Below, piece after piece: positions 1 to 64,000 of a DNA stretch of 64,000 nucleotides. The position numbers and the translations under genes are program-made. How positions within the stretch are numbered: position 1 is the first letter of the stretch; every line of letters starts with the position of its first letter. Below the pieces are notes generated by a model. The model did not search any database. It had not been told where the DNA came from and saw nothing but the letters and a program-made list of their open reading frames with translations. The stretch is from an uncultured Veillonellaceae bacterium (GTDB lineage Bacteria > Bacillota > Negativicutes > JARBTT01), in contig CAWDTA010000002.1 in the NCBI GenBank assembly GCA_963805085.1, forward strand, positions 192,001 through 256,000. Direction: 5' to 3'.

Positions 1-322
1 TGCTCAAGCTTCCATTAGATTTAAAACTATCTGACCCACTGGCACTAGCAGCCGCTAGAAAATCAAAAATCCCCGTACCGGCTGATAAGGTATTGCTACC
101 AGATTTAGAATTGCTGCCCGTAGCGGAACGACTAGCCGAGGAAGTTTCACTAATAATAATCGTAAGTGAATCACCAACAGCCCTTGCCTTTCGATCAGAA
201 AAAAGTCCCATAGAAGTACTATCTTCAGACCATAGAGACGTTGCATCTGCACTTGGCACGATACTCATCATAAAACCAACGCATAGTAACATCACTATCA
301 ATAGTTTATTAAATTTAATCAC
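1..322 (-). CDS. flgH: Flagellar L-ring protein FlgH, N-terminal part (runs off window)
   Basis: Manual translation from GTG 322: MIKFNKLLIVMLLCVG...SLWSE..LFSDRKARAVGDSLTIIISE, typical FlgH; follows flgA. Confidence 0.85.
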   Translation of the reverse strand, partial: MIKFNKLLIVMLLCVGFMMSIVPSADATSLWSEDSTSMGLFSDRKARAVGDSLTIIISETSSASRSATGSNSKSGSNTLSAGTGIFDFLAAASASGSDSFKSNGSLS

Positions 323-337
323 AAAACACACCTACCT

Positions 338-1315
338 TTAGTGAGTTGAAACCTCAACTGTAGAACCATCTATCACTTTTCCAGCAACAACTTTATTGGA
401 ACTTATATTTTTCACACGAATCACGTTACCTTCTCTACCATCTTGCAACGCTTGGCCCGATGTTTTTACCACAATACCGTTCACATTTGATATGATATTG
501 ATCATCGCCAATTGTTTGATAATGATTGGTTTCTCTAGCATATATGTATTCAGTGGCGTTCCATTTTGCAAGATTCGTCTTGTTTCCAAGCCAAGGACTG
601 TATCAATATTCGTTATATACCCCGGGCTAAGCTTACTCGTATCTAACTTTTCTAAATGCAAATCGTCTCTAGTCACTATATGCTTGACTGGCAATGTTTG
701 TCCGACAACTGCTACTTGTTCGTAGACCCGCACTTTGAAACGAACAGTAGACTTATTATATAGTCGATCATCAATATAGATATTTACCACCGTATTCGTT
801 GGCACATTATATTTGATACCATAAGGTAAAGTAACCTCAAATGTTAACTTACCATCTGGCACGATTACCGCATTTGGCAAATCAATTCCATCGACATGAT
901 ATTCTTTCGCATCACTTTTAGAATTTACTTGTTCATTGATATAACTTTTCGCAAGTCCAGCAATCATTTCACTAGATATCGTCTGTGCTTTCGTTGTTAT
1001 GGTAACCGGCTCTGCCACATTCCATACAATATCCGTATAATTACCACCAGCCCCCGCTAAGCGAGCACCAAGCAGTTCATTTGTCAATATAACGCTATTG
1101 CCAGGATCCGCTGCATTACCTATTTTTAATTGTTTTAGCTCGTAAATACGATTGGCATCTTCCCCGGAAATTGTTGCAATATCACCAAGTAATATATCTG
1201 GACCAGAAATTTCCACTTTATCATAAGTCGTTATTTCAATTGGTGAAGCAATCACGAGACTTGGCAATAGCATAAAAAGCATCGCAAATACCAATACTAT
1301 TTTTTTCATCATCAA
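338..1315 (-). CDS. flgA: Flagellar P-ring formation chaperone FlgA
   Basis: Signal peptide; C-terminal SAF/ChapFlgA motif GQALQDGREGNVIRVKN; position between flgG and flgH. Confidence 0.9.
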   Translation of the reverse strand: MMMKKIVLVFAMLFMLLPSLVIASPIEITTYDKVEISGPDILLGDIATISGEDANRIYELKQLKIGNAADPGNSVILTNELLGARLAGAGGNYTDIVWNVAEPVTITTKAQTISSEMIAGLAKSYINEQVNSKSDAKEYHVDGIDLPNAVIVPDGKLTFEVTLPYGIKYNVPTNTVVNIYIDDRLYNKSTVRFKVRVYEQVAVVGQTLPVKHIVTRDDLHLEKLDTSKLSPGYITNIDTVLGLETRRILQNGTPLNTYMLEKPIIIKQLAMINIISNVNGIVVKTSGQALQDGREGNVIRVKNISSNKVVAGKVIDGSTVEVSTH

Positions 1316-1322
1316 ACTATAC

Positions 1323-2111
1323 CTAACGTTTTAATCCATTCGCAATTTCAAGCATGGAGTCAGAAGTTGTAATCGCTTTTGAATTCGTTTCATAAGCACG
1401 TTGCGCAACAATCATATTGACCATTTCATCAACAATCTGTACATTTGACATTTCAAGAAACTGTTGCACAATTGTTCCAGCACCGTCAGTCCCCGCCGCA
1501 TTCGTCGTTGGCGCACCAGATGCCGCAGTTTCCTTATATAGGTTTTGCCCCTCGCGTGATAAACCTGCTGGATTAACAAAACGCGCTAGCTCTATTTGAC
1601 CAATTTCTTCTGGTTGTGTCTCCCCTGGAATCGTTGCAGAAACACGCCCATCAGAAGAAATCGTAATATCTGTAGTATTTGCCGGAATGGTAATCTGCGG
1701 TTCCAGTGGATAGCCGTCTGAAGTCACAATTCTGCCATCAGCATCACGTTTAAAAGAACCGTCTCTACTATAACCAATCGTCCCGTCTGACAACGTGATT
1801 TGGAAAAAGCCTTCACCCGAAATTTCCATATCGAGCGGATTGCCCGTACTTTGAGGGCTTCCTTGTGTATGTACGGTGTTTGTTGCTGACATACGTACCC
1901 CATGCCCCATTTGAAGACCTGTAGGAACCGTTGTATCTGCACCAGTAGTAGAACCGGCTTGACGCATAGTTTGATACATTAAATCTTGAAATTCCGCCCG
2001 TTGTTTTTTATAGCCAGTCGTATTTACATTGGCTATATTATTAGAAATGACATCGATATTATTTTGTTGTGCTGCCATACCTGACCCTGCTGTCCAAAGT
2101 GCTCTCATCAT
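1323..2111 (-). CDS. flgG: Flagellar basal-body rod protein FlgG
   Basis: MRALWTAGSGM..ISNNIANVNTTGYK; C-terminal LEMSNVQIVDEMVNMIVAQRAYE. Confidence 0.95.
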   Translation of the reverse strand: MMRALWTAGSGMAAQQNNIDVISNNIANVNTTGYKKQRAEFQDLMYQTMRQAGSTTGADTTVPTGLQMGHGVRMSATNTVHTQGSPQSTGNPLDMEISGEGFFQITLSDGTIGYSRDGSFKRDADGRIVTSDGYPLEPQITIPANTTDITISSDGRVSATIPGETQPEEIGQIELARFVNPAGLSREGQNLYKETAASGAPTTNAAGTDGAGTIVQQFLEMSNVQIVDEMVNMIVAQRAYETNSKAITTSDSMLEIANGLKR

Positions 2112-2275
2112 AATAAAAACCCCTATCTATTCTATTCTATTCTTTTTGAAAATTTCAGGATAACGTTAAGGACCATAATCTTACAGCCACACCCGATCTG
2201 CGAAGAATTGCGGTCCTTAAAATAAATGTCTATATTATTATCGTAATAATCCCTTAAAACATTAAGTGTTTTTTA

Positions 2276-3025
2276 TTAAACAGTACCAACTTGATTTACA
2301 GCTTTATCAAGTAAACTATCTTGCGTAGTTACAGCCTTGGAATTTGCCTCGTAAGTTCTATATCCATTGATTAATTTAACCATTTCTGATACAACATTTA
2401 CATTTGACATTTCTAGGCTACCTTGTTCTAATTTTCCTGTTGCTGGAGCTGTCGGTTCATTTGGCGGCGCTACATATAAATTATTGCCCTCTTTTGTTAA
2501 TCGTTTATCACTACTAAACTCAACAAATCCCAAAGTTCCAACCGTTTGATTGTCCACCACAACGTCGCCTTTAGCACCGATGGTCACATTGGTACCATCC
2601 GGAATTCGAATGGGACGACCCTTCTGATCCAAAACTCTTGAACCACCTTCTGTTACTAGGTCACCAGCAGATGACCGAACAAAGGAACCTTCACGCGTGT
2701 AACGTATACCATTCGGTGATTCAACAACGAAGTAACCATTCCCTTCAATTGCGACATCATATTTATTGCCTGTTTGGCGTGTCGCACCTTGTTCATGGAT
2801 GGTTGCGATCTCATCCACTCTAGAGCCTCTGCCCAAGCCGCCAATATCAGGTGTTACTTGTCCATCATTAATGCGTTTTAATAATACGGCCTCAAATTCG
2901 GCGGTAACAGTTTCATCTTTTTTATAGCCTACGGTGTTCACATTTGCTAAATTGTTGGCAATAACATCAGTGCGAAGTGATTCTGTCACCATACCTGATG
3001 CTGCCGTATAAAGTCCGCGTAACAT
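2276..3025 (-). CDS. flgF: Flagellar basal-body rod protein FlgF/FlhO-like
   Basis: ANNLANVNTVGYK, YTREGSF, LEMSNVNVVSEMV rod-protein motifs; upstream of flgG. Confidence 0.8.
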   Translation of the reverse strand: MLRGLYTAASGMVTESLRTDVIANNLANVNTVGYKKDETVTAEFEAVLLKRINDGQVTPDIGGLGRGSRVDEIATIHEQGATRQTGNKYDVAIEGNGYFVVESPNGIRYTREGSFVRSSAGDLVTEGGSRVLDQKGRPIRIPDGTNVTIGAKGDVVVDNQTVGTLGFVEFSSDKRLTKEGNNLYVAPPNEPTAPATGKLEQGSLEMSNVNVVSEMVKLINGYRTYEANSKAVTTQDSLLDKAVNQVGTV

Positions 3026-3057
3026 AAACGAGCACCTCCAATAAATAATTTTATAGA

Positions 3058-4086
3058 TTAAGACATACTATTTGTTCTTAATGTTGTTAAACTATCTTCT
3101 AATTTATCAATAGAATCTAGTGCTTTTCCTGTACCCAACGCAACACAAGACAATGGATCTTCTGCTAAATATGTAGGAATACCAGTTTCTTTTTGAATCA
3201 ATTTATCTAAGCCAAATAACAATGAACCGCCACCAGTCATAACGATACCACGATCCATAATATCTGAAGCAAGTTCTGGTGGAGTATCTTCAAGTACTTT
3301 TTTTACACATTGTACAATGCGAGTTACAGGTTCATTAAGTGCTTCGCAAGTTTCATTGACTTCCATTTTTATTGTTTTAGGCAAACCAGTTAATAGGTCA
3401 CGACCACGCACTTCTAAAGACCCCTTACGCGCATCCAAGATCGCCGTGCCGATATTGATCTTTATTTCTTCGGCAGTACGCTCGCCGATCATAATATTAT
3501 ATTCTTTTTTTACATAACGAACGATAGCTTCATCAAACTTATCGCCGCCGATACGAAGTGATTCACTGATAACAATACCGCCTAAACTGATTACTGCAAC
3601 GTCGGTTGTACCACCACCAATATCAACCACCATCGAACCATATGGTTCAGAAATTTCTAACCCTGCACCAAGTGCTGCTGCCAATGGTTCTTCTATTAAA
3701 TAAGTTTTACGAGCACCAGCTTGCACCGCTGCTTCTAATACTGCACGTTTTTCTACAGTAGTAACACCTGATGGGATGCATACCATGATACGTGGTTTAA
3801 ATAAGAAACTTCTACCTGCTACTTTTTCAATAAAGTGGCGAAGCATACTTTCTGTCGTATCATAGTCAGCAATAACGCCTTCACGAAGTGGACGAATCGC
3901 TACGATATTACCTGGGGTACGACCAAGCATACGACGTGCCTCTTCCCCAATTTCTAGCACTTTGTTCGTGTCACGATCAATTGCTACAACGGATGGCTCT
4001 CTAAGCACAATTCCTTTACCTTTTATGTAAACTAAAACATTGGCTGTACCTAAATCGACACCAATATCCATCGACATTCCAAACAT
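3058..4086 (-). CDS. mbl: MreB-like rod shape-determining protein (Mbl position)
   Basis: [20 protein letters not shown]; conserved spoIIID-mbl-flhO/flhP synteny. Confidence 0.9.
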
Positions 4087-4214
4087 GAATAATCCCCTTC
4101 CAAAACTGCAATATACTCTTCATATTATTTTTGTTATATTTTATCCGCATACTATTATGCTCAACATGCTTTATTCTACATTTTTCAATTAAATCCTCTA
4201 TTTTAAACTTAATT

Positions 4215-4352
4215 CTAACATTTTTTATATTTTTTTCTTGTTGCTTCTCCGCCCCGAATATGGCGTTCTGCTTTATTCTCTTCTAATATTACTCTAATCT
4301 TTGCCGCTAACCTTTTATTGATAAGAGGCAATCGTTCAATCATATCTTTATG
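4215..4352 (-). CDS. spoIIID: spoIIID 3' half (codons 38-82), separated from its 5' half by the inserted element
   Basis: Manual translation HKDMIERLPLINKRLAAKIRVILEENKAERHIRGGEATRKKYKKC*, the conserved SpoIIID C-terminus (ERHIRGGEAT); lies directly upstream of mbl. Confidence 0.95.
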   Translation of the reverse strand, partial: HKDMIERLPLINKRLAAKIRVILEENKAERHIRGGEATRKKYKKC

Positions 4353-4377
4353 GAACGATTAACCAAAAATGAACGGT
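4342..4377. repeat. att junction next to spoIIID 3' half (core 4342-4352 + attP arm 4362-4377)
   Basis: Arm ACCAAAAATGAACGGT is a 15/16 inverted match to 13293-13308. Confidence 0.85.
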
Positions 4378-4479
4378 CACACGAAGGGGTTAATGCTCTT
4401 ATTTTCAAAGATCATTAACCCCACCTATAGTACTTATATTTTATTACAAAACTTACTGTTTAAAAATAGGTATGGTGCA

Positions 4480-4692
4480 CTATTTTTCAATATACTTAAT
4501 ACACTTTTCTGCTAAAAACTTTACAATACCATTTGCTTGCCTATTTTCATAAAAATCTACCATTAACGTATTGAATTCTAGTATGTCCTCTACCTTGATA
4601 TTAAATACACCGTAACCTGCATTAACTAATATACCATTTGCCATTAGGCGAGCAGTTCGTTTATTGGCATTCCAATAAATTACTCCAAACAT
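4480..4692 (-). pseudogene. C-terminal remnant of a Fic/Doc-family gene
   Basis: Begins at partial Fic motif WNANKRTARLMAN; N-terminal part with catalytic His absent. Confidence 0.6.
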
Positions 4693-4702
4693 AAAAGACT
4701 TA

Positions 4703-5335
4703 TCACCGACTTAATTTTTTATCAATATAATCCTCCATGATACCACGATATTCGGCGTTTTTCCCCTCTACCTTTAAATTTTCCTTTACCTTAAGCAAGA
4801 TTGCCTTTGTCCATTGCCCCTGAGCTTTGTAATGTGCTAATTTATTGCGAAGTGTCTCTAACGCAGCTTTACGATTTGTCTTTAAGAAAACACCTACACA
4901 ATCACAATTCAAATTCAAGGTCACATCTAAATCATTATTCGTTTCCCTATCTTCAGAGTAAATTGTTCCGTCTGATTTATATTTTATCAGCTGAACTTTA
5001 GAACGATCAAGTGGATTTATGGTTAACACAACATTCCCACGATGTGCATCACAAGTCATATCCTCTTTTCGGTGCCCCCTATGACCTAAACAAACGCCTA
5101 GCATATTACGATAATCTAACTCTAGATTTTCATCTACCGTCTTCGGAATATAGTGCTCTATAGTCATAGTATCCTTAGCAATTCTTCTCATGCAATATGC
5201 ACATATATGACCTTGCTCAATTAATAAAGCTTCTCGAACATTCTCTTTTTGTGAAAATCCATCATAATAAGCACCATTTTGTTGTTTGTATTTTATCAAG
5301 CTTGCTGGCTCTTGTCCCTTCTCTATAAAAATCAT
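4703..5335 (-). CDS. HNH endonuclease, Septu PtuB / TIGR02646-like
   Basis: EQGHICAYCM..IEHYIPK..YRNMLGVC..TCD HNH/Zn motifs; immediately downstream of an ABC-type ATPase. Confidence 0.85.
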   Translation of the reverse strand: MIFIEKGQEPASLIKYKQQNGAYYDGFSQKENVREALLIEQGHICAYCMRRIAKDTMTIEHYIPKTVDENLELDYRNMLGVCLGHRGHRKEDMTCDAHRGNVVLTINPLDRSKVQLIKYKSDGTIYSEDRETNNDLDVTLNLNCDCVGVFLKTNRKAALETLRNKLAHYKAQGQWTKAILLKVKENLKVEGKNAEYRGIMEDYIDKKLSR

Positions 5336-5339
5336 GATG

Positions 5340-6611
5340 TCAATCTCCCAATATAGTTGTTTCTAAATCCAACGTAATTTGGGCTTTTACTATATCAGGA
5401 TCATTGTCGTCCAACTCACCCATTAACTCTTCTAAAATAACTTTGGCTTTCCTATACTCTTCTTCGTCAATTGCTTGGTAGAAACCATCAAATTTATCTT
5501 TTACTTCTTTTGCACGTTCACCACTATGTTGAAAATAGGATAACACATCATTTACTTGATACCCATAAGCAGATGGTCTATACTCAATATCCATATCATT
5601 CTTAATGGTAATTAGTTGCTCATTTTTACAAGAAGCAATAATCAAGGGCGAATGCGTTGTAGTAATAAATTGTGTGCAAGGAAACGTTGTTTTTAACGCA
5701 TCAACAATTTTCCATTGCCATTTAGGATGTAAATGCAAGTCCAGTTCATCAATGAGAACAATCCCCGGCGTTTTACTGGTTACTTCTTTACGTAAATTTG
5801 GATTTAACACCGCCATACGATATGCGATATCCATAACCATCCAAATTACCGATTGATAACCAGAACTTAATAAGTGAATAGGAATGTTTTCTTCTTCATT
5901 TATACTATATACCAATTGACCTGTTCTCTTATGAAACCGTACTCCTTTGACCTGTTTTTCACACATAATACTCATAAAAGTAACAATTGCTTCTTTTACT
6001 GCTTCATACTCAGAAATTTTTTTATCTTCTTGCCAAGAAATTTCCTCCATCCGTTTGCACCAATTTAGCAACATCTTTGCATTAGATTCCTCTGCTAAGC
6101 AATCTATATAACCAACACTTCTAGTGTAATTCTCCCGAAATACATCTGTTGCTTTTTCCCGTTTTTGCGCCCACATTCTAGCAGCACTTTGATAATTAAT
6201 CAACGGTACTATTTTTTCGGTATCATCCAGCATTTCTTTACTAGCTCTGCAAATATCCCTAGGTTCTACTGTTGTCCTGCCTCTTAAAGTTTTCTTTTGC
6301 CTACCCCATGCAAATTCTTGATTATCTAAAATAGCCGTACATTCAACTTTTACTGGATATTCTTGTTTTATATTAATCGATCCATCACCAGTTAGCGTAC
6401 TTTCCAATCGAACTTCATCTTGGCTAATGTGTTTTGTATTAATTTCATTAACTCCCGCTAAAAAGCCACCTAACCCAACTGATATTGCTTCCAATATAGA
6501 TGTCTTTCCTACACCGTTATCCCCAATTAATATATTAAATCCAGCTTTAAAATTTAGAGCTACATCTTTAATTCCTTTAAAATTTTTAATCAGAATTGAC
6601 TGTAATTGCAA
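5340..6611 (-). CDS. ABC/AAA_21-type ATPase, Septu PtuA-like
   Basis: Walker A GDNGVGKT, signature LSSGYQ, Walker B/D-loop VLIDELDLHLHPKWQ, H-loop TTHSP. Confidence 0.85.
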   Translation of the reverse strand: MQLQSILIKNFKGIKDVALNFKAGFNILIGDNGVGKTSILEAISVGLGGFLAGVNEINTKHISQDEVRLESTLTGDGSINIKQEYPVKVECTAILDNQEFAWGRQKKTLRGRTTVEPRDICRASKEMLDDTEKIVPLINYQSAARMWAQKREKATDVFRENYTRSVGYIDCLAEESNAKMLLNWCKRMEEISWQEDKKISEYEAVKEAIVTFMSIMCEKQVKGVRFHKRTGQLVYSINEEENIPIHLLSSGYQSVIWMVMDIAYRMAVLNPNLRKEVTSKTPGIVLIDELDLHLHPKWQWKIVDALKTTFPCTQFITTTHSPLIIASCKNEQLITIKNDMDIEYRPSAYGYQVNDVLSYFQHSGERAKEVKDKFDGFYQAIDEEEYRKAKVILEELMGELDDNDPDIVKAQITLDLETTILGD

Positions 6612-6829
6612 ATTGACACCTCCTAACTATCAAATTTAACCACTATATATTAAACGTACATGTATAAGTAATCATTTTGGTACAAGTCTACGAACCATAT
6701 TTTCAAATACATATTTATACTTATACCCCAAACTACATAGTTTATATTCGTAATAACTATGTAAAATCCTTCATTTATACCGCTAATTTGGCTTATATAA
6801 GTAAATGCAATAATATTAGTCCTAAACTA

Positions 6830-6868
6830 AAAGAACCTATTGCACAATTTTTAAAAGCAATAGGTTCT
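6830..6868 (-). terminator. Probable intrinsic terminator of the recombinase gene
   Basis: Hairpin AGAACCTATTGC...GCAATAGGTTCT just past the stop codon, followed by a T-run on the minus strand. Confidence 0.6.
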
Positions 6869-6874
6869 CTACGT

Positions 6875-8410
6875 TTATATAGCAGCCGCATGGGTAATCT
6901 CCAAATCGGAAAATAATTTCAAATAAACTTGGAGCTCACCTTCTACGGTCACAACAATTTTATCAATGACCTTTCTCAGCAAAGCATTATCAATAAGTTC
7001 TGCATTTAGCACGGCTTGAATACTACCACAATACTTACGAACCACTTCGTCAATCCGACTTAAAATAGAAGTATTCCCTCTGATAGCACTAAGTTCATTC
7101 TCGTATTTGGCTATTGCCAAATTTAATTCAGTGGTTCGTTCTTTGAGTTCATCAATCGTAATAGCGTCAACTTCAAACATTTCTGTTTGTTTTGATTTTG
7201 CTTTCTTGAGCCTTGCCAATTCAGCCAATATAAAAGGTTCCGACAGTTCATTATCTTGCGGTTTATATTGTTTTCTAAATTCGGTTATTGTTTGCTTTAA
7301 CAGCTTGTCCTTCGATGATACCAACCCGCCCAAATAGCTTTTAATCTCCTCGATCAGTTCTTTTTCATCGATAATTGTATGATTGTTACAGAAATCCATG
7401 CCGTTAGCGTTCCTACCAGAACAGCACCACCGTATGTATTCATTAACGTACTTTCTCTGTGTCCTTCTGAAGCTATAACCGCAATCACCACATTTGATAA
7501 GAGTACTAAAACAATATTTGTTTGATTGACGTTTATTGGTTATACGAAAATTTTCTGTTCGCTCAGCGAGCAAAGATTGTGCTTTAGCAAAAAGTTCCTT
7601 ATCAATAATAGTAAGTTCTGGCTTGTCTACAATAAATTGTTTATCAACGCTATTCTTCACTCGTTCACCAGTCAAAAAATCCTTAACCGATTCTTTGCCA
7701 TTGATAACCTTACCTGTATAAAGCGGATTGGTTAGTATCGTAGAAATTGCTTGCTGTGACCACCGGCATTTACGTTTTGTTACTAACCCTTCCTTATTTA
7801 ATAGCTGTGAAATCTTGTTGGCACCATGCCGCTGATTTACATAGTAATCAAATATGCGTTTTACAACCTTTGACTCTACTTCATTTATTGTTAGATTAAA
7901 ATATTCACCTACTGTTTTATCATAACCATAGACAATATTAGGAACCCGCCCCTTTTCGGCATTACGTTTTTTACCAAACTTTACACGTTTAGAAAGATTA
8001 GCCGATTCTTCCTGAGCAACAGCTGCCAATATTGTCAAGGTCAATTCACCATCATTGCTAGACATATTGGCCGTTACGAAGCGGCAATCAATATTTAATG
8101 ACTTTAGTTTACGAATGCTCTGGAGAAAGTCTACGACGTTACGCGCAAGCCTAGATACATCTTTTACAAATACGCATTCAAACTTTCTTCGCTGAGCATC
8201 AAGCATCATACGGTTGAACTCTTTACGATTTTTTAACTTAGTCCCACTAATCCCTTCGTCAGCATACAACTCAACAAGCTCATAATTATTTTTAACAGCA
8301 TACTCTTCAAAAAATTCTTTCTGTGCTTGCAGACTTAATAGCTGCTCGTCCTTTTCAGTTGATACCCTACAGTAAGCGGCAATTTTTTGTTTTCCATCAC
8401 TACCAACCAT
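6875..8410 (-). CDS. Large serine recombinase (integrase/excisionase, SpoIVCA/SprA-type architecture)
   Basis: Catalytic AAYCRVST, YADEGISGT, KDVSRLARN; recombinase domain; Zn ribbon CGDCG..CCSG..C; coiled coil; RBS GGAGG before ATG 8410 (ORF track start 8431). Confidence 0.95.
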   Translation of the reverse strand: MVGSDGKQKIAAYCRVSTEKDEQLLSLQAQKEFFEEYAVKNNYELVELYADEGISGTKLKNRKEFNRMMLDAQRRKFECVFVKDVSRLARNVVDFLQSIRKLKSLNIDCRFVTANMSSNDGELTLTILAAVAQEESANLSKRVKFGKKRNAEKGRVPNIVYGYDKTVGEYFNLTINEVESKVVKRIFDYYVNQRHGANKISQLLNKEGLVTKRKCRWSQQAISTILTNPLYTGKVINGKESVKDFLTGERVKNSVDKQFIVDKPELTIIDKELFAKAQSLLAERTENFRITNKRQSNKYCFSTLIKCGDCGYSFRRTQRKYVNEYIRWCCSGRNANGMDFCNNHTIIDEKELIEEIKSYLGGLVSSKDKLLKQTITEFRKQYKPQDNELSEPFILAELARLKKAKSKQTEMFEVDAITIDELKERTTELNLAIAKYENELSAIRGNTSILSRIDEVVRKYCGSIQAVLNAELIDNALLRKVIDKIVVTVEGELQVYLKLFSDLEITHAAAI

Positions 8411-8452
8411 CGTATAACTTCCTCCCTTCATTCAAAATTGAAACAATTTTAA

Positions 8453-8614
8453 TTAAGCTGAATGCCTAACATCATAACCGATATCATCATCACCAGTCTT
8501 ATCATTGATTTCTCTATTAACTTTATTTATAATCGCTGAAGCTAAAATTTTAGGTAGATACTTGTCCACCGCATCTTCACTATTAGGATTAACAAACGTA
8601 ATTTTAAGGCTCAT
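8453..8614 (-). CDS. Small 53-aa protein upstream of the recombinase, candidate recombination directionality factor
   Basis: Strong RBS GAGGGGGAG; MSLKITFVNPNSEDAVDKYLPKILASAIINKVNREINDKTGDDDIGYDVRHSA*; co-oriented, 42 bp before LSR start. Confidence 0.65.
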   Translation of the reverse strand: MSLKITFVNPNSEDAVDKYLPKILASAIINKVNREINDKTGDDDIGYDVRHSA

Positions 8615-8812
8615 AGTAAACTCCCCCTCACATATTAAAAAATTGATTAGCCACCAACTATAGTTTTGTATAGTAAATCTTATTGTTATGACACCAAAAA
8701 TATAACCATAAAATTTTACCTACATAAGAAATACCCATAATTCAAAACCCTTGCTATGGTTCCGAACAAAAAAGGCTCCACGTCAGACCACGCGAAGCCG
8801 TGAATTTACTAA

Positions 8813-8873
8813 TGGCAGAGAGGGATGGATTCGAACCCTTGGCACCTTGCGGTACAATTGATTTGGAGTAAAC
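8813..8873 (-). pseudogene. Degenerate 3' fragment of a tRNA-Ser
   Basis: Minus strand has long variable arm GTACCGCAAGGTGC, T-loop GGTTCGAATCC and a GCCA end; no 5' acceptor or D arm. Confidence 0.7.
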
Positions 8874-9205
8874 TATCTTTTCTAAAATTGACTTATTCCA
8901 CATAAAAAGCAATGCCATAAGAAGAAACAGATAACTATTATATATCATCTATTAATTGTTATTGTTGGATAAATATTGAATAATTTGTCAAGCGATGTTA
9001 ATATAAAAGTGCAACTAGCATTGCTTAACACAAGAGATAAACTAAGGGAGCTTATCCTTTTAGGGACAAAACATGGTCGTTATTTCCAATTTGTTTCCTA
9101 TTAGCCATGCCCTCCGTCAAAGGGATAAAATTTATCTTATAAGTCATAATATGATATTTCATTCAATTATAGATCATATATCCAAATGGTATATAGAATA
9201 AAGAG

Positions 9206-10174
9206 GTGGTTCATATATTTTTTTTAATCGGGATAGTATCAACATTTATTATGCTTTCATTACTTCCAAATACTTCTTTTGGTCGTAATAGAAGCATCAC
9301 GGCATTGTTTATGTTCGTTTATTCTTCATTGTATTTTTTCATTATTCAGTATGGATTAACTGTAAATAATTCTTTTAAAATTCCTCTCTTTTTTGTAGCA
9401 TTAATTTTAATTTTATATTTATCAACGGCCGATAGGTATATTAATCTAAAATTGGATTTAGATATGCTATTTAAAATTGTTTTGTTTATAATGATACCGA
9501 TAGTAGTATGTTTTTCGTTTCCAACCGCTAATAATCAATTTCACTTAATTGATATATTAATTGTTGCTTTTGTTTTTGGAATAAATCAATCACGTTTTAA
9601 TAAAACCACAATGTTATATCAAGAAAGCACAATTGAATTTTATGGATCGTCTACTACAGCTCATCTTCTAATTTTGTTTATTTTTCTGGGCTATAGGAAA
9701 ATTAATATCAATCTATTTTTCATTAATACAATGGATGCATGGGGATTAACTTTGGTAGTTACTTTTTTATGTTGTTTTTTCGCAATTTTTATTGGAGTAA
9801 AATTAAACTATCTTAGTTTTAATTTCAAAAAAGTTAAAACTAAAACTTTACTAATATTAACTATTTTTAATTTTTTTCATATAGCAATAGCAGAAGAAAT
9901 TATCTATAGAGGATTTGTCTATAATTATCTACGACAGTTCATCGGTGGAGGAGATTGGATACCACTGGTATTGACAACTTTATTATTTGGGTGTCACCAT
10001 ATTAGCTTTGGTGGCAGAAGAATGTTTGTACTTTCTTCTATAGCTGGTTTCTTTTATGGTTTAATATATATGCTTACAGGAAACCTATTAACCTCGGCAA
10101 TTATTCATACTATTACTAATATGGTTTGGCGATTATTTTTTGTTATAAGATCTAATGTAGAGGCGCAAAAATGA
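9206..10174 (+). CDS. CPBP (CAAX/Abi) family intramembrane metalloprotease
   Basis: Multi-TM; motifs AEEIIYRG, FGCHH, HTITN. Confidence 0.85.
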   Translation: MVHIFFLIGIVSTFIMLSLLPNTSFGRNRSITALFMFVYSSLYFFIIQYGLTVNNSFKIPLFFVALILILYLSTADRYINLKLDLDMLFKIVLFIMIPIVVCFSFPTANNQFHLIDILIVAFVFGINQSRFNKTTMLYQESTIEFYGSSTTAHLLILFIFLGYRKININLFFINTMDAWGLTLVVTFLCCFFAIFIGVKLNYLSFNFKKVKTKTLLILTIFNFFHIAIAEEIIYRGFVYNYLRQFIGGGDWIPLVLTTLLFGCHHISFGGRRMFVLSSIAGFFYGLIYMLTGNLLTSAIIHTITNMVWRLFFVIRSNVEAQK

Positions 10175-10361
10175 TCCTGGTTTTGGTTCTATTATTATAG
10201 TGGGGAATAATAGCAATAATTACTTTTTACAATGATATTAAAAATAAATTTAATTATTGGTATTACAATGAAAGCCATGAATTCAGGAACTGCAATACTG
10301 AACCATTCGATAAAAAATGAAATTTTTAAAATATCAATGTGCATCAAAAATATAAGATACT

Positions 10362-10493
10362 CTATCCATAAGACGTATCCTTACCGCTCAATTTCTCAAT
10401 AAATACTTCTTCCGCTCTGAGCTCTTGCATAATTACTTCTTGCCGGATAGTATTTTGATCCAGCGAACTTACTCTTACATAACCGATTTTCAT
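10362..10493 (-). pseudogene. Truncated small serine resolvase (43 aa)
   Basis: MKIGYVRVSSLDQNTIRQ...EVFIEKLSGKD then stop; RBS GGGGAG. Confidence 0.8.
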
Positions 10494-10518
10494 ATGCTAC
10501 ACTCCCCATTAAAACAGA

Positions 10519-10629
10519 AAAAGTGTTCCACAAAGTCTACTTTGATTATGGGCTAGCCCAAAAATCATTTTTCGACTTATGTGGAACACTTTTATTTTGT
10601 ACCATTAAGGTATACCTTATTGGTGCACT
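10519..10629. repeat. res-site-like nested inverted repeats upstream of the resolvase remnant
   Basis: AAAAGTGTTCCACA..TGTGGAACACTTTT; inner TGGGCTAGCCCA; ACCATTAAGGTATACCTTATTGGT. Confidence 0.55.
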
Positions 10630-10636
10630 CATCTTA

Positions 10637-11821
10637 TTAATTTATATGCCTGTTATCATTAACTCGCTTTATGTACCGATTAAATTGAGGTACAGTAAAG
10701 TCCACTTCACCATAGCGGGGAGCATAGATAAACCCCTTATAAATCAATTGCCCTCTGACTGGCGAAATACTTTGCACACCTGTATTCATTTTGCTAGCTA
10801 TTTCGGCAATCGTACATGGTAATTCACCACATTCAACCATAGCAAGCATAAATTGCTTTTCCTTTGGTGTTGCTCGATCATACCGCACCTTGAAAAAGCT
10901 GTCATCCAAACTTCTCTCAAAATCCGGATAAGCTGCCTTCACAGATGCTAGATCAATAGTCTTATCTTTAATAAACGCCCAAACCTGTTTTCCATATTCC
11001 TGAAGAAAATAAGGATATCCTTCGGTAATTCTTAGTATTTCACCAATAGCGTCATCACTAAACGTTACATCCATTTTTTTAGCAGGCTCTACTAACGCCA
11101 ATTTAGCCGCCTCTGCTTCTAAAGAACCAATCGAAATAAAGCTAAATAGCCGTTCAGCATAGGATTTTATATCGCCAGCAATCTTGGTCACCTTCGGCAA
11201 GCCTGCTGAAATTAACGTCACAGGCAACCCCTTTTGATTTGCTCGATGCAAGGCAGTAATTAATGCTTCAAATTCATCATCTTTTAAATATTGTATTTCA
11301 TCAATAAATAGACAAACTGAACTTTCGCTATTTTTTGCAAGCGTTCCCATGGATACTAATAATTCCGTAAGATCATTAGAAAAATTTCCTGTATCCGATA
11401 CCCCTACTGCTGCATCCACTTCATCATTTATCCCTACACTTATTTCCCCCTCTGGAGAGTAAGTAATTTTAAAAGCTTTTAATACTGACATTGCTTTTTG
11501 AAAATAATTTTTTGCTTTTGCCTTAACGCTCATTTGTTTTATTAATTTTTGTATATGTAAAGAAATAGAGACTTTAAAAGACGAACGCTCTGACACTTCA
11601 ATGTGTTCATATAGGACATCATACTCGTCAGCAATCTCTTCAATTTTGTTTAAGAGTACGGTTTTCCCAACACCACGCAAGCCATAGTAAACCACCGAAC
11701 GAGCAGGATAGCCATGTGCCACATAAGCAATAATTTCTTTTGCTGCCTCAATGGTATCATCACGCCCAGCTAAATAATTTGGTACTAAACCCGCTCCCGG
11801 AGTATAAGGATTTATTATCAT
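10637..11821 (-). CDS. AAA-family (AAA_16-like) ATP-binding protein with C-terminal wHTH-like region
   Basis: NPYTPGAG..LAGRD, Walker A GLRGVGKT, Walker B LFIDEIQ, GYPYFLQ. Confidence 0.8.
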   Translation of the reverse strand: MIINPYTPGAGLVPNYLAGRDDTIEAAKEIIAYVAHGYPARSVVYYGLRGVGKTVLLNKIEEIADEYDVLYEHIEVSERSSFKVSISLHIQKLIKQMSVKAKAKNYFQKAMSVLKAFKITYSPEGEISVGINDEVDAAVGVSDTGNFSNDLTELLVSMGTLAKNSESSVCLFIDEIQYLKDDEFEALITALHRANQKGLPVTLISAGLPKVTKIAGDIKSYAERLFSFISIGSLEAEAAKLALVEPAKKMDVTFSDDAIGEILRITEGYPYFLQEYGKQVWAFIKDKTIDLASVKAAYPDFERSLDDSFFKVRYDRATPKEKQFMLAMVECGELPCTIAEIASKMNTGVQSISPVRGQLIYKGFIYAPRYGEVDFTVPQFNRYIKRVNDNRHIN

Positions 11822-11931
11822 ACAATCACCTTCTTGTCATGATTATTACCGCAATTATATCTTTATATTCGATAAATTTCAATATTTACGCTAAAAAATG
11901 CTTATATCTTTATTGATACACCCATTCAATT

Positions 11932-13161
11932 CTATAATTTTGCTACTACATCTAAATTCACACTATAAACATTCATTTTACCACTTTGCTTAACACTCAG
12001 CATATCTTTAGGTATTTGCTTAATCCAACCACGAATTGTAGATGGACTTAATTCAGCAATTTCTACTAGATTTTGAATACTAACACCTTCATCATCAAAC
12101 AAAGTACTTTGCACCAAAGCATGCAATATATTTCGGATTGGTTTATCTCCATTTGCATATTTTTCAATTTTTTCTTTATAAAAATTATACTGTTCGCCTT
12201 TTCCTTCAATAATAATACATAAATTTTCGATAGTTTCTTCTATAAGTTCCAAAAATCCAATAACAAAAGGAGTTAAATCACCTTTATTTTTATAATCATT
12301 CACTTCCTTAAACATATCATAATATTTTTTAAGCTTATTTTTAATCGTATACGACAAACTAAAACCAACTACTGATTCTAATTGCTGATTTAATAGATAG
12401 CTACTAATGAATCTTGCCATTCTGCCGTTGCCATCATAAAAAGGATGTATATAACCAAACATATAGTGAAATACTGCTATATTCACGAAATCGTTTAATT
12501 TATTATTGTTTAACATATCTAGTGCAACTGTCATAGCTGTAATAATTTTGGCTTCGGGATACATACCCTTATGAATCACCTTTTGGCTTGATGAAATTAT
12601 TTCAACAATTTCTTTTCTAAAAATATCACCATCTGGAGCATTATCTGGATTATCAGCTTTTACTTCTGCTAAAACGAATTCATCATAAAGTTTTCTAATA
12701 TCCTGACAGGATTTTAAAGTAAATTCCTGTCCATATGACAACATCATATATTTTTGTACCAAACCATACAAACGCTTCTTTTCCTTATTTTCTGTTTTAT
12801 CATCAATTAGCTCTCTGATTTCTTTACGTGTACTGTGAACACCCTCAATCTCGTTAGTCAGCTGAATTTCATCTACAATACACTTTAACGTAAATTGAGT
12901 CAAAGCAATCGGCGGTACACTTTTGGTTATTTTTAAAAGTCTCTTATCCAATTTCAAAATACTGGTTAATAAATTTAAAATTTCTAAATTCATAACAACA
13001 AACGCCCGATTTTCACCAATTGTAAAATCATAACGATAAGTAAACTCGTTATTAAATCTTTCTTTATATGTAGTTTCATAGGCTTCATTATTTTTATAAA
13101 ACAATTTATTTAAAGATTTATACAACACTTGACTCACATCCTTTTTGTCATTATACTTCAC
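11932..13161 (-). CDS. Fic-family protein with C-terminal HTH
   Basis: Canonical HPFYDGNGRMAR; TNEIEG inhibitory-like motif; C-terminal ELSPSTIRGWI HTH. Confidence 0.9.
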   Translation of the reverse strand: MKYNDKKDVSQVLYKSLNKLFYKNNEAYETTYKERFNNEFTYRYDFTIGENRAFVVMNLEILNLLTSILKLDKRLLKITKSVPPIALTQFTLKCIVDEIQLTNEIEGVHSTRKEIRELIDDKTENKEKKRLYGLVQKYMMLSYGQEFTLKSCQDIRKLYDEFVLAEVKADNPDNAPDGDIFRKEIVEIISSSQKVIHKGMYPEAKIITAMTVALDMLNNNKLNDFVNIAVFHYMFGYIHPFYDGNGRMARFISSYLLNQQLESVVGFSLSYTIKNKLKKYYDMFKEVNDYKNKGDLTPFVIGFLELIEETIENLCIIIEGKGEQYNFYKEKIEKYANGDKPIRNILHALVQSTLFDDEGVSIQNLVEIAELSPSTIRGWIKQIPKDMLSVKQSGKMNVYSVNLDVVAKL

Positions 13162-13182
13162 TCAAACAAGCAAGTAAACAAC

Positions 13183-13240
13183 AAATAAAACTATTTACTT
13201 ATTAATTTATGATTATTTTAATAAGTAAATAGTTTTATTT
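13183..13240. promoter_or_regulatory. 23-bp perfect inverted repeat upstream of the fic gene (operator or hairpin)
   Basis: AAATAAAACTATTTACTTATTAA (13183-13205) / TTAATAAGTAAATAGTTTTATTT (13218-13240). Confidence 0.55.
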
Positions 13241-13292
13241 TAAATTTTCTTATTATATTTTACCCATTTTAATATGATTAAATTCAATTTTC

Positions 13293-13319
13293 ACCGTTCA
13301 CTTTTGGTATATCTTTATG
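13293..13319. repeat. att junction next to spoIIID 5' half (attP arm 13293-13308 + core 13309-13319)
   Basis: ACCGTTCACTTTTGGT followed by ATATCTTTATG. Confidence 0.85.
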
Positions 13320-13430
13320 AACAGTACTTTTACTAACACCAAACACCACCGCTGCTTGCCGAACTGTATGTTTACTCTGCAAAATATGATCACAAATATC
13401 TAAGACACGTTTACGAATATATTCCTTCAT
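13309..13430 (-). CDS. spoIIID: spoIIID 5' half (codons 1-40; reads into the element and stops at 13284)
   Basis: RBS AGGGGG; MKEYIRKRVLDICDHILQSKHTVRQAAVVFGVSKSTVHKD, the SpoIIID N-terminal HTH. Confidence 0.95.
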
Positions 13431-13458
13431 TACTCTGCCCCCTAAAGCCATTTGCTAA

Positions 13459-13490
13459 CATGTATATGCAAACAATTAGGCAAGCAGAAC
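13459..13490 (-). promoter_or_regulatory. Possible SigE-type promoter of spoIIID
   Basis: Minus strand TTCTGCT-N14-CATATACAT; -10 resembles SigE cATAcanT, -35 weak. Confidence 0.35.
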
Positions 13491-13637
13491 AATGTAAAAA
13501 TTATACGATGATATAAAATAGAATGTGCGCGGTTATACCATAAAAATGGCTACACTAAAAATAAATTTTACATGTAGCCGCTATATATTTTTTTCTATAT
13601 GTTCCATACAACCAGCTCATTTTTAACAGGACTTTTA

Positions 13638-14723
13638 TCACTTGCTTCTTTTTCTACCTATTTTTATTTCAGCACCGATCCATAGCATAATAGGAATAAC
13701 AACCTGAAAGGGTAGAACATAATACTGAAAAACATCTGTAAAATTGAACAGCTCCATTACACTACTAAATTCAAAAATACTGATTGCCAACATTAAAATA
13801 CTTAGTATAAACAACACCGATCCATTTTTTTTAATGTTAAATAGTTTTTTGACTCCTTTTACCGCAGCTAATACACAAATTGATATTTTGGCAATCCCAG
13901 CTAATATAAAGTTATACGATATAATCATTTCAATTCTCGAAAGAAAATCTCCTATATTGATCATCCGCGCTGCTCTATAGGATGGAAAGTATGAATTTTC
14001 CACCATAGGAACACCCAAAACCATAATGCCAAGCAAAAACACAAGCACCAAAACTACCGTTGCTATGAAAATACCATACAAATAAATTTTATAGGGATTA
14101 TCACTCTTTTTAATTGAATCTGCGAATGTTAAAAATAGAACTGTTCCACCAAAGGTAGTCGTAAATATTCTTAAGCTTGCGTTTCCAAGGGCTGTAACAC
14201 TATGCTCCATAACTGGCAAAACATTAGAAATTTTTATTTCTGTAGTAGATAAAATCATGATATATAACAATATGACTAAATACAAAGGTAGTACAAACAT
14301 TGCCCACTTTCCCAAAGTTTCTATTCCACTAAAGGCGAGATAACCAGCGACAACAAGTAGTGTTATCATTATAGGAAGCTCTGGGGTTTCCTGTAAAGTC
14401 ACTATTTTAACAAATTCTGAAATAAGTCTGATTACAATAGCACTCAGATGAATTGCATACCAGGTCATCAAAGCAATGATTATTTTTCCGATTATATCTC
14501 CAAATACCGCTTGGGCTATATCGTACAAATCCATCTCTGGAAACAGACTGATAATCCTAGCATATACAAGTACAAGGATGCTGCCAGCAGCTAATGCAAG
14601 CAGGAGTGCTATCCAAGCATCCTGCCCTACTCCCCAGCTGACGCCCATTACAGCACTGCTCCCAAATAAAAACAATACAATCAAAAAAATAGTTTGCCGC
14701 ATTGATATCATTTCTCTTTGCAT
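13638..14723 (-). CDS. gerKB: Spore germination receptor B subunit (GerAB/KB), copy 1
   Basis: 10-TM APC-like; GQDAWIA, IGDFLSRIE. Confidence 0.85.
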   Translation of the reverse strand: MQREMISMRQTIFLIVLFLFGSSAVMGVSWGVGQDAWIALLLALAAGSILVLVYARIISLFPEMDLYDIAQAVFGDIIGKIIIALMTWYAIHLSAIVIRLISEFVKIVTLQETPELPIMITLLVVAGYLAFSGIETLGKWAMFVLPLYLVILLYIMILSTTEIKISNVLPVMEHSVTALGNASLRIFTTTFGGTVLFLTFADSIKKSDNPYKIYLYGIFIATVVLVLVFLLGIMVLGVPMVENSYFPSYRAARMINIGDFLSRIEMIISYNFILAGIAKISICVLAAVKGVKKLFNIKKNGSVLFILSILMLAISIFEFSSVMELFNFTDVFQYYVLPFQVVIPIMLWIGAEIKIGRKRSK

Positions 14724-14766
14724 AACAATACCTCTTTCGTCTGTCGCTATCTCTACATTCGCCATA

Positions 14767-15909
14767 TCACTTCGTTAACCCAGTATTTATGATGACGAAT
14801 TCTGGTCTTACTTCAACTTCCATTGTTTGAATATAATACTCCCAATTTTCTTTTAACTGATACCATAATGTTGGATTACTCTTATGAATCATTGCTCCAA
14901 ATCCGAAAATATCACAACCAAATTCTGTTTGTCCTTTTTTTACCACCTCATCCATTCTCTGTAAAAAATTCAAAGTAACTGCTGCTTTAATTTTTTCTAC
15001 ATTACTTTCTTTCAAGACATCAATATCAGTACCAATTTCACCGATCGTTGCCGTGGTCTTAATATCTAAAAAAACTTTAAGACGCTTTCCATCGTAAGAA
15101 TAGGATCTTTTCGTCTTATTTTTTGCTATTTCAAGCGCAAAATTATCCTGATTATCTTGATTTAAAGAAAATTTGGTAATACCTCCAGCAATTTCATCAA
15201 TCGCAAAAAGATAATACTTTGTTTCTTCTGGCGACAAATACCCTTGCAACTTATCTTCCTTAAAAATTGCAGATCCATTTACCTCTACCACTTTTTTATT
15301 TTTATTAGAAATACAGTGAACAGCAGGCAAAACTAAAGCTGCTTCCTTACCTCCGTGTAGAATATCAAAAACCTGATAATTTTCAATCTTTTTTGTAGAG
15401 GCTGTTAGTTTTCGGTCACTACTTATAATTTTTTCAAGTTCTTCAGAAATGATTTTGTCGTCTGTACCACTAGCTGCCAAAATTTCTTTTGCGGTTTTTT
15501 CTTGAGAAATAACTGGGATCGCCGTTTCTCTTGTCTCTGCATCTCGAATAAACCAGTCTAAACTAGGCTTTATTCCCTCTTCTCTAGCAATCTGATTGCT
15601 AATCACAATAATCTTTACATCACTTACATATAATTTTTTCGACAATCTTTTTTTCGCATTTCTAACTGCTTCAAATATCGTTTTTCCTTCCGATTCAACA
15701 AGCTGAGATTTACCAGTACCTTCCTTACTTGCCGCAGATAGATCTAGGATTTCTATTGTTAACTGATAATTATCGTTGTCTGTCTTTCTGTCGATCGCCA
15801 TACCTGTAACAATCGAAATTTTATTTAAGCCCCGATAATTCCAACAGCCACTGAGCGGAATACATACACCAATGATTAAGAAAATACTGATTAGCTTTTT
15901 AATCATCAT
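14767..15909 (-). CDS. gerKC: Spore germination receptor C subunit lipoprotein, copy 1
   Basis: Lipobox LSGCWNY; IVTGMAID; DIFGFG. Confidence 0.9.
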   Translation of the reverse strand: MMIKKLISIFLIIGVCIPLSGCWNYRGLNKISIVTGMAIDRKTDNDNYQLTIEILDLSAASKEGTGKSQLVESEGKTIFEAVRNAKKRLSKKLYVSDVKIIVISNQIAREEGIKPSLDWFIRDAETRETAIPVISQEKTAKEILAASGTDDKIISEELEKIISSDRKLTASTKKIENYQVFDILHGGKEAALVLPAVHCISNKNKKVVEVNGSAIFKEDKLQGYLSPEETKYYLFAIDEIAGGITKFSLNQDNQDNFALEIAKNKTKRSYSYDGKRLKVFLDIKTTATIGEIGTDIDVLKESNVEKIKAAVTLNFLQRMDEVVKKGQTEFGCDIFGFGAMIHKSNPTLWYQLKENWEYYIQTMEVEVRPEFVIINTGLTK

Positions 15910-17410
15910 CACCCCGATCATCACTATCCAGCCGCGTCTTATTTTTAGTCAAGGTCGCTGGCCGATTAATCATTTTCCACCATGGACCTCTAAAAAAAGT
16001 ATCCTTAACTTCCTGATATTTAAGATTATCCATCGATGTCATTTGCGGTATTCCGAAGGAATGTAAATTTAACAGATGCGTCATTATGATAGAAATTCCT
16101 GCAATAAATCCTAATAATCCCAAGATAGATGATAATGCAATTAACAGTATACGAAGATAAGCAACGGTGGCATTCAATTTAGGTACCAACAAACCAGTAA
16201 TTGCCGTAATAGCAACTACAATAAGCATTGGCGCAGCCACAAGTTTCGCGGCTACTGCCGACTGACCAACAACAAGCGAACCGACAATACTTAGTGCTGG
16301 TCCAATACCTGTAGGCATTCGTATGCCAGTCTCTTTTAGAATATCGAATAAGATGAGCATGACAACCGCCTCCAATACAGCTGGCAATGGCACTCCTAAT
16401 CGTTCCCTTGCAATATTTGTCAAAAGTGTCGTCGGCAGTACTTCTTGATTAAAATCACCGATGACAAGGTAGAATGCAGGCACAGTAATACTCAAGATAA
16501 ATCCCATAATCCTTAGAAGTCTTTCAAATGAAGTGTAATAATAACTTAGGTAGTAATCTTCAGGACTCTGAAAATTTTCAATAAATAGATAAGGCAGTGT
16601 CAACACCACTGGCGAACCATCAACAAATAAAGCAATCCGTCCCTCCAACAATTTTCCGACAACGACATCCGGCCTTTCAGTATAGCCAGTCGCCCGAAAT
16701 GGTGACAGGTTCGAATCGCGAATAAGTTCTGTAATGTAATTGCTATCTAAAACACCATCAATATTAATCGTTTCAAGACGACGATAAAGTTCCGCAAGAA
16801 CTTTTTTATTTACAATACTGTCAATATAACAAATACAAGCTTGCGTATGAGTCCGTACACCAAAGCTTTTGAACTTTATTTTCAATTCATTGTTCCGCAA
16901 TCTGCGCCTGACCATCGAAAGATTGATCATCAAAGCTTCACAGAATCCTTCCTTTGGTCCACTAAGAATCTTTTCACCGGAAGGCTCACCTATTGCCCTT
17001 GTGTTGAATCCTTTGCTATTTAGAAGAAGCGCCTCTGATTCCCCTTCTATAAATAAAATCGTATCACCATAATTAACTGCTTCAATAATTTCTTGCCATT
17101 GATTTGTTTGTTTCACCTGATTAATAGAAATTACTTGATGAACAAGAATGTCTAGTTTCTGTTCCTCGCTAAAGGAAACTCTTGATAGCATCAACGGCTT
17201 TATAATATTTTCGTTTATGATTGCAGAATTAACAAGACCGTCAGCTTGGACAATACAATATTTCAATGCAGTATTATGACAATTGGTTATCCACCTTGTT
17301 CCGATTGTCGCGTCATCTACGAATATTTTTTTTAATTCGGCAAGATTTTCTTCTAATGATGAAGAAAGTACATCTGCTATTTTATTCTTTTCTAAACTTT
17401 TTTTCAGCAT
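15899..17410 (-). CDS. gerKA: Spore germination receptor A subunit, copy 1
   Basis: GPKEGFCE, TERPDVV..LLEGRIALFVDGSP. Confidence 0.9.
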   Translation of the reverse strand: MLKKSLEKNKIADVLSSSLEENLAELKKIFVDDATIGTRWITNCHNTALKYCIVQADGLVNSAIINENIIKPLMLSRVSFSEEQKLDILVHQVISINQVKQTNQWQEIIEAVNYGDTILFIEGESEALLLNSKGFNTRAIGEPSGEKILSGPKEGFCEALMINLSMVRRRLRNNELKIKFKSFGVRTHTQACICYIDSIVNKKVLAELYRRLETINIDGVLDSNYITELIRDSNLSPFRATGYTERPDVVVGKLLEGRIALFVDGSPVVLTLPYLFIENFQSPEDYYLSYYYTSFERLLRIMGFILSITVPAFYLVIGDFNQEVLPTTLLTNIARERLGVPLPAVLEAVVMLILFDILKETGIRMPTGIGPALSIVGSLVVGQSAVAAKLVAAPMLIVVAITAITGLLVPKLNATVAYLRILLIALSSILGLLGFIAGISIIMTHLLNLHSFGIPQMTSMDNLKYQEVKDTFFRGPWWKMINRPATLTKNKTRLDSDDRGDDD

Positions 17411-17463
17411 AAAAATCCTCCCCTTACGGAAATTCACTGCTCGATATCTTAGTCATAAGCATC

Positions 17464-18573
17464 TTATTGTTTTGATTCATCTACTGATGATTTTTTTCTT
17501 TTTTTACCTTTTTTCATTTCAGCGCCAATCCATACCAACACCGGAATAAGAATTTCAAATGGCAACGCATAGTATTGATAAACATCTATAAACTTCATCA
17601 TTTCCATAACACTGTTAAATTGAAATATGCTTACTAGTAAAATTAAAATACTGACAAAAAATACAGTTTTCAGATTACTTTTAATGTTAAACAATTTTTC
17701 AACACCCTTTACTGCCGCAAATACACAAATTGATATTTTGGCAATACCACCTAATATAAAATTATAAAATATTGACATTTCAATTCTCGAAAACAACTCG
17801 CCTATATTAATAATCCTTGCCGCTGTATAAGATGGAAAATATGATTTTCCCAGCATTGGAACACCCAAAATCATCAGATTACGTAAAGCTACAAACACTA
17901 AAACTACCCCACCAATGAAAATCCCGTACAAATAAATTCTATAAGGATTGTCACTTTTTTTAATGGAATCTGCTAATGTTAAAAAAAGTACTGTTTCGGC
18001 AAAGGGAAATGTAAATAATTTTAACGTTGCTGACCCCATAGTTGGAAAATCATGTGTCACCATCGGTAAAATATTGGAAAATGTTACTTGTTTAATAGAT
18101 AGAACTATCGTAAATAACACGACCGCTATCACCAACACTGTGGCAATCATCGACCATTTCCCCAAAGTTACTATCCCGCTAACAACCAAATAACCCGTAA
18201 CAACAAGTGTTGCTATCATCACAACAAGCTGTGGTGTTTCCTCTAATGCCACAATTTGAATAAATTCCGAAAAATTTCTAAGCACAAAGGCTGCCAGATG
18301 AATCGCATACCACGTCATCAATACAATGATAATTTTCCCGATTATTTTTCCAAATATAGCTTGGGCTATATCATAAAGATTCCTCTCGGGAAATAAACTT
18401 ATTATTCTAGCATACACAAGAGCAATCATGCTTCCAAACATAGAGGCCACAACTACTGCAATCCAAGAATCCTGCCCTGCCTCCGAATTCATCCCCATTA
18501 CAGCACTGCTCCCAAATAAAAACAATACAATCATACAAATAGCTTGCCCCATTGATATCATTTCTTTTTGCAT
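17464..18573 (-). CDS. gerKB: Spore germination receptor B subunit, copy 2
   Basis: AGQDSWIA, FPFAETV, IGELFSRIE. Confidence 0.85.
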   Translation of the reverse strand: MQKEMISMGQAICMIVLFLFGSSAVMGMNSEAGQDSWIAVVVASMFGSMIALVYARIISLFPERNLYDIAQAIFGKIIGKIIIVLMTWYAIHLAAFVLRNFSEFIQIVALEETPQLVVMIATLVVTGYLVVSGIVTLGKWSMIATVLVIAVVLFTIVLSIKQVTFSNILPMVTHDFPTMGSATLKLFTFPFAETVLFLTLADSIKKSDNPYRIYLYGIFIGGVVLVFVALRNLMILGVPMLGKSYFPSYTAARIINIGELFSRIEMSIFYNFILGGIAKISICVFAAVKGVEKLFNIKSNLKTVFFVSILILLVSIFQFNSVMEMMKFIDVYQYYALPFEILIPVLVWIGAEMKKGKKRKKSSVDESKQ

Positions 18574-18615
18574 AACAATACCTCTTTCGTTTGTTGCTAC
18601 TTTACCTTGGCTTTA

Positions 18616-19782
18616 TCATTTAGCTAATGCCGTATTTATTATTACAAATTCTGGCTTTACTTCAACTTCCACATTTTTAAAATAATCATCCCAATTTTCT
18701 CTTAGCTGAGACCATAAAACTGGATTTTTTTTATTGATCATCGTCCCAAAGCCAAATATATCATAACCAAATTCTGTTTGTACTTTTTTGATTACTGCTT
18801 CCATCCGCTCTGCAAACACCGCACTTGTGCTCGTTCTGATCTTTTCTATATTGTCTTTTTTCGAAACATCTATATCTGTACCAACTTCACCAAGCGCTAC
18901 CGTAGTCTTAATATCTAAAGAAAATTTAAGACGATTTCCATCATAAATAAAAGATTTCTTCGTCTTATTTTTAAATATTTCAAACGTAAGGTTATCCTTA
19001 CTTACCTGATTTTTGTCGTTAAATGGAAAAGTTAAAATTCCTCCTTCAATTTCATTAACAGCAAAAAGGTAATATCGTGCTTCTTCTGGCGACAAATATC
19101 CTTGCAATTTATCTGCTTTGAAAATAGCAACTCCATTTACTTCTACTACTTTTTTGTCCTGATTACTGACGCAGTGAACGGCGGGCAAAACCAAAGCGCT
19201 CTCCTTCTCGCCTTGCAAAATATTAAGGATCTTATATGTGTCAATATTTTTTGTTGAAGCTGTCGTTCTGTTGTCGGCATCAAGAATTTTTTCTACCTCT
19301 TCCGAAACAATTTTATTATCAACACCACTTGCTGTGAGAATCTCTTTTGCTGTTTTTTCTTGAGAAATAACTGTTGAAAAGGTTTCACGTGGTTCCTCAT
19401 TTCTCATAAACCAATCTAGAAGGTATTGTATTCCTTCTTCTCTTGCAATTTGGTTGCTAATTACAACAAGCTGCATATCAGCAAAGTATAATTTTTTTGT
19501 TAATCTTTTTTTCGCATTCCTAACCGCATCATAAATTGTTGTCCCTTCCGCTTCAATGATTTGTGATTTATTTGAACTCTCCTTGCCCGATGTAGATAAA
19601 TCAAAAGTTTCTATCGTTAGCTGATAAGTATTACTATCCGGTTTTCGATCAATGGCCACACCTGAAACAATAGAAATTGTATTTAGCCCTTGATAATTCC
19701 AACAGCCGCTGAGCAACGTACATAAAGTAACGATGACTAGAATGCCAATCAACCTTTTAATCACAATCACCCCTATCGTCAC
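18616..19782 (-). CDS. gerKC: Spore germination receptor C subunit lipoprotein, copy 2
   Basis: Lipobox LSGCWNY; IVSGVAID; DIFGFG (true start probably a few codons downstream). Confidence 0.9.
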   Translation of the reverse strand: MTIGVIVIKRLIGILVIVTLCTLLSGCWNYQGLNTISIVSGVAIDRKPDSNTYQLTIETFDLSTSGKESSNKSQIIEAEGTTIYDAVRNAKKRLTKKLYFADMQLVVISNQIAREEGIQYLLDWFMRNEEPRETFSTVISQEKTAKEILTASGVDNKIVSEEVEKILDADNRTTASTKNIDTYKILNILQGEKESALVLPAVHCVSNQDKKVVEVNGVAIFKADKLQGYLSPEEARYYLFAVNEIEGGILTFPFNDKNQVSKDNLTFEIFKNKTKKSFIYDGNRLKFSLDIKTTVALGEVGTDIDVSKKDNIEKIRTSTSAVFAERMEAVIKKVQTEFGYDIFGFGTMINKKNPVLWSQLRENWDDYFKNVEVEVKPEFVIINTALAK

Positions 19783-21310
19783 TATTCATACGTTTCTTAT
19801 TTTTACTCAAAATCGCTGGTCGATTGATCATCTTCCACCATGGACCTCTAATAAAAGTATCCTGAACCTCTTGATACTTAAGACTATCTATAGTCGTCAG
19901 TTGTGGGATTCCAAAAGAATGCAAATTTAACAGATGAATCAACAATCCGGCAAGCCCCAATACAAGACCTAATAAACCTAATGTCGCTGACAAGCCAAGT
20001 AATATCAGTCGAATATATATAACGGGGGCATTCAATTTTGGTACTAATAAACCGGAAATCGCCGTAGTTGCAATGATAACAACCATCGGTGCAGCTACAA
20101 GCTTAGCTTCCACTGCCGCCTGTCCAATAACAAGGGCCCCAACGATGCTGAGTGCTTGCCCGATACCAGAAGGCATTCGTATACCAGTCTCCTTTAAAAT
20201 ATCGAACATAATCAGCATAACAATAGCTTCCAGTCCAGCTGGCAATGGTACTCCTAAGCGTTCTCTAGCAACATTAATTAAAAGTGTTGTCGGCAGTATC
20301 TCATGATGAAAGGCAACAATGATAATAAAAATAGAAGGTACCGTAAGAGTTAAGAAAAAGCCAAGCATTCTCAGTAACCGTTCAAATGAAGTATAGTAGA
20401 AGCTTAGATAATAATCTTCATTACTCTGAAAATTTTCAATAAATAAATAAGGCAGTGTTAAAACAACTGGAGAACCATCCACCAATAAAGCGACACGCCC
20501 CTCTAAAAGTTTTGCAACAACAACGTCTGGTCTTTCGGTATATCCCGTTGCCCTAAACGGCGACAATTTTGAATCTCGAATACATTCTGAAATATAATTG
20601 CTATCTAATACCCCATCAATCTCAATCTTTTCAAGACGCCGTTCTAACTCAGCAAGCACTTTTTTATTTACAATAGTGTCGATATAACAAATACAGACTT
20701 GCGTATGCGTCCGAACACCAAGGCTTTGAAATTTTATTTTCAATTCATTGGTTCTTAGCCTGCGCTTAACCATTGATAGATTAATCATTAAAGCTTCACA
20801 AAAGCCTTCCCTTGGCCCGCTGAGAATTTTTTCCCCGGACGGTTCTTCTATTCCCCGTGTATTAAAACCTTTACTGTTTAGCAACAGCGCTTCTTTCTCA
20901 CCATCCACAAATAAAATAGTATCGCCATAAGTGACTGCTTCAATAATTTCTTGCCATTTATCCGTTTTTTTTATTTGATTAATTAAAAGTACTTGATGAA
21001 TTAAAGTATCTATTTGTTGCCCTTTATTAAGAAGTGCCTCTGATAACATCAATGGCTTTATAATATTTTCATTTATAATCATAGAATTAACCAATCCGTC
21101 ATTTTGGACAAGACAATAGTTGAGCACATTATTATGGCAATTGGTTATCCATCTTGTCCCTATGGTATCGTCATCAATGAATATACTTTTTAAATTCGTA
21201 ATATTTTTTTCCAAGGATGAAGAAAGGGCAGTATTTGTATTCACCTGATTCAAACTGTCAATACTATCATTCACAGCTTCTTTGTTTTTTTCCGAACTTT
21301 TTTTCAGCAT
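19757..21310 (-). CDS. gerKA: Spore germination receptor A subunit, copy 2
   Basis: GPREGFCE, TERPD, VGALVIGQAAVEA. Confidence 0.9.
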   Translation of the reverse strand: MLKKSSEKNKEAVNDSIDSLNQVNTNTALSSSLEKNITNLKSIFIDDDTIGTRWITNCHNNVLNYCLVQNDGLVNSMIINENIIKPLMLSEALLNKGQQIDTLIHQVLLINQIKKTDKWQEIIEAVTYGDTILFVDGEKEALLLNSKGFNTRGIEEPSGEKILSGPREGFCEALMINLSMVKRRLRTNELKIKFQSLGVRTHTQVCICYIDTIVNKKVLAELERRLEKIEIDGVLDSNYISECIRDSKLSPFRATGYTERPDVVVAKLLEGRVALLVDGSPVVLTLPYLFIENFQSNEDYYLSFYYTSFERLLRMLGFFLTLTVPSIFIIIVAFHHEILPTTLLINVARERLGVPLPAGLEAIVMLIMFDILKETGIRMPSGIGQALSIVGALVIGQAAVEAKLVAAPMVVIIATTAISGLLVPKLNAPVIYIRLILLGLSATLGLLGLVLGLAGLLIHLLNLHSFGIPQLTTIDSLKYQEVQDTFIRGPWWKMINRPAILSKNKKRMNSDDRGDCD

Positions 21311-21529
21311 AAAAATCCTCCCCATGACGGAAATTCATCTCTTGCTATATTATTGGTCGTTTAAGCGTAAATATTCATACTGAAACAGCACTGCTGTCAT
21401 TTCAGCTCATATCGGATTGCTAAGCGAATAAATCGCTTAATAAAATAAAAAAGATAAAGCAAAGAGTTTTTCAGGCTTTCTCTTTGCTTTATCTTTATAT
21501 GAGAATATATTGAATGCTTTTATTATCAC

Positions 21530-22681
21530 TTATACAGGTGCTTTCACTTGCTTAGCAACACGCATTTTTTGATAACGATAGATCGACAGACTAAGCATAA
21601 CTGCTCCATAGAAAAGAAGAATCATAATATCTTGATATAACTGTGGTGCTTTTCCCGATAACATGAGACTCCGTAAGTTATCAGCAAAGTAGGTAAATGG
21701 CAATAACTCTGCAATTTTTTGTACAAGAAACGGCATAGCCCGCAGTGGCCAAGTAAAACCAGAGACAATAAAAATCGGAACCGAACTGGCAATTGCCAAT
21801 CGATAAAAAACAAGTAAATTGGTAAAAAAAGAAATGATCAGACTGCTGAGTGCTGTCATTGCAAAAACAAAACTACTGCCAAGCAGTAATAAATCCAAAG
21901 CATTTCCCTGTGCTGGTAAATGGAAAATGGTAACTGCGATCGTTAAAAGTACGCCATAGGCACAAGTACCAGCTAGCCAGAACGGCAAAATCTTCCCAAG
22001 CACTACATGGAAGGGCTTACTTTTGATATATTGATCACTTTTATACTCAATCAGCATAGAAATTGCATTTGGAATAAATAACGACATCTGAAAGGAAGTC
22101 ATTAACAAACCATACAGAAAAAAAAGTTGATAATCTAGCGTTGGATTATGTAACAGCCTTGTTTTTAGCTCCACTGGTGAAATTTTATGGAGTGCCGCTT
22201 GTGGCAAGACTCCAGACTGGCTTTCTAATACTTTTACTGCAACTTGTTTGGAGAATCCCCCCAAAATCTCTTCTGCGGCAATCATCACAGTATTTGTGGC
22301 CATTAGATTGGTTCCGTCCACATCAATCAGCACCTGTGTTGGCAATCCCGTCTTCACATCGCGCGTGAACTTCTTTGGTATCCCAACGCCGACCATCGTT
22401 TTTTTCTTATACAAATATTCTTCTAATTCTTCCTGAGAATCTACATATGCAACCAAAGTAAAACGATCGGAATCTTCGAATCTTTGTGTAAGCTCACGAC
22501 TGAGGTACGTCTGACTTTCATCGCAAATAACCAACGGAATATGATCAATAGAATTTTGACTGAACAAATTTCCAAATAAAAGCATATAAAAAAGTGGAAT
22601 AACAAACATACTCAATAGCAACTTGGGGCGTTTGGCTATGATACTCTTAAATTCGCGACTTGCAATTTCCCACCAGTTCAT
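21530..22681 (-). CDS. ABC-2 type permease (YhhJ/YbhR-like)
   Basis: N-terminal TM, periplasmic domain, SGFTWPLRAMP. Confidence 0.85.
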   Translation of the reverse strand: MNWWEIASREFKSIIAKRPKLLLSMFVIPLFYMLLFGNLFSQNSIDHIPLVICDESQTYLSRELTQRFEDSDRFTLVAYVDSQEELEEYLYKKKTMVGVGIPKKFTRDVKTGLPTQVLIDVDGTNLMATNTVMIAAEEILGGFSKQVAVKVLESQSGVLPQAALHKISPVELKTRLLHNPTLDYQLFFLYGLLMTSFQMSLFIPNAISMLIEYKSDQYIKSKPFHVVLGKILPFWLAGTCAYGVLLTIAVTIFHLPAQGNALDLLLLGSSFVFAMTALSSLIISFFTNLLVFYRLAIASSVPIFIVSGFTWPLRAMPFLVQKIAELLPFTYFADNLRSLMLSGKAPQLYQDIMILLFYGAVMLSLSIYRYQKMRVAKQVKAPV

Positions 22682-23862
22682 GCTGAAACCTCCGCCTGTT
22701 TAGCTAAACCTATTTTTTTCACACGATGTTTGCAGATTCCAATTGTAATGAAGCATACAACGACCCCGCCACAACATAAAATAAAAACATTTTGTAGTAA
22801 TTCTCCTGCATAGCCAATAAGCAAAATATCGCGAATGGTATCGGCAGCATAATTGAGCGGTAAAAGGTGTGCATAAAGAGAAGCAAAACTGTTTTTTGCT
22901 ATATTGGGCCAGGAATATCCACTATAGAGAAACGCTGGCATAAAATAAATAAATTCTATGGGATGAAACGGCATAATTTCATTGGGGGCAAGCGCGGAAA
23001 AAAATAATCCCAGACTAGTAACCGTAAAGGTAAACGCAGCATAAATCAAAAGTAAATTTTCTAAACTCCCACGAAAAGGTACCTCAAACAAATACATATA
23101 ACAACCACAGGAGATAATAGCCGCGCCAAAAGCACACAACCAATACGCCATTAGCTTCCCAACCACAATACTGCCTGCAGAATAGCGACTCCATAACTCT
23201 TGATTCTTATATTCTCTTATGATGGCAAAACAAATAGACAAAATAATGCCGATTTGCAAACCATTTGCCGCCATCCCCGGCAACATAAATGGAGTATAAG
23301 AATCCGTAGGATTATACAAAATACGAATTCTTGTTGCAATTGGCGCAGTTGTATATAATGCCTGATTCGGGACTTGTCCGATTGCTTCAACTAATTTTTT
23401 TCCTACCCCGATATTATAAGTAGTAATAATCTCTTTGGCAAAATTCATCGCAGAATTGGGGTACATTAAATTTTTTGCATTAACCGATAATAAAACCTCT
23501 GTACCCACGCCACTTTTGATATGTTTGGCAAAATCAGCTGGGATACCAACAGCTACCATCGCTTGTTCACGATTTAAATAGTCTTCCATTTCTTCCTCTG
23601 AATCGACAACGCCAACAATATCAAATCGCTCCGAATCAGAAAAAGCAAGCAACAATGAACGACTAGCCACACTTTGATCTTGGTCATAAATGACCGTTGG
23701 CATCCCCTTTAACGCATCGGGGCTATAGACAAAACCAAACAGTAGGGTAAAGAACAGTGGAATACCAAAAATAAAATAACCAGCCTTCCCTTTACCGTCA
23801 TAGAAAATATAATGCAATTCCTTGCAGAAGTTAAAATAGAATTCTCTCATTTTTAGCATCAT
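22678..23862 (-). CDS. ABC-2 type permease
   Basis: DQDQSVASR, RILYNP, SGYSWP. Confidence 0.85.
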   Translation of the reverse strand: MMLKMREFYFNFCKELHYIFYDGKGKAGYFIFGIPLFFTLLFGFVYSPDALKGMPTVIYDQDQSVASRSLLLAFSDSERFDIVGVVDSEEEMEDYLNREQAMVAVGIPADFAKHIKSGVGTEVLLSVNAKNLMYPNSAMNFAKEIITTYNIGVGKKLVEAIGQVPNQALYTTAPIATRIRILYNPTDSYTPFMLPGMAANGLQIGIILSICFAIIREYKNQELWSRYSAGSIVVGKLMAYWLCAFGAAIISCGCYMYLFEVPFRGSLENLLLIYAAFTFTVTSLGLFFSALAPNEIMPFHPIEFIYFMPAFLYSGYSWPNIAKNSFASLYAHLLPLNYAADTIRDILLIGYAGELLQNVFILCCGGVVVCFITIGICKHRVKKIGLAKQAEVSA

Positions 23863-24869
23863 CCGATCAGTTTGAAGCGCATACCAGGACGAATTTTTTC
23901 AGAATCAACCTGTATCTTCACATTAAAGGTAATAATGTCTTGCTTATCGCGTTCATTGGTTGCGCGGTAAGTCGCATATTCTGCCTTCTTACTGATATCA
24001 ACAATATCGCCCTCTACTTTTAACTCTTTGTCTCGCCCTTCCAACTGGATATGACTACCAATTTGATATTTAGATAAATCAGTCTCAGCTACTTTGATGT
24101 TTACCCAATTATCTTTAGGATCTTGAATACTAACGAGCGGAATACCTGTAGAAATCATCGCACCGACTTCAACATATTTTGCCGTAATGATACCGTCAAA
24201 CGGTGCCCGAATTTCCGTTTCATCCAAACTTACTTGCGTTTGTTCTATTTCTGCTGACGACTGCGCAATTTTACTGCGCAGTACTTCTTCATTTTCACGA
24301 TTTGCTTTTCCTTGCAATAGATTTGCTTCTGCCGAACTCACACCAGCTTGCGCTTCTTCTCGCGCGGCCATCGCTACATTATATTTTGATCGATAACTTT
24401 CAAACGTTTGCTGCGATATTGCCCCACTATCTACCAACTTTGAAAATCTATTAAAATCAGATTCTGCTAAATCTAATTCAGATTGTGCCGTAGCCAATTT
24501 TGCTTTAGCTACAGACAATGCAGCCTGCAGTGTCTGATCTTGCAGCCCAGTATTCGTAGTTGCTTGGTTTAACTGGGCAGAAAGTGATTGCTCCCCTGCT
24601 TTAGCCTGATTGACTTCAGCAACAATTTCACGCTTATCCATACGGGCTAATATTTGTCCTTTTTTTACGGTATCGCCCTCTTTCACCAATAACTCTACAA
24701 CTCGCCCAGCGATTTTAGAATTAATATCTACCTCTCTTGCCTCTGTACGTCCCCATATTTCTGGCTCGGATTGTTTAAAACTACAACCATTTAACACTAT
24801 GCTAACAAGCATGATGCACAAAGCCACCACACTCTGAATATAACGATATTTTTTATACTGCTCAACCAC
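23859..24869 (-). CDS. HlyD-family membrane fusion protein
   Basis: INSKIAGRVVELLVKEGDTVKKGQ, IRAPFDG; lipobox-like LNGC. Confidence 0.9.
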   Translation of the reverse strand: MVEQYKKYRYIQSVVALCIMLVSIVLNGCSFKQSEPEIWGRTEAREVDINSKIAGRVVELLVKEGDTVKKGQILARMDKREIVAEVNQAKAGEQSLSAQLNQATTNTGLQDQTLQAALSVAKAKLATAQSELDLAESDFNRFSKLVDSGAISQQTFESYRSKYNVAMAAREEAQAGVSSAEANLLQGKANRENEEVLRSKIAQSSAEIEQTQVSLDETEIRAPFDGIITAKYVEVGAMISTGIPLVSIQDPKDNWVNIKVAETDLSKYQIGSHIQLEGRDKELKVEGDIVDISKKAEYATYRATNERDKQDIITFNVKIQVDSEKIRPGMRFKLIG

Positions 24870-24963
24870 TCAATTTCCTCCTAAAACACTTTTCTTGTTT
24901 TTGACTCATTGCACTATTATAATAAAAAGTAAATCATATGTATAATACATAATAAAATAATGA

Positions 24964-24986
24964 TTCATACAATAAATGTATGAATT
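24964..24986. promoter_or_regulatory. LysR-type binding box in the divergent promoter
   Basis: TTCATAC-N7-GTATGAA (T-N11-A dyad). Confidence 0.6.
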
Positions 24987-25009
24987 ATTATTTTATGGAG
25001 GAATGAGCT

Positions 25010-25906
25010 TTGATCAATTTTAAAAAATTACAATATTTTCTTACCGTAGCAGAAGAAGGGCAAATTACAAAAGCTGCAAAAAAGCTCTGTATTGCCCAGC
25101 CCCCTTTAACACATCAGTTAAAAACACTAGAAGAGGAACTCGGCGTACAATTGATCAAGAAAATCGGCCGCAATATCCAATTAACGGAAGCTGGTTATGC
25201 CCTACGCGATAGTGGCGAGCAAATACTGGAATTGGTGAATAAAGCACAAAAGGAGTTAAAAGAAATCGACCAAGGTGAAACGGGCACTTTAGCCATCGGC
25301 TCAGTAACTGCTTGGGGTGCAACGGTTTTACCTGACCAGATTTCTAATTACAGTCTAAAGTATCCTAAAATAAACTTTCGTATTTATGAGGGAGATAATC
25401 ATAAAATTATCAACCTCTTAAGTAACGGAGTAATCGAAGTCGGCATTGTCTTATTTCCTGTTGATACCGCGATTTATGAATCAATTCGTTTGCCAAGTGC
25501 TCCGATGGTCGCGGCAATGAATAAAAAATGGGATGATCACCCCGAAAATAGTACGATCAGCCTTAAAGACCTAATTGATAAACCGCTTATTCTTCACCGT
25601 CTAAGTGAACGAACTACCGCCTATTACCAAGAACAAAATTTAAAACCAAATATTATCTGCATACATAATGACATCCGTTCTATGTTGGCCTTGGCAAGTA
25701 CAGGCCTCGGCGTAACCATTGTGCCAAAATCAAGCGCTTCGCTAAAACAGGATAATACATTGATTTATAAAGAAATCACCGATCCTATATTGCCGTTATC
25801 TGTTACCATTATATGGAAACGTAATCGTTATTTGTCAATGATTGCCAAGAACTTTTTAGGAATGTTTACCGACGATTCAGCAGATCAATCCTTGATGCCG
25901 CTCTAA
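25010..25906 (+). CDS. LysR-family transcriptional regulator
   Basis: LQYFLTVAEEGQITKAAKKLCIAQPPLTHQLKTLEEELG HTH. Confidence 0.95.
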   Translation: MINFKKLQYFLTVAEEGQITKAAKKLCIAQPPLTHQLKTLEEELGVQLIKKIGRNIQLTEAGYALRDSGEQILELVNKAQKELKEIDQGETGTLAIGSVTAWGATVLPDQISNYSLKYPKINFRIYEGDNHKIINLLSNGVIEVGIVLFPVDTAIYESIRLPSAPMVAAMNKKWDDHPENSTISLKDLIDKPLILHRLSERTTAYYQEQNLKPNIICIHNDIRSMLALASTGLGVTIVPKSSASLKQDNTLIYKEITDPILPLSVTIIWKRNRYLSMIAKNFLGMFTDDSADQSLMPL

Positions 25907-25960
25907 CCTCTATGTTTATCGATGATCAAATTTCATTAAAAATTTTGACATGAATAGACA

Positions 25961-26055
25961 TCATGATACCCTAAATTTGTCTACTGCATGTTGCAGCTCG
26001 GCGGCCATTTTATTGAGTTCTTGACTAAAGGCCGCTATTTCTTCCATGGATTTAC
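25961..26055 (-). pseudogene. C-terminal remnant of a methyl-accepting chemotaxis protein
   Basis: SMEEIAAFSQELNKMAAELQHAVDKFRVS*, paralogous to the end of the adjacent MCP. Confidence 0.7.
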
Positions 26056-26169
26056 TCTCTGCATAAAAATGCCTCAATCCCTATTTTATAAGGATTGAGG
26101 CATTAATTTATCTTACCAGTGATGTAGTTCTGCGCATCGGATAGAGTGGTGACATCCCCAGAAAGCCGC

Positions 26170-28005
26170 TTAAATTTTAAACTCTCTAATAGCCTGTTGT
26201 AATTCTTCTGCCATTTTTGCTAAATGCTTACTTGCCGAAGCAATCTCTTCTACTGATGCCGATTGTTCTTCCGTTGCCGCCGAAATAGTCTGCGTTTGTT
26301 CAGATGTTTTTTGGCCTTCAGCATCAATGTCCTGTACAGCATTCACTACATTTTGAGTACCACTTGTAATCTCTTCAATAGAACCAGATATTTCATGAAT
26401 TTGGTTGGTCATGTCCCGAACCATTTTTAATATTTCTTCGAAACTTTGCCCCGCAGCTACTACAACATTTGCACCTGTATCTACTTCTTTTTTGCCATCA
26501 TTCATAAACATTACCGCACTATCGGTTTTAGATTGCACGTCATTGATTAACTCTGTTATTTGCTTTGCTGCATCTTGTGATTGTTCGGCAAGCTTCCTAA
26601 CTTCTTCTGCTACAACGGCGAAACCTCTACCAGCTTCACCTGCTCTTGCCGCTTCAATTGCCGCATTTAATGCCAAAAGGTTTGTTTGCCCTGAAATACT
26701 GGAAATAACATCAACAATTTTTCCGATTTGTTTTGATTTTTCTTCTAATTCGCCAATTACATTAGCAGTTGCATTGGTTTTTTCTTCAATTATTTTCATT
26801 TGGTTTACTGCTTGTTTTATTGCTTCTTCACCATCATTAGCTGTCATAGCTGTCTTCTCAGCAGAACTTGAAACTGTTTCTGTATTCACTGACACTTGAC
26901 TGATTGCATGAGATATTTGGTGTACTACGTTATTTGCGTTATTGGATAAACTTAATTGTTTTTCTGCGCCTTGCGCAACCTCAGTTACCGAACCTGCTAC
27001 TTGATTCGCTGCTTGAGCCGATTGTTCAGCACTTGTCGTTAACCCTTCTGCCGCTACAGACAAATTGTATGCCGATTTATTTATTACATTCAACATAGTT
27101 CGGACATTGGTACGCACATTTAGCAGTGCATCCGCCAACTGACCAACTTCATCTTTACTAGAAATATGTCGCGGTTTATCACTAAAATCTCCTTCGGCTA
27201 ACTGATTGGCGGTTTCCACCATTGAAATTATTGGATTTACAATTTTACCAATTACGACCAAAGCAATCACAGTTCCTAATAACAAAGAAACCAGCATAAC
27301 GATTCCAGAAACATACAATATCTTATTTGCTCCTTCATTAAAATCAGACATGTATGTACCTGCAACAACAACCCACCCCCAATTAGGATCTAACTTCTGG
27401 AAGGTTATCTTTTCTCCAAATGCCTGTGAGTTAGGTAAAGTCCAGGAATAATATGCAAATCCTCCATTAGGTTTAAGCGCTTGATTTATTTGTTCTTGCC
27501 CGACGAATAGACCATTCTCTTTCCCTTTTTCTTTTAACTCCCAAATATTAGAACCTTCGAGACTTGGATGAGCGATTTCTTCACCGTCCTGCGAATAAAT
27601 AATCGGATATCCGTTTTTGCCTAAAAATATATCTTTATTTATTGGGCGTTTTATTTCTTTTATTGTTTTTTTATCGCCTTGCTTATTATATTTGACTTCA
27701 ATGCTTTTACCTGTTTCTAGCGATTTTCCCAGAATATATATTTTTGTTTGTTCTTGTGCTTCTTCAAGAGAGATAGCACCTCTCTTAACTTCTTCATTCT
27801 TTGCATCAATGAGCATTAATATCATATTAACCGTATTCTCTAAAATAACTCTACCTTGTGCATCCAATTCTTTTTGAGCTATATAATAACTTGCAGTACC
27901 AATAGTAAGACTCACACACAACAAAAGCAAAATAACAGTTACAATAATTTTACTTTTAATCGTTTTTTTGATATCAAACAAATGCTTTAGCCAGTTCAAA
28001 TACAA
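26170..28005 (-). CDS. Methyl-accepting chemotaxis protein (Cache, HAMP, MA domains)
   Basis: [37 protein letters not shown]; two TMs; HAMP DEVGQLA. Confidence 0.95.
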
Positions 28006-28238
28006 CCGCCCCCATTAATAAATGTAAATTATTTCATCACATGTGTTGATTCCCAAATATTTCTATAGTATTAGACGAAAATATTGAATTTTAAGACATT
28101 AAAATATCTGAATATAAAAGCTTAAGTCTAAAGGATTTTACGATAATTTCATTACATTTTATGGATAGTCAACACATATAACTTGAAAAAACAGATTGCT
28201 ACAAATCCAAGGCAGTTGAGTGTGCTGATTTTTGGAAA

Positions 28239-28532
28239 TCATCCGCAGCGAAAAGATATACCTAAAGTTCCTTCAGGATATTTCCATTGTTTTATTCCTT
28301 TATCTTTACATACAATTCGACAAGTCCCACATTCTAAGCAACCAGCATAATCAAAGGTTATTTCACCATTTTCATTTAATTTATATACCGAAGCTGGGCA
28401 TACCACCAAACATGCTTTATTTTGGCACTTTGCGCAAATGCTTTTTTCTAATATGATGTGAGCATTTTCTTCATCAACCACAAATTTATTTAGCCCTAAT
28501 AGTTCATCGGCACCTTGTCTTCTTACGGTCAT
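28239..28532 (-). CDS. fixX: Ferredoxin-like protein FixX
   Basis: CLVVCPASVY..GCLECGTCR..YPEG; follows fixC. Confidence 0.9.
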   Translation of the reverse strand: MTVRRQGADELLGLNKFVVDEENAHIILEKSICAKCQNKACLVVCPASVYKLNENGEITFDYAGCLECGTCRIVCKDKGIKQWKYPEGTLGISFRCG

Positions 28533-29815
28533 ATCGCTCTAAATCCTTTCCAGCCATCAGCAATGAGTTGACCTAAACGGATATGTCTTCTCATAATTTT
28601 TTTCATCGCACTTGGCATTTTTTCTGGCAGTTTCCCATCTACCGTAAACATAAACTTCATCATTTCATTCATCATCTCAGGATATTGTTTCGCCATACGC
28701 GGTATACTCGTAATTTCTGGCCAACCAGCAAATAGTTTCATCGTCGGAATCAGCTGCAATTCATGTAATTCTCTAACATAACTCGGGCCGACTTCCTGCC
28801 TAGATTTTGCACCTAGTATAGCTTGAGCTGCAGCAACTCCGCTTACAATCGCTAGATCGATTCCTCTAATCATCGTACCTGTATTTACACAAAACCCTGC
28901 GGCATCACCAACAATTAAGAACCCATCACGATATAATTGTTTCGGTACGCTATTCCAACCGTTTTCTGGTACTAAATGTGCACTATACTCACTTGTCGTA
29001 CCATCACCAATCATTTGATAAATTGCCGGATGCATCTTAAAGTCTTGATAAATATCGGCAATCTTTTTCTTTTGCTGGGCAAGTGCGGCTGGACTAAGGA
29101 CAATTCCTAATGAAATACTATCTTTGTTGGTGTACAAAAAGCCACCACCTTGTACACCATTTGTTTGCCCTAAAATGGCTCTAGCCGCCCCTTCGTCAGT
29201 GCCCACGTTGAATCTTTCTTGAATAATATTGGCTGGCAAGTTGATAATTTCTTTTACACCTACGCCAACTTCATGAGATGTCCAATCTTTTTTAAGTCCA
29301 GCTTTTTGCGCCATAAATGAATTTAAGCCATCGGCCGCAATAACAACATCGGCATACATTTCATCCTCGCCAGCTTTTACCCCAACTACTTTATCGTCTT
29401 TGATAATAAGATCATTGACTAGTATTCCTGTTGCAATCATTGCACCTTTTTCTTCCGCTTTACCAGCAAACCATTCATCAAATGGCGCGCGTAGTACAGT
29501 ATAAGATTGTGGCATTTCAGCTCTTGCCAAATCAGCATCAAAATAATCAATAGTTACGCCTGTATTTTCACCAAGCAACATAATTTGTTCTCTAACGACT
29601 TTCCGTTCCAGCACTGCTTCTTTATGTAAACCAGATTCTACTAGTTCTAAAGCATAAGTGTAAAGACGTCCACCAGTTACATTTTTACTTCCAGCTGTGT
29701 CCCCACGTTCTATGACTAGAACACTTTTCCCCTCACGTGCTAGGATATAGGCACAAGCTGCGCCAGCTGGGCCAGCACCTACGATGATGGCATCAAATTT
29801 TTCTTCGTCCCCCAT
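28529..29815 (-). CDS. fixC: ETF:quinone oxidoreductase FixC
   Basis: VGAGPAG, GSKNVTGGRLY, GGGFLYTN, VGDAAG. Confidence 0.9.
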   Translation of the reverse strand: MGDEEKFDAIIVGAGPAGAACAYILAREGKSVLVIERGDTAGSKNVTGGRLYTYALELVESGLHKEAVLERKVVREQIMLLGENTGVTIDYFDADLARAEMPQSYTVLRAPFDEWFAGKAEEKGAMIATGILVNDLIIKDDKVVGVKAGEDEMYADVVIAADGLNSFMAQKAGLKKDWTSHEVGVGVKEIINLPANIIQERFNVGTDEGAARAILGQTNGVQGGGFLYTNKDSISLGIVLSPAALAQQKKKIADIYQDFKMHPAIYQMIGDGTTSEYSAHLVPENGWNSVPKQLYRDGFLIVGDAAGFCVNTGTMIRGIDLAIVSGVAAAQAILGAKSRQEVGPSYVRELHELQLIPTMKLFAGWPEITSIPRMAKQYPEMMNEMMKFMFTVDGKLPEKMPSAMKKIMRRHIRLGQLIADGWKGFRAI

Positions 29816-29844
29816 CAGCTCACCTCCCTGCCTTTCTCTACATT

Positions 29845-30774
29845 TTATTTCACTATTTTTTCTGTTAACAATGGCACGATATCATATAAGTCACCAACAA
29901 TCCCATAATCTGCTGCCTCAAAGATCGGTGCATTTTCGTTGGTATCAATTGCTACGATGATTTTCGAATCACGAATACCAGCGGCGTGTTGTACTTGTCC
30001 TGATACTCCCATAGAAATATAAAGTTGTGGTTTGACCTTTTGCCCAGATAAACCGATGTAGGCTTCGTTTGGCAACCAGTGATAATCTTCGGCAACACTT
30101 CTGGTACAACCAATTTCTGCGCCTAATTTATCAGCTAAGTCTTGTGCTAATTTCATATCTTCTTGTTTGGCAAGACCACGGCCAACGCAAATGAGTTTTT
30201 CTGCAGTTGTGATATCTGCACCTTGTTTAATAATTGGGCATACATTGCCGACTGTTACAATCTCTGCTACTTCTACTGTGATTTTTTCAGTTTTCCCGGT
30301 ACGACTTGGATCACCTTGCGCTGCATCATACGTACGTGGTTCTATCGTTACAATACTGGCAGGTGCTAGTATTTCTGTGCATACTGCAAGTCCACCATAC
30401 ATGATTCTTTCCGTCTCAATATTTCCGTCAATTACTTTGATGCTAAGCGCACTGTTTACAAGCCCTACATTTAGGTGAGCTGAAATTTTTGCGGCAACTT
30501 CTTTACCACGTAGTGTCCCACCGATTAAAAGCGTGGTTGGTTTTTCTTTACCAGCTATTTCTGCAATTGATTTTGCATAGCTTTCTGGCGAAACGCTATT
30601 TCCTTCTATTATAATTGCTTTATCAGCACCTCTTAAAATTAAGTCTAGAGAATTATCTTCCATAATATTTACTGCAATAAGTGGTTCTTTTAATGAATCT
30701 GCTAAACTACGGCCAATCGTTAATAACTGTTGCTCTACTATGTTATCTTCTGAATACACCCAAATTCCAGCCAT
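29845..30774 (-). CDS. fixB: Electron transfer flavoprotein alpha subunit (FixB)
   Basis: IGLSGQKVKPQLY..GVSGQVQHAAGI. Confidence 0.9.
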   Translation of the reverse strand: MAGIWVYSEDNIVEQQLLTIGRSLADSLKEPLIAVNIMEDNSLDLILRGADKAIIIEGNSVSPESYAKSIAEIAGKEKPTTLLIGGTLRGKEVAAKISAHLNVGLVNSALSIKVIDGNIETERIMYGGLAVCTEILAPASIVTIEPRTYDAAQGDPSRTGKTEKITVEVAEIVTVGNVCPIIKQGADITTAEKLICVGRGLAKQEDMKLAQDLADKLGAEIGCTRSVAEDYHWLPNEAYIGLSGQKVKPQLYISMGVSGQVQHAAGIRDSKIIVAIDTNENAPIFEAADYGIVGDLYDIVPLLTEKIVK

Positions 30775-30790
30775 GATTGTTCCTCCCTTT

Positions 30791-31570
30791 CTATAGTGCG
30801 CCTTCTTTTGTAAGACTGGCGATTAATGCATTAACTTTTTCTTCTGGCGTACCATCTTTGTAAATGATATTTTTACGATTCATAACAAACCCTTTGATGG
30901 ATTTTACTTTATTTTTAGGTGTAATAGCTTCGGTAGCCAAACCTAAATCAGCCATACTGAGTTCAGTTGATGGTTTTTTAGCGGCTCCTAATACTTGTTT
31001 TAAACTTGGTATCCGTGGTTTGTTGATTTCTGGCAATACTGTGATTGCAACTGGGAACTCAGCAGTTACCACTTCACTGCAATCGCCGATTTTTCTGGTC
31101 GCTGTCACATGATTGCCTGTAATTGTTATTTCAGATACAAATGTAATGACTGGAATGCCTAGTAAAGTGGCAACTCGGGGTCCAACCTGCTGACCATAAG
31201 TATCTGCTGATCCTTCACCAAATAAAATCACATCGTATTCACCTATTTTTTTTATAGCCGCAGTCAGTACATTTGCTGTTACAAATCCATCTGCAATATC
31301 AGCTGCTGCATCATTTACCCAATAAGCTTTGGCCGGTCCGCGAGATAAAGCATCTTTTAATGATTGCTTTGCTTTACTATTTCCAAAGGTTAAGCTAGTT
31401 ACCATAGCATCACATTTTTCTGCCTGTAGTACTGCTTCCTCGATAGCATTTTTATCATATTCGCTAATTTTACTTTTTGCCCTGCCAATATCTAACGCTA
31501 GACTACCAGCGGTTATTTTAATATCTTGTTCATCTAAAACCCATTTATAACAAGCAATAATGTTAGCCAT
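30791..31570 (-). CDS. fixA: Electron transfer flavoprotein beta subunit (FixA)
   Basis: ISEYDKNAIEEA, GEGSADTYGQQVG, PRIPSLK. Confidence 0.9.
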   Translation of the reverse strand: MANIIACYKWVLDEQDIKITAGSLALDIGRAKSKISEYDKNAIEEAVLQAEKCDAMVTSLTFGNSKAKQSLKDALSRGPAKAYWVNDAAADIADGFVTANVLTAAIKKIGEYDVILFGEGSADTYGQQVGPRVATLLGIPVITFVSEITITGNHVTATRKIGDCSEVVTAEFPVAITVLPEINKPRIPSLKQVLGAAKKPSTELSMADLGLATEAITPKNKVKSIKGFVMNRKNIIYKDGTPEEKVNALIASLTKEGAL

Positions 31571-31625
31571 ATTAGCACTCCTTTATTAGTTAAGGGGCAG
31601 GCAAACTGCCCCTCCGTGTCTTTCA

Positions 31626-32438
31626 TTATTTTTTAGGGAATTTACCAGTAAAGTTTACTTTTGCTTTTTCAACAAAAGCAGTCATACCATCTTTTTGGTC
31701 TTCACTTGCAAAACATGCGCCAAAAATATAAGCTTCATATTGCATTGCATTTGGAATATCCATTTCTATACCGCGATTGATTGCATCTTTTGCAAAACGA
31801 ACTGCGATTGGGCTCTTGCTCATGATTTTCATAGCAAGTGCTTTTGCTTCATCAAGAAGAACTTCTGGTGCAACTACTTTTTGTACTAAACCAATTCGTA
31901 AAGCTTCTGGAGCTTTAACCATATCAGCGGAATAAATTAAATATTTAGCCATACCTCGACCAATAAGTCTTGGCATACGCTGCGTACCACCGAAGCCTGG
32001 AACAATACCTAAGCCAACTTCTGGTTGACCAAATCTTGCAGTTTCAGAAGCAATTCTGATATCGCAAGCCATTGCAAGTTCACAACCACCGCCAAGAGCG
32101 AAACCATTAACTGCTGCAATAACTGGTTTTGGGCATTGTTCAATTTTTAAGAAAACGCCTTGTCCTTGTTCAGCAAAGACTTTGCCTTCTTCCACATTTT
32201 TATCTTTCATTTCTGTAATATCGGCACCGGCAACAAATGATTTTTCTCCAGCACCAGTAATAATAATTGCTTGAATACTATCGTTTGCAGCTAGTTCATC
32301 AATAACTTGACCAATTTCATTAAGCAAAGCAGCATTTAAAGCATTAAGTGCTTTTGGACGATTTAACGTAACGATCGCTAAGCCATTTTCTTCTGTAAGC
32401 AATAAATTATGATAAGTAGTCAATTTTAACAACTCCAA
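31626..32438 (-). CDS. crt: Enoyl-CoA hydratase (crotonase)
   Basis: LNRPKALNALN, FVAGADI, ALGGGCELAMACD, GQPEVGLG..GFGGTQR. Confidence 0.9.
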   Translation of the reverse strand: MELLKLTTYHNLLLTEENGLAIVTLNRPKALNALNAALLNEIGQVIDELAANDSIQAIIITGAGEKSFVAGADITEMKDKNVEEGKVFAEQGQGVFLKIEQCPKPVIAAVNGFALGGGCELAMACDIRIASETARFGQPEVGLGIVPGFGGTQRMPRLIGRGMAKYLIYSADMVKAPEALRIGLVQKVVAPEVLLDEAKALAMKIMSKSPIAVRFAKDAINRGIEMDIPNAMQYEAYIFGACFASEDQKDGMTAFVEKAKVNFTGKFPKK

Positions 32439-32440
32439 TT

Positions 32441-34000
32441 TTATTTATTTGACATATCAGTAGATAATCCCATTGGTTTATCCATAAAGATTCTAGCGTC
32501 CATCAATTTTAGACCAGGGGAAACGGCTACTATAGCATCTAATTGATCTAAAACATCACGTTGTAAATCTACACCTGGCGCGATTTCTGTTAAGACCAAG
32601 CCATTTTCTTCTAATCTAAATACAGCTCTTTCTGTAATGTAAATAACCGGTTGATTGATTGATCTCGCATATTCAGCACTAAAGGTAACTTGTTCAACCT
32701 TTTCAATAAATTTCTTTGAACGACCTTCCTTATCAATTACTAACTTGCCGTCTTCTACTTTGATTTTTAAGCCGCCTGCCGTTAAAGTACCACAGAATAC
32801 AATTTTCTTTGCATTTTGAGAAATATTAATAAAGCCACCACAGCCTGGAATTTTGGGGCCAAACTTACTTACATTAAGATTCCCTTTGCTATCTACTTGC
32901 GCAATCCCCAAACAAGTAATATCTAAATTACCACCATCATAGAAGTCAAACATCTCAGCTTGTCCAAGCATAGCTTCAGCATTGATCGTAGCTCCAAAGC
33001 TTGCACCTGCTGCTGGGACCCCGCCAATACCACCCGATTCTACTGTCATAGTAAGAGTATCGCCGAAACCTTCTTCTGCTGCTACTGCTGCTACACCTTC
33101 TGGCATACCTATGCCAAGATTCGCACGGCAATGTGGTTTTAATTCCATAGCTGCACGACGCGCAATAATTTTGCGTTCGGTTAATGCCAACGGTTTTATT
33201 GCACCTAATGGCATTTTGACTTCGCCATTATAAGAAGGATTGTAATATTCTCCGCCTGTTTGATTAAATAAGCCAGCGTCGCCAACAACAACATAATCAA
33301 CTAAAACACCAGGAACCTTAATTGCTCTAGGATCAAGCGATCCTTTCCCTGCAACTCTTTCTACTTCGGCAATTACGATACCGTTATTTGCTTTTGCAGC
33401 ACCGGCAATTGCTAATGCTTCGCAATATACAGCTTCCCGTTCCATCGTTAAATTACCATTTTCATCGGTAGTACTAGCACGAATTAAAGCAACATCTACT
33501 GGAAAGGCTTTGTAGAATAAAAATTCTTCGCCATCAATATTCATTAATTTAACAATATCTTCTGTCGTTCTTGTATTGAGTTTGCCACCTTCAAGACGTG
33601 GGTCAATAAAAGTTTTTAAACCAACCTTACTAAGTACCCCTGGTTTTTTACCTGCCGCAGCTCTATGTAAATGAGAAACGATCCCTTGTGGTATGTTATA
33701 AGCTTCTACTTGGTTATTACTAACCAATTCTCCTAAGCGTGGGGCCAAGCCATAGTGACCGCCAATGATTCTTCTAATCATTCCAGCATTACCAAAATGA
33801 TTAGATCCTTTAGTTTTACCATCGCCAATACCTGCACTGAATTGAATGGTCAAATCTTTAGGATGCCCAGAAGCTAAGAAACTTTCTTCGCAAGCAGAAG
33901 TGATACTTTCCGGATGGTCACAACCAACGAAACCTGTCATCGCTACGAAAGTATCATCTTGAATAAGTTTGATTGCTTCTTCTTTTGTAATAATTTTCAT
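32441..34000 (-). CDS. Family I acyl-CoA:acetate CoA-transferase (Pct/YdiF type)
   Basis: NLGIGMP, catalytic VESG, GCGGFINISQ. Confidence 0.9.
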   Translation of the reverse strand: MKIITKEEAIKLIQDDTFVAMTGFVGCDHPESITSACEESFLASGHPKDLTIQFSAGIGDGKTKGSNHFGNAGMIRRIIGGHYGLAPRLGELVSNNQVEAYNIPQGIVSHLHRAAAGKKPGVLSKVGLKTFIDPRLEGGKLNTRTTEDIVKLMNIDGEEFLFYKAFPVDVALIRASTTDENGNLTMEREAVYCEALAIAGAAKANNGIVIAEVERVAGKGSLDPRAIKVPGVLVDYVVVGDAGLFNQTGGEYYNPSYNGEVKMPLGAIKPLALTERKIIARRAAMELKPHCRANLGIGMPEGVAAVAAEEGFGDTLTMTVESGGIGGVPAAGASFGATINAEAMLGQAEMFDFYDGGNLDITCLGIAQVDSKGNLNVSKFGPKIPGCGGFINISQNAKKIVFCGTLTAGGLKIKVEDGKLVIDKEGRSKKFIEKVEQVTFSAEYARSINQPVIYITERAVFRLEENGLVLTEIAPGVDLQRDVLDQLDAIVAVSPGLKLMDARIFMDKPMGLSTDMSNK

Positions 34001-34044
34001 CGATTTTTGCTCCCTTACCGTGATTTTATCGTATTACTCTATGA

Positions 34045-35184
34045 TTAACGCAGTAAACTACCAGCAATAACCATACGTTGTACTTCATTGGTACCTTCAT
34101 AAAGAGTACAAATCTTAGCATCACGATAACAACGTTCAACTTTAAAGTCTTTAATATAGCCATAACCACCATGAATTTGAATTGCTTTATTACATACCCA
34201 ATCAGCAGATTCTGATGCAAACATTTTAGCCATTGCAGCTTCTTTACTATATTTTTCTCCTCTATCTTTTGCTGCCGCAGCTTGGTAAGTCAATAAACGA
34301 GAAGCTTGAATTTTTGTTTCCATTTCAGCAAGCATCCATTGAATTGCTTGTTTTGTTGCGATTGGTTTACCGAATTGCACTCTTTCTTTTGCAAATTTTA
34401 CAGCTTCTTCTAATGCTGCTTGGGCAATTCCTAAAGCTTGTGCAGCAACACCGATACGACCACCATCTAGAGTAGTCATTGCAATGCCGAAGCCTTTGCC
34501 TTCTTTACCAATTAGGTTTTCTTTTGGAATATGGCAATTTTTAAAAATTAATTCTGTTGTTTGCGATCCACGAATCCCCATTTTGTCTTCATGTTTACCA
34601 ATCTCAAAACCAGGTACTCCACCTTCGACCACAAAAGCACTTATTCCTTTAGTACCTAATGTAGGATCTGTAAGCGCTAAAATAATATATACATCAGCTA
34701 CACCACCATTGGTGATAAAACATTTTGTTCCGTTCAGTACATATTCGTCACCATCAAGTTTTGCTGTACATTGACCGGCCGCCGCATCTGTGCCAGCACT
34801 TGGTTCAGTTAATGCAAAAGCGGCTAATTTTTCTCCTTTACATAATGGAACTAAATATTTTTGTTTTAATTCTTCAGAACCCCAATTATAAATAGGGAAC
34901 ATTCCTAATGAGCAATGTGCGGAATAAATGATACCTGTAGAAGCACAAGCTTTTGACAATTCTTCTACTACCATAATATAGCTTAAATAATCTGCACCTG
35001 CTCCGCCGTATTCTTCTGGATAAGGCATACCCATAAAGTCCATTTCAGCCATTTTCTTAATTGTTTCAGCGGGATAACGACCTGTTTTATCTAATTCTTC
35101 TGCAAGTGGTTCTACCTGCTCTGCCGCAAATTCACGAGCATTTTGTTGAATAAGTTGTTGTTCTTCCGTTAAAGCGAAATCCAT
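34045..35184 (-). CDS. bcd: Acyl-CoA (butyryl-CoA-type) dehydrogenase
   Basis: FALTEPSAGTD, GTKCFITNG, KMGIRGS, YRDAKICTLYEGTNEVQR. Confidence 0.9.
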   Translation of the reverse strand: MDFALTEEQQLIQQNAREFAAEQVEPLAEELDKTGRYPAETIKKMAEMDFMGMPYPEEYGGAGADYLSYIMVVEELSKACASTGIIYSAHCSLGMFPIYNWGSEELKQKYLVPLCKGEKLAAFALTEPSAGTDAAAGQCTAKLDGDEYVLNGTKCFITNGGVADVYIILALTDPTLGTKGISAFVVEGGVPGFEIGKHEDKMGIRGSQTTELIFKNCHIPKENLIGKEGKGFGIAMTTLDGGRIGVAAQALGIAQAALEEAVKFAKERVQFGKPIATKQAIQWMLAEMETKIQASRLLTYQAAAAKDRGEKYSKEAAMAKMFASESADWVCNKAIQIHGGYGYIKDFKVERCYRDAKICTLYEGTNEVQRMVIAGSLLR

Positions 35185-35302
35185 AATAAAAATCCTCCTC
35201 AAAATATACAATTAAATTTTTTTATTAAATCACTACCAACAATATAGTTATCTAAAAATAACATTGCTAAATATGATTTAATTATTGACACAAATATATA
35301 AT

Positions 35303-35318
35303 TGCATTTAACGTGCCA
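35303..35318 (-). promoter_or_regulatory. Sigma54 -24/-12 promoter of the bcd-fix operon
   Basis: Minus strand TGGCACGTTAAATGCA (GG-N10-GC). Confidence 0.85.
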
Positions 35319-35532
35319 ATTCTTAGATTTTTATGAAAATTTTCTTTTTGCATCTTTGTCAGAAAATTAGGAACTATTAATTATATTGGGTGTGAGCCAT
35401 GCCATTAGCATAAAAAAAAATTATTAAATCATAATAACAAATCATTATTTCCGACATTTAATTGATTTTTGACAAAGAAAAAGTGTCGGTATAGACGTCA
35501 TATATAGACATACCGACACAGTGTTTGTTTTC

Positions 35533-37590
35533 TTATTTTAAATTGTACTTTTTCATCTTTTCATATAGCGTAGAACGATGAATTCCTAAAATTTTTGCAG
35601 CTAATGCCTTATTTCCTTTGGTATCATGCAATACGTCCTGAATATTTTTTTCTTCATCTTCCACTACGCCTTCGCTATTTTTCTTTCGTTGAGAACTCTG
35701 CTGTTCTACAACTATAGACGGAAGTTGCTTTGGCGTAATGAGTATACTACTCACAGTTGCACCAATTTGCTCCAAAATGTTGATTAATTCTCGGATGTTC
35801 CCCGGCCAATTATAAGAACGAAGCAAAGCTAAAGCTTCTGGTGAAAATTGTTTTAAAAGAATCCCCAAATTATTGCACATCTTAGGCATCAACATGTCTA
35901 TTAACTCACCGATATCTTCTTGCCGCTCCCTTAAAGAAGGAACATTTAAACATATTACATTAAGACGATAATATAAATCTTCTCTAAAGATTTTTTTCTC
36001 TACCAATTCAAGTAAATTTTTATTGGTCGCTGCAATAATACGAACATCACAATACCGAACCTGTTCTCCGCCAACGTGTTCAAAGGTTTTATTTTGCATA
36101 ACTCTAAGTAATTTTGCCTGCATTGAGAGTGGCATATCGCCAATTTCATCTAAGAACAAGGTTCCGCCTTCAGCGATTTCAAATTTACCCTTTTTCCCAC
36201 CCTTTTTTGCCCCAGTAAAAGCACCTTCGTCATAACCAAACAATTCTGTTTCCAACAATTCTGCTGGTATAGCTGCACAGTTAATTGCAACTAACTTTTT
36301 ATTGCACCGATTACTTCCATTGTGAATAGCCTGTGCAAATAAATCCTTGCCTGTACCACTTTCCCCTTGAATCAATACCGTTGCATCCGTTATAGCTGCT
36401 TTTGCTGCTAAATTTTTTACAGAAACGATACTACGTGATCGGCCAATGATACTTTCAAAAGTAATGAGCTGTTTGGAATCTTTTAAGCTACTATCTTGCC
36501 CCTGTGAATTTACTTTGAGTAAAGTTTTTCCACGTTCTAATATTGTGCCAACTTCGCTAATATCTTTAAAAATAGCCTCACCAATTGCCCCAATAATTCT
36601 ACCTTCCTTAAACATCGGTACCCTACTAACCACAACTTGCCGGCCTTTTACCCCTTGGAACTCCGCTAACTCCGCAATACCTGTTTTTAAGACAATATGC
36701 ATGCGCGAATTTTCCACTGCACTATCTGCTTTTCGCCCAATCAATTCTTCTCTTGAAATTCCCATCACATTTTCATAAGAATTATTGACTAATTTAATCA
36801 CATTATCTGTACCAACCACAATGATTCCTTGTGCCATACTTTCAAATACGCACTCCAAAGCTTGTATGCTACTTTCTTTTTCAATGAGTTGATCAGTGAT
36901 ACCAGCTTCTTGCGAAATATCTCTAAGAACTGCTACCGCACCCACGACCTTATAGCCTTCACAAATCGGTGCACGATTTACGCTTAACGTTTGCCCATTT
37001 ATCTCAAAGGATTGATTAAGTTCCGTCTCACCCATCCGGATGACATTCATTAATCGCGAATTCGGTAAAATATCATAAATAAATTTATCTTTGGCATCTT
37101 CAGGTTTTACGCCAATCAAACGACCTGCGATCTCATTAATTTCTTTAATAATACCATAATAGTTGACAATAATTGTTCCATCATAAGATAGCTTCATTAA
37201 ATTTTTTATAATATTATTTGCCTTCCACATTTTTGAATAAAATATCTTCATAAACTCTTGCCGATTCAGCATTCCTACAATTCTATGATCATAATCAACC
37301 ACTGGCAAATGATTCATTGGTATCTGCCACGCTTCTTCTAGAGTATTATCAGGACTTATTGTAATAACCCCTTGTGTCATAATAGAGTCTATGCTACTGC
37401 TTACGGGTATTTCATTAACAATTGCTTCAATAATATTAGTTCGAGTAACCATTCCAACTAATTTGTTGTTTTGTTCCAGTACTGGAGCTACATCTATTTT
37501 ATATTTATAAAATAGCCCAACTACATCTTTTAATGTATGATTAATTTTAAGGGTTTTGGGATTTGATGTCATAAAATCTCTTACCAGCAT
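35533..37590 (-). CDS. Sigma54-dependent activator (CBS-PAS-PAS-AAA-HTH)
   Basis: GESGTGKD, ELFGYDEGAFTGA, FREDLYYRLNV, Fis HTH; N-terminal CBS pair. Confidence 0.95.
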   Translation of the reverse strand: MLVRDFMTSNPKTLKINHTLKDVVGLFYKYKIDVAPVLEQNNKLVGMVTRTNIIEAIVNEIPVSSSIDSIMTQGVITISPDNTLEEAWQIPMNHLPVVDYDHRIVGMLNRQEFMKIFYSKMWKANNIIKNLMKLSYDGTIIVNYYGIIKEINEIAGRLIGVKPEDAKDKFIYDILPNSRLMNVIRMGETELNQSFEINGQTLSVNRAPICEGYKVVGAVAVLRDISQEAGITDQLIEKESSIQALECVFESMAQGIIVVGTDNVIKLVNNSYENVMGISREELIGRKADSAVENSRMHIVLKTGIAELAEFQGVKGRQVVVSRVPMFKEGRIIGAIGEAIFKDISEVGTILERGKTLLKVNSQGQDSSLKDSKQLITFESIIGRSRSIVSVKNLAAKAAITDATVLIQGESGTGKDLFAQAIHNGSNRCNKKLVAINCAAIPAELLETELFGYDEGAFTGAKKGGKKGKFEIAEGGTLFLDEIGDMPLSMQAKLLRVMQNKTFEHVGGEQVRYCDVRIIAATNKNLLELVEKKIFREDLYYRLNVICLNVPSLRERQEDIGELIDMLMPKMCNNLGILLKQFSPEALALLRSYNWPGNIRELINILEQIGATVSSILITPKQLPSIVVEQQSSQRKKNSEGVVEDEEKNIQDVLHDTKGNKALAAKILGIHRSTLYEKMKKYNLK

Positions 37591-37861
37591 GTCAGTACCT
37601 CCATATAAATATTGTACTCTTTTGCTATAGCAGGATATGTCTACTTAAAAGCCATTCCCCTTTATTATACACATCATTTTTGTTAATACGACAAATTTCG
37701 TCATTAAATTACAAAAAATAATTCATTGTTTTCTGAATATAAAGTCTTTTGATCATTTACTCTATTAATATTGAAATTAATATACTTTATCGGCTTTAAG
37801 TTAAATATAAATAGAGGGATTAGCACGCTATGCTAATCCCCCTGCAATAAATTAAATTTGA

Positions 37862-38281
37862 TTATTCTTTAGGCGGCATAGCCAGTGCTTCACCATCTAA
37901 AACAACTTTACCATCTTGATTCGTACAAGTCGTTTTTAAAGTAATACGATTGCGATCTACATTGCGATCAATGACTTCTGCTCTAGCAGTTATTGTATCA
38001 CCAAATCTTACTGGAGCCGTAAATTTTAAGGTTTGTGACATATAGATCGTTCCTGGTCCTGGTAGTTGCATTCCTAAGACAGCCGAAACCAAACCAGCAC
38101 TTAACATTCCATGCGCGATACGTCCTTTAAACATCCCCTTTTCAGCTTCTACTGCATTTATATGCGCCGGATTCAAATCGCCAGTAATACCAGCAAATAA
38201 ATACACGTCACTTTCAGAAATTGTTTTTGTGTGCTCAGCAAAATCCCCTACTTTTAATTCAGCCATAGTTCTACCTTTCAT
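37862..38281 (-). CDS. MaoC-family (R)-specific enoyl-CoA hydratase
   Basis: FAGITGDLNPAH, IAHGML, LPGPG. Confidence 0.9.
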   Translation of the reverse strand: MKGRTMAELKVGDFAEHTKTISESDVYLFAGITGDLNPAHINAVEAEKGMFKGRIAHGMLSAGLVSAVLGMQLPGPGTIYMSQTLKFTAPVRFGDTITARAEVIDRNVDRNRITLKTTCTNQDGKVVLDGEALAMPPKE

Positions 38282-38357
38282 ATGTTTTTCCTCCTAAATT
38301 TTATAATTATTTTTTCATTATCTATTGGTAAATCATAAATAAGTACTAGCTTAATTT

Positions 38358-39761
38358 TTATAAAAGCCCTGTCATTGTATGGAATGCAATGATTGCAAAA
38401 CAGGTGACTGTTTTAATGACTGTCATCGCGAAAATATCTTTATACGATTGTCTATGTGTCAAACCACACACTGCTAAAAGTGTGATAACAGCACCATTAT
38501 GTGGTAATGTATCCATACCACCGGATGCCATTGATGCAACCCTATGTAAAATTTCTGGTGACATTCCGATAGAATGTGCCCAAGCCAGCCAATCTTGCGC
38601 CATCAAATCTAGCGCAATGGACATACCACCGGATGCAGAACCCGTAATCCCCGATAAAACATTTACCGTTACCGCTTCTGACATCAGCGGAGAACCACCA
38701 ATATGAATACTCAATAAGGATGCTGCAATTTCTTTAAACCCTGGTAAAGCCGCAATAACATTGCCGTAACCAACTTCAGATGCAGTATTCATGATTGCAA
38801 GCAAAGATCCAATTGCCCCCGCGTTCAAGGCTGCTTGTATTCCACCTTTTTTTAAGTTTTTGTGCCCTACCGCAAGCGCTAAAAGAACACCACTTACAAG
38901 GCCTACAATTAGTGACCAAATACTAATAACGCTTTTAATATCACCAGCTACTAGAGGTAATTTCATTGCCTGAAATGGTGTCAACATTGCGTTATTCCAG
39001 GTAAATAGATCTGTCATCAAAAAATTAACCACTAGAACTGCTGCTAAAGGTAATACGGCAATTTTCCAATCTGGTAAACTTCCAGTTTGACTTTCCTCTA
39101 GTTTTGGCTCATTTAACGTGTGGTTACCATAGCCTTCGCCCTTGGCTTGCGCATCCTTACGACGATGTTCTAACCACATAATTCCTAAACATAAAATTAA
39201 AAGACCGCCTATCATACCGCAAATTGGTGCCGCATAAAGATTAGTACCAAAAAATTTTGTCGGAATTAAATTTTGAATTTGCGGTGTACCAGGAGCGGCA
39301 TCCATCGTGAAGGTAAATGCACCAAGTGCAATGGTTCCTGGAATTAACCGTTTTGGTATATCTGCTTCTTTAAATAATGCTGCTGCAAAAGGATATACTG
39401 CAAACACTACAACGAATAAAAGCACACCACCATAAGTCAAAACAACACAAGCTAGTACAACCGCTAAAATTGCTCTTTCTTTTCCTAGCCCTTTGATGAT
39501 AGCTGCAGCAATTGATTTTGCCAGTCCAGTATCTTCCATAACCTTTCCGAAAATAGCACCTAATATAAATACGGGGAAAAAAGATTTAATATAGATAACG
39601 GCTTTTACCATAAATAACTCTGTATAAGATGGTAAAATAGAAAATCCTTGAGTCATTGCTGCTAATAGTGCGAATATTGGCGCAAATAAAATAACAGAAA
39701 ATCCTTTGTACGCAAAAGTGATCAGCAAGATCAAGCTTAGTATGATTCCGATTATTTCCAT
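38358..39761 (-). CDS. GntP-family permease (3-hydroxybutyrate permease-like)
   Basis: PGTPQIQN, GITGSASGGMSIAL, DTLPHNGAV. Confidence 0.85.
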   Translation of the reverse strand: MEIIGIILSLILLITFAYKGFSVILFAPIFALLAAMTQGFSILPSYTELFMVKAVIYIKSFFPVFILGAIFGKVMEDTGLAKSIAAAIIKGLGKERAILAVVLACVVLTYGGVLLFVVVFAVYPFAAALFKEADIPKRLIPGTIALGAFTFTMDAAPGTPQIQNLIPTKFFGTNLYAAPICGMIGGLLILCLGIMWLEHRRKDAQAKGEGYGNHTLNEPKLEESQTGSLPDWKIAVLPLAAVLVVNFLMTDLFTWNNAMLTPFQAMKLPLVAGDIKSVISIWSLIVGLVSGVLLALAVGHKNLKKGGIQAALNAGAIGSLLAIMNTASEVGYGNVIAALPGFKEIAASLLSIHIGGSPLMSEAVTVNVLSGITGSASGGMSIALDLMAQDWLAWAHSIGMSPEILHRVASMASGGMDTLPHNGAVITLLAVCGLTHRQSYKDIFAMTVIKTVTCFAIIAFHTMTGLL

Positions 39762-39970
39762 GAATCTATCTCCTTCTAATTATAATCTGAATTTTCAGGT
39801 ATTCATTCTGGTCTGATTGCTATACTATTCTTCTGACCAAGATCAATAAAAGAATTTATTTCACCTTCCTTTTCACTATTTCTATACCGTATGAGCATTG
39901 ATAAGCTAACGCCGAATCAAAATAGTTTCTGATTATCATAGCATAATTTTAACTCATGCTGATGTATTAC

Positions 39971-39986
39971 TGCATTTACTGTGCCA
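39971..39986 (-). promoter_or_regulatory. Sigma54 -24/-12 promoter of the permease-maoC operon
   Basis: Minus strand TGGCACAGTAAATGCA (GG-N10-GC). Confidence 0.85.
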
Positions 39987-40317
39987 ACATGATAATGTTA
40001 GGGAAACCAAGGCATTTATCGCTTTATGAACCAAATTTGAGTGTCTAATCAGACATTTTTTTCAGACACAACTACACTTTTAATTGTTTTTTCATAATTT
40101 TCAATCATTTTGTAATTAAAACTGAATACATATCTACTGTTTATTGACAAAGTCTTCAGAATTTATTAAGATTACTTGTATAATAAACTTAAAATTACGA
40201 AATTTTGTACTAAAACCCTACTTTATAAATACATCCACTTAGAAATTTAATTGTAGTATCCGACACTTTATACAGACGCTCGTCCACCTTTTACTATGAA
40301 TGTGATAATAATAAAAT

Positions 40318-40362
40318 AAAAAAACAGTATCCGAATTTGTAAATTCGGATACTGTTTTTTTA
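40318..40362. terminator. Intrinsic terminator after sucD
   Basis: AAAAAAACAGTATCCGAATTT/AAATTCGGATACTGTTTTTTT. Confidence 0.75.
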
Positions 40363-40384
40363 TTATTATCTTTTCTGAATGCGA

Positions 40385-41287
40385 TTAATGCGTATGACAA
40401 GAGTCATACAGACCTTTTTCTTTTAACACTTTGATTAAGGTTTCCCCCATCGCAGCTGGTGTTGGTGCTACTTGGATACCACAAGAATTCATCGCCCGAA
40501 TTTTTTCATCAGCCGTGCCTTTTCCGCCCGAAATAATCGCACCAGCGTGTCCCATACGTTTACCTGGAGGTGCCATACGACCACCGATAAAACCAACTAC
40601 CGGTTTTTTCATATGTTTTTTGATCCATTCAGCCGCTTCTTCTTCGGCCGTACCACCAATTTCACCAAGCATCATCACCGCATAAGTATCTTCATCTTCA
40701 TTAAAAGCTTTTAATACATCAATAAAATCCATACCTTTGATTGGATCGCCACCGATACCAACAGCAGAAGTCTGTCCAATTCCAGCCTGTGACAATTGAT
40801 GTACTGCTTCGTAAGTTAAGGTTCCCGAACGCGATATAACGCCAACATGACCTTTTTTATGAATATAGGATGGCATCAAGCCAATCTTGCACTCCTCGGC
40901 AGTAGTAACACCCGGACAATTTGGTCCGATTAAACGTGTTTTCTTGCCTTCCATATAACGTTTTACCTTGACCATATCGAGTACAGGAATATGTTCAGTT
41001 ATACAAATCACCAATGCTAGCTCCGAATCTACAGCTTCCAAAATCGCATCTGCGGCAAATGGGGCTGGTACATAAATAACCGAAACAGTTGCACCAGTTG
41101 CTTTAACTGCTTCACTTAATGTATTAAAAACTGGTACGCCCTCGACCTTCTCGCCGCCTTTACCCGGTGTAACACCAGCAACTATTTTTGTTCCGTATTC
41201 AATCATTTGTTTTGTATGAAATTTTGCCGTAGAACCTGTAATCCCTTGTACAACGACCTTCGTATCTTTATTAACTAAAATACTCAT
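40385..41287 (-). CDS. sucD: Succinyl-CoA synthetase alpha subunit
   Basis: [28 protein letters not shown]. Confidence 0.95.
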
Positions 41288-41305
41288 TTTATTCCCTCCC
41301 CACAA

Positions 41306-42466
41306 TTAACCTACTAAAGAAACAATTTTTTCCGCACCGCTACCAAGTGAATCTGCCACCACAATATCTATCCCAGATTTTTTCAAAATCTCTTTTCCTT
41401 GCTTTACATTCGTACCTTCTAAACGAACCACTAGTGGTACATGAATGCCAACCTGCTGTGCTGCGCCAACAATACCTTGCGCAATAACATCGCATTTGTT
41501 AATGCCACCAAAAATATTAACAAAAATACCTTTTACCTTTTTATCCGCAAGGATGATGTCAAATGCACCTTTTACGGTTTCCACTGTAGTTTTTCCGCCA
41601 ACATCCAAGAAATTTGCTGGTTCGCCGCCATAATGTTTGATAATGTCAACCGTCGCCATTGCCAGTCCTGCCCCATTTACCATACATGCAATATCACCGT
41701 CTAAAGTAACATAGTTCAGGTCATATTTGGCTGCTTCTAACTCATTGGCATCTTCTTCATCATTATCACGATATTCGACCACATCTGGATGACGATACAA
41801 GCCACTATCATCAAAATTTAGTTTTGCATCAAGTGCCATGACTTTACCATCACCAGTCACAACAAGTGGATTGATTTCCGCAATCGAACAATCTTTTTCG
41901 ATAAATACACGATAAAGTCCCATCATAAATTTAACGGCCTGTCCAACAAGTTCTGGCGGAATATTAATATTAAAAGCGATTCGTCTTGCTTGATAACCAG
42001 CAAGTCCAACCACTGGATCAATCACTTCTTTGAAAATTTTCTCAGGCGTTTTCGCTGCTACTGCTTCAATTTCAGTGCCGCCTTCTTCTGAAGCCATCAA
42101 AACAACACTAGAAGTTGCTCTATCGATAACCAGCCCAATATAATATTCTTTTTTGATATCACAGCCCTCTTCAATGAGCAACCGTTTTACGACTTTTCCT
42201 TCTGGACCTGTTTGATGTGTAACTAGAATTTTTCCTAAAATATCGCTCGCATATTGACGAACTTCATCAATATTTTTAGCAACTTTAACCCCACCAGCCT
42301 TGCCACGCCCACCAGCGTGAATTTGTGCTTTTACCACACAAACTTTCGTAGCTAGTTCCTGAGCAACGGCAACGGCTTCTTCTACGGAAAAAGCTGCTTT
42401 ACCATTCGGTACAGCTACACCATATTGTCTGAGGATTTCTTTCCCTTGATATTCATGGATATTCAT
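41306..42466 (-). CDS. sucC: Succinyl-CoA synthetase beta subunit
   Basis: [33 protein letters not shown]. Confidence 0.95.
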
Positions 42467-43184
42467 ATTTAAACCTCCTATCAAATATTATCATTCGACC
42501 TAAATTGACAAAATCTTTTAAATATTTGTAAATATTCATCTGGCAACATAGACCACCTTATCTATTATTTTACAACGCCATTAAAATATTTGTCTAGCTA
42601 TTGTTTTATCAAAAATAAAAATCAACTAAACAGTTAAAGTAACCGCAGTTTATAATATTAGGATTTTTACATTGCATCACTAGTCAGGTAACGATTTTCT
42701 CACATTTGAATTGTTACCTATCGGAAAGTTATTTATTCTACTTACAACATTTTTATATTGCCAGAATTTTTTTACGATCCCCCTCACTATTAATTTTTGA
42801 TTATGATTAAACTAAGTTCTATTAATATAATATATGAAAAAAAATAAAAAAAAAGCGTTTTTTGTAAAAAATAAAAAAAATTTTTAATTTTCTTATAAGT
42901 ACTCACAGTGTAACAGTTTGGAAGATCAAACATATCCTATATAGTCATTTCTTTTTTTCAAGCCAGCACCTTATTTTATTCATCCAAAGTAAAAATTTAA
43001 CTGCTTTTTAACACTACAAAACCGATTAACGCACTATATATTTATAGTGAATGGTGTTTCAAAAATAAACTATGCATACACGCGATTCTTTGATAATAGA
43101 CTATCCAAGTCACGCGTTAATTTTCAAACCTTCTAATGCATGACCCATTTGAATGGTTAATATATTAAATACGGAGTGTGATTT

Positions 43185-44216
43185 ATGAATAACACCTTTG
43201 AAAACATCCATAAAATATTAATTGTTATGATTGCCCACATGGGGGATGTCGTATTGGCGACACCTGTTACTCGATCCCTAAAAAAGAAATTTCCTTCGGC
43301 AACCATTGATCTATTGGTTCGTCCGCTTGCCGAAGATGCCGCAAGGCATAACCCTTATATTGATCATGTCATTGTATCTGAACTAGATAATTGGCAAGAA
43401 AACAAACAGGAGCTCCCCTCGCTCATCCATTTATTGCAAAATAAAACCTACGATCTTGCGTTATCCTTAAACTCAGATTCCATCGGTTCTATGCTAATCG
43501 GGCTCAGTGGTGCTCGTTATCGAATTGGCTATGACAACGATTCGCAAGCAGAATTTTTCACCCATACAATAACAGCACCGAAAAAAATAATACATGAATC
43601 GGTAAAACAACTTGAACTGTTAAAACCCCTCGGTCTTATTCATCAAGATTCCCACATTGAGTTTAATGTATCTGACAATGAAATGGCTAGCCTTGATCAA
43701 AAATTAACTTTAGCCAAAACAAAATCGATCGTCGTTCTCTGTCCTTTTAGCAGCCATTTGCATAAAAATTGGCTACCAGATCGCTGGGTTACGCTAATAA
43801 AACGCTTATCGAAAAAAGCGCAATGCATACTCATCGGCAGTGAGCAAGAGTTACCCGACATGCAAGCGATCAATACCAAGGCAAATGATGTCGCACACAT
43901 TGCCGCTGGAAAACTAACGCTCGGTGAATCAGCGGCTTTAATAAAAATCGCAAAGCTTTTTATCACCGTTGATACCGGCCCTATGCATATTGCACAAGCA
44001 TTTGAAACACCTGTTATCGCTTTAATGGGCCCTACGCATTCTAGAGTCTGGGGTCCACGCAATCGTCACGACATTGTCATTCGCTCACTAAAATGTTCGT
44101 GTGCCCCTTGTTGGCAAGTTTATAAATGCTATTATAACCTTGAATGTGTAAGCCACAGTTGTATGACCCAAATCACCACCGAAGAAGTGATAAAAGCTGC
44201 GGAGTCCAGATTATAA
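43185..44216 (+). CDS. Glycosyltransferase family 9 (LPS heptosyltransferase-like)
   Basis: HMGDVVLATP, DTGPMHIA, MGPT. Confidence 0.9.
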   Translation: MNNTFENIHKILIVMIAHMGDVVLATPVTRSLKKKFPSATIDLLVRPLAEDAARHNPYIDHVIVSELDNWQENKQELPSLIHLLQNKTYDLALSLNSDSIGSMLIGLSGARYRIGYDNDSQAEFFTHTITAPKKIIHESVKQLELLKPLGLIHQDSHIEFNVSDNEMASLDQKLTLAKTKSIVVLCPFSSHLHKNWLPDRWVTLIKRLSKKAQCILIGSEQELPDMQAINTKANDVAHIAAGKLTLGESAALIKIAKLFITVDTGPMHIAQAFETPVIALMGPTHSRVWGPRNRHDIVIRSLKCSCAPCWQVYKCYYNLECVSHSCMTQITTEEVIKAAESRL

Positions 44217-44366
44217 TGCAAGGTAAACCATTTGCGGAAATGCAACTACTTTAAATTCATTTTCACTGAAAGCAGGAAACTACCCTTAATGCTCGAATAT
44301 CTCGAATATTAAGGTTTTACCTAGGAAATCTTAACAATAAAATGCAATAACTTGGAGGAACAGGAT

Positions 44367-44648
44367 ATGCTTAAAACAAATACGTATTTTGATAACAATG
44401 TTGTATCCATCGGTTTTGAAAATCAAGATGGTCCAGCAACTGTTGGCGTTATGGAACCTGGTGAGTATGAGTTCGGCACGGCAAAAACCGAATATATGAC
44501 CGTTATCAGTGGCAGTATCTCAGCAAGATTACCTGGTGAGGATCATTTTATGAACTACACCCCAAACCAAACCTTTATCATCGCTCCGAATAGTAAATTT
44601 CAAGTGAAAATTACAGAACAAACTGCTTATCTATGTCTATATAAATAA
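44367..44648 (+). CDS. ppnP: Pyrimidine/purine nucleoside phosphorylase PpnP (DUF1255)
   Basis: NTYFDNNVVSIGF..ATVGVMEPGEYEFGT..AYLCLY. Confidence 0.85.
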   Translation: MLKTNTYFDNNVVSIGFENQDGPATVGVMEPGEYEFGTAKTEYMTVISGSISARLPGEDHFMNYTPNQTFIIAPNSKFQVKITEQTAYLCLYK

Positions 44649-44662
44649 CGATTAAGATTAAC

Positions 44663-44870
44663 AGAAGGCTGTTCACAAAGAAAATTTTGTGAACAGCCTT
44701 CAGATTGTAGACATACTACGGACAGACAGGCCGCGGGTCGGCGATAAGCAGTCTATCTTCGTACTAGTTTATAATTGGAGCGGATTTGGATATTTTCTAA
44801 ATCATCGACACAAATATTTTATTTTGTCGACAGTCTGAAGGCTGTTCACATCTTTTGTGAACAGCCTTCT
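44663..44870. mobile_element. MITE (44701-44837) inserted in, and flanked by two copies of, a terminator hairpin
   Basis: Ends CAGATTGTAGACA/TGTCGACAGTCTG; hairpin GAAGGCTGTTCACA..TGTGAACAGCCTTC on both sides. Confidence 0.7.
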
Positions 44871-44886
44871 TCATATTTCATACGGT

Positions 44887-45960
44887 TTATTTATTATATT
44901 TTTCCAATGCCACAACTGCATCATAAAGCATTTGTTTTGTTACTTTATAAGGAGTCCGAGCAAATTCAGGACTTTTCTCTGTTTCTGTAAGTACCGCATC
45001 CATTTCAGCAAGCGTAACATCGATATCCGAGAGTTTCGTTGGCAAGCCAACACTTTTGCAGAAATTAAAGATACGTTTCAATTCCTCTGTTTGTTTATCA
45101 CACATTAAAAGTACCAATACACCATAGGCAACAACTTCGCCATGCAAATGTTTTTCTTCAATTTGCGGAAGCATCGTAATCGTACAAAATAGTGCATGAG
45201 CAATATGAGCATTATAATCGTGCGCAACGAAATTTGAAACCATCCCCGTGCTGACAGCAATCGCTAACATAACTTGTTCTAATTCATAGCTAACTATCTT
45301 TTTTTCATTATCTTTTAATGCTTTTTCCCCATATTTTACAATTGGATCAGCACACATTTGACTAATCATGACCCCCATCGCACTCGAATGGTCTAGTTCT
45401 ACATTCCTAGCGGAAATAGTAGCTTCGTAATATTTAGCAATCGTATCGCCCATCCCCGCCCACAAATATTGTTTTGGCGCTTCAGCCGCAATTTTTGTAC
45501 AAATAAAAGCATGTACTGGTGGAATCTTTGAAAAGGATAACTCACGAAATAAGCCATTCAGATGATATACTACCCCTAGACTCGTTAAACAAGCACAATT
45601 GCTGGCAATCGTTGGGAACGTAAAAAATGGTTTTTCTATCGCATGAGCTAAAATTTTGCAAGTATCTATTGCCTTCCCACCGCCAATGGCAAAAATCATA
45701 TCCGCGTCTTGCACACTTTTACGCTCTTTTAATTTTTCAACATTTTCATAAGCCGCCTCGCCACCGAACCAAATAAATTCATCAATTTCAAGTCCAGTGC
45801 CTTCAACTGCTTGCAATAATAATTCTTTTGCTTTGGTCATCGCAGTTTTACCACCAATAGCAACTACCTTCGTACCATATCGCGGACAAATATCCTTTAC
45901 CTTATCATAAGCCTGCTCACCAATGGTGTAGCTAGGAAAAATCACACTATATTCACTCAT
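44887..45960 (-). CDS. Iron-containing alcohol dehydrogenase, glycerol dehydrogenase-like
   Basis: AIGGGKAIDTCK, PTIASNCA, AGMGD, HLHGEVVAYG. Confidence 0.85.
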   Translation of the reverse strand: MSEYSVIFPSYTIGEQAYDKVKDICPRYGTKVVAIGGKTAMTKAKELLLQAVEGTGLEIDEFIWFGGEAAYENVEKLKERKSVQDADMIFAIGGGKAIDTCKILAHAIEKPFFTFPTIASNCACLTSLGVVYHLNGLFRELSFSKIPPVHAFICTKIAAEAPKQYLWAGMGDTIAKYYEATISARNVELDHSSAMGVMISQMCADPIVKYGEKALKDNEKKIVSYELEQVMLAIAVSTGMVSNFVAHDYNAHIAHALFCTITMLPQIEEKHLHGEVVAYGVLVLLMCDKQTEELKRIFNFCKSVGLPTKLSDIDVTLAEMDAVLTETEKSPEFARTPYKVTKQMLYDAVVALEKYNK

Positions 45961-46118
45961 CTATCAAATACCTCATTCATCCTCTATTTCCAATTTATCA
46001 GCAACCATATCTGTGTACTTACAATTGAATAATGATTATAGTCTATCATTGAAAAAAAAGAATAGCAAGACTCTTTGTTTACAAGATTACAATAAAATCA
46101 TTTTTTCTTCATCTTATA

Positions 46119-46217
46119 TTACGAATCATTGACGATGCCCAAAAAAGATAATTCCAAAGTAAACTCTGCCGCTTTCACGTACAGCGGAATACTTTTAACG
46201 ATAAAATCAAAATCCAT
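46119..46217 (-). pseudogene. N-terminal remnant of an amino-acid (cystine-type) ABC permease
   Basis: MDFDFIVKSIPLYVKAAEFTLELSFLGIV then stop; resembles HisM/TcyL-type N-termini. Confidence 0.55.
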
Positions 46218-46344
46218 TTCAACCCGTCCCTAAATTTTATTTTTAATTCGTAAAACATATTATATATATGTTTTATTTTTTCTTTTGTCTATTGTATTCT
46301 TATTTTTGTCAACACTTTTCATATATGTTTAGTATGAATTACTA

Positions 46345-47060
46345 TAATCAAAACCACCCGTCCAACGGGTGGTTTGAACTGAGGCTGTAAGCCTCTATTA
46401 CTAGCCAGCGTCTAAAGGCGCTGGCTTTCACTTTGTTCAAGCCACTGTGGTTTTGTCATTTTTACTATCCCTCAAGGGATATTTGTACTATTTTACTTTT
46501 TACCCTTAAAAGGGTCTTCATATTCTCTAACACTTAATTTATCTAGTGCCTGATCATGTTTTTCTTGCTCTTGTATATATTTTTTTATAGTGGCTTCATT
46601 CAATCCTACTGTACTTACATAATATCCTTCTGCCCAAAAATGTCTGTTCCCATATTTATACTTTAGGTTACTATGCTTTTCGAATATCATCAGTGCACTT
46701 TTTCCTTTTAAGTATCCCATAAATGCAGATACACTAATTTTCGGTGGTATTGACACTAACATATGCACATGGTCTACCATCAAATGCCCCTCTAATATTT
46801 CTACCCCCTTGTAACTACATAATCTCCTTAATATTTCCCCTATACTTTCTCTGTATTGCCCATATATTATTTTTCTTCTATACTTCGGCGTAAATACTAT
46901 ATGATACTTGCACATCCATTTGGTATGTGCTAAACTTTGAGCCATAAACTCACCGATCCTTTCTTGTAATAGTGGCCTGAACACCCTCTATTATAAGAAT
47001 CCGGTGAGTTTTTGTATAACTTCTGTCGCGCACCTGCATAGCAGGTGGTTTTTTGTTTCG
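46345..47060 (-). mobile_element. IS200/IS605-family insertion sequence (tnpA only); ends approximate
   Basis: Subterminal hairpins AACCACCCGTCCAACGGGTGGTT (46352-46374) and CACCTGCATAGCAGGTG (~47032-47048) flank tnpA. Confidence 0.8.
46493..46945 (-). CDS. tnpA: IS200-family Y1 transposase
   Basis: CKYHIVFTPKYRRK, HUH DHVHML, FWAEGYYVSTVG, catalytic YIQEQ. Confidence 0.95.
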   Translation of the reverse strand: MAQSLAHTKWMCKYHIVFTPKYRRKIIYGQYRESIGEILRRLCSYKGVEILEGHLMVDHVHMLVSIPPKISVSAFMGYLKGKSALMIFEKHSNLKYKYGNRHFWAEGYYVSTVGLNEATIKKYIQEQEKHDQALDKLSVREYEDPFKGKK

Positions 47061-47146
47061 TTCGCTTCGCTACCTCAACAGACTAAAGTCTAAATAAAAA
47101 GGCTAATGCAATTTGTTTCGCATTAGCCTTGGTTTATTTACGGCTA

Positions 47147-47998
47147 TTATTTTAAATTTAAAGCTTTGATTAAGCTTGGCAGATTCGCTTCAAAATTTAC
47201 ACCAAAACGAATATCCGTACCAGCGGCTTTCGTCCACTCGATGCTCTTCACTGTAAAATTTACAGCAATTTGTGTTGCTTCATCTAGTGCGACACCATTT
47301 AGCAAAGCTCCCAGCAAGGCACTACCAAATACATCACCAGTACCATGATAATACCCTTCTACACGATCAGCCAGTGCATAGCCAACAACACCTGTTTCTT
47401 TATCATACGTTGCTGCTCCAAGTTTTTTATCATCAAAATATACACCAGTTAGCACCACTTGTTTGGGGCCTAAGTCTGCTAATTTTTTAAGCAAATCTTT
47501 AATATAGTCTTTCGTGTATGGACCCTCTTTATATTCTTCTTTGAGCATTAATACTGCTTCGGTGATGTTGGGAACAATCACATCGGCTTTGCCACATAGT
47601 TTTTTCATACCTTCTGGGAAATTTTGCGGAAACGATTGATAAAGTACGCCATTATCCGCCATAACCGGATCAACCAAGATTAAACTATCTTCGTTTCTGA
47701 AATCATCAAAGAACTTTGCCACAAGCTCCAATTGCTCAAAGGAACCAAGATACCCCGTGTAAATAGAATCAAAAATAAGGTCTAACGTTTTCCAATGCTC
47801 AGCAATGGGTGTAATATCTGCAGTTAAATCGCGATAAGTAAAACCAGTGAAACCTCCGGTATGTGTAGATAATACAGCTGTCGGCACGACGCTACATTCT
47901 ACTCCAGATGCGGAGAGGATTGGCAAAGCCACGGTTAATGAACATTTACCGAAACAAGAAATATCATGAATTGCTGCTACTCTTTTTTGTTTTAACAT
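47147..47998 (-). CDS. pdxK: Pyridoxal/pyridoxamine kinase
   Basis: HDISCFGKCSL, LSTHTGG, VDPVMADNG, GTGDVF. Confidence 0.85.
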   Translation of the reverse strand: MLKQKRVAAIHDISCFGKCSLTVALPILSASGVECSVVPTAVLSTHTGGFTGFTYRDLTADITPIAEHWKTLDLIFDSIYTGYLGSFEQLELVAKFFDDFRNEDSLILVDPVMADNGVLYQSFPQNFPEGMKKLCGKADVIVPNITEAVLMLKEEYKEGPYTKDYIKDLLKKLADLGPKQVVLTGVYFDDKKLGAATYDKETGVVGYALADRVEGYYHGTGDVFGSALLGALLNGVALDEATQIAVNFTVKSIEWTKAAGTDIRFGVNFEANLPSLIKALNLK

Positions 47999-48046
47999 AT
48001 TGTAATCCCCCTAAAGCTGTACTATAAATTTATCTAAAGCAAATAA

Positions 48047-48083
48047 TGCATTTTATGGCTGTGTTTTTTTTGAAACACACTCT
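48047..48083. repeat. Dispersed ~37-bp repeat, second copy at 52462-52498
   Basis: TGCATTTTATGG(C/T)TGTGT(T/G)TTTTTTGAAACACACTCT. Confidence 0.7.
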
Positions 48084-48190
48084 GTTACAAACTATATTTT
48101 ATTGTCCAATATCTCAGCTGTCAACGCAAAATCCTTGATTGTATCGATACAATATGAAGTATATTTTTAGCATGCTCTCTGTGTATTAAA

Positions 48191-49540
48191 TTATACCCTA
48201 ACGATTCGCCCAGCTTTTTCTCCTGTAAATCCGCCTTGATCAACGGCAAATCTTCCATTGACTAAAACATATTCTATCCCCGTTGGCTTCGCATCAGGCT
48301 TGCCTCGATCGGGAAAATCGGCGTTATCCTTTAAATGCTCAAAATCAAACAACGTAATATCAGCGTCACTACCGACTTTAATGACGCCTTTACGAGCAAA
48401 ACCAAATGTTTTCGCTGGTAGCAAAGTCGCTTTAGTCACCGCTTCAATCAGGCTCAAATCTCGACGTTCTTTGACCATTTCCTTAAAGTACTTAGGAAAA
48501 GAACCAGCAATTTGTGGATGCCCTTCCCCCTTTTTATAGGTTCCGATATCCGTCGACGGCATCGCATAGCTTTTCTTTAATGCTGGATAAATCTCCGCTT
48601 TATTCCCCATAAAACAGATAACCGACTCATTGGGATAGTGCTTCCGCATTTTCAGATATAGCTCTCGATCTAAACGTTTTCCGAGATATTTACCACTCGC
48701 CACAACCATATCGCTAAACCGCATTTCATTATCAGCAATCGTTTGTTCATCAAACGTTGCCGTGCCGATAAAGGTCGTCCAATCGGTATACATCCCACTA
48801 TCTATTTTGACATCAATTCCATTCTCAATCGCTTGATCGATGATCTGGAGTGCTTCCTCCATAATCCCTGTACCATATTGATAAACAAAATGTGAAATCA
48901 ACAGTCTGACACCAGTCCGCTTCGCAACTGCCAATACCTCAAACAAAGAATATAAATCATTTTGCGTAAATAGCCGCGTATGAATCGGCATAACACGGTT
49001 AAATTCGGCACATACATTAGCCAACGCTGTAATTTCAACGAAGGATGCCCCTGGTGAGTAATCTAGTCCAAACGAAACGCCACAAGCACCAGCTTGGAGT
49101 GCGGTGCGAGTTAGTTGTTCCATTGCCGCAAATTCTTCTGGCGAGGCCTGACGATAAGGATCTGCTATGCCAACGGCTTGCCTTAGTGAAAAAGAATGCC
49201 CGATCAATTCCGCTTGATTGATTACAAAACCATCTCGCATTTGTCTCGCAAAGAAATCAGCTATATCCACTGGACTGAGCCCACAATTCCCGCCAACAGT
49301 CGTTGTAATTCCCTGACAAGCCGATAGTTCTCCACTATATGCATAGCCATCAACATGACCATGCACATCAATAAAGCCCGGACTTGCAATGAGGTTCTTG
49401 GCCTCAATTGCTCTGGTTGCAATTAAAGTGTCGGTCGTCAAGAGTACAACTTTGCCATCTTTTATGCCGATATTTATTTTTTTCTCTACACTTTTTTCTG
49501 TGTCAATTACGACTGCATGATTAATTGCAACGTCCAACAT
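48191..49540 (-). CDS. Amidohydrolase, N-acyl-D-amino-acid deacylase-like
   Basis: PGFIDVHGH, QGITTTVGGNCG, HPQIAGSFPK, GSDADITLFD. Confidence 0.85.
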   Translation of the reverse strand: MLDVAINHAVVIDTEKSVEKKINIGIKDGKVVLLTTDTLIATRAIEAKNLIASPGFIDVHGHVDGYAYSGELSACQGITTTVGGNCGLSPVDIADFFARQMRDGFVINQAELIGHSFSLRQAVGIADPYRQASPEEFAAMEQLTRTALQAGACGVSFGLDYSPGASFVEITALANVCAEFNRVMPIHTRLFTQNDLYSLFEVLAVAKRTGVRLLISHFVYQYGTGIMEEALQIIDQAIENGIDVKIDSGMYTDWTTFIGTATFDEQTIADNEMRFSDMVVASGKYLGKRLDRELYLKMRKHYPNESVICFMGNKAEIYPALKKSYAMPSTDIGTYKKGEGHPQIAGSFPKYFKEMVKERRDLSLIEAVTKATLLPAKTFGFARKGVIKVGSDADITLFDFEHLKDNADFPDRGKPDAKPTGIEYVLVNGRFAVDQGGFTGEKAGRIVRV

Positions 49541-49558
49541 ACCAACGCATCCTATCTA

Positions 49559-50434
49559 CTAAATATTACTCGAATCATCAATACCAATAATACCACTTTT
49601 TTGCGCCAATGACCTCTGTTTCCACTGGTTAAGCCACTTTAGCAGTTCTTTTCGTTCTAACGGCTTTGGTACACTATATGCCGCCTTCATCTCGATGATT
49701 TTTTTTGCGAGCATCATCATCATCTCAGTTGCCGCGCTATCTGGATAAGCCGCGAGCACAGTCTTGCCAGCAAGTTCACTATGCTCAATTTTTTGAAAAT
49801 AGTCCAAATAAGCAATCTCTTCTAAATGAATGGCTTCTGCATATGCCGTTAATTGAGGTCGGGCTGGATAAACGTCCGCAAAATTCACCAATAAACCAAT
49901 CGGCAATAGCTTCTGCTTACTCGCCCGTACAATGCCAGCAATCATACTATTAGCTGTTACAAGTGCAGGAATACTGCTATTCGTCACAACGATACATTTT
50001 TGCATGACGCCATCGCGCATCGGCAAAATAAAACCAGTGCAAGGAATATCCCCAGAAATATCATACAAAATATAATCTAACCCTAGATTGTCAATTGTCC
50101 CTTGGCTTTCTAACATTTCATCAATAATATGAATTCCTCGCGCCATACAACCCACGCCTGGTTCTAAACTACCCAATTCAAGGCAATAAGCTCCCGCCGG
50201 TGATTTTATAATATACTCTTCTATTTTAATCGTGTACTTTTTACGATATTCCTCTAATGCAGGTGTAACTTCTGCTTCACCGCGCAATAATAGTGTAGAG
50301 CTTAAACTAATGTCATTACCAACCTGCAATACTTTGTAGCCTTGCTTTGCTAAGGCTGCACTTACGTTAGCAGTGATTACCGATTTGCCAATACCACCTT
50401 TACCTAAAAAACAAATACGCTTTGTTCTTTTCAT
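49559..50434 (-). CDS. NifH/BchL-like (nitrogenase Fe-protein-like) ATPase
   Basis: GKGGIGKS; both cluster cysteines EPGVGCMARG and DISGDIPCTGF. Confidence 0.85.
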   Translation of the reverse strand: MKRTKRICFLGKGGIGKSVITANVSAALAKQGYKVLQVGNDISLSSTLLLRGEAEVTPALEEYRKKYTIKIEEYIIKSPAGAYCLELGSLEPGVGCMARGIHIIDEMLESQGTIDNLGLDYILYDISGDIPCTGFILPMRDGVMQKCIVVTNSSIPALVTANSMIAGIVRASKQKLLPIGLLVNFADVYPARPQLTAYAEAIHLEEIAYLDYFQKIEHSELAGKTVLAAYPDSAATEMMMMLAKKIIEMKAAYSVPKPLERKELLKWLNQWKQRSLAQKSGIIGIDDSSNI

Positions 50435-50548
50435 TTGGCTTCACCTCTTACTACTAAAACTTCTCGCAAAAGCTTCATTTTCCTTTATAAACGTAGAAAA
50501 GGAGTTGACACAAAGATAAACTCTGTGGCAACTCCTTCTCTTTATCCG

Positions 50549-50674
50549 ATGACTAAACCGCTCTAATACTCCCGTCTTCTGCAAGCAAGAGTAAAAAGCG
50601 GCTAAGTCCCTGGATAATTGCGACTAAGGCTTAGATGGATTCAAAGCCTCCACCTGAGCCAAGTCTCCATTTAT
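50549..50674. repeat. Two-hairpin intergenic repeat/MITE-like element
   Basis: GACTAAACCGCTCT..AGCGGCTAAGTC and GACTAAGGCTTAGATGG..CCACCTGAGCCAAGTC stems. Confidence 0.5.
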
Positions 50675-50696
50675 GTTAAGAAATTGGGGAGCAAAA

Positions 50697-51629
50697 TTAT
50701 TCAGCGAATAAAGGTGTAGAAAGATATCTTTCACCTGTATCTGGCAGTAAAACAACAATTGTTTTACCTTTATTTCCAGGGCGTTTTGCAACTTCTACAG
50801 CTGCCGCCACTGCAGCACCAGAAGAAATACCTACCAATACACCTTCTGCTTGTGAAACTGCTTTACCAAATTTAAATGCAGTTTCATTTTCAACAGCGAT
50901 AATTTCATCATAAACTTTTGTATTTAATGTGTCAGGAACAAAACCTGCACCAATCCCTTGAATTTTATGAGGGCCAGCAGTTCCTTTTGATAATACAGGA
51001 GATGTTGCTGGTTCTACAGCGATTACTTTCACTTTATCATTTTTAGATTTTAAGTATTCACCCACACCAGTCAAAGTACCACCAGTACCAACACCAGCAA
51101 TAAATATATCCACTTTACCTTCTGTATCTGCCCAAATTTCTGGACCAGTCGTTGCTTTATGAGCTGCTGGATTTGCTTGATTGGTAAATTGTGAAGGAAT
51201 GTAGGAATTTGGCGTTTCAGCTGCCAATTCTTCTGCCTTGGCAATTGCCCCTTTCATACCTTTTACACCATCGGTAAGAACTACCTCAGCGCCATATGCT
51301 TTTAATAGATTTCTTCTTTCTACGCTCATTGTTTCAGGCATAGTAAGAATGATTTTGTAGCCACGAGCTGCTGCTACACTTGCCAAGCCGATACCAGTAT
51401 TACCACTAGTAGGTTCAATGATCACAGAATCTTTATTCAGTAATCCTTTTGCTTCTGCATCATCAATCATTGCTTTGGCAATCCTATCTTTAACACTACC
51501 TGCTGGATTGAAATATTCTAATTTCGCTAGAATCGATGCTTCTAACTCATTTTCTTTTACGAAATTATTTAGTTCTAATAAAGGAGTCCCGCCGATTAAT
51601 TCTGTAATACTTTGATACACTCTTGCCAT
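50697..51629 (-). CDS. cysK: Cysteine synthase A
   Basis: [45 protein letters not shown]. Confidence 0.95.
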
Positions 51630-51683
51630 TATAAAACCCTCCAATAATTTTTTATTTTAAATTTAAATAATAAATAAATTTAG

Positions 51684-51845
51684 AAAACATATATGATTAG
51701 TATGGTTTGAATTATATACTCACTTTCTCGTGATGTCAATAGTTTTTTAGAAATAAAAAGTTAATACATATAGGGTAGGTATGTCATTGACATTTTAATC
51801 TAAGTACAGTATTATGAAATAAAACATATATTATTAGTATGAAAT
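51684..51845. promoter_or_regulatory. Three CATA-N9-TATG dyads in the cysK/Rrf2 divergent region
   Basis: CATAtatgattagTATG (~51688), CATAtagggtaggTATG (~51767), CATAtattattagTATG (~51825). Confidence 0.65.
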
Positions 51846-51857
51846 GAGTGATTCTAT

Positions 51858-52304
51858 ATGAAAATTTCTGCAAAAGGTCGTTATGGTCTAGCAGCAATGA
51901 CACACATCGCCCAAAATTGTCAAAATGGCGATCCAATTACTATTATTAGTATTGCCGAAAAGCTCGGTATTTCAAAAATTTATTTAGAGCAAGTTTTTTC
52001 TTTGTTAAAAAGGGCTGGTCTTGTTCTTTCCATTAAAGGAGCACAAGGTGGTTATCAACTCGCGACTGAACCAAAAGAAATCACAGCATTTGCTATTTTA
52101 TCCGCTATTGAGCTTGCTTTATTTGAAGCAGCAGAATCGACAGTAAAAGAAAAAGCTGCAGCAATTGATGAAGCCATGCAACTTACTGTTTTTAATGCGA
52201 TTGATCAAGCACTCGAAACTACATTAAAAAATATTACGTTAATTGACTTAGTAAACGAAGTAGAAAAACACAAAGAAAAAGATAATCTCATGTACTTCAT
52301 TTAA
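51858..52304 (+). CDS. Rrf2-family regulator, CymR-like (no Fe-S Cys triad)
   Basis: MKISAKGRYGL, ISKIYLEQVFSLLK, SIKGAQGGY; divergent from cysK. Confidence 0.85.
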   Translation: MKISAKGRYGLAAMTHIAQNCQNGDPITIISIAEKLGISKIYLEQVFSLLKRAGLVLSIKGAQGGYQLATEPKEITAFAILSAIELALFEAAESTVKEKAAAIDEAMQLTVFNAIDQALETTLKNITLIDLVNEVEKHKEKDNLMYFI

Positions 52305-52337
52305 GATATAGTATGTCTAAAAAAGAGTAACTATATC

Positions 52338-52461
52338 AGAGACTGTTACAGAACACCCATCTGCGTTGCTCATCCTGCGAGCACTCGCTCAACGTACTTA
52401 TCGTACGCCCTCGCTCGCATTCTCGCCCTTCCTAGCATTTGGGCATCTTGTAACAGTCTCT
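52338..52461. mobile_element. MITE-like element with 13-bp terminal inverted repeats
   Basis: AGAGACTGTTACA...TGTAACAGTCTCT with a GC-rich self-complementary interior. Confidence 0.65.
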
Positions 52462-52537
52462 TGCATTTTATGGTTGTGTGTTTTTTGAAACACACTCTAT
52501 CACAAATAAAGTAACTGAATTAAAGGAGAATATAACT

Positions 52538-53671
52538 ATGAATATAGATACCCTTTGTATACATGCAAATAAAATTGAACACAATCCAACTGGTGCTGTC
52601 AGCGTACCCATTTATCAATCAGCAACCTTTGCCCATCCCGGTGTAGGACAAAGTACCGGCTACGACTACGCGCGTCTACAAAATCCAACGCGTGAACATC
52701 TGGAAAAAGTAATGGCCAAATTAGAGAACGGCGTTGACGCAATGGCTTTCACAACGGGCATGGCAGCAACCACAACATTAATGGAACTATTTTCTCCAGG
52801 CGACCACATCATTAGTTCCGATGATTTATATGGTGGTGCACATCGCTTATTCGATCACATCTCAGTAAAAAATGGATTAACTTTTGACGCTATCAATACT
52901 TCCGACATTCGTTTAATTGAAAAGCATATCAAACCAAATACCAAGGCGATTTTTATCGAAACCCCTACCAATCCGATGATGCATGTAACCGATATTAAAA
53001 AAGTAACGCAGCTTGCGAAAAAACATCATATATTGGTGATCGTCGATAACACGTTCCTTACGCCATATTTTCAAAAGTCATTAGATTTAGGTGCAGATAT
53101 CGTTCTTCACAGTGGTACAAAATACCTTGGTGGGCACAACGATACTTTAGCTGGTTTCTTGGTTGTAAATTCTACCGAGTTATCGGACAAACTTCGCTTT
53201 ATCTATAAAACAACTGGCGCCTGTCTAGCGCCACTCGATAGCTGGCTCCTTATTCGCGGTATTAAAACATTGGCAATTCGCATGAAAACACAAGCCAACA
53301 ATGCCATGAAAATTGCCAATTGGTTAAAAACTCAGCCAAAAATCAAAAAAGTTTACTACGTCGGCTTGCCAGAGCATCCTGATTATGAGATTTCAGCTAG
53401 ACAAGCAACTGGATTTGGGGCAATGATCTCTTTTGATGTCGACAGCGAGCAAACAGCGCGCAATCTATTAGAAAAAGTAGACCTTATCCAATTTGCTGAA
53501 AGTCTCGGCGGCGTTGAAACGTTGATGACCTACCCAATGCTGCAAACTCATGCTGACGTGCCAAAAGAATCGCGTGAAGCCAAAGGGATCAACGAAACTT
53601 TACTTCGCTTGTCAGTCGGAATCGAAGATGTTGATGATATCATCGCCGATTTAGCACAAGCTTTGGGATAG
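52538..53671 (+). CDS. Cystathionine gamma-synthase/lyase (Cys/Met PLP family)
   Basis: YARLQNPTR, ETPTNP, DNTFLTP, HSGTKYLGGH, ESLGGVE, LRLSVGIE. Confidence 0.9.
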   Translation: MNIDTLCIHANKIEHNPTGAVSVPIYQSATFAHPGVGQSTGYDYARLQNPTREHLEKVMAKLENGVDAMAFTTGMAATTTLMELFSPGDHIISSDDLYGGAHRLFDHISVKNGLTFDAINTSDIRLIEKHIKPNTKAIFIETPTNPMMHVTDIKKVTQLAKKHHILVIVDNTFLTPYFQKSLDLGADIVLHSGTKYLGGHNDTLAGFLVVNSTELSDKLRFIYKTTGACLAPLDSWLLIRGIKTLAIRMKTQANNAMKIANWLKTQPKIKKVYYVGLPEHPDYEISARQATGFGAMISFDVDSEQTARNLLEKVDLIQFAESLGGVETLMTYPMLQTHADVPKESREAKGINETLLRLSVGIEDVDDIIADLAQALG

Positions 53672-53682
53672 GAGATAAGAAA

Positions 53683-54858
53683 ATGAACTATAATTTTGAT
53701 GAAATTATCGACAGAAGAAATACAAATTCCTTAAAATATGATTTTGCTTTAGAACGTAATAAACCAAGCGATGTACTCCCACTTTGGGTAGCTGACATGG
53801 ATATAAAAACACCACTCGAAGTACGTGAAGCTCTTATAAAATCAGCAGAGCATGGTATCTTTGGTTATTCCGATGTGAAAATCGAATATTTTAACACGCT
53901 AAACAAATGGTTTGAAACCAATTTTGACTGGGAGACTAAACAAGAATGGCTCGTGAAAGCCCCTGGGGTTGTTTTCGCGATTTGTACTGCAATTCGCGCC
54001 TTTACAGAAAAAGGTGATGCTGTACTGATTCAACGCCCTGTATATTATCCATTCTCACTATCAATTAAGGATAATGAACGCAAATTGGTAAACAATCCGC
54101 TTGTGTATAAGGACGGCAAATATGAAATTGACTTTGTTGACTTTGAACAAAAGATTATCGACAATCATGTGAAATTATTTATCCTTTGCAGTCCTCATAA
54201 CCCTGTTGGCAGAGTATGGACGAAAGGAGAATTAACGAAAATCGGCGATATTTGTATCAAACATAACGTACTCGTTGTCGCCGATGAGATTCACGAAGAG
54301 TTTATCTATGAAGGGTTCAAACATCACGTATTTGCGAGTCTAAAACCAGAGTTCAGCGACATTGCGATCACTTGCACCGCGCCAAGTAAAACCTTTAATC
54401 TCGCTGGCTTACAAGTTTCTAATATCTTTATTTCCAATACTGAACTTCGCCGTAAATTCAAAAAGGAAATAATAAAAACTGGTTATTGTGAATTAAACGC
54501 AATGGGACTCGTCGCTTGTCAAACAGCCTATGCCCATGGCCTAGATTGGCTCGATCAATTAAAAGTATATCTTGCCCAAAATCTTGATTTCACTAGAACG
54601 TTCCTCGTCGAAAAAATCCCACAAATAAAACTAGTCGAACCACAAGGTACCTATCTCCTCTGGCTCAATTGCTCAGCTCTCAACTTAGATGATAAAGCTC
54701 TCGAAGACCTCATCGTCAATAAAGCAAAACTTTGGCTCGACGCCGGCACCATGTTCGGCCCTGAGGGCTCAGGCTTCCAACGCATCAATATCACTTGCCC
54801 ACGCGCTACACTAGAAAAAGCGCTGCAACAATTAGAGGCAGCGGTAAAAACGTTGTAA
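53683..54858 (+). CDS. patB: PatB/MalY-family cystathionine beta-lyase
   Basis: PLWVADMD, CSPHNPVGRVW, DEIH, APSKTFNLAG. Confidence 0.85.
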   Translation: MNYNFDEIIDRRNTNSLKYDFALERNKPSDVLPLWVADMDIKTPLEVREALIKSAEHGIFGYSDVKIEYFNTLNKWFETNFDWETKQEWLVKAPGVVFAICTAIRAFTEKGDAVLIQRPVYYPFSLSIKDNERKLVNNPLVYKDGKYEIDFVDFEQKIIDNHVKLFILCSPHNPVGRVWTKGELTKIGDICIKHNVLVVADEIHEEFIYEGFKHHVFASLKPEFSDIAITCTAPSKTFNLAGLQVSNIFISNTELRRKFKKEIIKTGYCELNAMGLVACQTAYAHGLDWLDQLKVYLAQNLDFTRTFLVEKIPQIKLVEPQGTYLLWLNCSALNLDDKALEDLIVNKAKLWLDAGTMFGPEGSGFQRINITCPRATLEKALQQLEAAVKTL

Positions 54859-55033
54859 ATTGCAACAAAGATAGAGAATTCAGCAGAATTATGAAGCTAT
54901 TATAGTTATCATTAAAACATAGCATCAATGATTTTATTTACTTTACGAATAAAATCTACTATAATAAACATATACTAAATAAACCAAAAACGCCCTGTGG
55001 AAGCAGGACGTTTCGGTTGAAGATGGTGTGTTG

Positions 55034-55120
55034 TTACCTGCAAAGCGCAATGAGCGTTGTAACCGCTACAATGAACTTAGCAGAAACTATTAGCTTAAAC
55101 GACTTAGTTTCTAGCTGCAT
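55034..55120 (-). CDS. 28-aa hydrophobic peptide, candidate type I toxin
   Basis: RBS GGAGGTGA; MQLETKSFKLIVSAKFIVAVTTLIALCR*; 5' hairpin 55146-55169; convergent sigma70 promoter 54937-54965. Confidence 0.55.
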   Translation of the reverse strand: MQLETKSFKLIVSAKFIVAVTTLIALCR

Positions 55121-55305
55121 GGTATCACCTCCATATTCAGTTATGAGGACGTAGTTGACGCTACGTCCTTTATTATTATAACTTAATGTGACTAATTTTT
55201 ACAGTTTGAAATAAAACTGTCTTTTCAGTTAATATTTAGATTGCACTAAAAAGAACGAAGCTGAGATTTTGATATTTTAAAGGCACAACTGGCAACTGAC
55301 ACGTA

Positions 55306-55629
55306 TCAGCTGCTAGTTGTGCCTTTTGGGTCGAAATATCTCCGATTGAGCTTTAGAAAATCCATCCGCCTAGGTTTGATTCCCATCTCTAGTAATTCCT
55401 TGTCTAATTTCGCATAGGTAATGTCTCTATACTCTTCGAATGGAATGTCGTCAGCTATTTCAGTCAGAAGACCAAACTGGGAAAGATTATATATCATAAC
55501 TCCCTCTTGTTGCTTAACCATGACATACTTTTTCTTATCAAAATCTGTCATCAATTTAACTGTAAAATCAGCGTTTTCTACTTCCTCAGCCATAATTATG
55601 TCGTCTGTTGTTTTATAGATTCTATACAT
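55306..55629 (-). CDS. Hypothetical protein
   Basis: 107-aa ORF with RBS GAGG; no recognised motif. Confidence 0.55.
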   Translation of the reverse strand: MYRIYKTTDDIIMAEEVENADFTVKLMTDFDKKKYVMVKQQEGVMIYNLSQFGLLTEIADDIPFEEYRDITYAKLDKELLEMGIKPRRMDFLKLNRRYFDPKGTTSS

Positions 55630-56027
55630 TTACAGAACCTCTATTTCCCCAAAAAACATATCTTGTCCCTTGTAAATAGAATGAACCTCTCCTCTTGGTT
55701 GTGGCGAGGAGGCTTCCTCGCCACATATTGGTGCGATACCTTGCCCACAGTTTTTTACTACCTTGTACTGATACCAATTTTATATCCCCCTTCATCATTC
55801 TGCACGTGGTTTCTTCTATCCGCTGATGCAGATAGAAAAAACCAGCATACAGTTTGTTTCAGGGGAAACCAAAAAAGCACATGCGAGGTTTTATTCAACC
55901 TACACATGCGCTATACTTCATCTTGATTGCATGCAGACGCTAAGCCTCTGCTAAAACTTCAATCGTATTATACCAAGCGAACGGACTATCTCCCTTGTAA
56001 TCAAGGGAAAAGCACGGTATAATAAAT

Positions 56028-56122
56028 TGTCGTCGTAGACAGCTAGCTGTTACGTGTAGGTGCTTACCCACCTGCTCGTGCCTCAGAGTGGTGACACACT
56101 CTCAGGACACGGCGACTTTTTT
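56028..56122 (+). ncRNA. Candidate structured small (antisense) RNA
   Basis: Promoter TTGTAA-N17-TATAAT (55995-56023); closing stem GTCGTCGT/ACGGCGAC enclosing three hairpins, then T6. Confidence 0.55.
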
Positions 56123-56221
56123 AATTTCCACCTATTTTTATTATAATCCATTTGTTGGGGATTGCAAGCAAAAGTAAATCGAAATATGAATTTTTATATA
56201 GAAAAAGCGAGGTCAGTGAGC

Positions 56222-56251
56222 GGGACAAGGGGACAGGTTTTCTGTCCCACT
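56222..56251. repeat. REP sequence downstream of the RAYT
   Basis: GGGACAAGGGGACAGGTTTTCTGTCCCACT; 29/30 inverted copy at 57046-57075. Confidence 0.8.
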
Positions 56252-57008
56252 ACAATCTATCAATTACACTTTTAGAAATTCCAGTTATCCTTGCTAATTG
56301 CCTTATCGTAATGCCATTCTTTTCTTTTATCTTTCGGATTACATTATCCCGTTGCTCTTTATTTAATCGTCGCAATTGACTAATCGTTGTTATTCCCATT
56401 TCACTTAAATATTTCATTATTTCTTGATCGGATACAATCACTTTTTCTCTACAATCCAAACACTCATCTGCATTGTTTTCATTTGTATACTCTATAAATA
56501 ATTTTGTCGCCGCTGCTTTGTCACTCGAAAAATTTTCTAACGCAAGCTCTATATCTGTAATGCCTGGTATACCGACATAATTATGATAACTACTCCACAA
56601 ATATTTACCTGCATTTTTTGCAATTCCTGCTTTTACCGGATTCTGATGAATGTATCTCAAAACCATAAGAAAATATGCATCTGTCTCGACAACTTCACTC
56701 TTATATCGTTCTTGAAACAAATGCCCACACCGTTGATATTTTTGATTATACCAATATACATAGCTACTACTAATTCGTTTTATCACTTGGTCTATTGATT
56801 CTTTATTCTCTTTTATCAGCAAATGAATATGGTTATCCATCAAACAGTATCCATATAGCAAATAACCGCTCAACTTCTTATAATATGCAAGCGTTTCTAA
56901 AAATCTTTGTTTGTCTTCTTCATCTTCAAATATATTTTGTTTATTGATTCCCCTACATATCAGATGATAGATTCCTGTTTCACTTTTTAACCGAGCTTTT
57001 CTTGGCAT
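56250..57008 (-). CDS. REP-associated tyrosine transposase (RAYT, Y1_Tnp)
   Basis: MPRKAR..YHLICRGINKQ, HUH NHIHLL, GHLFQERY, RYIHQNPVKAG, WSSY; C-terminal HTH. Confidence 0.9.
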   Translation of the reverse strand: MPRKARLKSETGIYHLICRGINKQNIFEDEEDKQRFLETLAYYKKLSGYLLYGYCLMDNHIHLLIKENKESIDQVIKRISSSYVYWYNQKYQRCGHLFQERYKSEVVETDAYFLMVLRYIHQNPVKAGIAKNAGKYLWSSYHNYVGIPGITDIELALENFSSDKAAATKLFIEYTNENNADECLDCREKVIVSDQEIMKYLSEMGITTISQLRRLNKEQRDNVIRKIKEKNGITIRQLARITGISKSVIDRL

Positions 57009-57045
57009 AGTATCACCTCAATATTAGTATAACATCTTTTCTATC

Positions 57046-57075
57046 AGTGGGACAGTAAACCTGTCCCCTTGTCCC
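57046..57075. repeat. REP sequence upstream of the RAYT
   Basis: AGTGGGACAGTAAACCTGTCCCCTTGTCCC. Confidence 0.8.
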
Positions 57076-57096
57076 TCTAGCATGAAAAAAAGAGCC

Positions 57097-57216
57097 CTAA
57101 GGCTCTCGATTATGATGTTTTCTACGTGTACGAGATTTCTTAATTTCTTGGTATTCCCAAAAAATCTCTAAAGCAATCTTTGCTATTCCTAAGATACTCG
57201 CAACTATAATTAACAT
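57097..57216 (-). CDS. Possible 39-aa single-TM basic-tailed peptide (may be a frameshifted toxin-like gene)
   Basis: MLIIVASILGIAKIALEIFWEYQEIKKSRTRRKHHNREP*; terminator hairpin overlaps the stop; best RBS (AGGGGGTG) leads to an out-of-frame ATG. Confidence 0.35.
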   Translation of the reverse strand: MLIIVASILGIAKIALEIFWEYQEIKKSRTRRKHHNREP

Positions 57217-57652
57217 TTCTTGAAGTACATCAAAATCTAAGCAACATGTAATCACCCCCTATTAAACATTTCCTTGAGGTGAGAAAAAAGCCACTACAAT
57301 AATGAAATACTTGTCCTATATAGTGTTAACGTTTATAAAGCTCCGTATCCACATTATCCCATAGTTTAAATCTTTTGTAAATACTAAAACAGTTAAAAAT
57401 TTGCAAATAAATATATTTTTTTAAGGAACTGACTGGTATTTAGGCTAGTTAGTTCCTTATATATAATCGATATAAAGAACGGGGACAAGGATGTTGCTTT
57501 CAATAAGGAAACATAGTCCCTGTCCCCGCGTTCTCTGAATACTGATTCTAGCTGGAGTTTATTTTTATAGAGATAGGAAAGAACTTTATAATCCAAAGAC
57601 AGGTTATACTAAGATTTTGAGCAAAGGATTTTACCACATTTAAAATAATAAG

Positions 57653-57712
57653 GTGTCGAGGGGACGGGGTTGTTGACATAGATGGTTGTCAACAACCCCG
57701 TCCCCTCGACAC
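57653..57712. repeat. REPIN-like perfect 26-bp inverted repeat
   Basis: GTGTCGAGGGGACGGGGTTGTTGACA-N8-TGTCAACAACCCCGTCCCCTCGACAC; related degenerate pair at 57479-57529. Confidence 0.75.
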
Positions 57713-58061
57713 TCTATGCTGCTCTTTTACATTTTGTAAAAATTTGATTATCTTATCTAATTCCGTAATATCGGATTGAAAAGAAACCTCTTGTAACTCT
57801 ATTAAATTTTCACTGTCTTTTTGATATCCAAATACTTTCACAACTATTCCCCTACTTCCCATCTATTTTTTTCAACCATTCTTTTGTATTGTTACTTGGA
57901 TTAGGCGTTCCTTTATGAGCATCATGTATTGTTCCATCATTATTTAAGGATTTTCCGTCTTTAAAATGAACATGTGGTTTTTGTCCTGGAACATGAGGTT
58001 TATCTACTCTATCAACATCTTTTGGTGCCTGTCCTTTTTCAACCTGCTTTTGTAAACTATA
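57689..58061 (-). pseudogene. Orphan polymorphic-toxin C-terminal fragment (57852-58061) plus truncated immunity-like ORF (57689-57841)
   Basis: ..LQKQVEKGQAPKDVDRVDKPHVPGQKPHVHFKDGKSLNNDGTIHD..EWLKK with no start; then GTG KVFGYQKDSENLIELQEVSF..ELDKIIKFL cut by a REP. Confidence 0.6.
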
Positions 58062-58085
58062 AATTTAGACAAAAGTACGCGTCCC

Positions 58086-58164
58086 CTTGGCATAGTATCA
58101 CCTCAACGCTAGTATAACACCTTTTTTTCAGTGGGACAGCAAACCTGTCCCCTTGTTCCTCTAG
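58086..58164 (-). repeat. Duplicate of the RAYT 5' end (REP, leader, first codons)
   Basis: Near-identical to 57001-57080 (CTTGGCATAGTATCACCTCAA..AGTGGGACAG..CTGTCCCCTTG..CTCTAG). Confidence 0.8.
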
Positions 58165-58321
58165 CTGTTAATCGCTAGAGAGAAACCGAAACGAAGTGAA
58201 GGTTTCAAAGAGAATACTTGTTGGCGGTTAAATAATTATTATTTTGTGCGTTAATAAATGATTTATTTTATTTTTACACTTTGTTATTAAAATACTATAT
58301 GATGTGGGGTTTGTACAACTA

Positions 58322-58922
58322 TTAATATATAAATATTACAAAGTCGTGAGAGTGTAACATAATTTTGGTGATTTGTTTAAAAATATTTTTAAATTGCGTT
58401 TTTAGCGGTTGGTGATAAAACTACTATGAAGTATTGATTTGTATGGTTTGAATGAATTTGAGTGCGTAAATAATAATTATTTTATGGTGGTATATATTTT
58501 AGGGTATTTTGCTGTAAAGAGTGCATTTGCTCTGTTTATTAAAAAAGTATATATATTGTGCGGTTGGTGCATCTATATATAAATATTTTTCCATTTTTTA
58601 AATTTAATATATAAATATTACAAAGTCGTGAAAGTGTAACATGATTTTGGTGATTTTTTTAAATATTTTTAGTTTGGTGGTTTTGTGTGCTTTGTATGTT
58701 AAAAAATAATTATATAGGTGAAATGGGGGTAAATCTGTATTGATTTTGCTATAGATATTGAACAATTTAGCGGTTGGTACGTTATTACTTTTAAAATACA
58801 TATATATTGAGTGTCTTGTATTACTATAAATATATATTTTTCCTTTTTTAATTTTAATATATAAATATTACAAAATCGTCAAAGTGTAACATCAAATTGG
58901 CAACATTTTTAAAAATATTTTT
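58322..58922. repeat. Three degenerate direct repeats (~65-bp conserved block) starting at 58322, 58604 and 58854
   Basis: TTAATATATAAATATTACAAAGTCGTGA(G/A)AGTGTAACAT.. Confidence 0.8.
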
Positions 58923-59347
58923 ACCCTTGACCAGTAGAATAAATACTATAGGATACCGTGACACGTGACAATGGTTTGTCACTAGTATAATTATTTTAAA
59001 TTAAAATGGTATATCGTAGTCAAATTTTTGACTAGTTCATTATCAATATCTAATATTCAGGTGGACTCATAGTAAAAACATATATTCATCAGATTTATTT
59101 TGGAACACCTATTAATAGTATCTTATATCAATGGTTCATGAAAAATCATCTGTTTTAACGTGGTGACTCTGATTATAAAATGTTGTTTAATTTGATTATT
59201 ATTTAAGGACTTAAATTGATTTAAACCTTGATTTTACTGGTTTAATGATATTTTACATAAAAGAACCTCTACGACGAAAACACCGTTTTCGTCATCACCG
59301 ACAGGTGATATATTAGAATTATTTTTATTAAAAAGGAGGTTTTATTT

Positions 59348-59515
59348 ATGTATGATACTGTGAGAAAATGTCCTAATTGTGGTAGTGATGCACCTTGTAT
59401 GGGTTCTTTGATGAAATGCAAAGAATGTGGTGGTACTTATTGTTCTAATTGTTCTGGTAATGGCTATGGGGGTAGTTGTCCGTTTTGTGGAGGTAATGAA
59501 TCGAAGTCTTTTTAA
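59348..59515 (+). CDS. 55-aa Cys-rich protein with four CxxC motifs (double zinc ribbon)
   Basis: RBS AGGAGG; MYDTVRKCPNCGSDAPCMGSLMKCKECGGTYCSNCSGNGYGGSCPFCGGNESKSF*. Confidence 0.75.
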   Translation: MYDTVRKCPNCGSDAPCMGSLMKCKECGGTYCSNCSGNGYGGSCPFCGGNESKSF

Positions 59516-59661
59516 TTTCAAGGTTACTCAGTTTTTCTAGATTAATTGAAACGGCATTGTTAATAGGAATTTATTACCTATTAATTAGGTGTCACTAGAG
59601 AGCACCTGAGAATTAAAATGGTCAGTGGATTTTTTACGTCCACTGACCTTGTTTGCATTAA

Positions 59662-60012
59662 CTAAAAATCAAACTTTAGATTTCCCTTTTCCCATTCCGA
59701 AAGTGTCATCTTTGCATTAAACGCAGTAAGCCCTCTGGTACCACTCAGCTCTAACAAAACTTCCTTAGATCGGTCTGGTTGAATCGGGACTAAGCTAATT
59801 GCAGTTTCCAACCTAACAAATCTATTTTGGTGTTCCAAAAATGGAAGCAATTTTTCTAACCCATATTCGAAATTTGATTTTAATTCTTTTCGTATTTTTT
59901 GAATAACCCTTTGCTGCTTATTATACGTCTTGGAATCTCCCCTCTCTTGTGCATCCTCCCCCTTTATACAAGCTTCTATGTATTCATCTATAATCTTCCC
60001 TAAAGGCCTCAT
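59662..60012 (-). CDS. Immunity protein (DUF2019-like) cognate to the upstream toxin
   Basis: Immediately after the toxin; RBS GAGGAGG; LLPFLEH..VRLETA..AKMTLSEWEKG. Confidence 0.75.
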   Translation of the reverse strand: MRPLGKIIDEYIEACIKGEDAQERGDSKTYNKQQRVIQKIRKELKSNFEYGLEKLLPFLEHQNRFVRLETAISLVPIQPDRSKEVLLELSGTRGLTAFNAKMTLSEWEKGNLKFDF

Positions 60013-60024
60013 ACACAACCTCCT

Positions 60025-63000
60025 CTATTCAAACGGTGTAAATATCCATTTTCCAACCGAATCTCGCACAACTGTACCATAATCTTTCAATGAATTCATT
60101 CCAAATTCAAATTGCTCCTCAAAGCTTTTTGTTGCTAACCAGTCTCTTACTGTTAAACCACCTGCCCAGTATGGTTTTGATGAATACAAACCACTAATGG
60201 CACTATGAACACTATCCTTACCAGATTGCAGCGCAATTATATTTTCTACATTATTTACATCTTCTACTGCAAATCCTGCTCTACTCGCATTCAGTTGTGC
60301 TTGTTCAACTATGTGATGCCATTGATTTCCTACCCCAGGCGATCCAAGATAAGCCTTTAGTTCTTTGAACGTCTTGAAACCAATGCCAACTCCACCAACA
60401 GAGCCTGTTACCCCATCCAGAGAATCTTTAAACTCTTGTTTCTGTCGTTCAACTTCATCTGCTAATTCATGAGCATTACTCGGATCGTCTGGATCAATTC
60501 CATTCCATCTTAAACTGATTTTCGCAAAATCTAAAGTTGAACCATTCTCTGATTGTACACGCCAACTTCTGTATGGGTGGTTCTCCAAATCTTCTTTATT
60601 AATAATGGATTTTCCATTTACAATAATCTGACTTTCAGTATCGTCATAAACAGCGACATTTACACCATAAATTTCTTTCCATTTGAAATAAATGTGTCCT
60701 CCATCAGCTCCTACAATATATTCGTAACCCATTTGGTTACCATCAGTGTCATAGCTTCCATCATCTACCCAGAAAACAGTTCCCGGTTCTATACCATCTG
60801 GCAAATAGTATTCTTTTCCGTCACTACCTACTTTATAGTATCCTCTTCCCTCTCCGTTTTCGTCACCACTTGAGTAGATTATTGAGCCTTCTGTAGTTGG
60901 TCGATGAGCATAATCATTATATAATGTCCCAGTGTATGCCGTTGAACCACCTACTTGACCATTTCCTCCAACTAATTTAGACGCGGTTGCTCCTACTATG
61001 GAACTTGCAATTAAACGTAGATTTGGGTCTTTTATTTTAGCTAATTCTTTCTGTAGAGCTTGCGTTACTCCTGCTCCTACTGCACCTGAAGTAAATCCAT
61101 TTCCTCCAAGTTCAGACATTATTCCGCCTACTACAGTATGTAAGAGAATTTTATATTCTCCGCCTTCTGCCCACTTAGCCTTTTCTTCCTTAGTAGTAGC
61201 TTTTTCCCACTGTTTTTCTGCTAAGTCGCCCACTGCTTTATAAGCTTCTTGCCCAAATAAATTAGCTAATTCTTGTTTTTCTTTAACAGTTTCTTTATCA
61301 AAGATTTTTCCTAATGCATTTAAAGCATTTTCTGTATCCCGATTAAGTTGACTTAAATCTTGTTTAGGATTACTTCTTACTTCTATAGTTCCATTCGAAA
61401 TTGCAGATTTTGTTGTACTATTAGCATCACCAGATACTGGCATAGTTGCATTTCGTGTAACAGGAAGTTTCGAGCCAGCTTGCGTAGAATAGCCCGTACT
61501 ACTTGCGCTATATTTCGCTCTGTTTTCCATATTGGAGAAAGTCAGCGTATCCGTGCTGATCTTATTCTTATCTGGCGTAGCATCGCTCGAAATGACCGCA
61601 CCTTTTAGATCGGTATTTTTGCCTACATTGATATCAAATCCGTCCTTACCTGCAAAGATACCTGCTTGATCTGTTACACTGGCATACGTAGAATCGGTTT
61701 CTCCTTTACTAGAAGAGCCAGTTACGTTTGTAGTCGTCGTGGTTTTATTGATCGGCCCCTGCTGACCAGGTTCTAGAGGTTTTCCTCCTACTTTCTCAGT
61801 ACTAAATCCAAATCCTGTACTTTTGTTATTCGCTGTGTAATTATCTGTGTCCTGCTTACTCTCTATGTTTAGGTCACCTTTGATATCAGCTACTACTTTA
61901 TCTCCTTTTACCTGAGAGCCATCAATGTTAGTGTCTTTACCCGAATTCATTGTTAAGGTACCACTCGCATCAATTACGCTTTCTGTATTTGTGGTAATAT
62001 CTCCATTTTCATTGCCCTTATCGGAGTTGAAGTTGCCAAAATAACTAACACCTTTATCTGCAAGTCCAAGTGAACCTCCTACTGACCAAGACGAGGAGCT
62101 CGTATGACTCGTCGTCTGCTGTTTGTTTTCTGCCGCTTCAATATTGAGATCTTTTTTCGCATCTAGGGTGATATCTACCGCATCAATTTTTGTTCCTTTC
62201 AGGTTCAAGTCGCCGTCAGTGGCTTTAATTTTTACATTGCCACCTGCACTAATGTCAGAGGTATTGACAGTCTCTACATGCTCAGTCTGTTCAGATGATA
62301 TTTTCGTGCTGCCGATGCTGACGCTAACAGCAACGCCTGAGTTCAAGTTTCCCTTGGCATCTTTGATTTTTTCAATATCTTTATAAGCTTGATATTCGTG
62401 AAGCGTTTTAAGCCGTTCGTCTTTTACTTCACCTGCACGATCAATATTGTTTAAGGCGCTCTTTCCAGTATCGACAACACCGCCACCTAAGGATACGCTA
62501 AGTCCTGTTTGTTTGAATTCGTATTTGGTCTGACTATCAACCGTATTGATCGTGTTATCAATGGTAACGTCTTTACCTTTAATGTTTAAATCTTCACCAG
62601 TAACAAATGCCGTACCCGCACTATTTGCCTTATTACCAGCAGTGACAGTTACATTTCCATCAATCGAACCAACCGTACTGCCAACTTGATCTAATGTTTT
62701 TTCATCGGTTGTTGTTTTCGTACTTTGCGTTCCTATGGTAAAGCCTAGCCCGCCACCGCTGAAAAGACCAGATTTTCTGGTATAGGAATAGTGATCATCA
62801 TTTCCTGTTTCTTTGGCGCTGGTAATGTTGACATCATTGGCAGCGCTAAGTGTTACATCCTTTGTTCCAACAACATTACTGCCTTTTACTGTCAAGTCTT
62901 TACCAGAGGAGACAGCTACCTCATCGCCAGAGATAGTGCTGCCTTTCACCTCGTTAATCAACGAATGATCCATTGTATCAGTAGTCTTACTAGAAAAAGC

Positions 63001-64000
63001 TCCCTTATGTTTGGTATGCGTCTGTACTAGGGATTCATGTTTTTCTGTGACTTCTTGTATCGTAAGATCTTTCTCTGCTGTAATGGTTACCTTACTCTTA
63101 TCACTTTCGATGGTACTGCCTGCAATGGTAATATTCCCGCGATTTTCAGCATCAGGTATCGTAGTTCCATCGGGAAGTTTCGATGTAGTTTCTATTTTAA
63201 CTGCTCCGCCACCTTGGAGCGTACTGCCGATAACAGTCTCATCATCCGTTCTGGTTCTCTTCCAACCATGGCGAATTCCAACTTTTTCATCGTGAATTGC
63301 TTCGTCTTTTACCGCGGAAATATTGATATTGCCACCAGCCAGCACTGTGAGATCCTTAGTTGCTGTGATTTGTGCGCCTTGTAAATTTGTATCTTTACCA
63401 GAGGTAATACTTACATTGTTACCTCCATGAATACCGCTAACTACATTGCTTACGTTATCGTCTAGGTAGGATGATTTCTCAAATGAAATGCGTTCTTGTT
63501 CTTTTACACTATCAGATGTAAAGTTGCCGCCTGCAGTGATCGTAACATCTTTTCCCGCAGTGATCTGCGCGCCAGTGTTAGAAATATCGTTTCCTGCTTT
63601 GATAGTCAGATTCTCTCTTGCATTGATACTAGCAATATTACCAGCAGTTGTTTCTGTCATAAATGGCAAGGTTCTAGTAGAGGAGATGGTTTCGTTTTTA
63701 ATATCTCCGTCTGCTATTAGCTGAGTCTGGTCACTATTGATAGAACCACCAATATTAAGGATATTTTTATCCGCAGTTAGCTGTGTGCTCTTGCCGCCAT
63801 CAATGTTGCCGCCATAGTTAGCGATATTTACGGCTTGTATATTTACACTTTCAGTAGCTTTAATCGCACCACCATTCTTGACATCGCCACTGGCAGTAAT
63901 CTGTACATTGTCTGCCGCAATCACTGCACCATTGGCCTTAAGTTCAACATTTTTTGAAGGAGCGAGATACACTTGAGGCACGAGTACTTTCTGTCCATCT
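60025..64000 (-). CDS. CdiA-like filamentous haemagglutinin exoprotein with C-terminal His-rich nuclease-type toxin (5' end outside window)
   Basis: Fil_haemagg_2-like repeats, LGKIFDKETVKEKQELA pre-toxin region, C-terminal WHHIVEQ..N..VHSAISGLYSSK; frame open to the window edge. Confidence 0.85.
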   Translation of the reverse strand, partial: DGQKVLVPQVYLAPSKNVELKANGAVIAADNVQITASGDVKNGGAIKATESVNIQAVNIANYGGNIDGGKSTQLTADKNILNIGGSINSDQTQLIADGDIKNETISSTRTLPFMTETTAGNIASINARENLTIKAGNDISNTGAQITAGKDVTITAGGNFTSDSVKEQERISFEKSSYLDDNVSNVVSGIHGGNNVSITSGKDTNLQGAQITATKDLTVLAGGNINISAVKDEAIHDEKVGIRHGWKRTRTDDETVIGSTLQGGGAVKIETTSKLPDGTTIPDAENRGNITIAGSTIESDKSKVTITAEKDLTIQEVTEKHESLVQTHTKHKGAFSSKTTDTMDHSLINEVKGSTISGDEVAVSSGKDLTVKGSNVVGTKDVTLSAANDVNITSAKETGNDDHYSYTRKSGLFSGGGLGFTIGTQSTKTTTDEKTLDQVGSTVGSIDGNVTVTAGNKANSAGTAFVTGEDLNIKGKDVTIDNTINTVDSQTKYEFKQTGLSVSLGGGVVDTGKSALNNIDRAGEVKDERLKTLHEYQAYKDIEKIKDAKGNLNSGVAVSVSIGSTKISSEQTEHVETVNTSDISAGGNVKIKATDGDLNLKGTKIDAVDITLDAKKDLNIEAAENKQQTTSHTSSSSWSVGGSLGLADKGVSYFGNFNSDKGNENGDITTNTESVIDASGTLTMNSGKDTNIDGSQVKGDKVVADIKGDLNIESKQDTDNYTANNKSTGFGFSTEKVGGKPLEPGQQGPINKTTTTTNVTGSSSKGETDSTYASVTDQAGIFAGKDGFDINVGKNTDLKGAVISSDATPDKNKISTDTLTFSNMENRAKYSASSTGYSTQAGSKLPVTRNATMPVSGDANSTTKSAISNGTIEVRSNPKQDLSQLNRDTENALNALGKIFDKETVKEKQELANLFGQEAYKAVGDLAEKQWEKATTKEEKAKWAEGGEYKILLHTVVGGIMSELGGNGFTSGAVGAGVTQALQKELAKIKDPNLRLIASSIVGATASKLVGGNGQVGGSTAYTGTLYNDYAHRPTTEGSIIYSSGDENGEGRGYYKVGSDGKEYYLPDGIEPGTVFWVDDGSYDTDGNQMGYEYIVGADGGHIYFKWKEIYGVNVAVYDDTESQIIVNGKSIINKEDLENHPYRSWRVQSENGSTLDFAKISLRWNGIDPDDPSNAHELADEVERQKQEFKDSLDGVTGSVGGVGIGFKTFKELKAYLGSPGVGNQWHHIVEQAQLNASRAGFAVEDVNNVENIIALQSGKDSVHSAISGLYSSKPYWAGGLTVRDWLATKSFEEQFEFGMNSLKDYGTVVRDSVGKWIFTPFE

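What the first reader, a model, noticed from the sequence alone, without database searches (positions are those of the whole stretch)
4215..13430. spoIIID is split by an ~9-kb serine-recombinase element: a candidate skin-like developmental gene rearrangement
Seen in sequence: the spoIIID 5' half (13430-13309, ...GVSKSTVHKD) and 3' half (4352-4215, HKDMIERLP...ERHIRGGEAT) lie 9 kb apart. Both end in the same 11-bp core ATATCTTTATG. Removing 8967 bp between the cores gives an in-frame 82-aa SpoIIID with no stops, in its canonical position upstream of mbl. The insert encodes an intact-looking large serine recombinase. Established: serine-recombinase elements interrupt mother-cell genes and excise during sporulation (skin in sigK, SPbeta in spsM, elements in spoVFB and gerE). 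Inference: this is the same strategy aimed at spoIIID in a diderm spore-former. I am not aware of this target having been characterised, but cannot confirm novelty. In B. subtilis SpoIIID activates the skin recombinase gene, so here excision would have to be SpoIIID-independent and earlier.
Basis: partly seen in the sequence, partly recalled or inferred. Interest (0 to 1): 0.95.

Follow-up and report, generated by a model that had tools for sequence, protein, structure and literature searches.

The report
Mobile element splitting sporulation gene spoIIID
The sporulation regulator gene spoIIID of this Negativicutes bacterium is cut in two by a 9-kb recombinase-carrying island of anti-phage genes, one of a large and barely described family that always uses this same site and probably cuts itself out in the sporulating mother cell to rebuild the gene.

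Summary
spoIIID is split at its V-H-K-D codons. The 5' half is 13430-13309(-) and the 3' half is 4352-4215(-). Both end in an 11-bp core that occurs only twice in the window, 8967 bp apart. Joining in silico gives an open 82-codon gene that is 73-89% identical to 15 intact relatives. The insert carries an intact large serine recombinase, a conserved 53-aa ORF just upstream of it (a candidate directionality factor) and defence cargo (Septu PtuA/PtuB, a SoFic-like Fic protein). It has no phage genes.

It is not a one-off. In a 401-genome class survey, 11 of the 74 genomes with spoIIID are split at this site. The seven relatives I fetched and searched with tblastn all carry an orthologous recombinase. 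In the wider collection, 76 of the 80 best recombinase relatives, mostly Clostridia, abut a spoIIID 3' half. The split halves are under purifying selection (pN/pS 0.04-0.10).

Developmental excision is inferred, not shown. In print I found one sentence, on Ruminiclostridium cellulolyticum. This scan has already noted the family on other DNA (41 notes, at least 35 genomes), mostly in gut Clostridia. This report adds a Negativicutes subfamily and a second split regulator (sigK-like) in the same genome. Verdict: a new member of a known kind.

The parts
13309..13430 (-). spoIIID 5' half: start codon at 13430, running through the V-H-K-D codons and the core. In the integrated state the frame runs on into the element and stops at 13284.
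   Evidence: Pfam SpoIIID positions 1-41, E 1e-16.
13459..13494 (-). spoIIID promoter region. The -10-like box GCATATACATG (13469-13459) is conserved; this lineage has a different -35 region.
   Evidence: footprint over 23 loci; position weight matrix score 31.0. The sigma-E assignment is by likeness to a consensus I recall, not tested.
13309..13319 (.). Core copy at the junction next to the spoIIID 5' half (attL). The proposed crossover dinucleotide is at 13318-13319 (CA on the coding strand).
13293..13308 (-). Element arm ACCAAAAGTGAACGGT. It is an inverted repeat of 4362-4377 and lies 9 nt from the CA.
   Evidence: 0 mismatches; the arm is conserved in 4 of the 5 elements first compared and diverged in the fifth (G019).
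11932..13161 (-). Fic-domain protein, SoFic-like (cargo).
   Evidence: Fic, E 1.4e-12. PADLOC SoFic, E 3.4e-34.
10637..11821 (-). AAA_16 ATPase (cargo). It is 85% identical to an ORF in the element of G034.
9206..10174 (+). CAAX/Rce1-like membrane protease (cargo). It is the only gene on the other strand.
   Evidence: E 7.8e-17.
8754..8948 (-). 64-aa ORF with no family match. A terminator-like hairpin (8799-8774) lies in its 3' end, so it may not be a gene.
8453..8614 (-). 53-aa conserved ORF directly upstream of the recombinase, with a ribosome-binding site. It has an F-x-N-P-N motif followed by a helix. Candidate recombination directionality factor.
   Evidence: alignment A1; weak support for binding; no Pfam or PHROG family.
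6875..8431 (-). Large serine recombinase, 518 aa. The catalytic R22/S24 and four zinc-ribbon cysteines are invariant in the family alignment.
5340..6611 (-). PtuA ATPase of a Septu defence system (cargo).
   Evidence: E 3.5e-169. AAA_15/AAA_21.
4703..5335 (-). PtuB HNH nuclease of Septu (cargo).
   Evidence: E 2.6e-67.
4480..4692 (-). 70-aa ORF, a Fic-related fragment. Probably a relic of an earlier rearrangement.
   Evidence: clusters with the Fic ORFs; phrog_11900 C-terminal part.
4362..4377 (+). Element arm ACCAAAAATGAACGGT, the inverted partner of 13293-13308, 9 nt from the CA.
   Evidence: 1 mismatch.
4342..4352 (.). Core copy at the junction next to the spoIIID 3' half (attR). The proposed crossover dinucleotide is at 4351-4352.
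4215..4352 (-). spoIIID 3' half (H-K-D-M-I-E-R-L-P ... to the stop codon at 4215-4217).
   Evidence: Pfam SpoIIID positions 37-80, E 3.6e-19.

Best explanation
An 8967-bp non-phage integrative island sits at the CA of the His codon in the conserved V-H-K-D stretch of spoIIID. It belongs to a large family of elements whose serine recombinase recognises exactly this site.

Proposed mechanism, by analogy with skin, SPbeta and gin: in the vegetative cell and the forespore the element stays integrated, and spoIIID yields only a truncated 48-residue product. In the mother cell, after sigma-E becomes active, the 53-aa protein encoded just upstream of the recombinase acts as a directionality factor. 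The recombinase then recombines attL with attR. An 8967-bp circle leaves and an 82-codon spoIIID is restored behind its own promoter. Because the mother cell is terminal, the spore keeps the element and passes it on vertically. The cargo (Septu, a SoFic-like Fic protein and others) may pay for its keep.

Shown here: the anatomy, the att-site symmetry, the recombinase family and its fixed target, the empty site in a relative, purifying selection on the halves, and the conserved small ORF.

Inferred: that excision happens at all in this organism, that it is mother-cell-specific and independent of SpoIIID, and that the small ORF is the directionality factor.
For: (1) The split is in frame, with an 11-bp core present only twice in the window. 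The in-silico join aligns full length to 15 intact orthologues.

(2) The att sites have serine-integrase architecture. 16-bp inverted arms lie 9 nt either side of a CA dinucleotide. CA is one of only two dinucleotides (CA and AA) shared by attL and attR in all 5 elements compared.

(3) In the class survey, 74 of 401 genomes have spoIIID: 62 intact, 11 in two halves broken at profile position about 41, and 1 with a lone 5' relic. The 11 lie in 8 families.

(4) Seven other contiguous split loci (G013, G019, G034, G036, G072, G132, G172) all carry a recombinase 58-85% identical to this one, in the same orientation as spoIIID. Their cargo differs.

(5) 338 recombinase relatives were found among species genomes. 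Of the best 80 (49-85% identity), 76 have a spoIIID 3' half beside the recombinase and 12 also have the 5' half within 10 kb.

(6) The halves are kept functional. There are 0 internal stops in 7 of 7 joined genes, and 42-44 of 44 columns invariant in intact genes are retained. The misses fall mainly at the junction codons. pN/pS is 0.035-0.097 against the nearest intact genes, and 0.078 for this genome at pS 0.53.

(7) G004 is the closest relative examined. All 18 of its 18 flanking ORFs are syntenic at 57-95% identity. It has the uninterrupted site with the same 11-bp core and matching flanks.

(8) A roughly 50-aa ORF with a ribosome-binding site lies directly upstream of the recombinase in 7 of 8 Negativicutes elements and in many Clostridia relatives. 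In 16 of 18 distinct Clostridia upstream regions it is preceded by CTAyT-N14-CATAG. That motif resembles the spoIIID promoter footprint and occurs in 22 of 3600 control windows.

(9) Complex prediction for residues 170-518 of the recombinase with the small protein gave weak support. The score was 0.60 and the best of 3 controls 0.00. The mark was reached by 58 of 80 solved complexes and 2 of 110 mismatched pairs, but at 0.60 or under by only 7 of those 80 and by both mismatches that passed. The runs agree in at least 77% of contacts and the partner's pLDDT is at least 63.

(10) One contig of metagenome run X2 joins 4341 to 13309, skipping exactly 8967 bp with 11 ambiguous letters (depth 2.6, 44 letters on the shorter side). 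Other contigs of the same run bridge the occupied junction.

(11) The published precedents work this way: skin with SpoIVCA and Skr (PMC6957869, passages read) and skinCd with CD1231 and CD1234 (PMC5025042, abstract and passages read).
Against: There is no direct evidence of excision in this organism. No run holds the stretch at a useful share. The X2 joined contig was laid at 90% likeness or more in a metagenome, so it may simply be a relative that never had the element.

No sigma-E-like promoter was found upstream of the small ORF in 0 of 7 Negativicutes elements, by regex or by a matrix built from spoIIID promoters. The timing is therefore unsupported for this subfamily. The regex used for the Clostridia was written after seeing the sequences, and many of those loci are close kin.

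pN/pS integrates over time before the insertion, so it cannot prove selection since the insertion.

The assembly shows no Spo0A_C, SpoIVA or SpoIIGA match. I attribute this to a missing chromosomal block, but sporulation competence of this organism is not shown.

G172 has a decayed copy: its 3' half is truncated and its left arm is different. So not every insertion is maintained.
Confidence: 0.72

Rival explanations
1. It is an ordinary integrative defence island that uses the conserved spoIIID sequence merely as a safe, recognisable attB. It knocks the gene out. The host lineage is asporogenous or sporulates poorly, and any excision serves horizontal transfer and is not developmentally timed.
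For: The cargo is defence genes, as in many islands. No sporulation-type promoter was found in the Negativicutes elements. The assembly lacks spo0A, spoIVA and spoIIGA matches. G172 shows decay.
Against: The halves are intact in 7 of 7 contiguous loci, with pN/pS 0.035-0.097. Three other carriers (G019, G034, G072) have Spo0A, SpoIVA and SpoIIGA. The regions missing from this assembly also lack housekeeping genes such as FtsK, aroA, recN and a class-I tRNA synthetase, so the absence is an assembly gap. The gerA operon beside the gene is intact. The element has no transfer or phage genes.
Confidence: 0.15
2. The element excises reversibly or stochastically in a fraction of vegetative cells. This would be a population-level on/off switch for sporulation ability, like 'active lysogeny', and not a mother-cell-confined event.
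For: Both the joined and the occupied forms occur as contigs in one metagenome run. The recombinase and the small ORF have no recognisable mother-cell promoter in this subfamily. In C. difficile the recombinase itself is expressed vegetatively (PMC5025042).
Against: Germ-line excision would lose the element, yet it is retained across 8 families with a recombinase clade of its own (7 of 7 Negativicutes rows on one side of a branch, support 93/86). Clostridia relatives carry a spoIIID-promoter-like motif before the small ORF. All characterised precedents are confined to the mother cell.
Confidence: 0.1
3. It is an assembly artefact or chimera that places foreign DNA inside spoIIID.
For: The genome is incomplete (83%) with 5.98% estimated contamination.
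Against: The same architecture is found in 7 other contiguous loci from independent genomes and in 76 of 80 related loci. Metagenome contigs bridge the occupied junction. The precise core duplication and symmetric arms are not what mis-assembly produces.
Confidence: 0.01

Closest known systems
skin element of Bacillus subtilis (sigK split; recombinase SpoIVCA plus the 64-aa directionality factor Skr) - PMC6957869, passages read
   Same: A large serine recombinase element inside a mother-cell regulator gene. A small ORF lies immediately upstream of the recombinase gene. The recombinase lies next to the 3' gene half in most relatives. The element is inherited vertically through the spore.
   Different: The target is spoIIID, not sigK. 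In B. subtilis spoIVCA/skr expression uses sigma-E, together with SpoIIID according to the figure legend read. Here SpoIIID cannot be required. The small ORF does not overlap the recombinase gene, and the element has no phage-like genes. Sequence kinship of the recombinases was not tested here.
skinCd of Clostridioides difficile (recombinase CD1231 plus the 72-aa directionality factor CD1234) - PMC5025042, abstract and passages read
   Same: Control by a small, family-less acidic protein that turns an integrase into an excisionase is the model proposed here.
   Different: CD1234 expression depends on sigma-E and SpoIIID, which is impossible for an element inside spoIIID itself. The target gene differs. 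No homology between CD1234 and the 53-aa ORF was tested.
gin element in gerE of Bacillus cereus ATCC 10987 (GirC plus GirX) - PMC5595907, abstract and passages read
   Same: A non-phage intervening element with accessory cargo (gin carries restriction-modification genes) inside a very small gene for a helix-turn-helix regulator, with a short consensus core at the junctions.
   Different: This element has one recombinase, not three, a different target and a different host class.
Skin-like element in spoIIID of Ruminiclostridium cellulolyticum - one sentence in bioRxiv 10.1101/2022.02.25.481979 (passage read; its Table S3 could not be opened)
   Same: The same target gene. Ruminiclostridium and Anaerobacterium recombinases (63-65% identical) are the nearest non-Negativicutes branches in my tree.
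   Different: That case was only noted, not analysed. It lies in the class Clostridia. I did not examine the R. cellulolyticum locus itself.
SPbeta SprA (YokA) with SprB (YotN), solved structures 9dxh and 9dxd
   Same: The closest full-length solved large serine recombinase by sequence (E 5e-13, residues 34-496). It is also a sporulation-linked excision system (PMC4191935, passages read).
   Different: A distant paralogue. SPbeta is an active prophage in spsM.

Membership tests
Sporulation gene-intervening element (skin type) | Interrupts the coding region of a mother-cell-expressed sporulation gene | tested here: met
   The two spoIIID halves match Pfam positions 1-41 and 37-80. That spoIIID is mother-cell-expressed comes from the literature (PMC517825 abstract, listing).
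Sporulation gene-intervening element (skin type) | Encodes its own large serine recombinase | tested here: met
   Resolvase, Recombinase and Zn_ribbon_recom domains. The catalytic Ser and the zinc cysteines are invariant in A2.
Sporulation gene-intervening element (skin type) | Short identical core at both junctions, flanked by imperfect inverted repeats | tested here: met
   An 11-bp core present only twice in the window. 16-bp arms lie 9 nt from a central CA.
Sporulation gene-intervening element (skin type) | Precise excision restores an intact functional gene | tested here: met
   Met in silico only. The join gives an 82-codon open frame that keeps 44 of 44 invariant columns. Relative G004 has the identical empty site.
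Sporulation gene-intervening element (skin type) | Excision occurs during sporulation and only in the mother cell | not testable with these tools
   No run of this organism is available. The joined contig in metagenome run X2 is ambiguous.
Sporulation gene-intervening element (skin type) | A cognate directionality factor under sporulation control | tested here: inconclusive
   A conserved small ORF lies upstream of the recombinase. Complex prediction gave weak support: score 0.60, best control 0.00. A promoter motif is seen in the Clostridia relatives (16 of 18) but not in the Negativicutes (0 of 7).
Prophage or defective prophage | Phage structural, lysis or replication genes | tested here: not met
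   Pfam on all 8 large ORFs and PHROGs on 6 ORFs gave only an integrase and families of unknown function.
Septu defence system | Adjacent PtuA ATPase and PtuB HNH nuclease genes | tested here: met
   PADLOC PtuA E 3.5e-169 and PtuB E 2.6e-67, with the genes 4 nt apart. Defence activity was not tested.

The most novel reading that the evidence does not exclude
The mother-cell cascade of this organism runs through two successive DNA-editing checkpoints. First, a sigma-E-timed, SpoIIID-independent excision rebuilds spoIIID. The SpoIIID so made then licenses excision of the second, 2.7-kb recombinase element that splits the sigK-like sigma gene elsewhere in the same genome (G000:C5, L122). If so, domesticated mobile elements act as serial timers of sigma-E to SpoIIID to sigma-K in diderm spore-formers, and use the arrangement to carry defence islands through the germ line.
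Probability: 0.2. Interest if true: 0.75.

Novelty: new member of a known kind. Interest (0 to 1): 0.55.

Why it matters
SpoIIID is the regulator that, in the two studied models, helps switch on excision of the sigK-interrupting element. An element inside spoIIID itself must be triggered one step earlier, by sigma-E or something else. It therefore offers a natural test of how such elements plug into the sporulation programme.

The family is large. It includes 11 of the 74 spoIIID-bearing Negativicutes species genomes sampled, and 338 recombinase relatives were found among species genomes. Genome annotations will therefore often mis-call spoIIID as absent or as a pseudogene, and predictions of sporulation ability from gene content will be wrong for these taxa.

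The recombinase has a well-defined, conserved 40-50-bp target and a candidate partner protein, which is useful raw material for work on integrases. The elements also show that defence systems (Septu, SoFic-like) ride in a niche that guarantees vertical inheritance.

Tried and rejected
Promoter of the small ORF and recombinase operon in the Negativicutes elements. I tried alignment of upstream regions, a sigma-E-type regex, a position weight matrix built from 22 distinct spoIIID promoters, the Clostridia-derived regex and shared k-mers. Nothing was consistent; only AT-rich words recurred. The sigma-70 and terminator consensus scan was at chance level (54 promoter-like sites against 49.2 expected).

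Read-through from the spoIIID promoter into the recombinase. I rejected this for this element because a convergent CAAX gene and a terminator-like hairpin (8799-8774) lie between them. It stays possible for G019, where the small ORF starts about 160 nt after the junction.

Expression. No RNA holder was listed. Parts of the stretch had no contig cover in runs X1-X4, for example about 4981-5961. I draw no conclusion from either.

Family of the 53-aa ORF. No Pfam family, no PHROG and no PADLOC model (where I sent the neighbouring 64-aa ORF and not this one). The protein atlas gave only unnamed clusters at 0.79-0.80, which is a lead only.

Phage origin. The best hit in the phage collection (MT838016.1, 46% identity) turned out to be a chromosomal fragment with a spoIIID 3' half, not a phage. 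All other listed phage recombinases are 33.5% identical or less.

I first read the missing Spo0A, SpoIVA and SpoIIGA matches as possible loss of sporulation. I rejected that after finding that whole neighbouring blocks of housekeeping genes are missing too.

Supplementary Table S3 of the preprint that names the R. cellulolyticum case could not be opened. It may list further spoIIID cases.

Rows left out. G043, G084 and G104 (halves on separate contigs) were counted as split but not fetched. G172 (decayed) was left out of the selection test. For alignments A1 and A2 I used 20 of the 28 loci processed, dropping those without a recognisable small ORF or with doubtful gene ends.

Full report
OBSERVATION. 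On the minus strand the window holds a spoIIID 5' piece that starts at ATG 13430 and a 3' piece that ends at the stop codon 4215-4217. Pfam SpoIIID matches them over profile positions 1-41 (E 1e-16) and 37-80 (E 3.6e-19). The overlap corresponds to the shared core. On the + strand that core, ATATCTTTATG, occurs exactly twice in 64 kb, at 4342 and 13309, 8967 bp apart. Removing 8967 bp in a script gives one open frame, 82 codons from the conserved start. It aligns over its full length with 15 intact SpoIIID genes of class relatives at 73-89% identity. mbl and two flagellar rod genes follow and a gerA-type operon precedes. The whole assembly has no other match above the Pfam cut-off (83% complete, 5 contigs).

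ANATOMY OF THE INSERT. Reading in the direction of spoIIID, the order is as follows:
- a Fic protein (11932-13161; PADLOC SoFic, E 3.4e-34);
- an AAA_16 ATPase (10637-11821);
- a CAAX protease on the other strand (9206-10174);
- a doubtful 64-aa ORF ending in a terminator-like hairpin;
- a 53-aa ORF (8453-8614);
- the 518-aa large serine recombinase (6875-8431);
- Septu PtuA (5340-6611, E 3.5e-169) and PtuB (4703-5335, E 2.6e-67);
- a 70-aa Fic-related fragment.
There are no phage structural, lysis, replication or conjugation genes. In the family alignment the catalytic Arg and Ser and four zinc-ribbon cysteines are invariant.

ATT SITES. The two element ends carry 16-bp inverted arms: ACCAAAAGTGAACGGT at 13293-13308 (-) and, with one mismatch, at 4362-4377 (+). 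The chance expectation for the 4 matches listed is 0.5. Each arm lies 9 nt from the CA of the His codon, so the reconstructed attP is symmetric about that dinucleotide. In the five elements first compared, the identical stretch shared by the two junctions varies (11, 10 and 8 nt, and scattered short matches in G013 and G036). CA is one of only two dinucleotides, with AA, that are identical at both junctions in all five. I therefore place the crossover at CA. This is an inference from symmetry, not a measurement.

THE SAME SITE IN OTHER NEGATIVICUTES. One relative's contig is titled 'Negativicutes bacterium', which names the class. In a survey of 401 genomes of the class, 74 have spoIIID. Of these, 62 are intact, 11 are in two pieces broken at profile position about 41 (this genome, G013, G019, G034, G036, G043, G072, G084, G104, G132, G172), and one (G307) has only a diverged 5' relic. 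The 11 lie in 8 families.

I fetched the seven other loci in which both halves lie on one contig. Inserts are 7.4 to 26 kb in the four measured, and about 14-15 kb in G072 and G132 by the coordinates. All seven carry a recombinase 58-85% identical to this one, in the orientation of spoIIID. Four of the five first compared share the arm sequence, and G019's is diverged.

Cargo differs. Only the AAA_16 gene (G034, 85%), the Fic gene (G036, G072, G172) and PtuA/PtuB (G072) recur. G172 is decayed. In a maximum-likelihood tree of 20 recombinases the seven Negativicutes rows fall on one side of a branch (support 93/86, not starred). Their nearest neighbours are the Ruminiclostridium and Anaerobacterium rows, far from a gut-Clostridia clade.

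THE WIDER FAMILY. A scan of species genomes with the recombinase found 338 relatives. The best 80 (49-85% identity) include Lachnospiraceae, Oscillospiraceae, Christensenellaceae, Flavonifractor, Blautia and Ruminiclostridium records. tblastn with the joined SpoIIID found a 3' half in 76 of the 80, usually starting a few bases after the recombinase stop. A 5' half lies within the 10-kb flank in 12. Three loci had no hit and one had only an N-terminal-type hit.

ARE THE HALVES STILL A GENE? Seven of seven joined genes have no internal stop. They keep 42-44 of the 44 columns that are invariant among 15 intact genes, and the misses fall mainly at the junction codons, which the crossover would replace. 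pN/pS against the nearest intact gene is 0.035-0.097, and 0.078 for this genome at pS 0.53. G004 is the closest relative examined: all 18 of its 18 flanking ORFs are syntenic at 57-95% identity. It has an uninterrupted gene with the same 11-bp core and matching flanks, which is the expected attB.

CANDIDATE DIRECTIONALITY FACTOR. A roughly 50-aa ORF with a ribosome-binding site lies directly upstream of the recombinase in 7 of 8 Negativicutes elements. A recognisably related ORF, with an F-x-N-P-N motif followed by an amphipathic helix, lies there in many Clostridia relatives (alignment A1). It has no Pfam or PHROG family.

A complex prediction with recombinase residues 170-518 gave weak support. 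The score was 0.60 and the best of 3 controls 0.00. The mark was reached by 58 of 80 solved complexes and 2 of 110 mismatched pairs, but at 0.60 or under by only 7 of those 80 and by both mismatches that passed. The runs agree in at least 77% of contacts and the partner's pLDDT is at least 63.

The position mirrors Skr, the 64-aa factor found immediately upstream of spoIVCA in skin (PMC6957869). The logic mirrors CD1234 of skinCd (PMC5025042).

TIMING. Across 23 loci the spoIIID promoter shows a conserved kCATTTTTT-N13-GCATATAcATG footprint. I read it as sigma-E-type from a consensus I recall. In 16 of 18 distinct Clostridia relatives the small ORF is preceded by CTAyT-N14-CATAG, which has the same shape. 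The motif occurs in 22 of 3600 control windows. That regex was written after seeing the data, and many of those loci are kin. None of the 7 Negativicutes elements has it. For this subfamily the trigger is therefore unknown.

EXCISION IN NATURE. No public run holds the stretch well (best share 0.12). Laid at 90% likeness or more, one contig of metagenome run X2 joins 4341 to 13309, skipping exactly 8967 bp (depth 2.6, 44 letters on the shorter side). Other contigs of the same run bridge the occupied junction and show a variant element in which 4498-6896 (Septu) is replaced by 233 letters. This shows that the joined form exists in a related population. It cannot separate excision from a relative that never had the element.

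CAN THIS ORGANISM SPORULATE? Spo0A_C, SpoIVA and SpoIIGA give no match in this assembly, but they do in G004, G019, G034 and G072. In G004 the three genes lie within about 270 kb. Nearly all ORFs in the 60 kb I sampled there have no orthologue in this assembly, only paralogue-level hits at 33-64% identity. The unmatched ORFs include FtsK, EPSP synthase, homoserine dehydrogenase, a RecN-like protein and a class-I tRNA synthetase. A missing chromosomal block, consistent with 83% completeness, is the simplest reading.

A SECOND SPLIT REGULATOR. The only other large serine recombinase in the assembly lies at G000:C5:701446-703455 (24% identical). On one side is a 173-aa ORF with only Sigma70 region 2. 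On the other is a 97-aa frame with Sigma70 region 4 (E 2.9e-14). The two pieces are about 2.7 kb apart. The 5' piece is 90% identical to an uninterrupted 264-codon frame in G004. That frame is distinct from the sigE next to spoIIGA (58%), so the split gene is most likely sigK. G019, and possibly G034, also look split in this gene.

WHAT IS KNOWN. Six full-text searches turned up one statement on spoIIID as a target: skin-like elements interrupt cotJC of Laceyella sacchari and spoIIID of Ruminiclostridium cellulolyticum (bioRxiv 10.1101/2022.02.25.481979, passage read; its Table S3 could not be opened). The passages I read in the gin and SPbeta papers name sigK, spsM, spoVFB, spoVR and gerE as interrupted genes, and not spoIIID.

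This scan's own notes hold 41 findings in at least 35 genomes on spoIIID split by serine-recombinase elements, mostly in gut Clostridia. One of them notes the small upstream ORF. A search that added the word Negativicutes returned no finding holding all the words. I reached the family, the fixed site and the small ORF from my own calls before reading those notes. They agree with my results but are not independent evidence.

VERDICT. The element is a member of a large, nearly undescribed family of spoIIID-intervening elements. This report documents a Negativicutes subfamily with defence cargo, in a genome whose sigK-like gene is split too. Developmental excision is the best-supported mechanism (about 0.7) but rests on analogy, conservation and selection, not on a junction observed in sporulating cells.

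Noticed in passing
outside the window: G000:C5:700893-704401 (locus L122 6893-10401): A second mother-cell regulator looks split. A sigma-factor 5' piece (region 2 only, 173 aa) and a 3' piece (region 4, 97-aa frame) lie about 2.7 kb apart. Between them is a large serine recombinase only 24% identical to the spoIIID one. The 5' piece is 90% identical to an intact 264-codon frame in G004 that is distinct from sigE, so it is probably sigK with a minimal skin-like element.
   Followed up: partly
G019:C1:819413-857962 and G034:C9:145104-145550: In two other carriers of a split spoIIID the sigK-like gene also looks interrupted. In G019 two pieces lie about 38 kb apart and are broken at a different residue. 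In G034 the frame is open for only 169 codons.
   Followed up: no
L033 (G072), read as its reverse complement: about 8387-8953 and 11030-11065: The 14.8-kb element of G072 looks like two elements in tandem. It has a second, partial recombinase copy (79% identical over residues 259-447). It also has an internal att-like site of arm plus core, followed by a Fic gene.
   Followed up: partly
L037 (G110:C71), read as its reverse complement: about 262-360: A genome with an intact spoIIID also holds a stray spoIIID fragment (residues about 20-43) fused to an element-type arm. This could be a relic junction, a captured flank or a strain mixture in a 73%-complete assembly.
   Followed up: partly
window 4498-6896, compared with contigs of run X2: A related metagenome population carries a variant of this element in which the Septu genes and part of the recombinase flank are replaced by 233 other letters. 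The cargo therefore turns over while the ends stay.
   Followed up: no
L123 (MT838016.1, phage collection): A 6.4-kb record filed as 'Bacteriophage sp.' from faecal samples is a chromosomal fragment. It holds a family recombinase (46% identical) followed directly by a spoIIID 3' half.
   Followed up: yes
whole assembly G000, compared with G004:C7:55000-340000: The assembly lacks a block that in the relative G004 holds spoIIGA-sigE, spoIVA, spoIVB and spo0A, together with housekeeping genes (FtsK, aroA, hom, a RecN-like protein, a class-I tRNA synthetase). Gene-content calls for this genome need care.
   Followed up: partly
window 4342-4377 (attR, minus strand) and the matching site in G034 and G072: The right element arm plus the core (GTTCATTTTT ... 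CATAAAGAT) is the second-best match in this element to the matrix built from spoIIID promoters, at a score of 7.2 against 31 for the real promoter. This is probably chance, but it would face the spoIIID 3' half.
   Followed up: no

Follow-up and report, generated by a model that had tools for sequence, protein, structure and literature searches.

Elements that split sporulation genes are already known, and the spoIIID element described below is a new, well-defined one. The skin elements of sigK depend on large serine recombinases (LSRs), SpoIVCA in B. subtilis and CD1231 in C. difficile; the latter acts with the recombination directionality factor (RDF) CD1234, which is made only in the mother cell and times excision (PMC5025042). 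The integrase SprA and its RDF SprB serve the SPbeta element of spsM (PMC4191935, PMC11722253), where the RDF binds the integrase at DBD2 and at the coiled-coil base (PMC11722253). The gin element in gerE of Bacillus cereus ATCC 10987 encodes the LSR GirC and a 42-aa RDF called GirX (PMC5595907). According to these reports, the sigK, spsM and gerE elements, that is, every LSR case studied in mother-cell sporulation genes, are excised during sporulation (PMC5025042, PMC4191935, PMC5595907). A skin-like element in spoIIID itself is mentioned in one sentence for Ruminiclostridium cellulolyticum (Galperin et al. 2022, bioRxiv 10.1101/2022.02.25.481979); that passage gives the interruption only and does not deal with att sites, crossover, recombinase family, accessory gene or distribution.

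The window analysed here is a stretch of 64,000 nucleotides from an uncultured Veillonellaceae bacterium. Judging from the sequence, positions 4353-13319 are very probably an 8,967-bp, low-G+C integrative element that an LSR has inserted into the coding sequence of spoIIID, with the crossover at CA/TG (Table 1). The product of this gene is an early mother-cell transcription factor of sporulation. The insert lies between two copies of the 11-bp direct repeat ATATCTTTATG, and its G+C content (27-36%, versus 39-43% outside) is counted in favour of a putative foreign origin. Rejoining the host ends gives an uninterrupted spoIIID reading frame in which the halves meet at His38 with one copy of the core, so that at sequence level an in-frame interruption of a mother-cell-expressed gene is restored by precise removal of an element carrying its own site-specific recombinase. 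The 5' half starts where its relatives do, at MK(E/D)YI, and the bit scores of the two halves (58.9 and 69.5) add up to about those of intact genes (120-141 bits, n=15). A profile search of the genome returned these halves as the only SpoIIID matches, making this the sole spoIIID copy found. In all 15 intact relatives the empty site reads ...SKSTVHKD..ERLP with CA at the insertion point; the site sequence is conserved because it encodes this invariant segment. The mbl/mreB gene (3058-4086) lies directly downstream of the 3' half, and a spore-germination permease gene adjoins the element locus.

Table 1. Features of the spoIIID element and its junctions (window coordinates)
Feature	Position	Strand	Basis or remark
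spoIIID 3' half, His38 to stop (4215-4217)	4215..4352	-	Pfam PF12116 SpoIIID, E 3.6e-19, profile 37-80 of 82
Core copy at spoIIID 3' half junction, attR in gene orientation	4342..4352	.	TG 4351-4352 = predicted crossover dinucleotide
Element-side attP half-site, including 16-bp arm 4362-4377	4353..4377	.	Arm search, symmetry score, inverted pair
70-aa ORF	4480..4692	-	Within block 4498-6896 absent from X3 variant
PtuB, HNH nuclease of Septu defence system	4703..5335	-	PADLOC PDLC00322, E 2.6e-67, full length
PtuA, ATPase of Septu defence system	5340..6611	-	PADLOC PDLC00298, E 3.5e-169; Pfam AAA_15, AAA_23
LSR, 518 aa, spoIIID orientation	6875..8431	-	Pfam Resolvase 1-144 of 145, Recombinase 2-102 of 102, Zn_ribbon_recom 2-56 of 58
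orf53, 53 aa, candidate RDF, 21 bp upstream of LSR	8453..8614	-	Clade conservation, predicted complex
Promoter-like motif upstream of orf53-LSR	8664..8692	-	-35-like box containing ATA, then ATA-containing -10-like box
Terminator-like hairpin upstream of orf53 promoter-like motif	8774..8799	-	10 pairs, 6 G-C, T-run
CPBP / Rce1-like intramembrane protease	9206..10174	+	Pfam PF02517, E 7.8e-17
Small serine recombinase remnant, 43 aa	10362..10493	-	Pfam Resolvase N-terminus, E 4.6e-5
AAA_16-type ATPase	10637..11821	-	Pfam PF13191, E 2.8e-12
Fic-domain protein, SoFic-type defence candidate	11932..13161	-	Pfam Fic E 1.4e-12; PADLOC SoFic E 3.4e-34
Element-side attP arm adjoining spoIIID 5' half	13293..13308	.	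Arm search, symmetry score
Core copy at spoIIID 5' half junction, attL in gene orientation	13309..13319	.	TG at 13318-13319
spoIIID 5' half, Met1 to Asp40, read through core	13309..13430	-	Pfam PF12116, E 7.2e-16, profile 1-39

An intact attL and an intact attR form the two junctions; rejoining the element ends yields a symmetric attP, about 52 bp long, with TG/CA at its centre. The arms ACCAAAAATGAACGGT and ACCGTTCACTTTTGGT are reverse complements at 15 of 16 positions and are separated by 20 bases (the 11-bp core plus 4353-4361); the midpoint of the 52 bp falls on the TG that ends each core copy, which on the minus strand is the CA of the His38 codon (residues counted from the MKEY start at 13430). 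Direct reading bore out each of these sequence statements of the initial annotation, which had described the same arms, spacer and exact centre. Around TG/CA, 21 of 28 positions of the rebuilt site are symmetric, compared with 14 at the next best centre. An attP of about 50 bp built as an imperfect inverted repeat, whose centre is a non-palindromic dinucleotide common to attB, is what characterizes LSR attachment sites. The arm pattern (R at the differing base, at most 2 mismatches) occurs three times in the window, two of these being the arms themselves, against 0.09 expected from shuffles; with at most 1 mismatch, the whole 4.2-Mb genome holds only the two arms and one 1-mismatch site. Inverted pairs are common in these AT-rich 9 kb (362 were found), and the terminal pair (4354-4377 / 13293-13316; 24 nt, 83%) ranks eighth by length, so that its significance comes from its location exactly at the break of the split gene and its conservation in the family, length alone being insufficient.

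The LSR is present as a single copy in the genome and all three of its domains are complete: a catalytic domain (Pfam Resolvase, E 3.2e-34) with a YCRVST motif that is invariant, together with S23, in a 5-sequence alignment, followed by the Recombinase domain (PF07508) and the zinc ribbon (PF13408). It aligns distantly with SprA/YokA of SPbeta (E 5e-13, residues 33-495), and the alignment covers residues 366 to ~497, a region that may hold the coiled-coil motif that LSRs carry within the zinc-ribbon domain and that flanks the predicted orf53 interface. As the initial annotation had pointed out, the recombinase lies in the interior of the element; its measured distances to the left and right cores are 2,522 and 4,877 bp. 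In most relatives ~40-200 bp separate the end of the LSR from the spoIIID 3' half junction; the interior position here is due to a 2.4-kb Septu-bearing block (4498-6896) that lies between the two and that is absent from a near-identical metagenome variant (run X3).

Directly upstream of the LSR, here and across the clade, lies orf53. Its 83 homologues are all annotated as hypothetical, none of them has a Pfam family, and sequence similarity to any characterised RDF was not detected. The predicted orf53-LSR complex scored 0.67 (best of three controls, 0.00), passing a mark that 116 of 157 solved complexes reach, compared with 2 of 215 mismatched pairs, although the prediction ran on custom alignments and the pass may partly reflect likeness to an existing solved integrase-RDF complex. 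At least 79% of contacts recur between runs, the partner's pLDDT is at least 63, and the interface falls on LSR residues 353-388 and 462-509, on either side of the putative coiled coil. The prediction thus has orf53 contacting the LSR at its coiled-coil base, the behaviour expected of a directionality factor, in a region that corresponds to the one bound by SprB in the SPbeta integrase (PMC11722253). SPbeta differs from the present case in the low sequence identity of its LSR and in being a prophage, which the spoIIID element is not. The gin element resembles it as follows: a non-prophage element in the gene of a small mother-cell regulator, an LSR with a tiny motif-less accessory protein, and att sites made of an imperfect inverted repeat, with a crossover predicted to fall on the dinucleotide at the 3' end of the short core that they share (PMC5595907). 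On the other hand, gin occupies another target gene in another host class, and its excision during sporulation and RDF activity have been demonstrated (PMC5595907), whereas both are inferred for the spoIIID element.

Upstream of orf53, G(T/G)CATA was seen by eye at a similar distance in 10 of the 17 related elements shown. The -35 element of sigma-E promoters carries "ATA" (PMC3789822), and the motif loosely resembles such a promoter; its spacing is 12 nt here and 13-15 nt in relatives. The hairpin further upstream is weak, since terminator-like hairpins are as frequent in the region as shuffles predict.

The element thus consists of a conserved two-gene module (orf53 and the LSR) and an exchangeable cargo, here mostly anti-phage genes. 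The Septu pair is formed by PtuA and PtuB genes on the same strand and 4 bp apart; the neighbouring 70-aa ORF had no match in Pfam and PADLOC searches. At the other end, the Fic-domain protein is 72% identical to a gene of the element in genome G036 and the AAA_16-type ATPase 85% identical to one in G034; the G036 element also has a full-length 184-aa gene whose start is 69% identical to the 43-aa recombinase remnant. The R. cellulolyticum element shares the target gene, and an orf53 homologue is annotated as hypothetical in that species; in R. sufflavum an LSR with 64% identity adjoins a spoIIID half. The present element differs from that of R. cellulolyticum in host class and cargo, its closest matches being in Negativicutes/Sporomusaceae.

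A search of 41 genomes found spoIIID split at the same place in 5 of the 20 that bear the gene, and all five inserts examined carry a homologous LSR, that of the window being 58-82% identical to the other four. Among GTDB species genomes, an LSR at least ~40% identical has an adjoining spoIIID half starting at His38 in 48 of 51 loci, compared with 0 of 29 more distant LSR loci. Identity of the LSR does not track that of the host Mbl (G019, Mbl 91% and LSR 58%; G036, Mbl 80% and LSR 82%), which points to transfer of the element between hosts. In the relative L032 one attP arm is gone and the spoIIID 3' half is truncated, indicating that such elements can decay.

The best overall explanation, which we consider probable, is an LSR element in spoIIID with intact att sites that is excised with the help of orf53, most likely during sporulation. 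The LSR, with orf53 bound as RDF at its coiled-coil base, would recombine attL with attR, most likely in the sporulating mother cell, where spoIIID would be restored while the forespore genome would keep the element, as in skin, SPbeta and gin. The link with sporulation and the role of orf53 as directionality factor, taken by themselves, are somewhat favoured. As in skin, an LSR-mediated event interrupts a mother-cell sporulation regulator; skin excision depends on SpoIIID (PMC5025042), whereas here spoIIID itself is interrupted, so its excision cannot depend on SpoIIID. Two metagenome runs, X1 and X4, have contigs that stop exactly at 4352, and one contig from run X3, placed at a 90% likeness threshold, joins 4341 to 13309 at a depth of 2.6, with 44 letters on its shorter side and 11 letters that fit both sides; the integrated form is present in the same run at a depth of 7.95. 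Less than half of the stretch is present in any one sequencing run, and the joined contig may come from a related strain that never carried the element.

Alternatively, the element could be an active island for which the conserved spoIIID gene is a safe landing site, excision being sporadic or stress-induced rather than tied to sporulation, so that cells keeping the element cannot sporulate. We give this reading a minor but real share of the probability: the motif upstream of orf53 resembles a mother-cell promoter only loosely, the discordant LSR and host phylogenies speak for movement between hosts, the cargo consists of defence rather than sporulation genes, and the joined contig could reflect loss or absence at population level. 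Against it, the insert is found in 10 of the 60 spoIIID-bearing genomes of the window's class (301 genomes searched; 9 with both halves and 1 with only the 5' half), in the only spoIIID match above the family cut-off, and the four other split-spoIIID hosts checked keep Spo0A (4 of 4) and SpoIVA (3 of 4). Furthermore, the gene halves are intact and dN (0.06-0.15 among split alleles) is far below a saturated dS; the halves are under purifying selection, which could predate recent, independent insertions. The sigK, spsM and gerE precedents, all excised during sporulation, also weigh against sporadic excision.

It is improbable that the element is a dead relic that has permanently inactivated spoIIID in a non-sporulating lineage, its att sites and LSR being yet to decay. 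Spo0A_C, SpoIVA and a clear sigma-E match were not found in this genome, where sigK is also split, and in L032 both an arm and a gene half have really decayed. However, the assembly is only 83% complete and a genome of the same genus (G001) has both Spo0A and SpoIVA; the two genes lie ~33-51 kb apart in G019 and G034, so that a single assembly gap could hide both. [quoted passage not shown]

Excision aside, the position of the crossover can be read from the relatives. Taken by itself, the window formally allows any non-palindromic dinucleotide within the 11-bp identity, and the symmetry argument depends on imperfect arms; nevertheless, a crossover elsewhere in the core than at the terminal TG is very unlikely. 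Across 12 attL/attR pairs of related elements with both junctions present, CA is the only dinucleotide common to all: in gene orientation a mismatch immediately precedes it in 8 pairs and immediately follows it in 5, and 4 pairs have mismatches on either side of it and no other identity. It is also the best symmetry centre in 11 of the 12 rebuilt attP sites (scores 12-25 of 28). The initial prediction of a crossover at the central TG is thereby strongly supported, as is its recognition of an LSR attP geometry, and the view that the sites are still maintained fits the intact arms, recombinase and gene halves. The naming of the split gene as spoIIID, the large family aimed at this codon and the likely directionality factor encoded beside the LSR go beyond that annotation. 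In the model proposed for the LI integrase of A118, the outer motif, that of the zinc-ribbon domain, lies 5 bp closer to the centre in attB than in attP (PMC3783163). This shift is matched by one half-site here: on the gene's 3' side, the outer attP arm segment fits attB best when moved 5 bp inward (6.5 of 11, versus ~3 at other shifts), whereas the same comparison found no 5-bp-shifted arm motif on the 5' side. Lastly, a flanking direct repeat with inverted repeats near the ends might suggest a DDE-type transposon with its terminal inverted repeats and target-site duplication; this reading can be dismissed, being contradicted by a Pfam search that found serine-type recombinases only and no transposase in the element, by arms of which one touches the direct repeat and the other stands 9 bp away (fitting a TG-centred site rather than terminal repeats), by a "duplication" that shrinks to 2 bp in relatives and by the use of a single codon of a single gene as insertion point in dozens of species.

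Returning to an LSR element excised with the help of orf53, a wider and more tentative proposal is that orf53 founds a new RDF family co-evolving with an LSR clade dedicated to one spoIIID codon, and that two mother-cell regulators acting in succession in this genome, SpoIIID and sigma-K, each come under the control of a separate LSR excision; we regard this as possible rather than likely. If true, it would amount to a two-step cascade of DNA rearrangements in which, in contrast to skin, the first step would have to be independent of SpoIIID. Excision confined to the terminal mother cell would then allow these elements to persist as heritable, exchangeable carriers of defence cargo.

The spoIIID gene of this genome, on the minus strand, is split by an 8,967-bp insert with a G+C content of 27–36%, against 39–43% in the flanks. 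Residues 1–40 are encoded to the right of the insert, and the left side resumes at His38 (numbered from the MKEY start common to relatives) and continues to the stop codon. The two pieces match positions 1–39 and 37–80 of the SpoIIID Pfam profile, which has no other match in the genome, and their summed bit scores come close to the score of intact genes in relatives. mbl/mreB lies directly downstream of spoIIID and a spore-germination permease gene upstream; no sigma-E-type promoter was recognised by eye upstream of spoIIID. Among split alleles dN is 0.06–0.15 in both halves and dS is saturated and, judged from these values, both halves are under strong purifying selection. The insert carries an intact large serine recombinase (LSR) in which all three Pfam domains are present and which is single copy in the genome, as well as several other genes (see the table). 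Phage structural genes, tRNAs and known RNAs were not found in the insert. Rfam and tRNA scans of 3000–15000 gave no matches, so attB does not fall in a gene for tRNA or another RNA, and no known RNA lies in the ORF-free stretch upstream of orf53. A scan of the region for sigma-70 promoters and terminators returned counts equal to the shuffle expectation and is therefore uninformative.

Features of the spoIIID element and its surroundings (window positions)
Feature	Position	Strand	Remark
Element	4353–13319
Direct repeat, left and right copies	4342–4352; 13309–13319		ATATCTTTATG
Arm, left	4362–4377		ACCAAAAATGAACGGT
Arm, right	13293–13308		ACCGTTCACTTTTGGT
Central TG	4351–4352 / 13318–13319		CA of the His38 codon
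LSR gene	6875–8431	-	518 aa
orf53	8453–8614	-	53-aa ORF, 21 bp upstream of the LSR gene
ORF-free stretch	8615–9205
70-aa ORF	4480–4692
Septu pair PtuA + PtuB			in insert
CPBP protease			in insert
AAA_16 ATPase			in insert
Small serine recombinase remnant	10362–10493		43 aa
SoFic-type Fic protein	11932–13161		in insert
Longest inverted pair	13172–13251		34 nt, 12-nt loop
Third arm-like site	476–491	-	2 mismatches

The ends of the element, read directly, show two copies of an 11-bp direct repeat and, within the element, two arms that match as reverse complements at 15/16 positions. Rejoining the ends separates the arms by 20 bases and places the midpoint of the rebuilt attP on TG. The initial annotation had proposed from sequence alone a symmetric 52-bp attP of this kind, and all its sequence statements (core copies, arm match, spacer and central TG) are borne out by reading both ends. 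Symmetry centred on TG holds at 21 of 28 positions, the next best centre reaching 14. The arm pattern is essentially unique: it is found three times in the window with up to two mismatches, where 0.09 matches are expected, and with up to one mismatch the 4.2-Mb genome contains only the two arms and one 1-mismatch site. The third arm-like site of the window lies 3.9 kb outside the element and is probably due to chance. Since the AT-rich 9 kb holds 362 inverted pairs, among which the terminal pair is only the eighth by length, the case for the att sites stands on location and family conservation and not on repeat length. The longest inverted pair of the region (85% complementary) is located between the Fic gene start and the attP arm.

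The crossover dinucleotide was addressed by comparing 12 elements for which both element–host junctions (attL and attR) are available. The CA at the His codon is common to attL and attR in all 12 pairs and is their only identity in four. Its 5' neighbour in gene orientation is mismatched between the junctions in 8/12 pairs, including that of the window, where the core starts at CA, and its 3' neighbour in 5/12, one of which has a core ending at CA. If the cut position is homologous throughout the family, it can only be this CA, which corresponds to TG on the plus strand of the window. Independently of the junction comparison, the highest symmetry is also centred on CA in 11 of the 12 rebuilt attP sites, so that the crossover predicted earlier at the central TG is supported on both counts. 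The exception (L032, a MAG titled Bacillota bacterium) is a decayed member that illustrates decay: unrelated sequence has taken the place of the attP arm beside the spoIIID 5' half, and its spoIIID 3' half breaks off after ~33 residues, with an assembly error being possible. In all 15 intact relatives the attB region encodes ...SKSTVHKD..ERLP with an invariant CA, a conservation that accounts for both the wide host range and the fixed crossover bases. The outer arm segment recurs in one half of attB, that lying toward the 3' end of the gene, displaced 5 bp inward (mean 6.5/11 vs ~3 at other shifts), and was not seen in the other attB half. According to the LI integrase study, the outer motif is shifted 5 bp toward the centre in attB (PMC3783163), a geometry matched here by the half on the gene's 3' side but not by the other. 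The initial observation is confirmed and its LSR–attP interpretation is supported.

The same codon is the target of a wider family. When this genome was examined together with 40 relatives, spoIIID was present in 20 of the 41 and split at the same place in five of the 20; the five inserts examined all carry an LSR, 58–82% identical to that of the window. When sampling was extended to 301 genomes of the class, 60 had spoIIID over the cut-off, of which 50 have the gene whole, nine have two halves and one has only the 5' half. Searching GTDB species genomes with the LSR alignment yielded 160 confirmed relatives, the best 80 of which were analysed. Among these 80, 48 of the 51 loci at ~40% identity or more have an adjoining spoIIID half starting at His38, the exceptions being L041, L078 and L080, the last two of which are contigs of ~5 kb; in the 29 loci of lower identity, no spoIIID half adjoins the LSR. 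By record title, the best 80 of 160 come from Negativicutes (Pelosinus and Selenomonadales, the closest), Ruminiclostridium, Oscillospiraceae, Lachnospiraceae, Intestinibacillus and others. LSR identity does not track that of host Mbl, the product of mbl; strictly vertical inheritance of the element was therefore rejected, and the discordance means that elements were transferred among hosts and did not pass solely by vertical descent. Of the 48 loci, 46 have the LSR gene co-directional with spoIIID; in the other two (L046 and L050) it is antisense to spoIIID and adjoins the 3' half, and the L050 insert is only ~3.8 kb long. In a branch from gut Clostridia (L053:1700-1798 and the similar L054-L081) the LSR reading frame crosses the attachment site, its final codon includes the crossover CA and the stop TAA comes from host-side spoIIID sequence, so that the recombinase C-terminus and stop vary with the state of the site.

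The initial annotation had also placed the LSR in the interior of the element, and this is borne out: 2.5 kb lie between it and the boundary of the spoIIID 3' half, compared with ~40–200 bp from the LSR end in most relatives. A variant from a groundwater metagenome (run X3, contig 17, >90% identical) lacks 4498–6896, where Septu and the 70-aa ORF lie, and 233 other letters stand in its place; in another split-spoIIID host (G034) PtuB remains only as short fragments. Cargo thus comes and goes, while orf53, the LSR and the att sites form a module that stays fixed. It is at 4498–6896 that defence cargo turns over. The 70-aa ORF was considered as a Fic fragment and dropped, as family searches (Pfam, PADLOC) give no support. 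The element end beside the spoIIID 5' half has its Fic gene and small serine recombinase in common with the 26-kb element of a third host (G036, L024:1282-3256), in which the recombinase is full length and the Fic gene is in two ORFs, whereas the window holds a remnant of the former and the whole of the latter.

orf53, the candidate recombination directionality factor (RDF), lies directly upstream of the LSR across the clade and has a conserved core of ~35 aa. Its 83 homologues are all unannotated, and sequence searches of Pfam, PADLOC and solved PDB chains revealed no similarity. The predicted orf53–LSR complex scored 0.67 (best of three controls 0.00), a mark attained by 116/157 solved complexes and 2/215 mismatched pairs; reaching it may partly reflect likeness to an integrase–RDF complex already solved. 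Contacts agreed by at least 79% between runs, with a partner pLDDT of at least 63, and were predicted at LSR residues 353–388 and 462–509, on either side of the coiled coil. SprB binds the SPbeta integrase in the corresponding region, according to PMC11722253. This modelling supports a putative binding of orf53 to the LSR. It is proposed that the LSR would excise the element with orf53 as its directionality factor, and that, as the skin, SPbeta and gin elements suggest by analogy, excision would be timed to the mother cell; there is good reason to infer both this developmental timing and the directionality function of orf53. A motif lying upstream of orf53 (8664–8692 in the window), seen by eye in 10 of the 17 elements shown, contains ATA, and its -10 part was compared with a consensus. 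ATA marks sigma-E -35 boxes (PMC3789822), and the sigma-E-like motif is a weak pointer to mother-cell timing. In the G019 host and in Intestinibacillus loci the spoIIID 5' half is followed directly by orf53 and the LSR in the same direction, an arrangement in which, speculatively, the spoIIID promoter could drive the pair. One contig of X3 fuses 4341 to 13309 with an 11-letter overlap at a depth of 2.6, the integrated form reaching 7.95 in the same run; it could come from an excision event or from a strain lacking the element. Among the sequencing runs listed, none covers half or more of the window and no RNA run containing it appears. No excised-circle junction was found among the contigs of four metagenome runs, which are contigs of relatives only.

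Spo0A_C, SpoIVA and a clear sigma-E gave no match in this genome (assembly 83% complete, 5 contigs). Among a same-genus genome and four other hosts with split spoIIID, Spo0A is present in 5/5 and SpoIVA in 4/5, the same-genus genome having both. Since the two genes are ~33–51 kb apart in G019 and G034, a single assembly gap could hide both, and a gap is the likely reason for the missing matches. sigK of this genome is also split, outside the window (G000:C5:700935-704380; L111, L112), into pieces matching profile positions 2–147 and 140–226 that are ~2.75 kb apart; between them, on the other strand, lies another LSR gene, whose product is distantly related (24% identity). This genome thus has insertions in two successive mother-cell regulators.

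Large published catalogues of LSRs and att sites may already include the recombinase of the window. The one mention of an interrupted spoIIID found in the literature is that of Ruminiclostridium cellulolyticum, interrupted by a skin-like element (Galperin et al. 2022, bioRxiv), where the accessible part has nothing on att sites, recombinase or excision and Table S3 may hold more. The gin element with GirC–GirX and skinCd with CD1231–CD1234 have the same way of working as that proposed for the spoIIID element. Skin excision in B. subtilis and C. difficile, by contrast, requires SpoIIID (PMC5025042), whereas here spoIIID itself is interrupted, so that regulation must be wired otherwise. The LSR, the ~52-bp attP, the attB whose sequence is held constant by the protein segment it encodes, the crossover dinucleotide and the candidate RDF form a complete, comparatively validated set, all that is required to try out a new serine integrase for use in genetics. 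Anti-phage cargo (Septu, SoFic) is exchanged on this fixed scaffold of recombinase and attachment sites. The sporulation genes under excision control would now include spoIIID, whose action in the mother-cell programme precedes that of sigK, gerE and spsM. The family is common, with 10 of the 60 spoIIID-bearing species genomes of one class plus many Clostridia, and annotation pipelines will often report spoIIID as absent or as a pseudogene although the bacteria concerned may well be spore formers.
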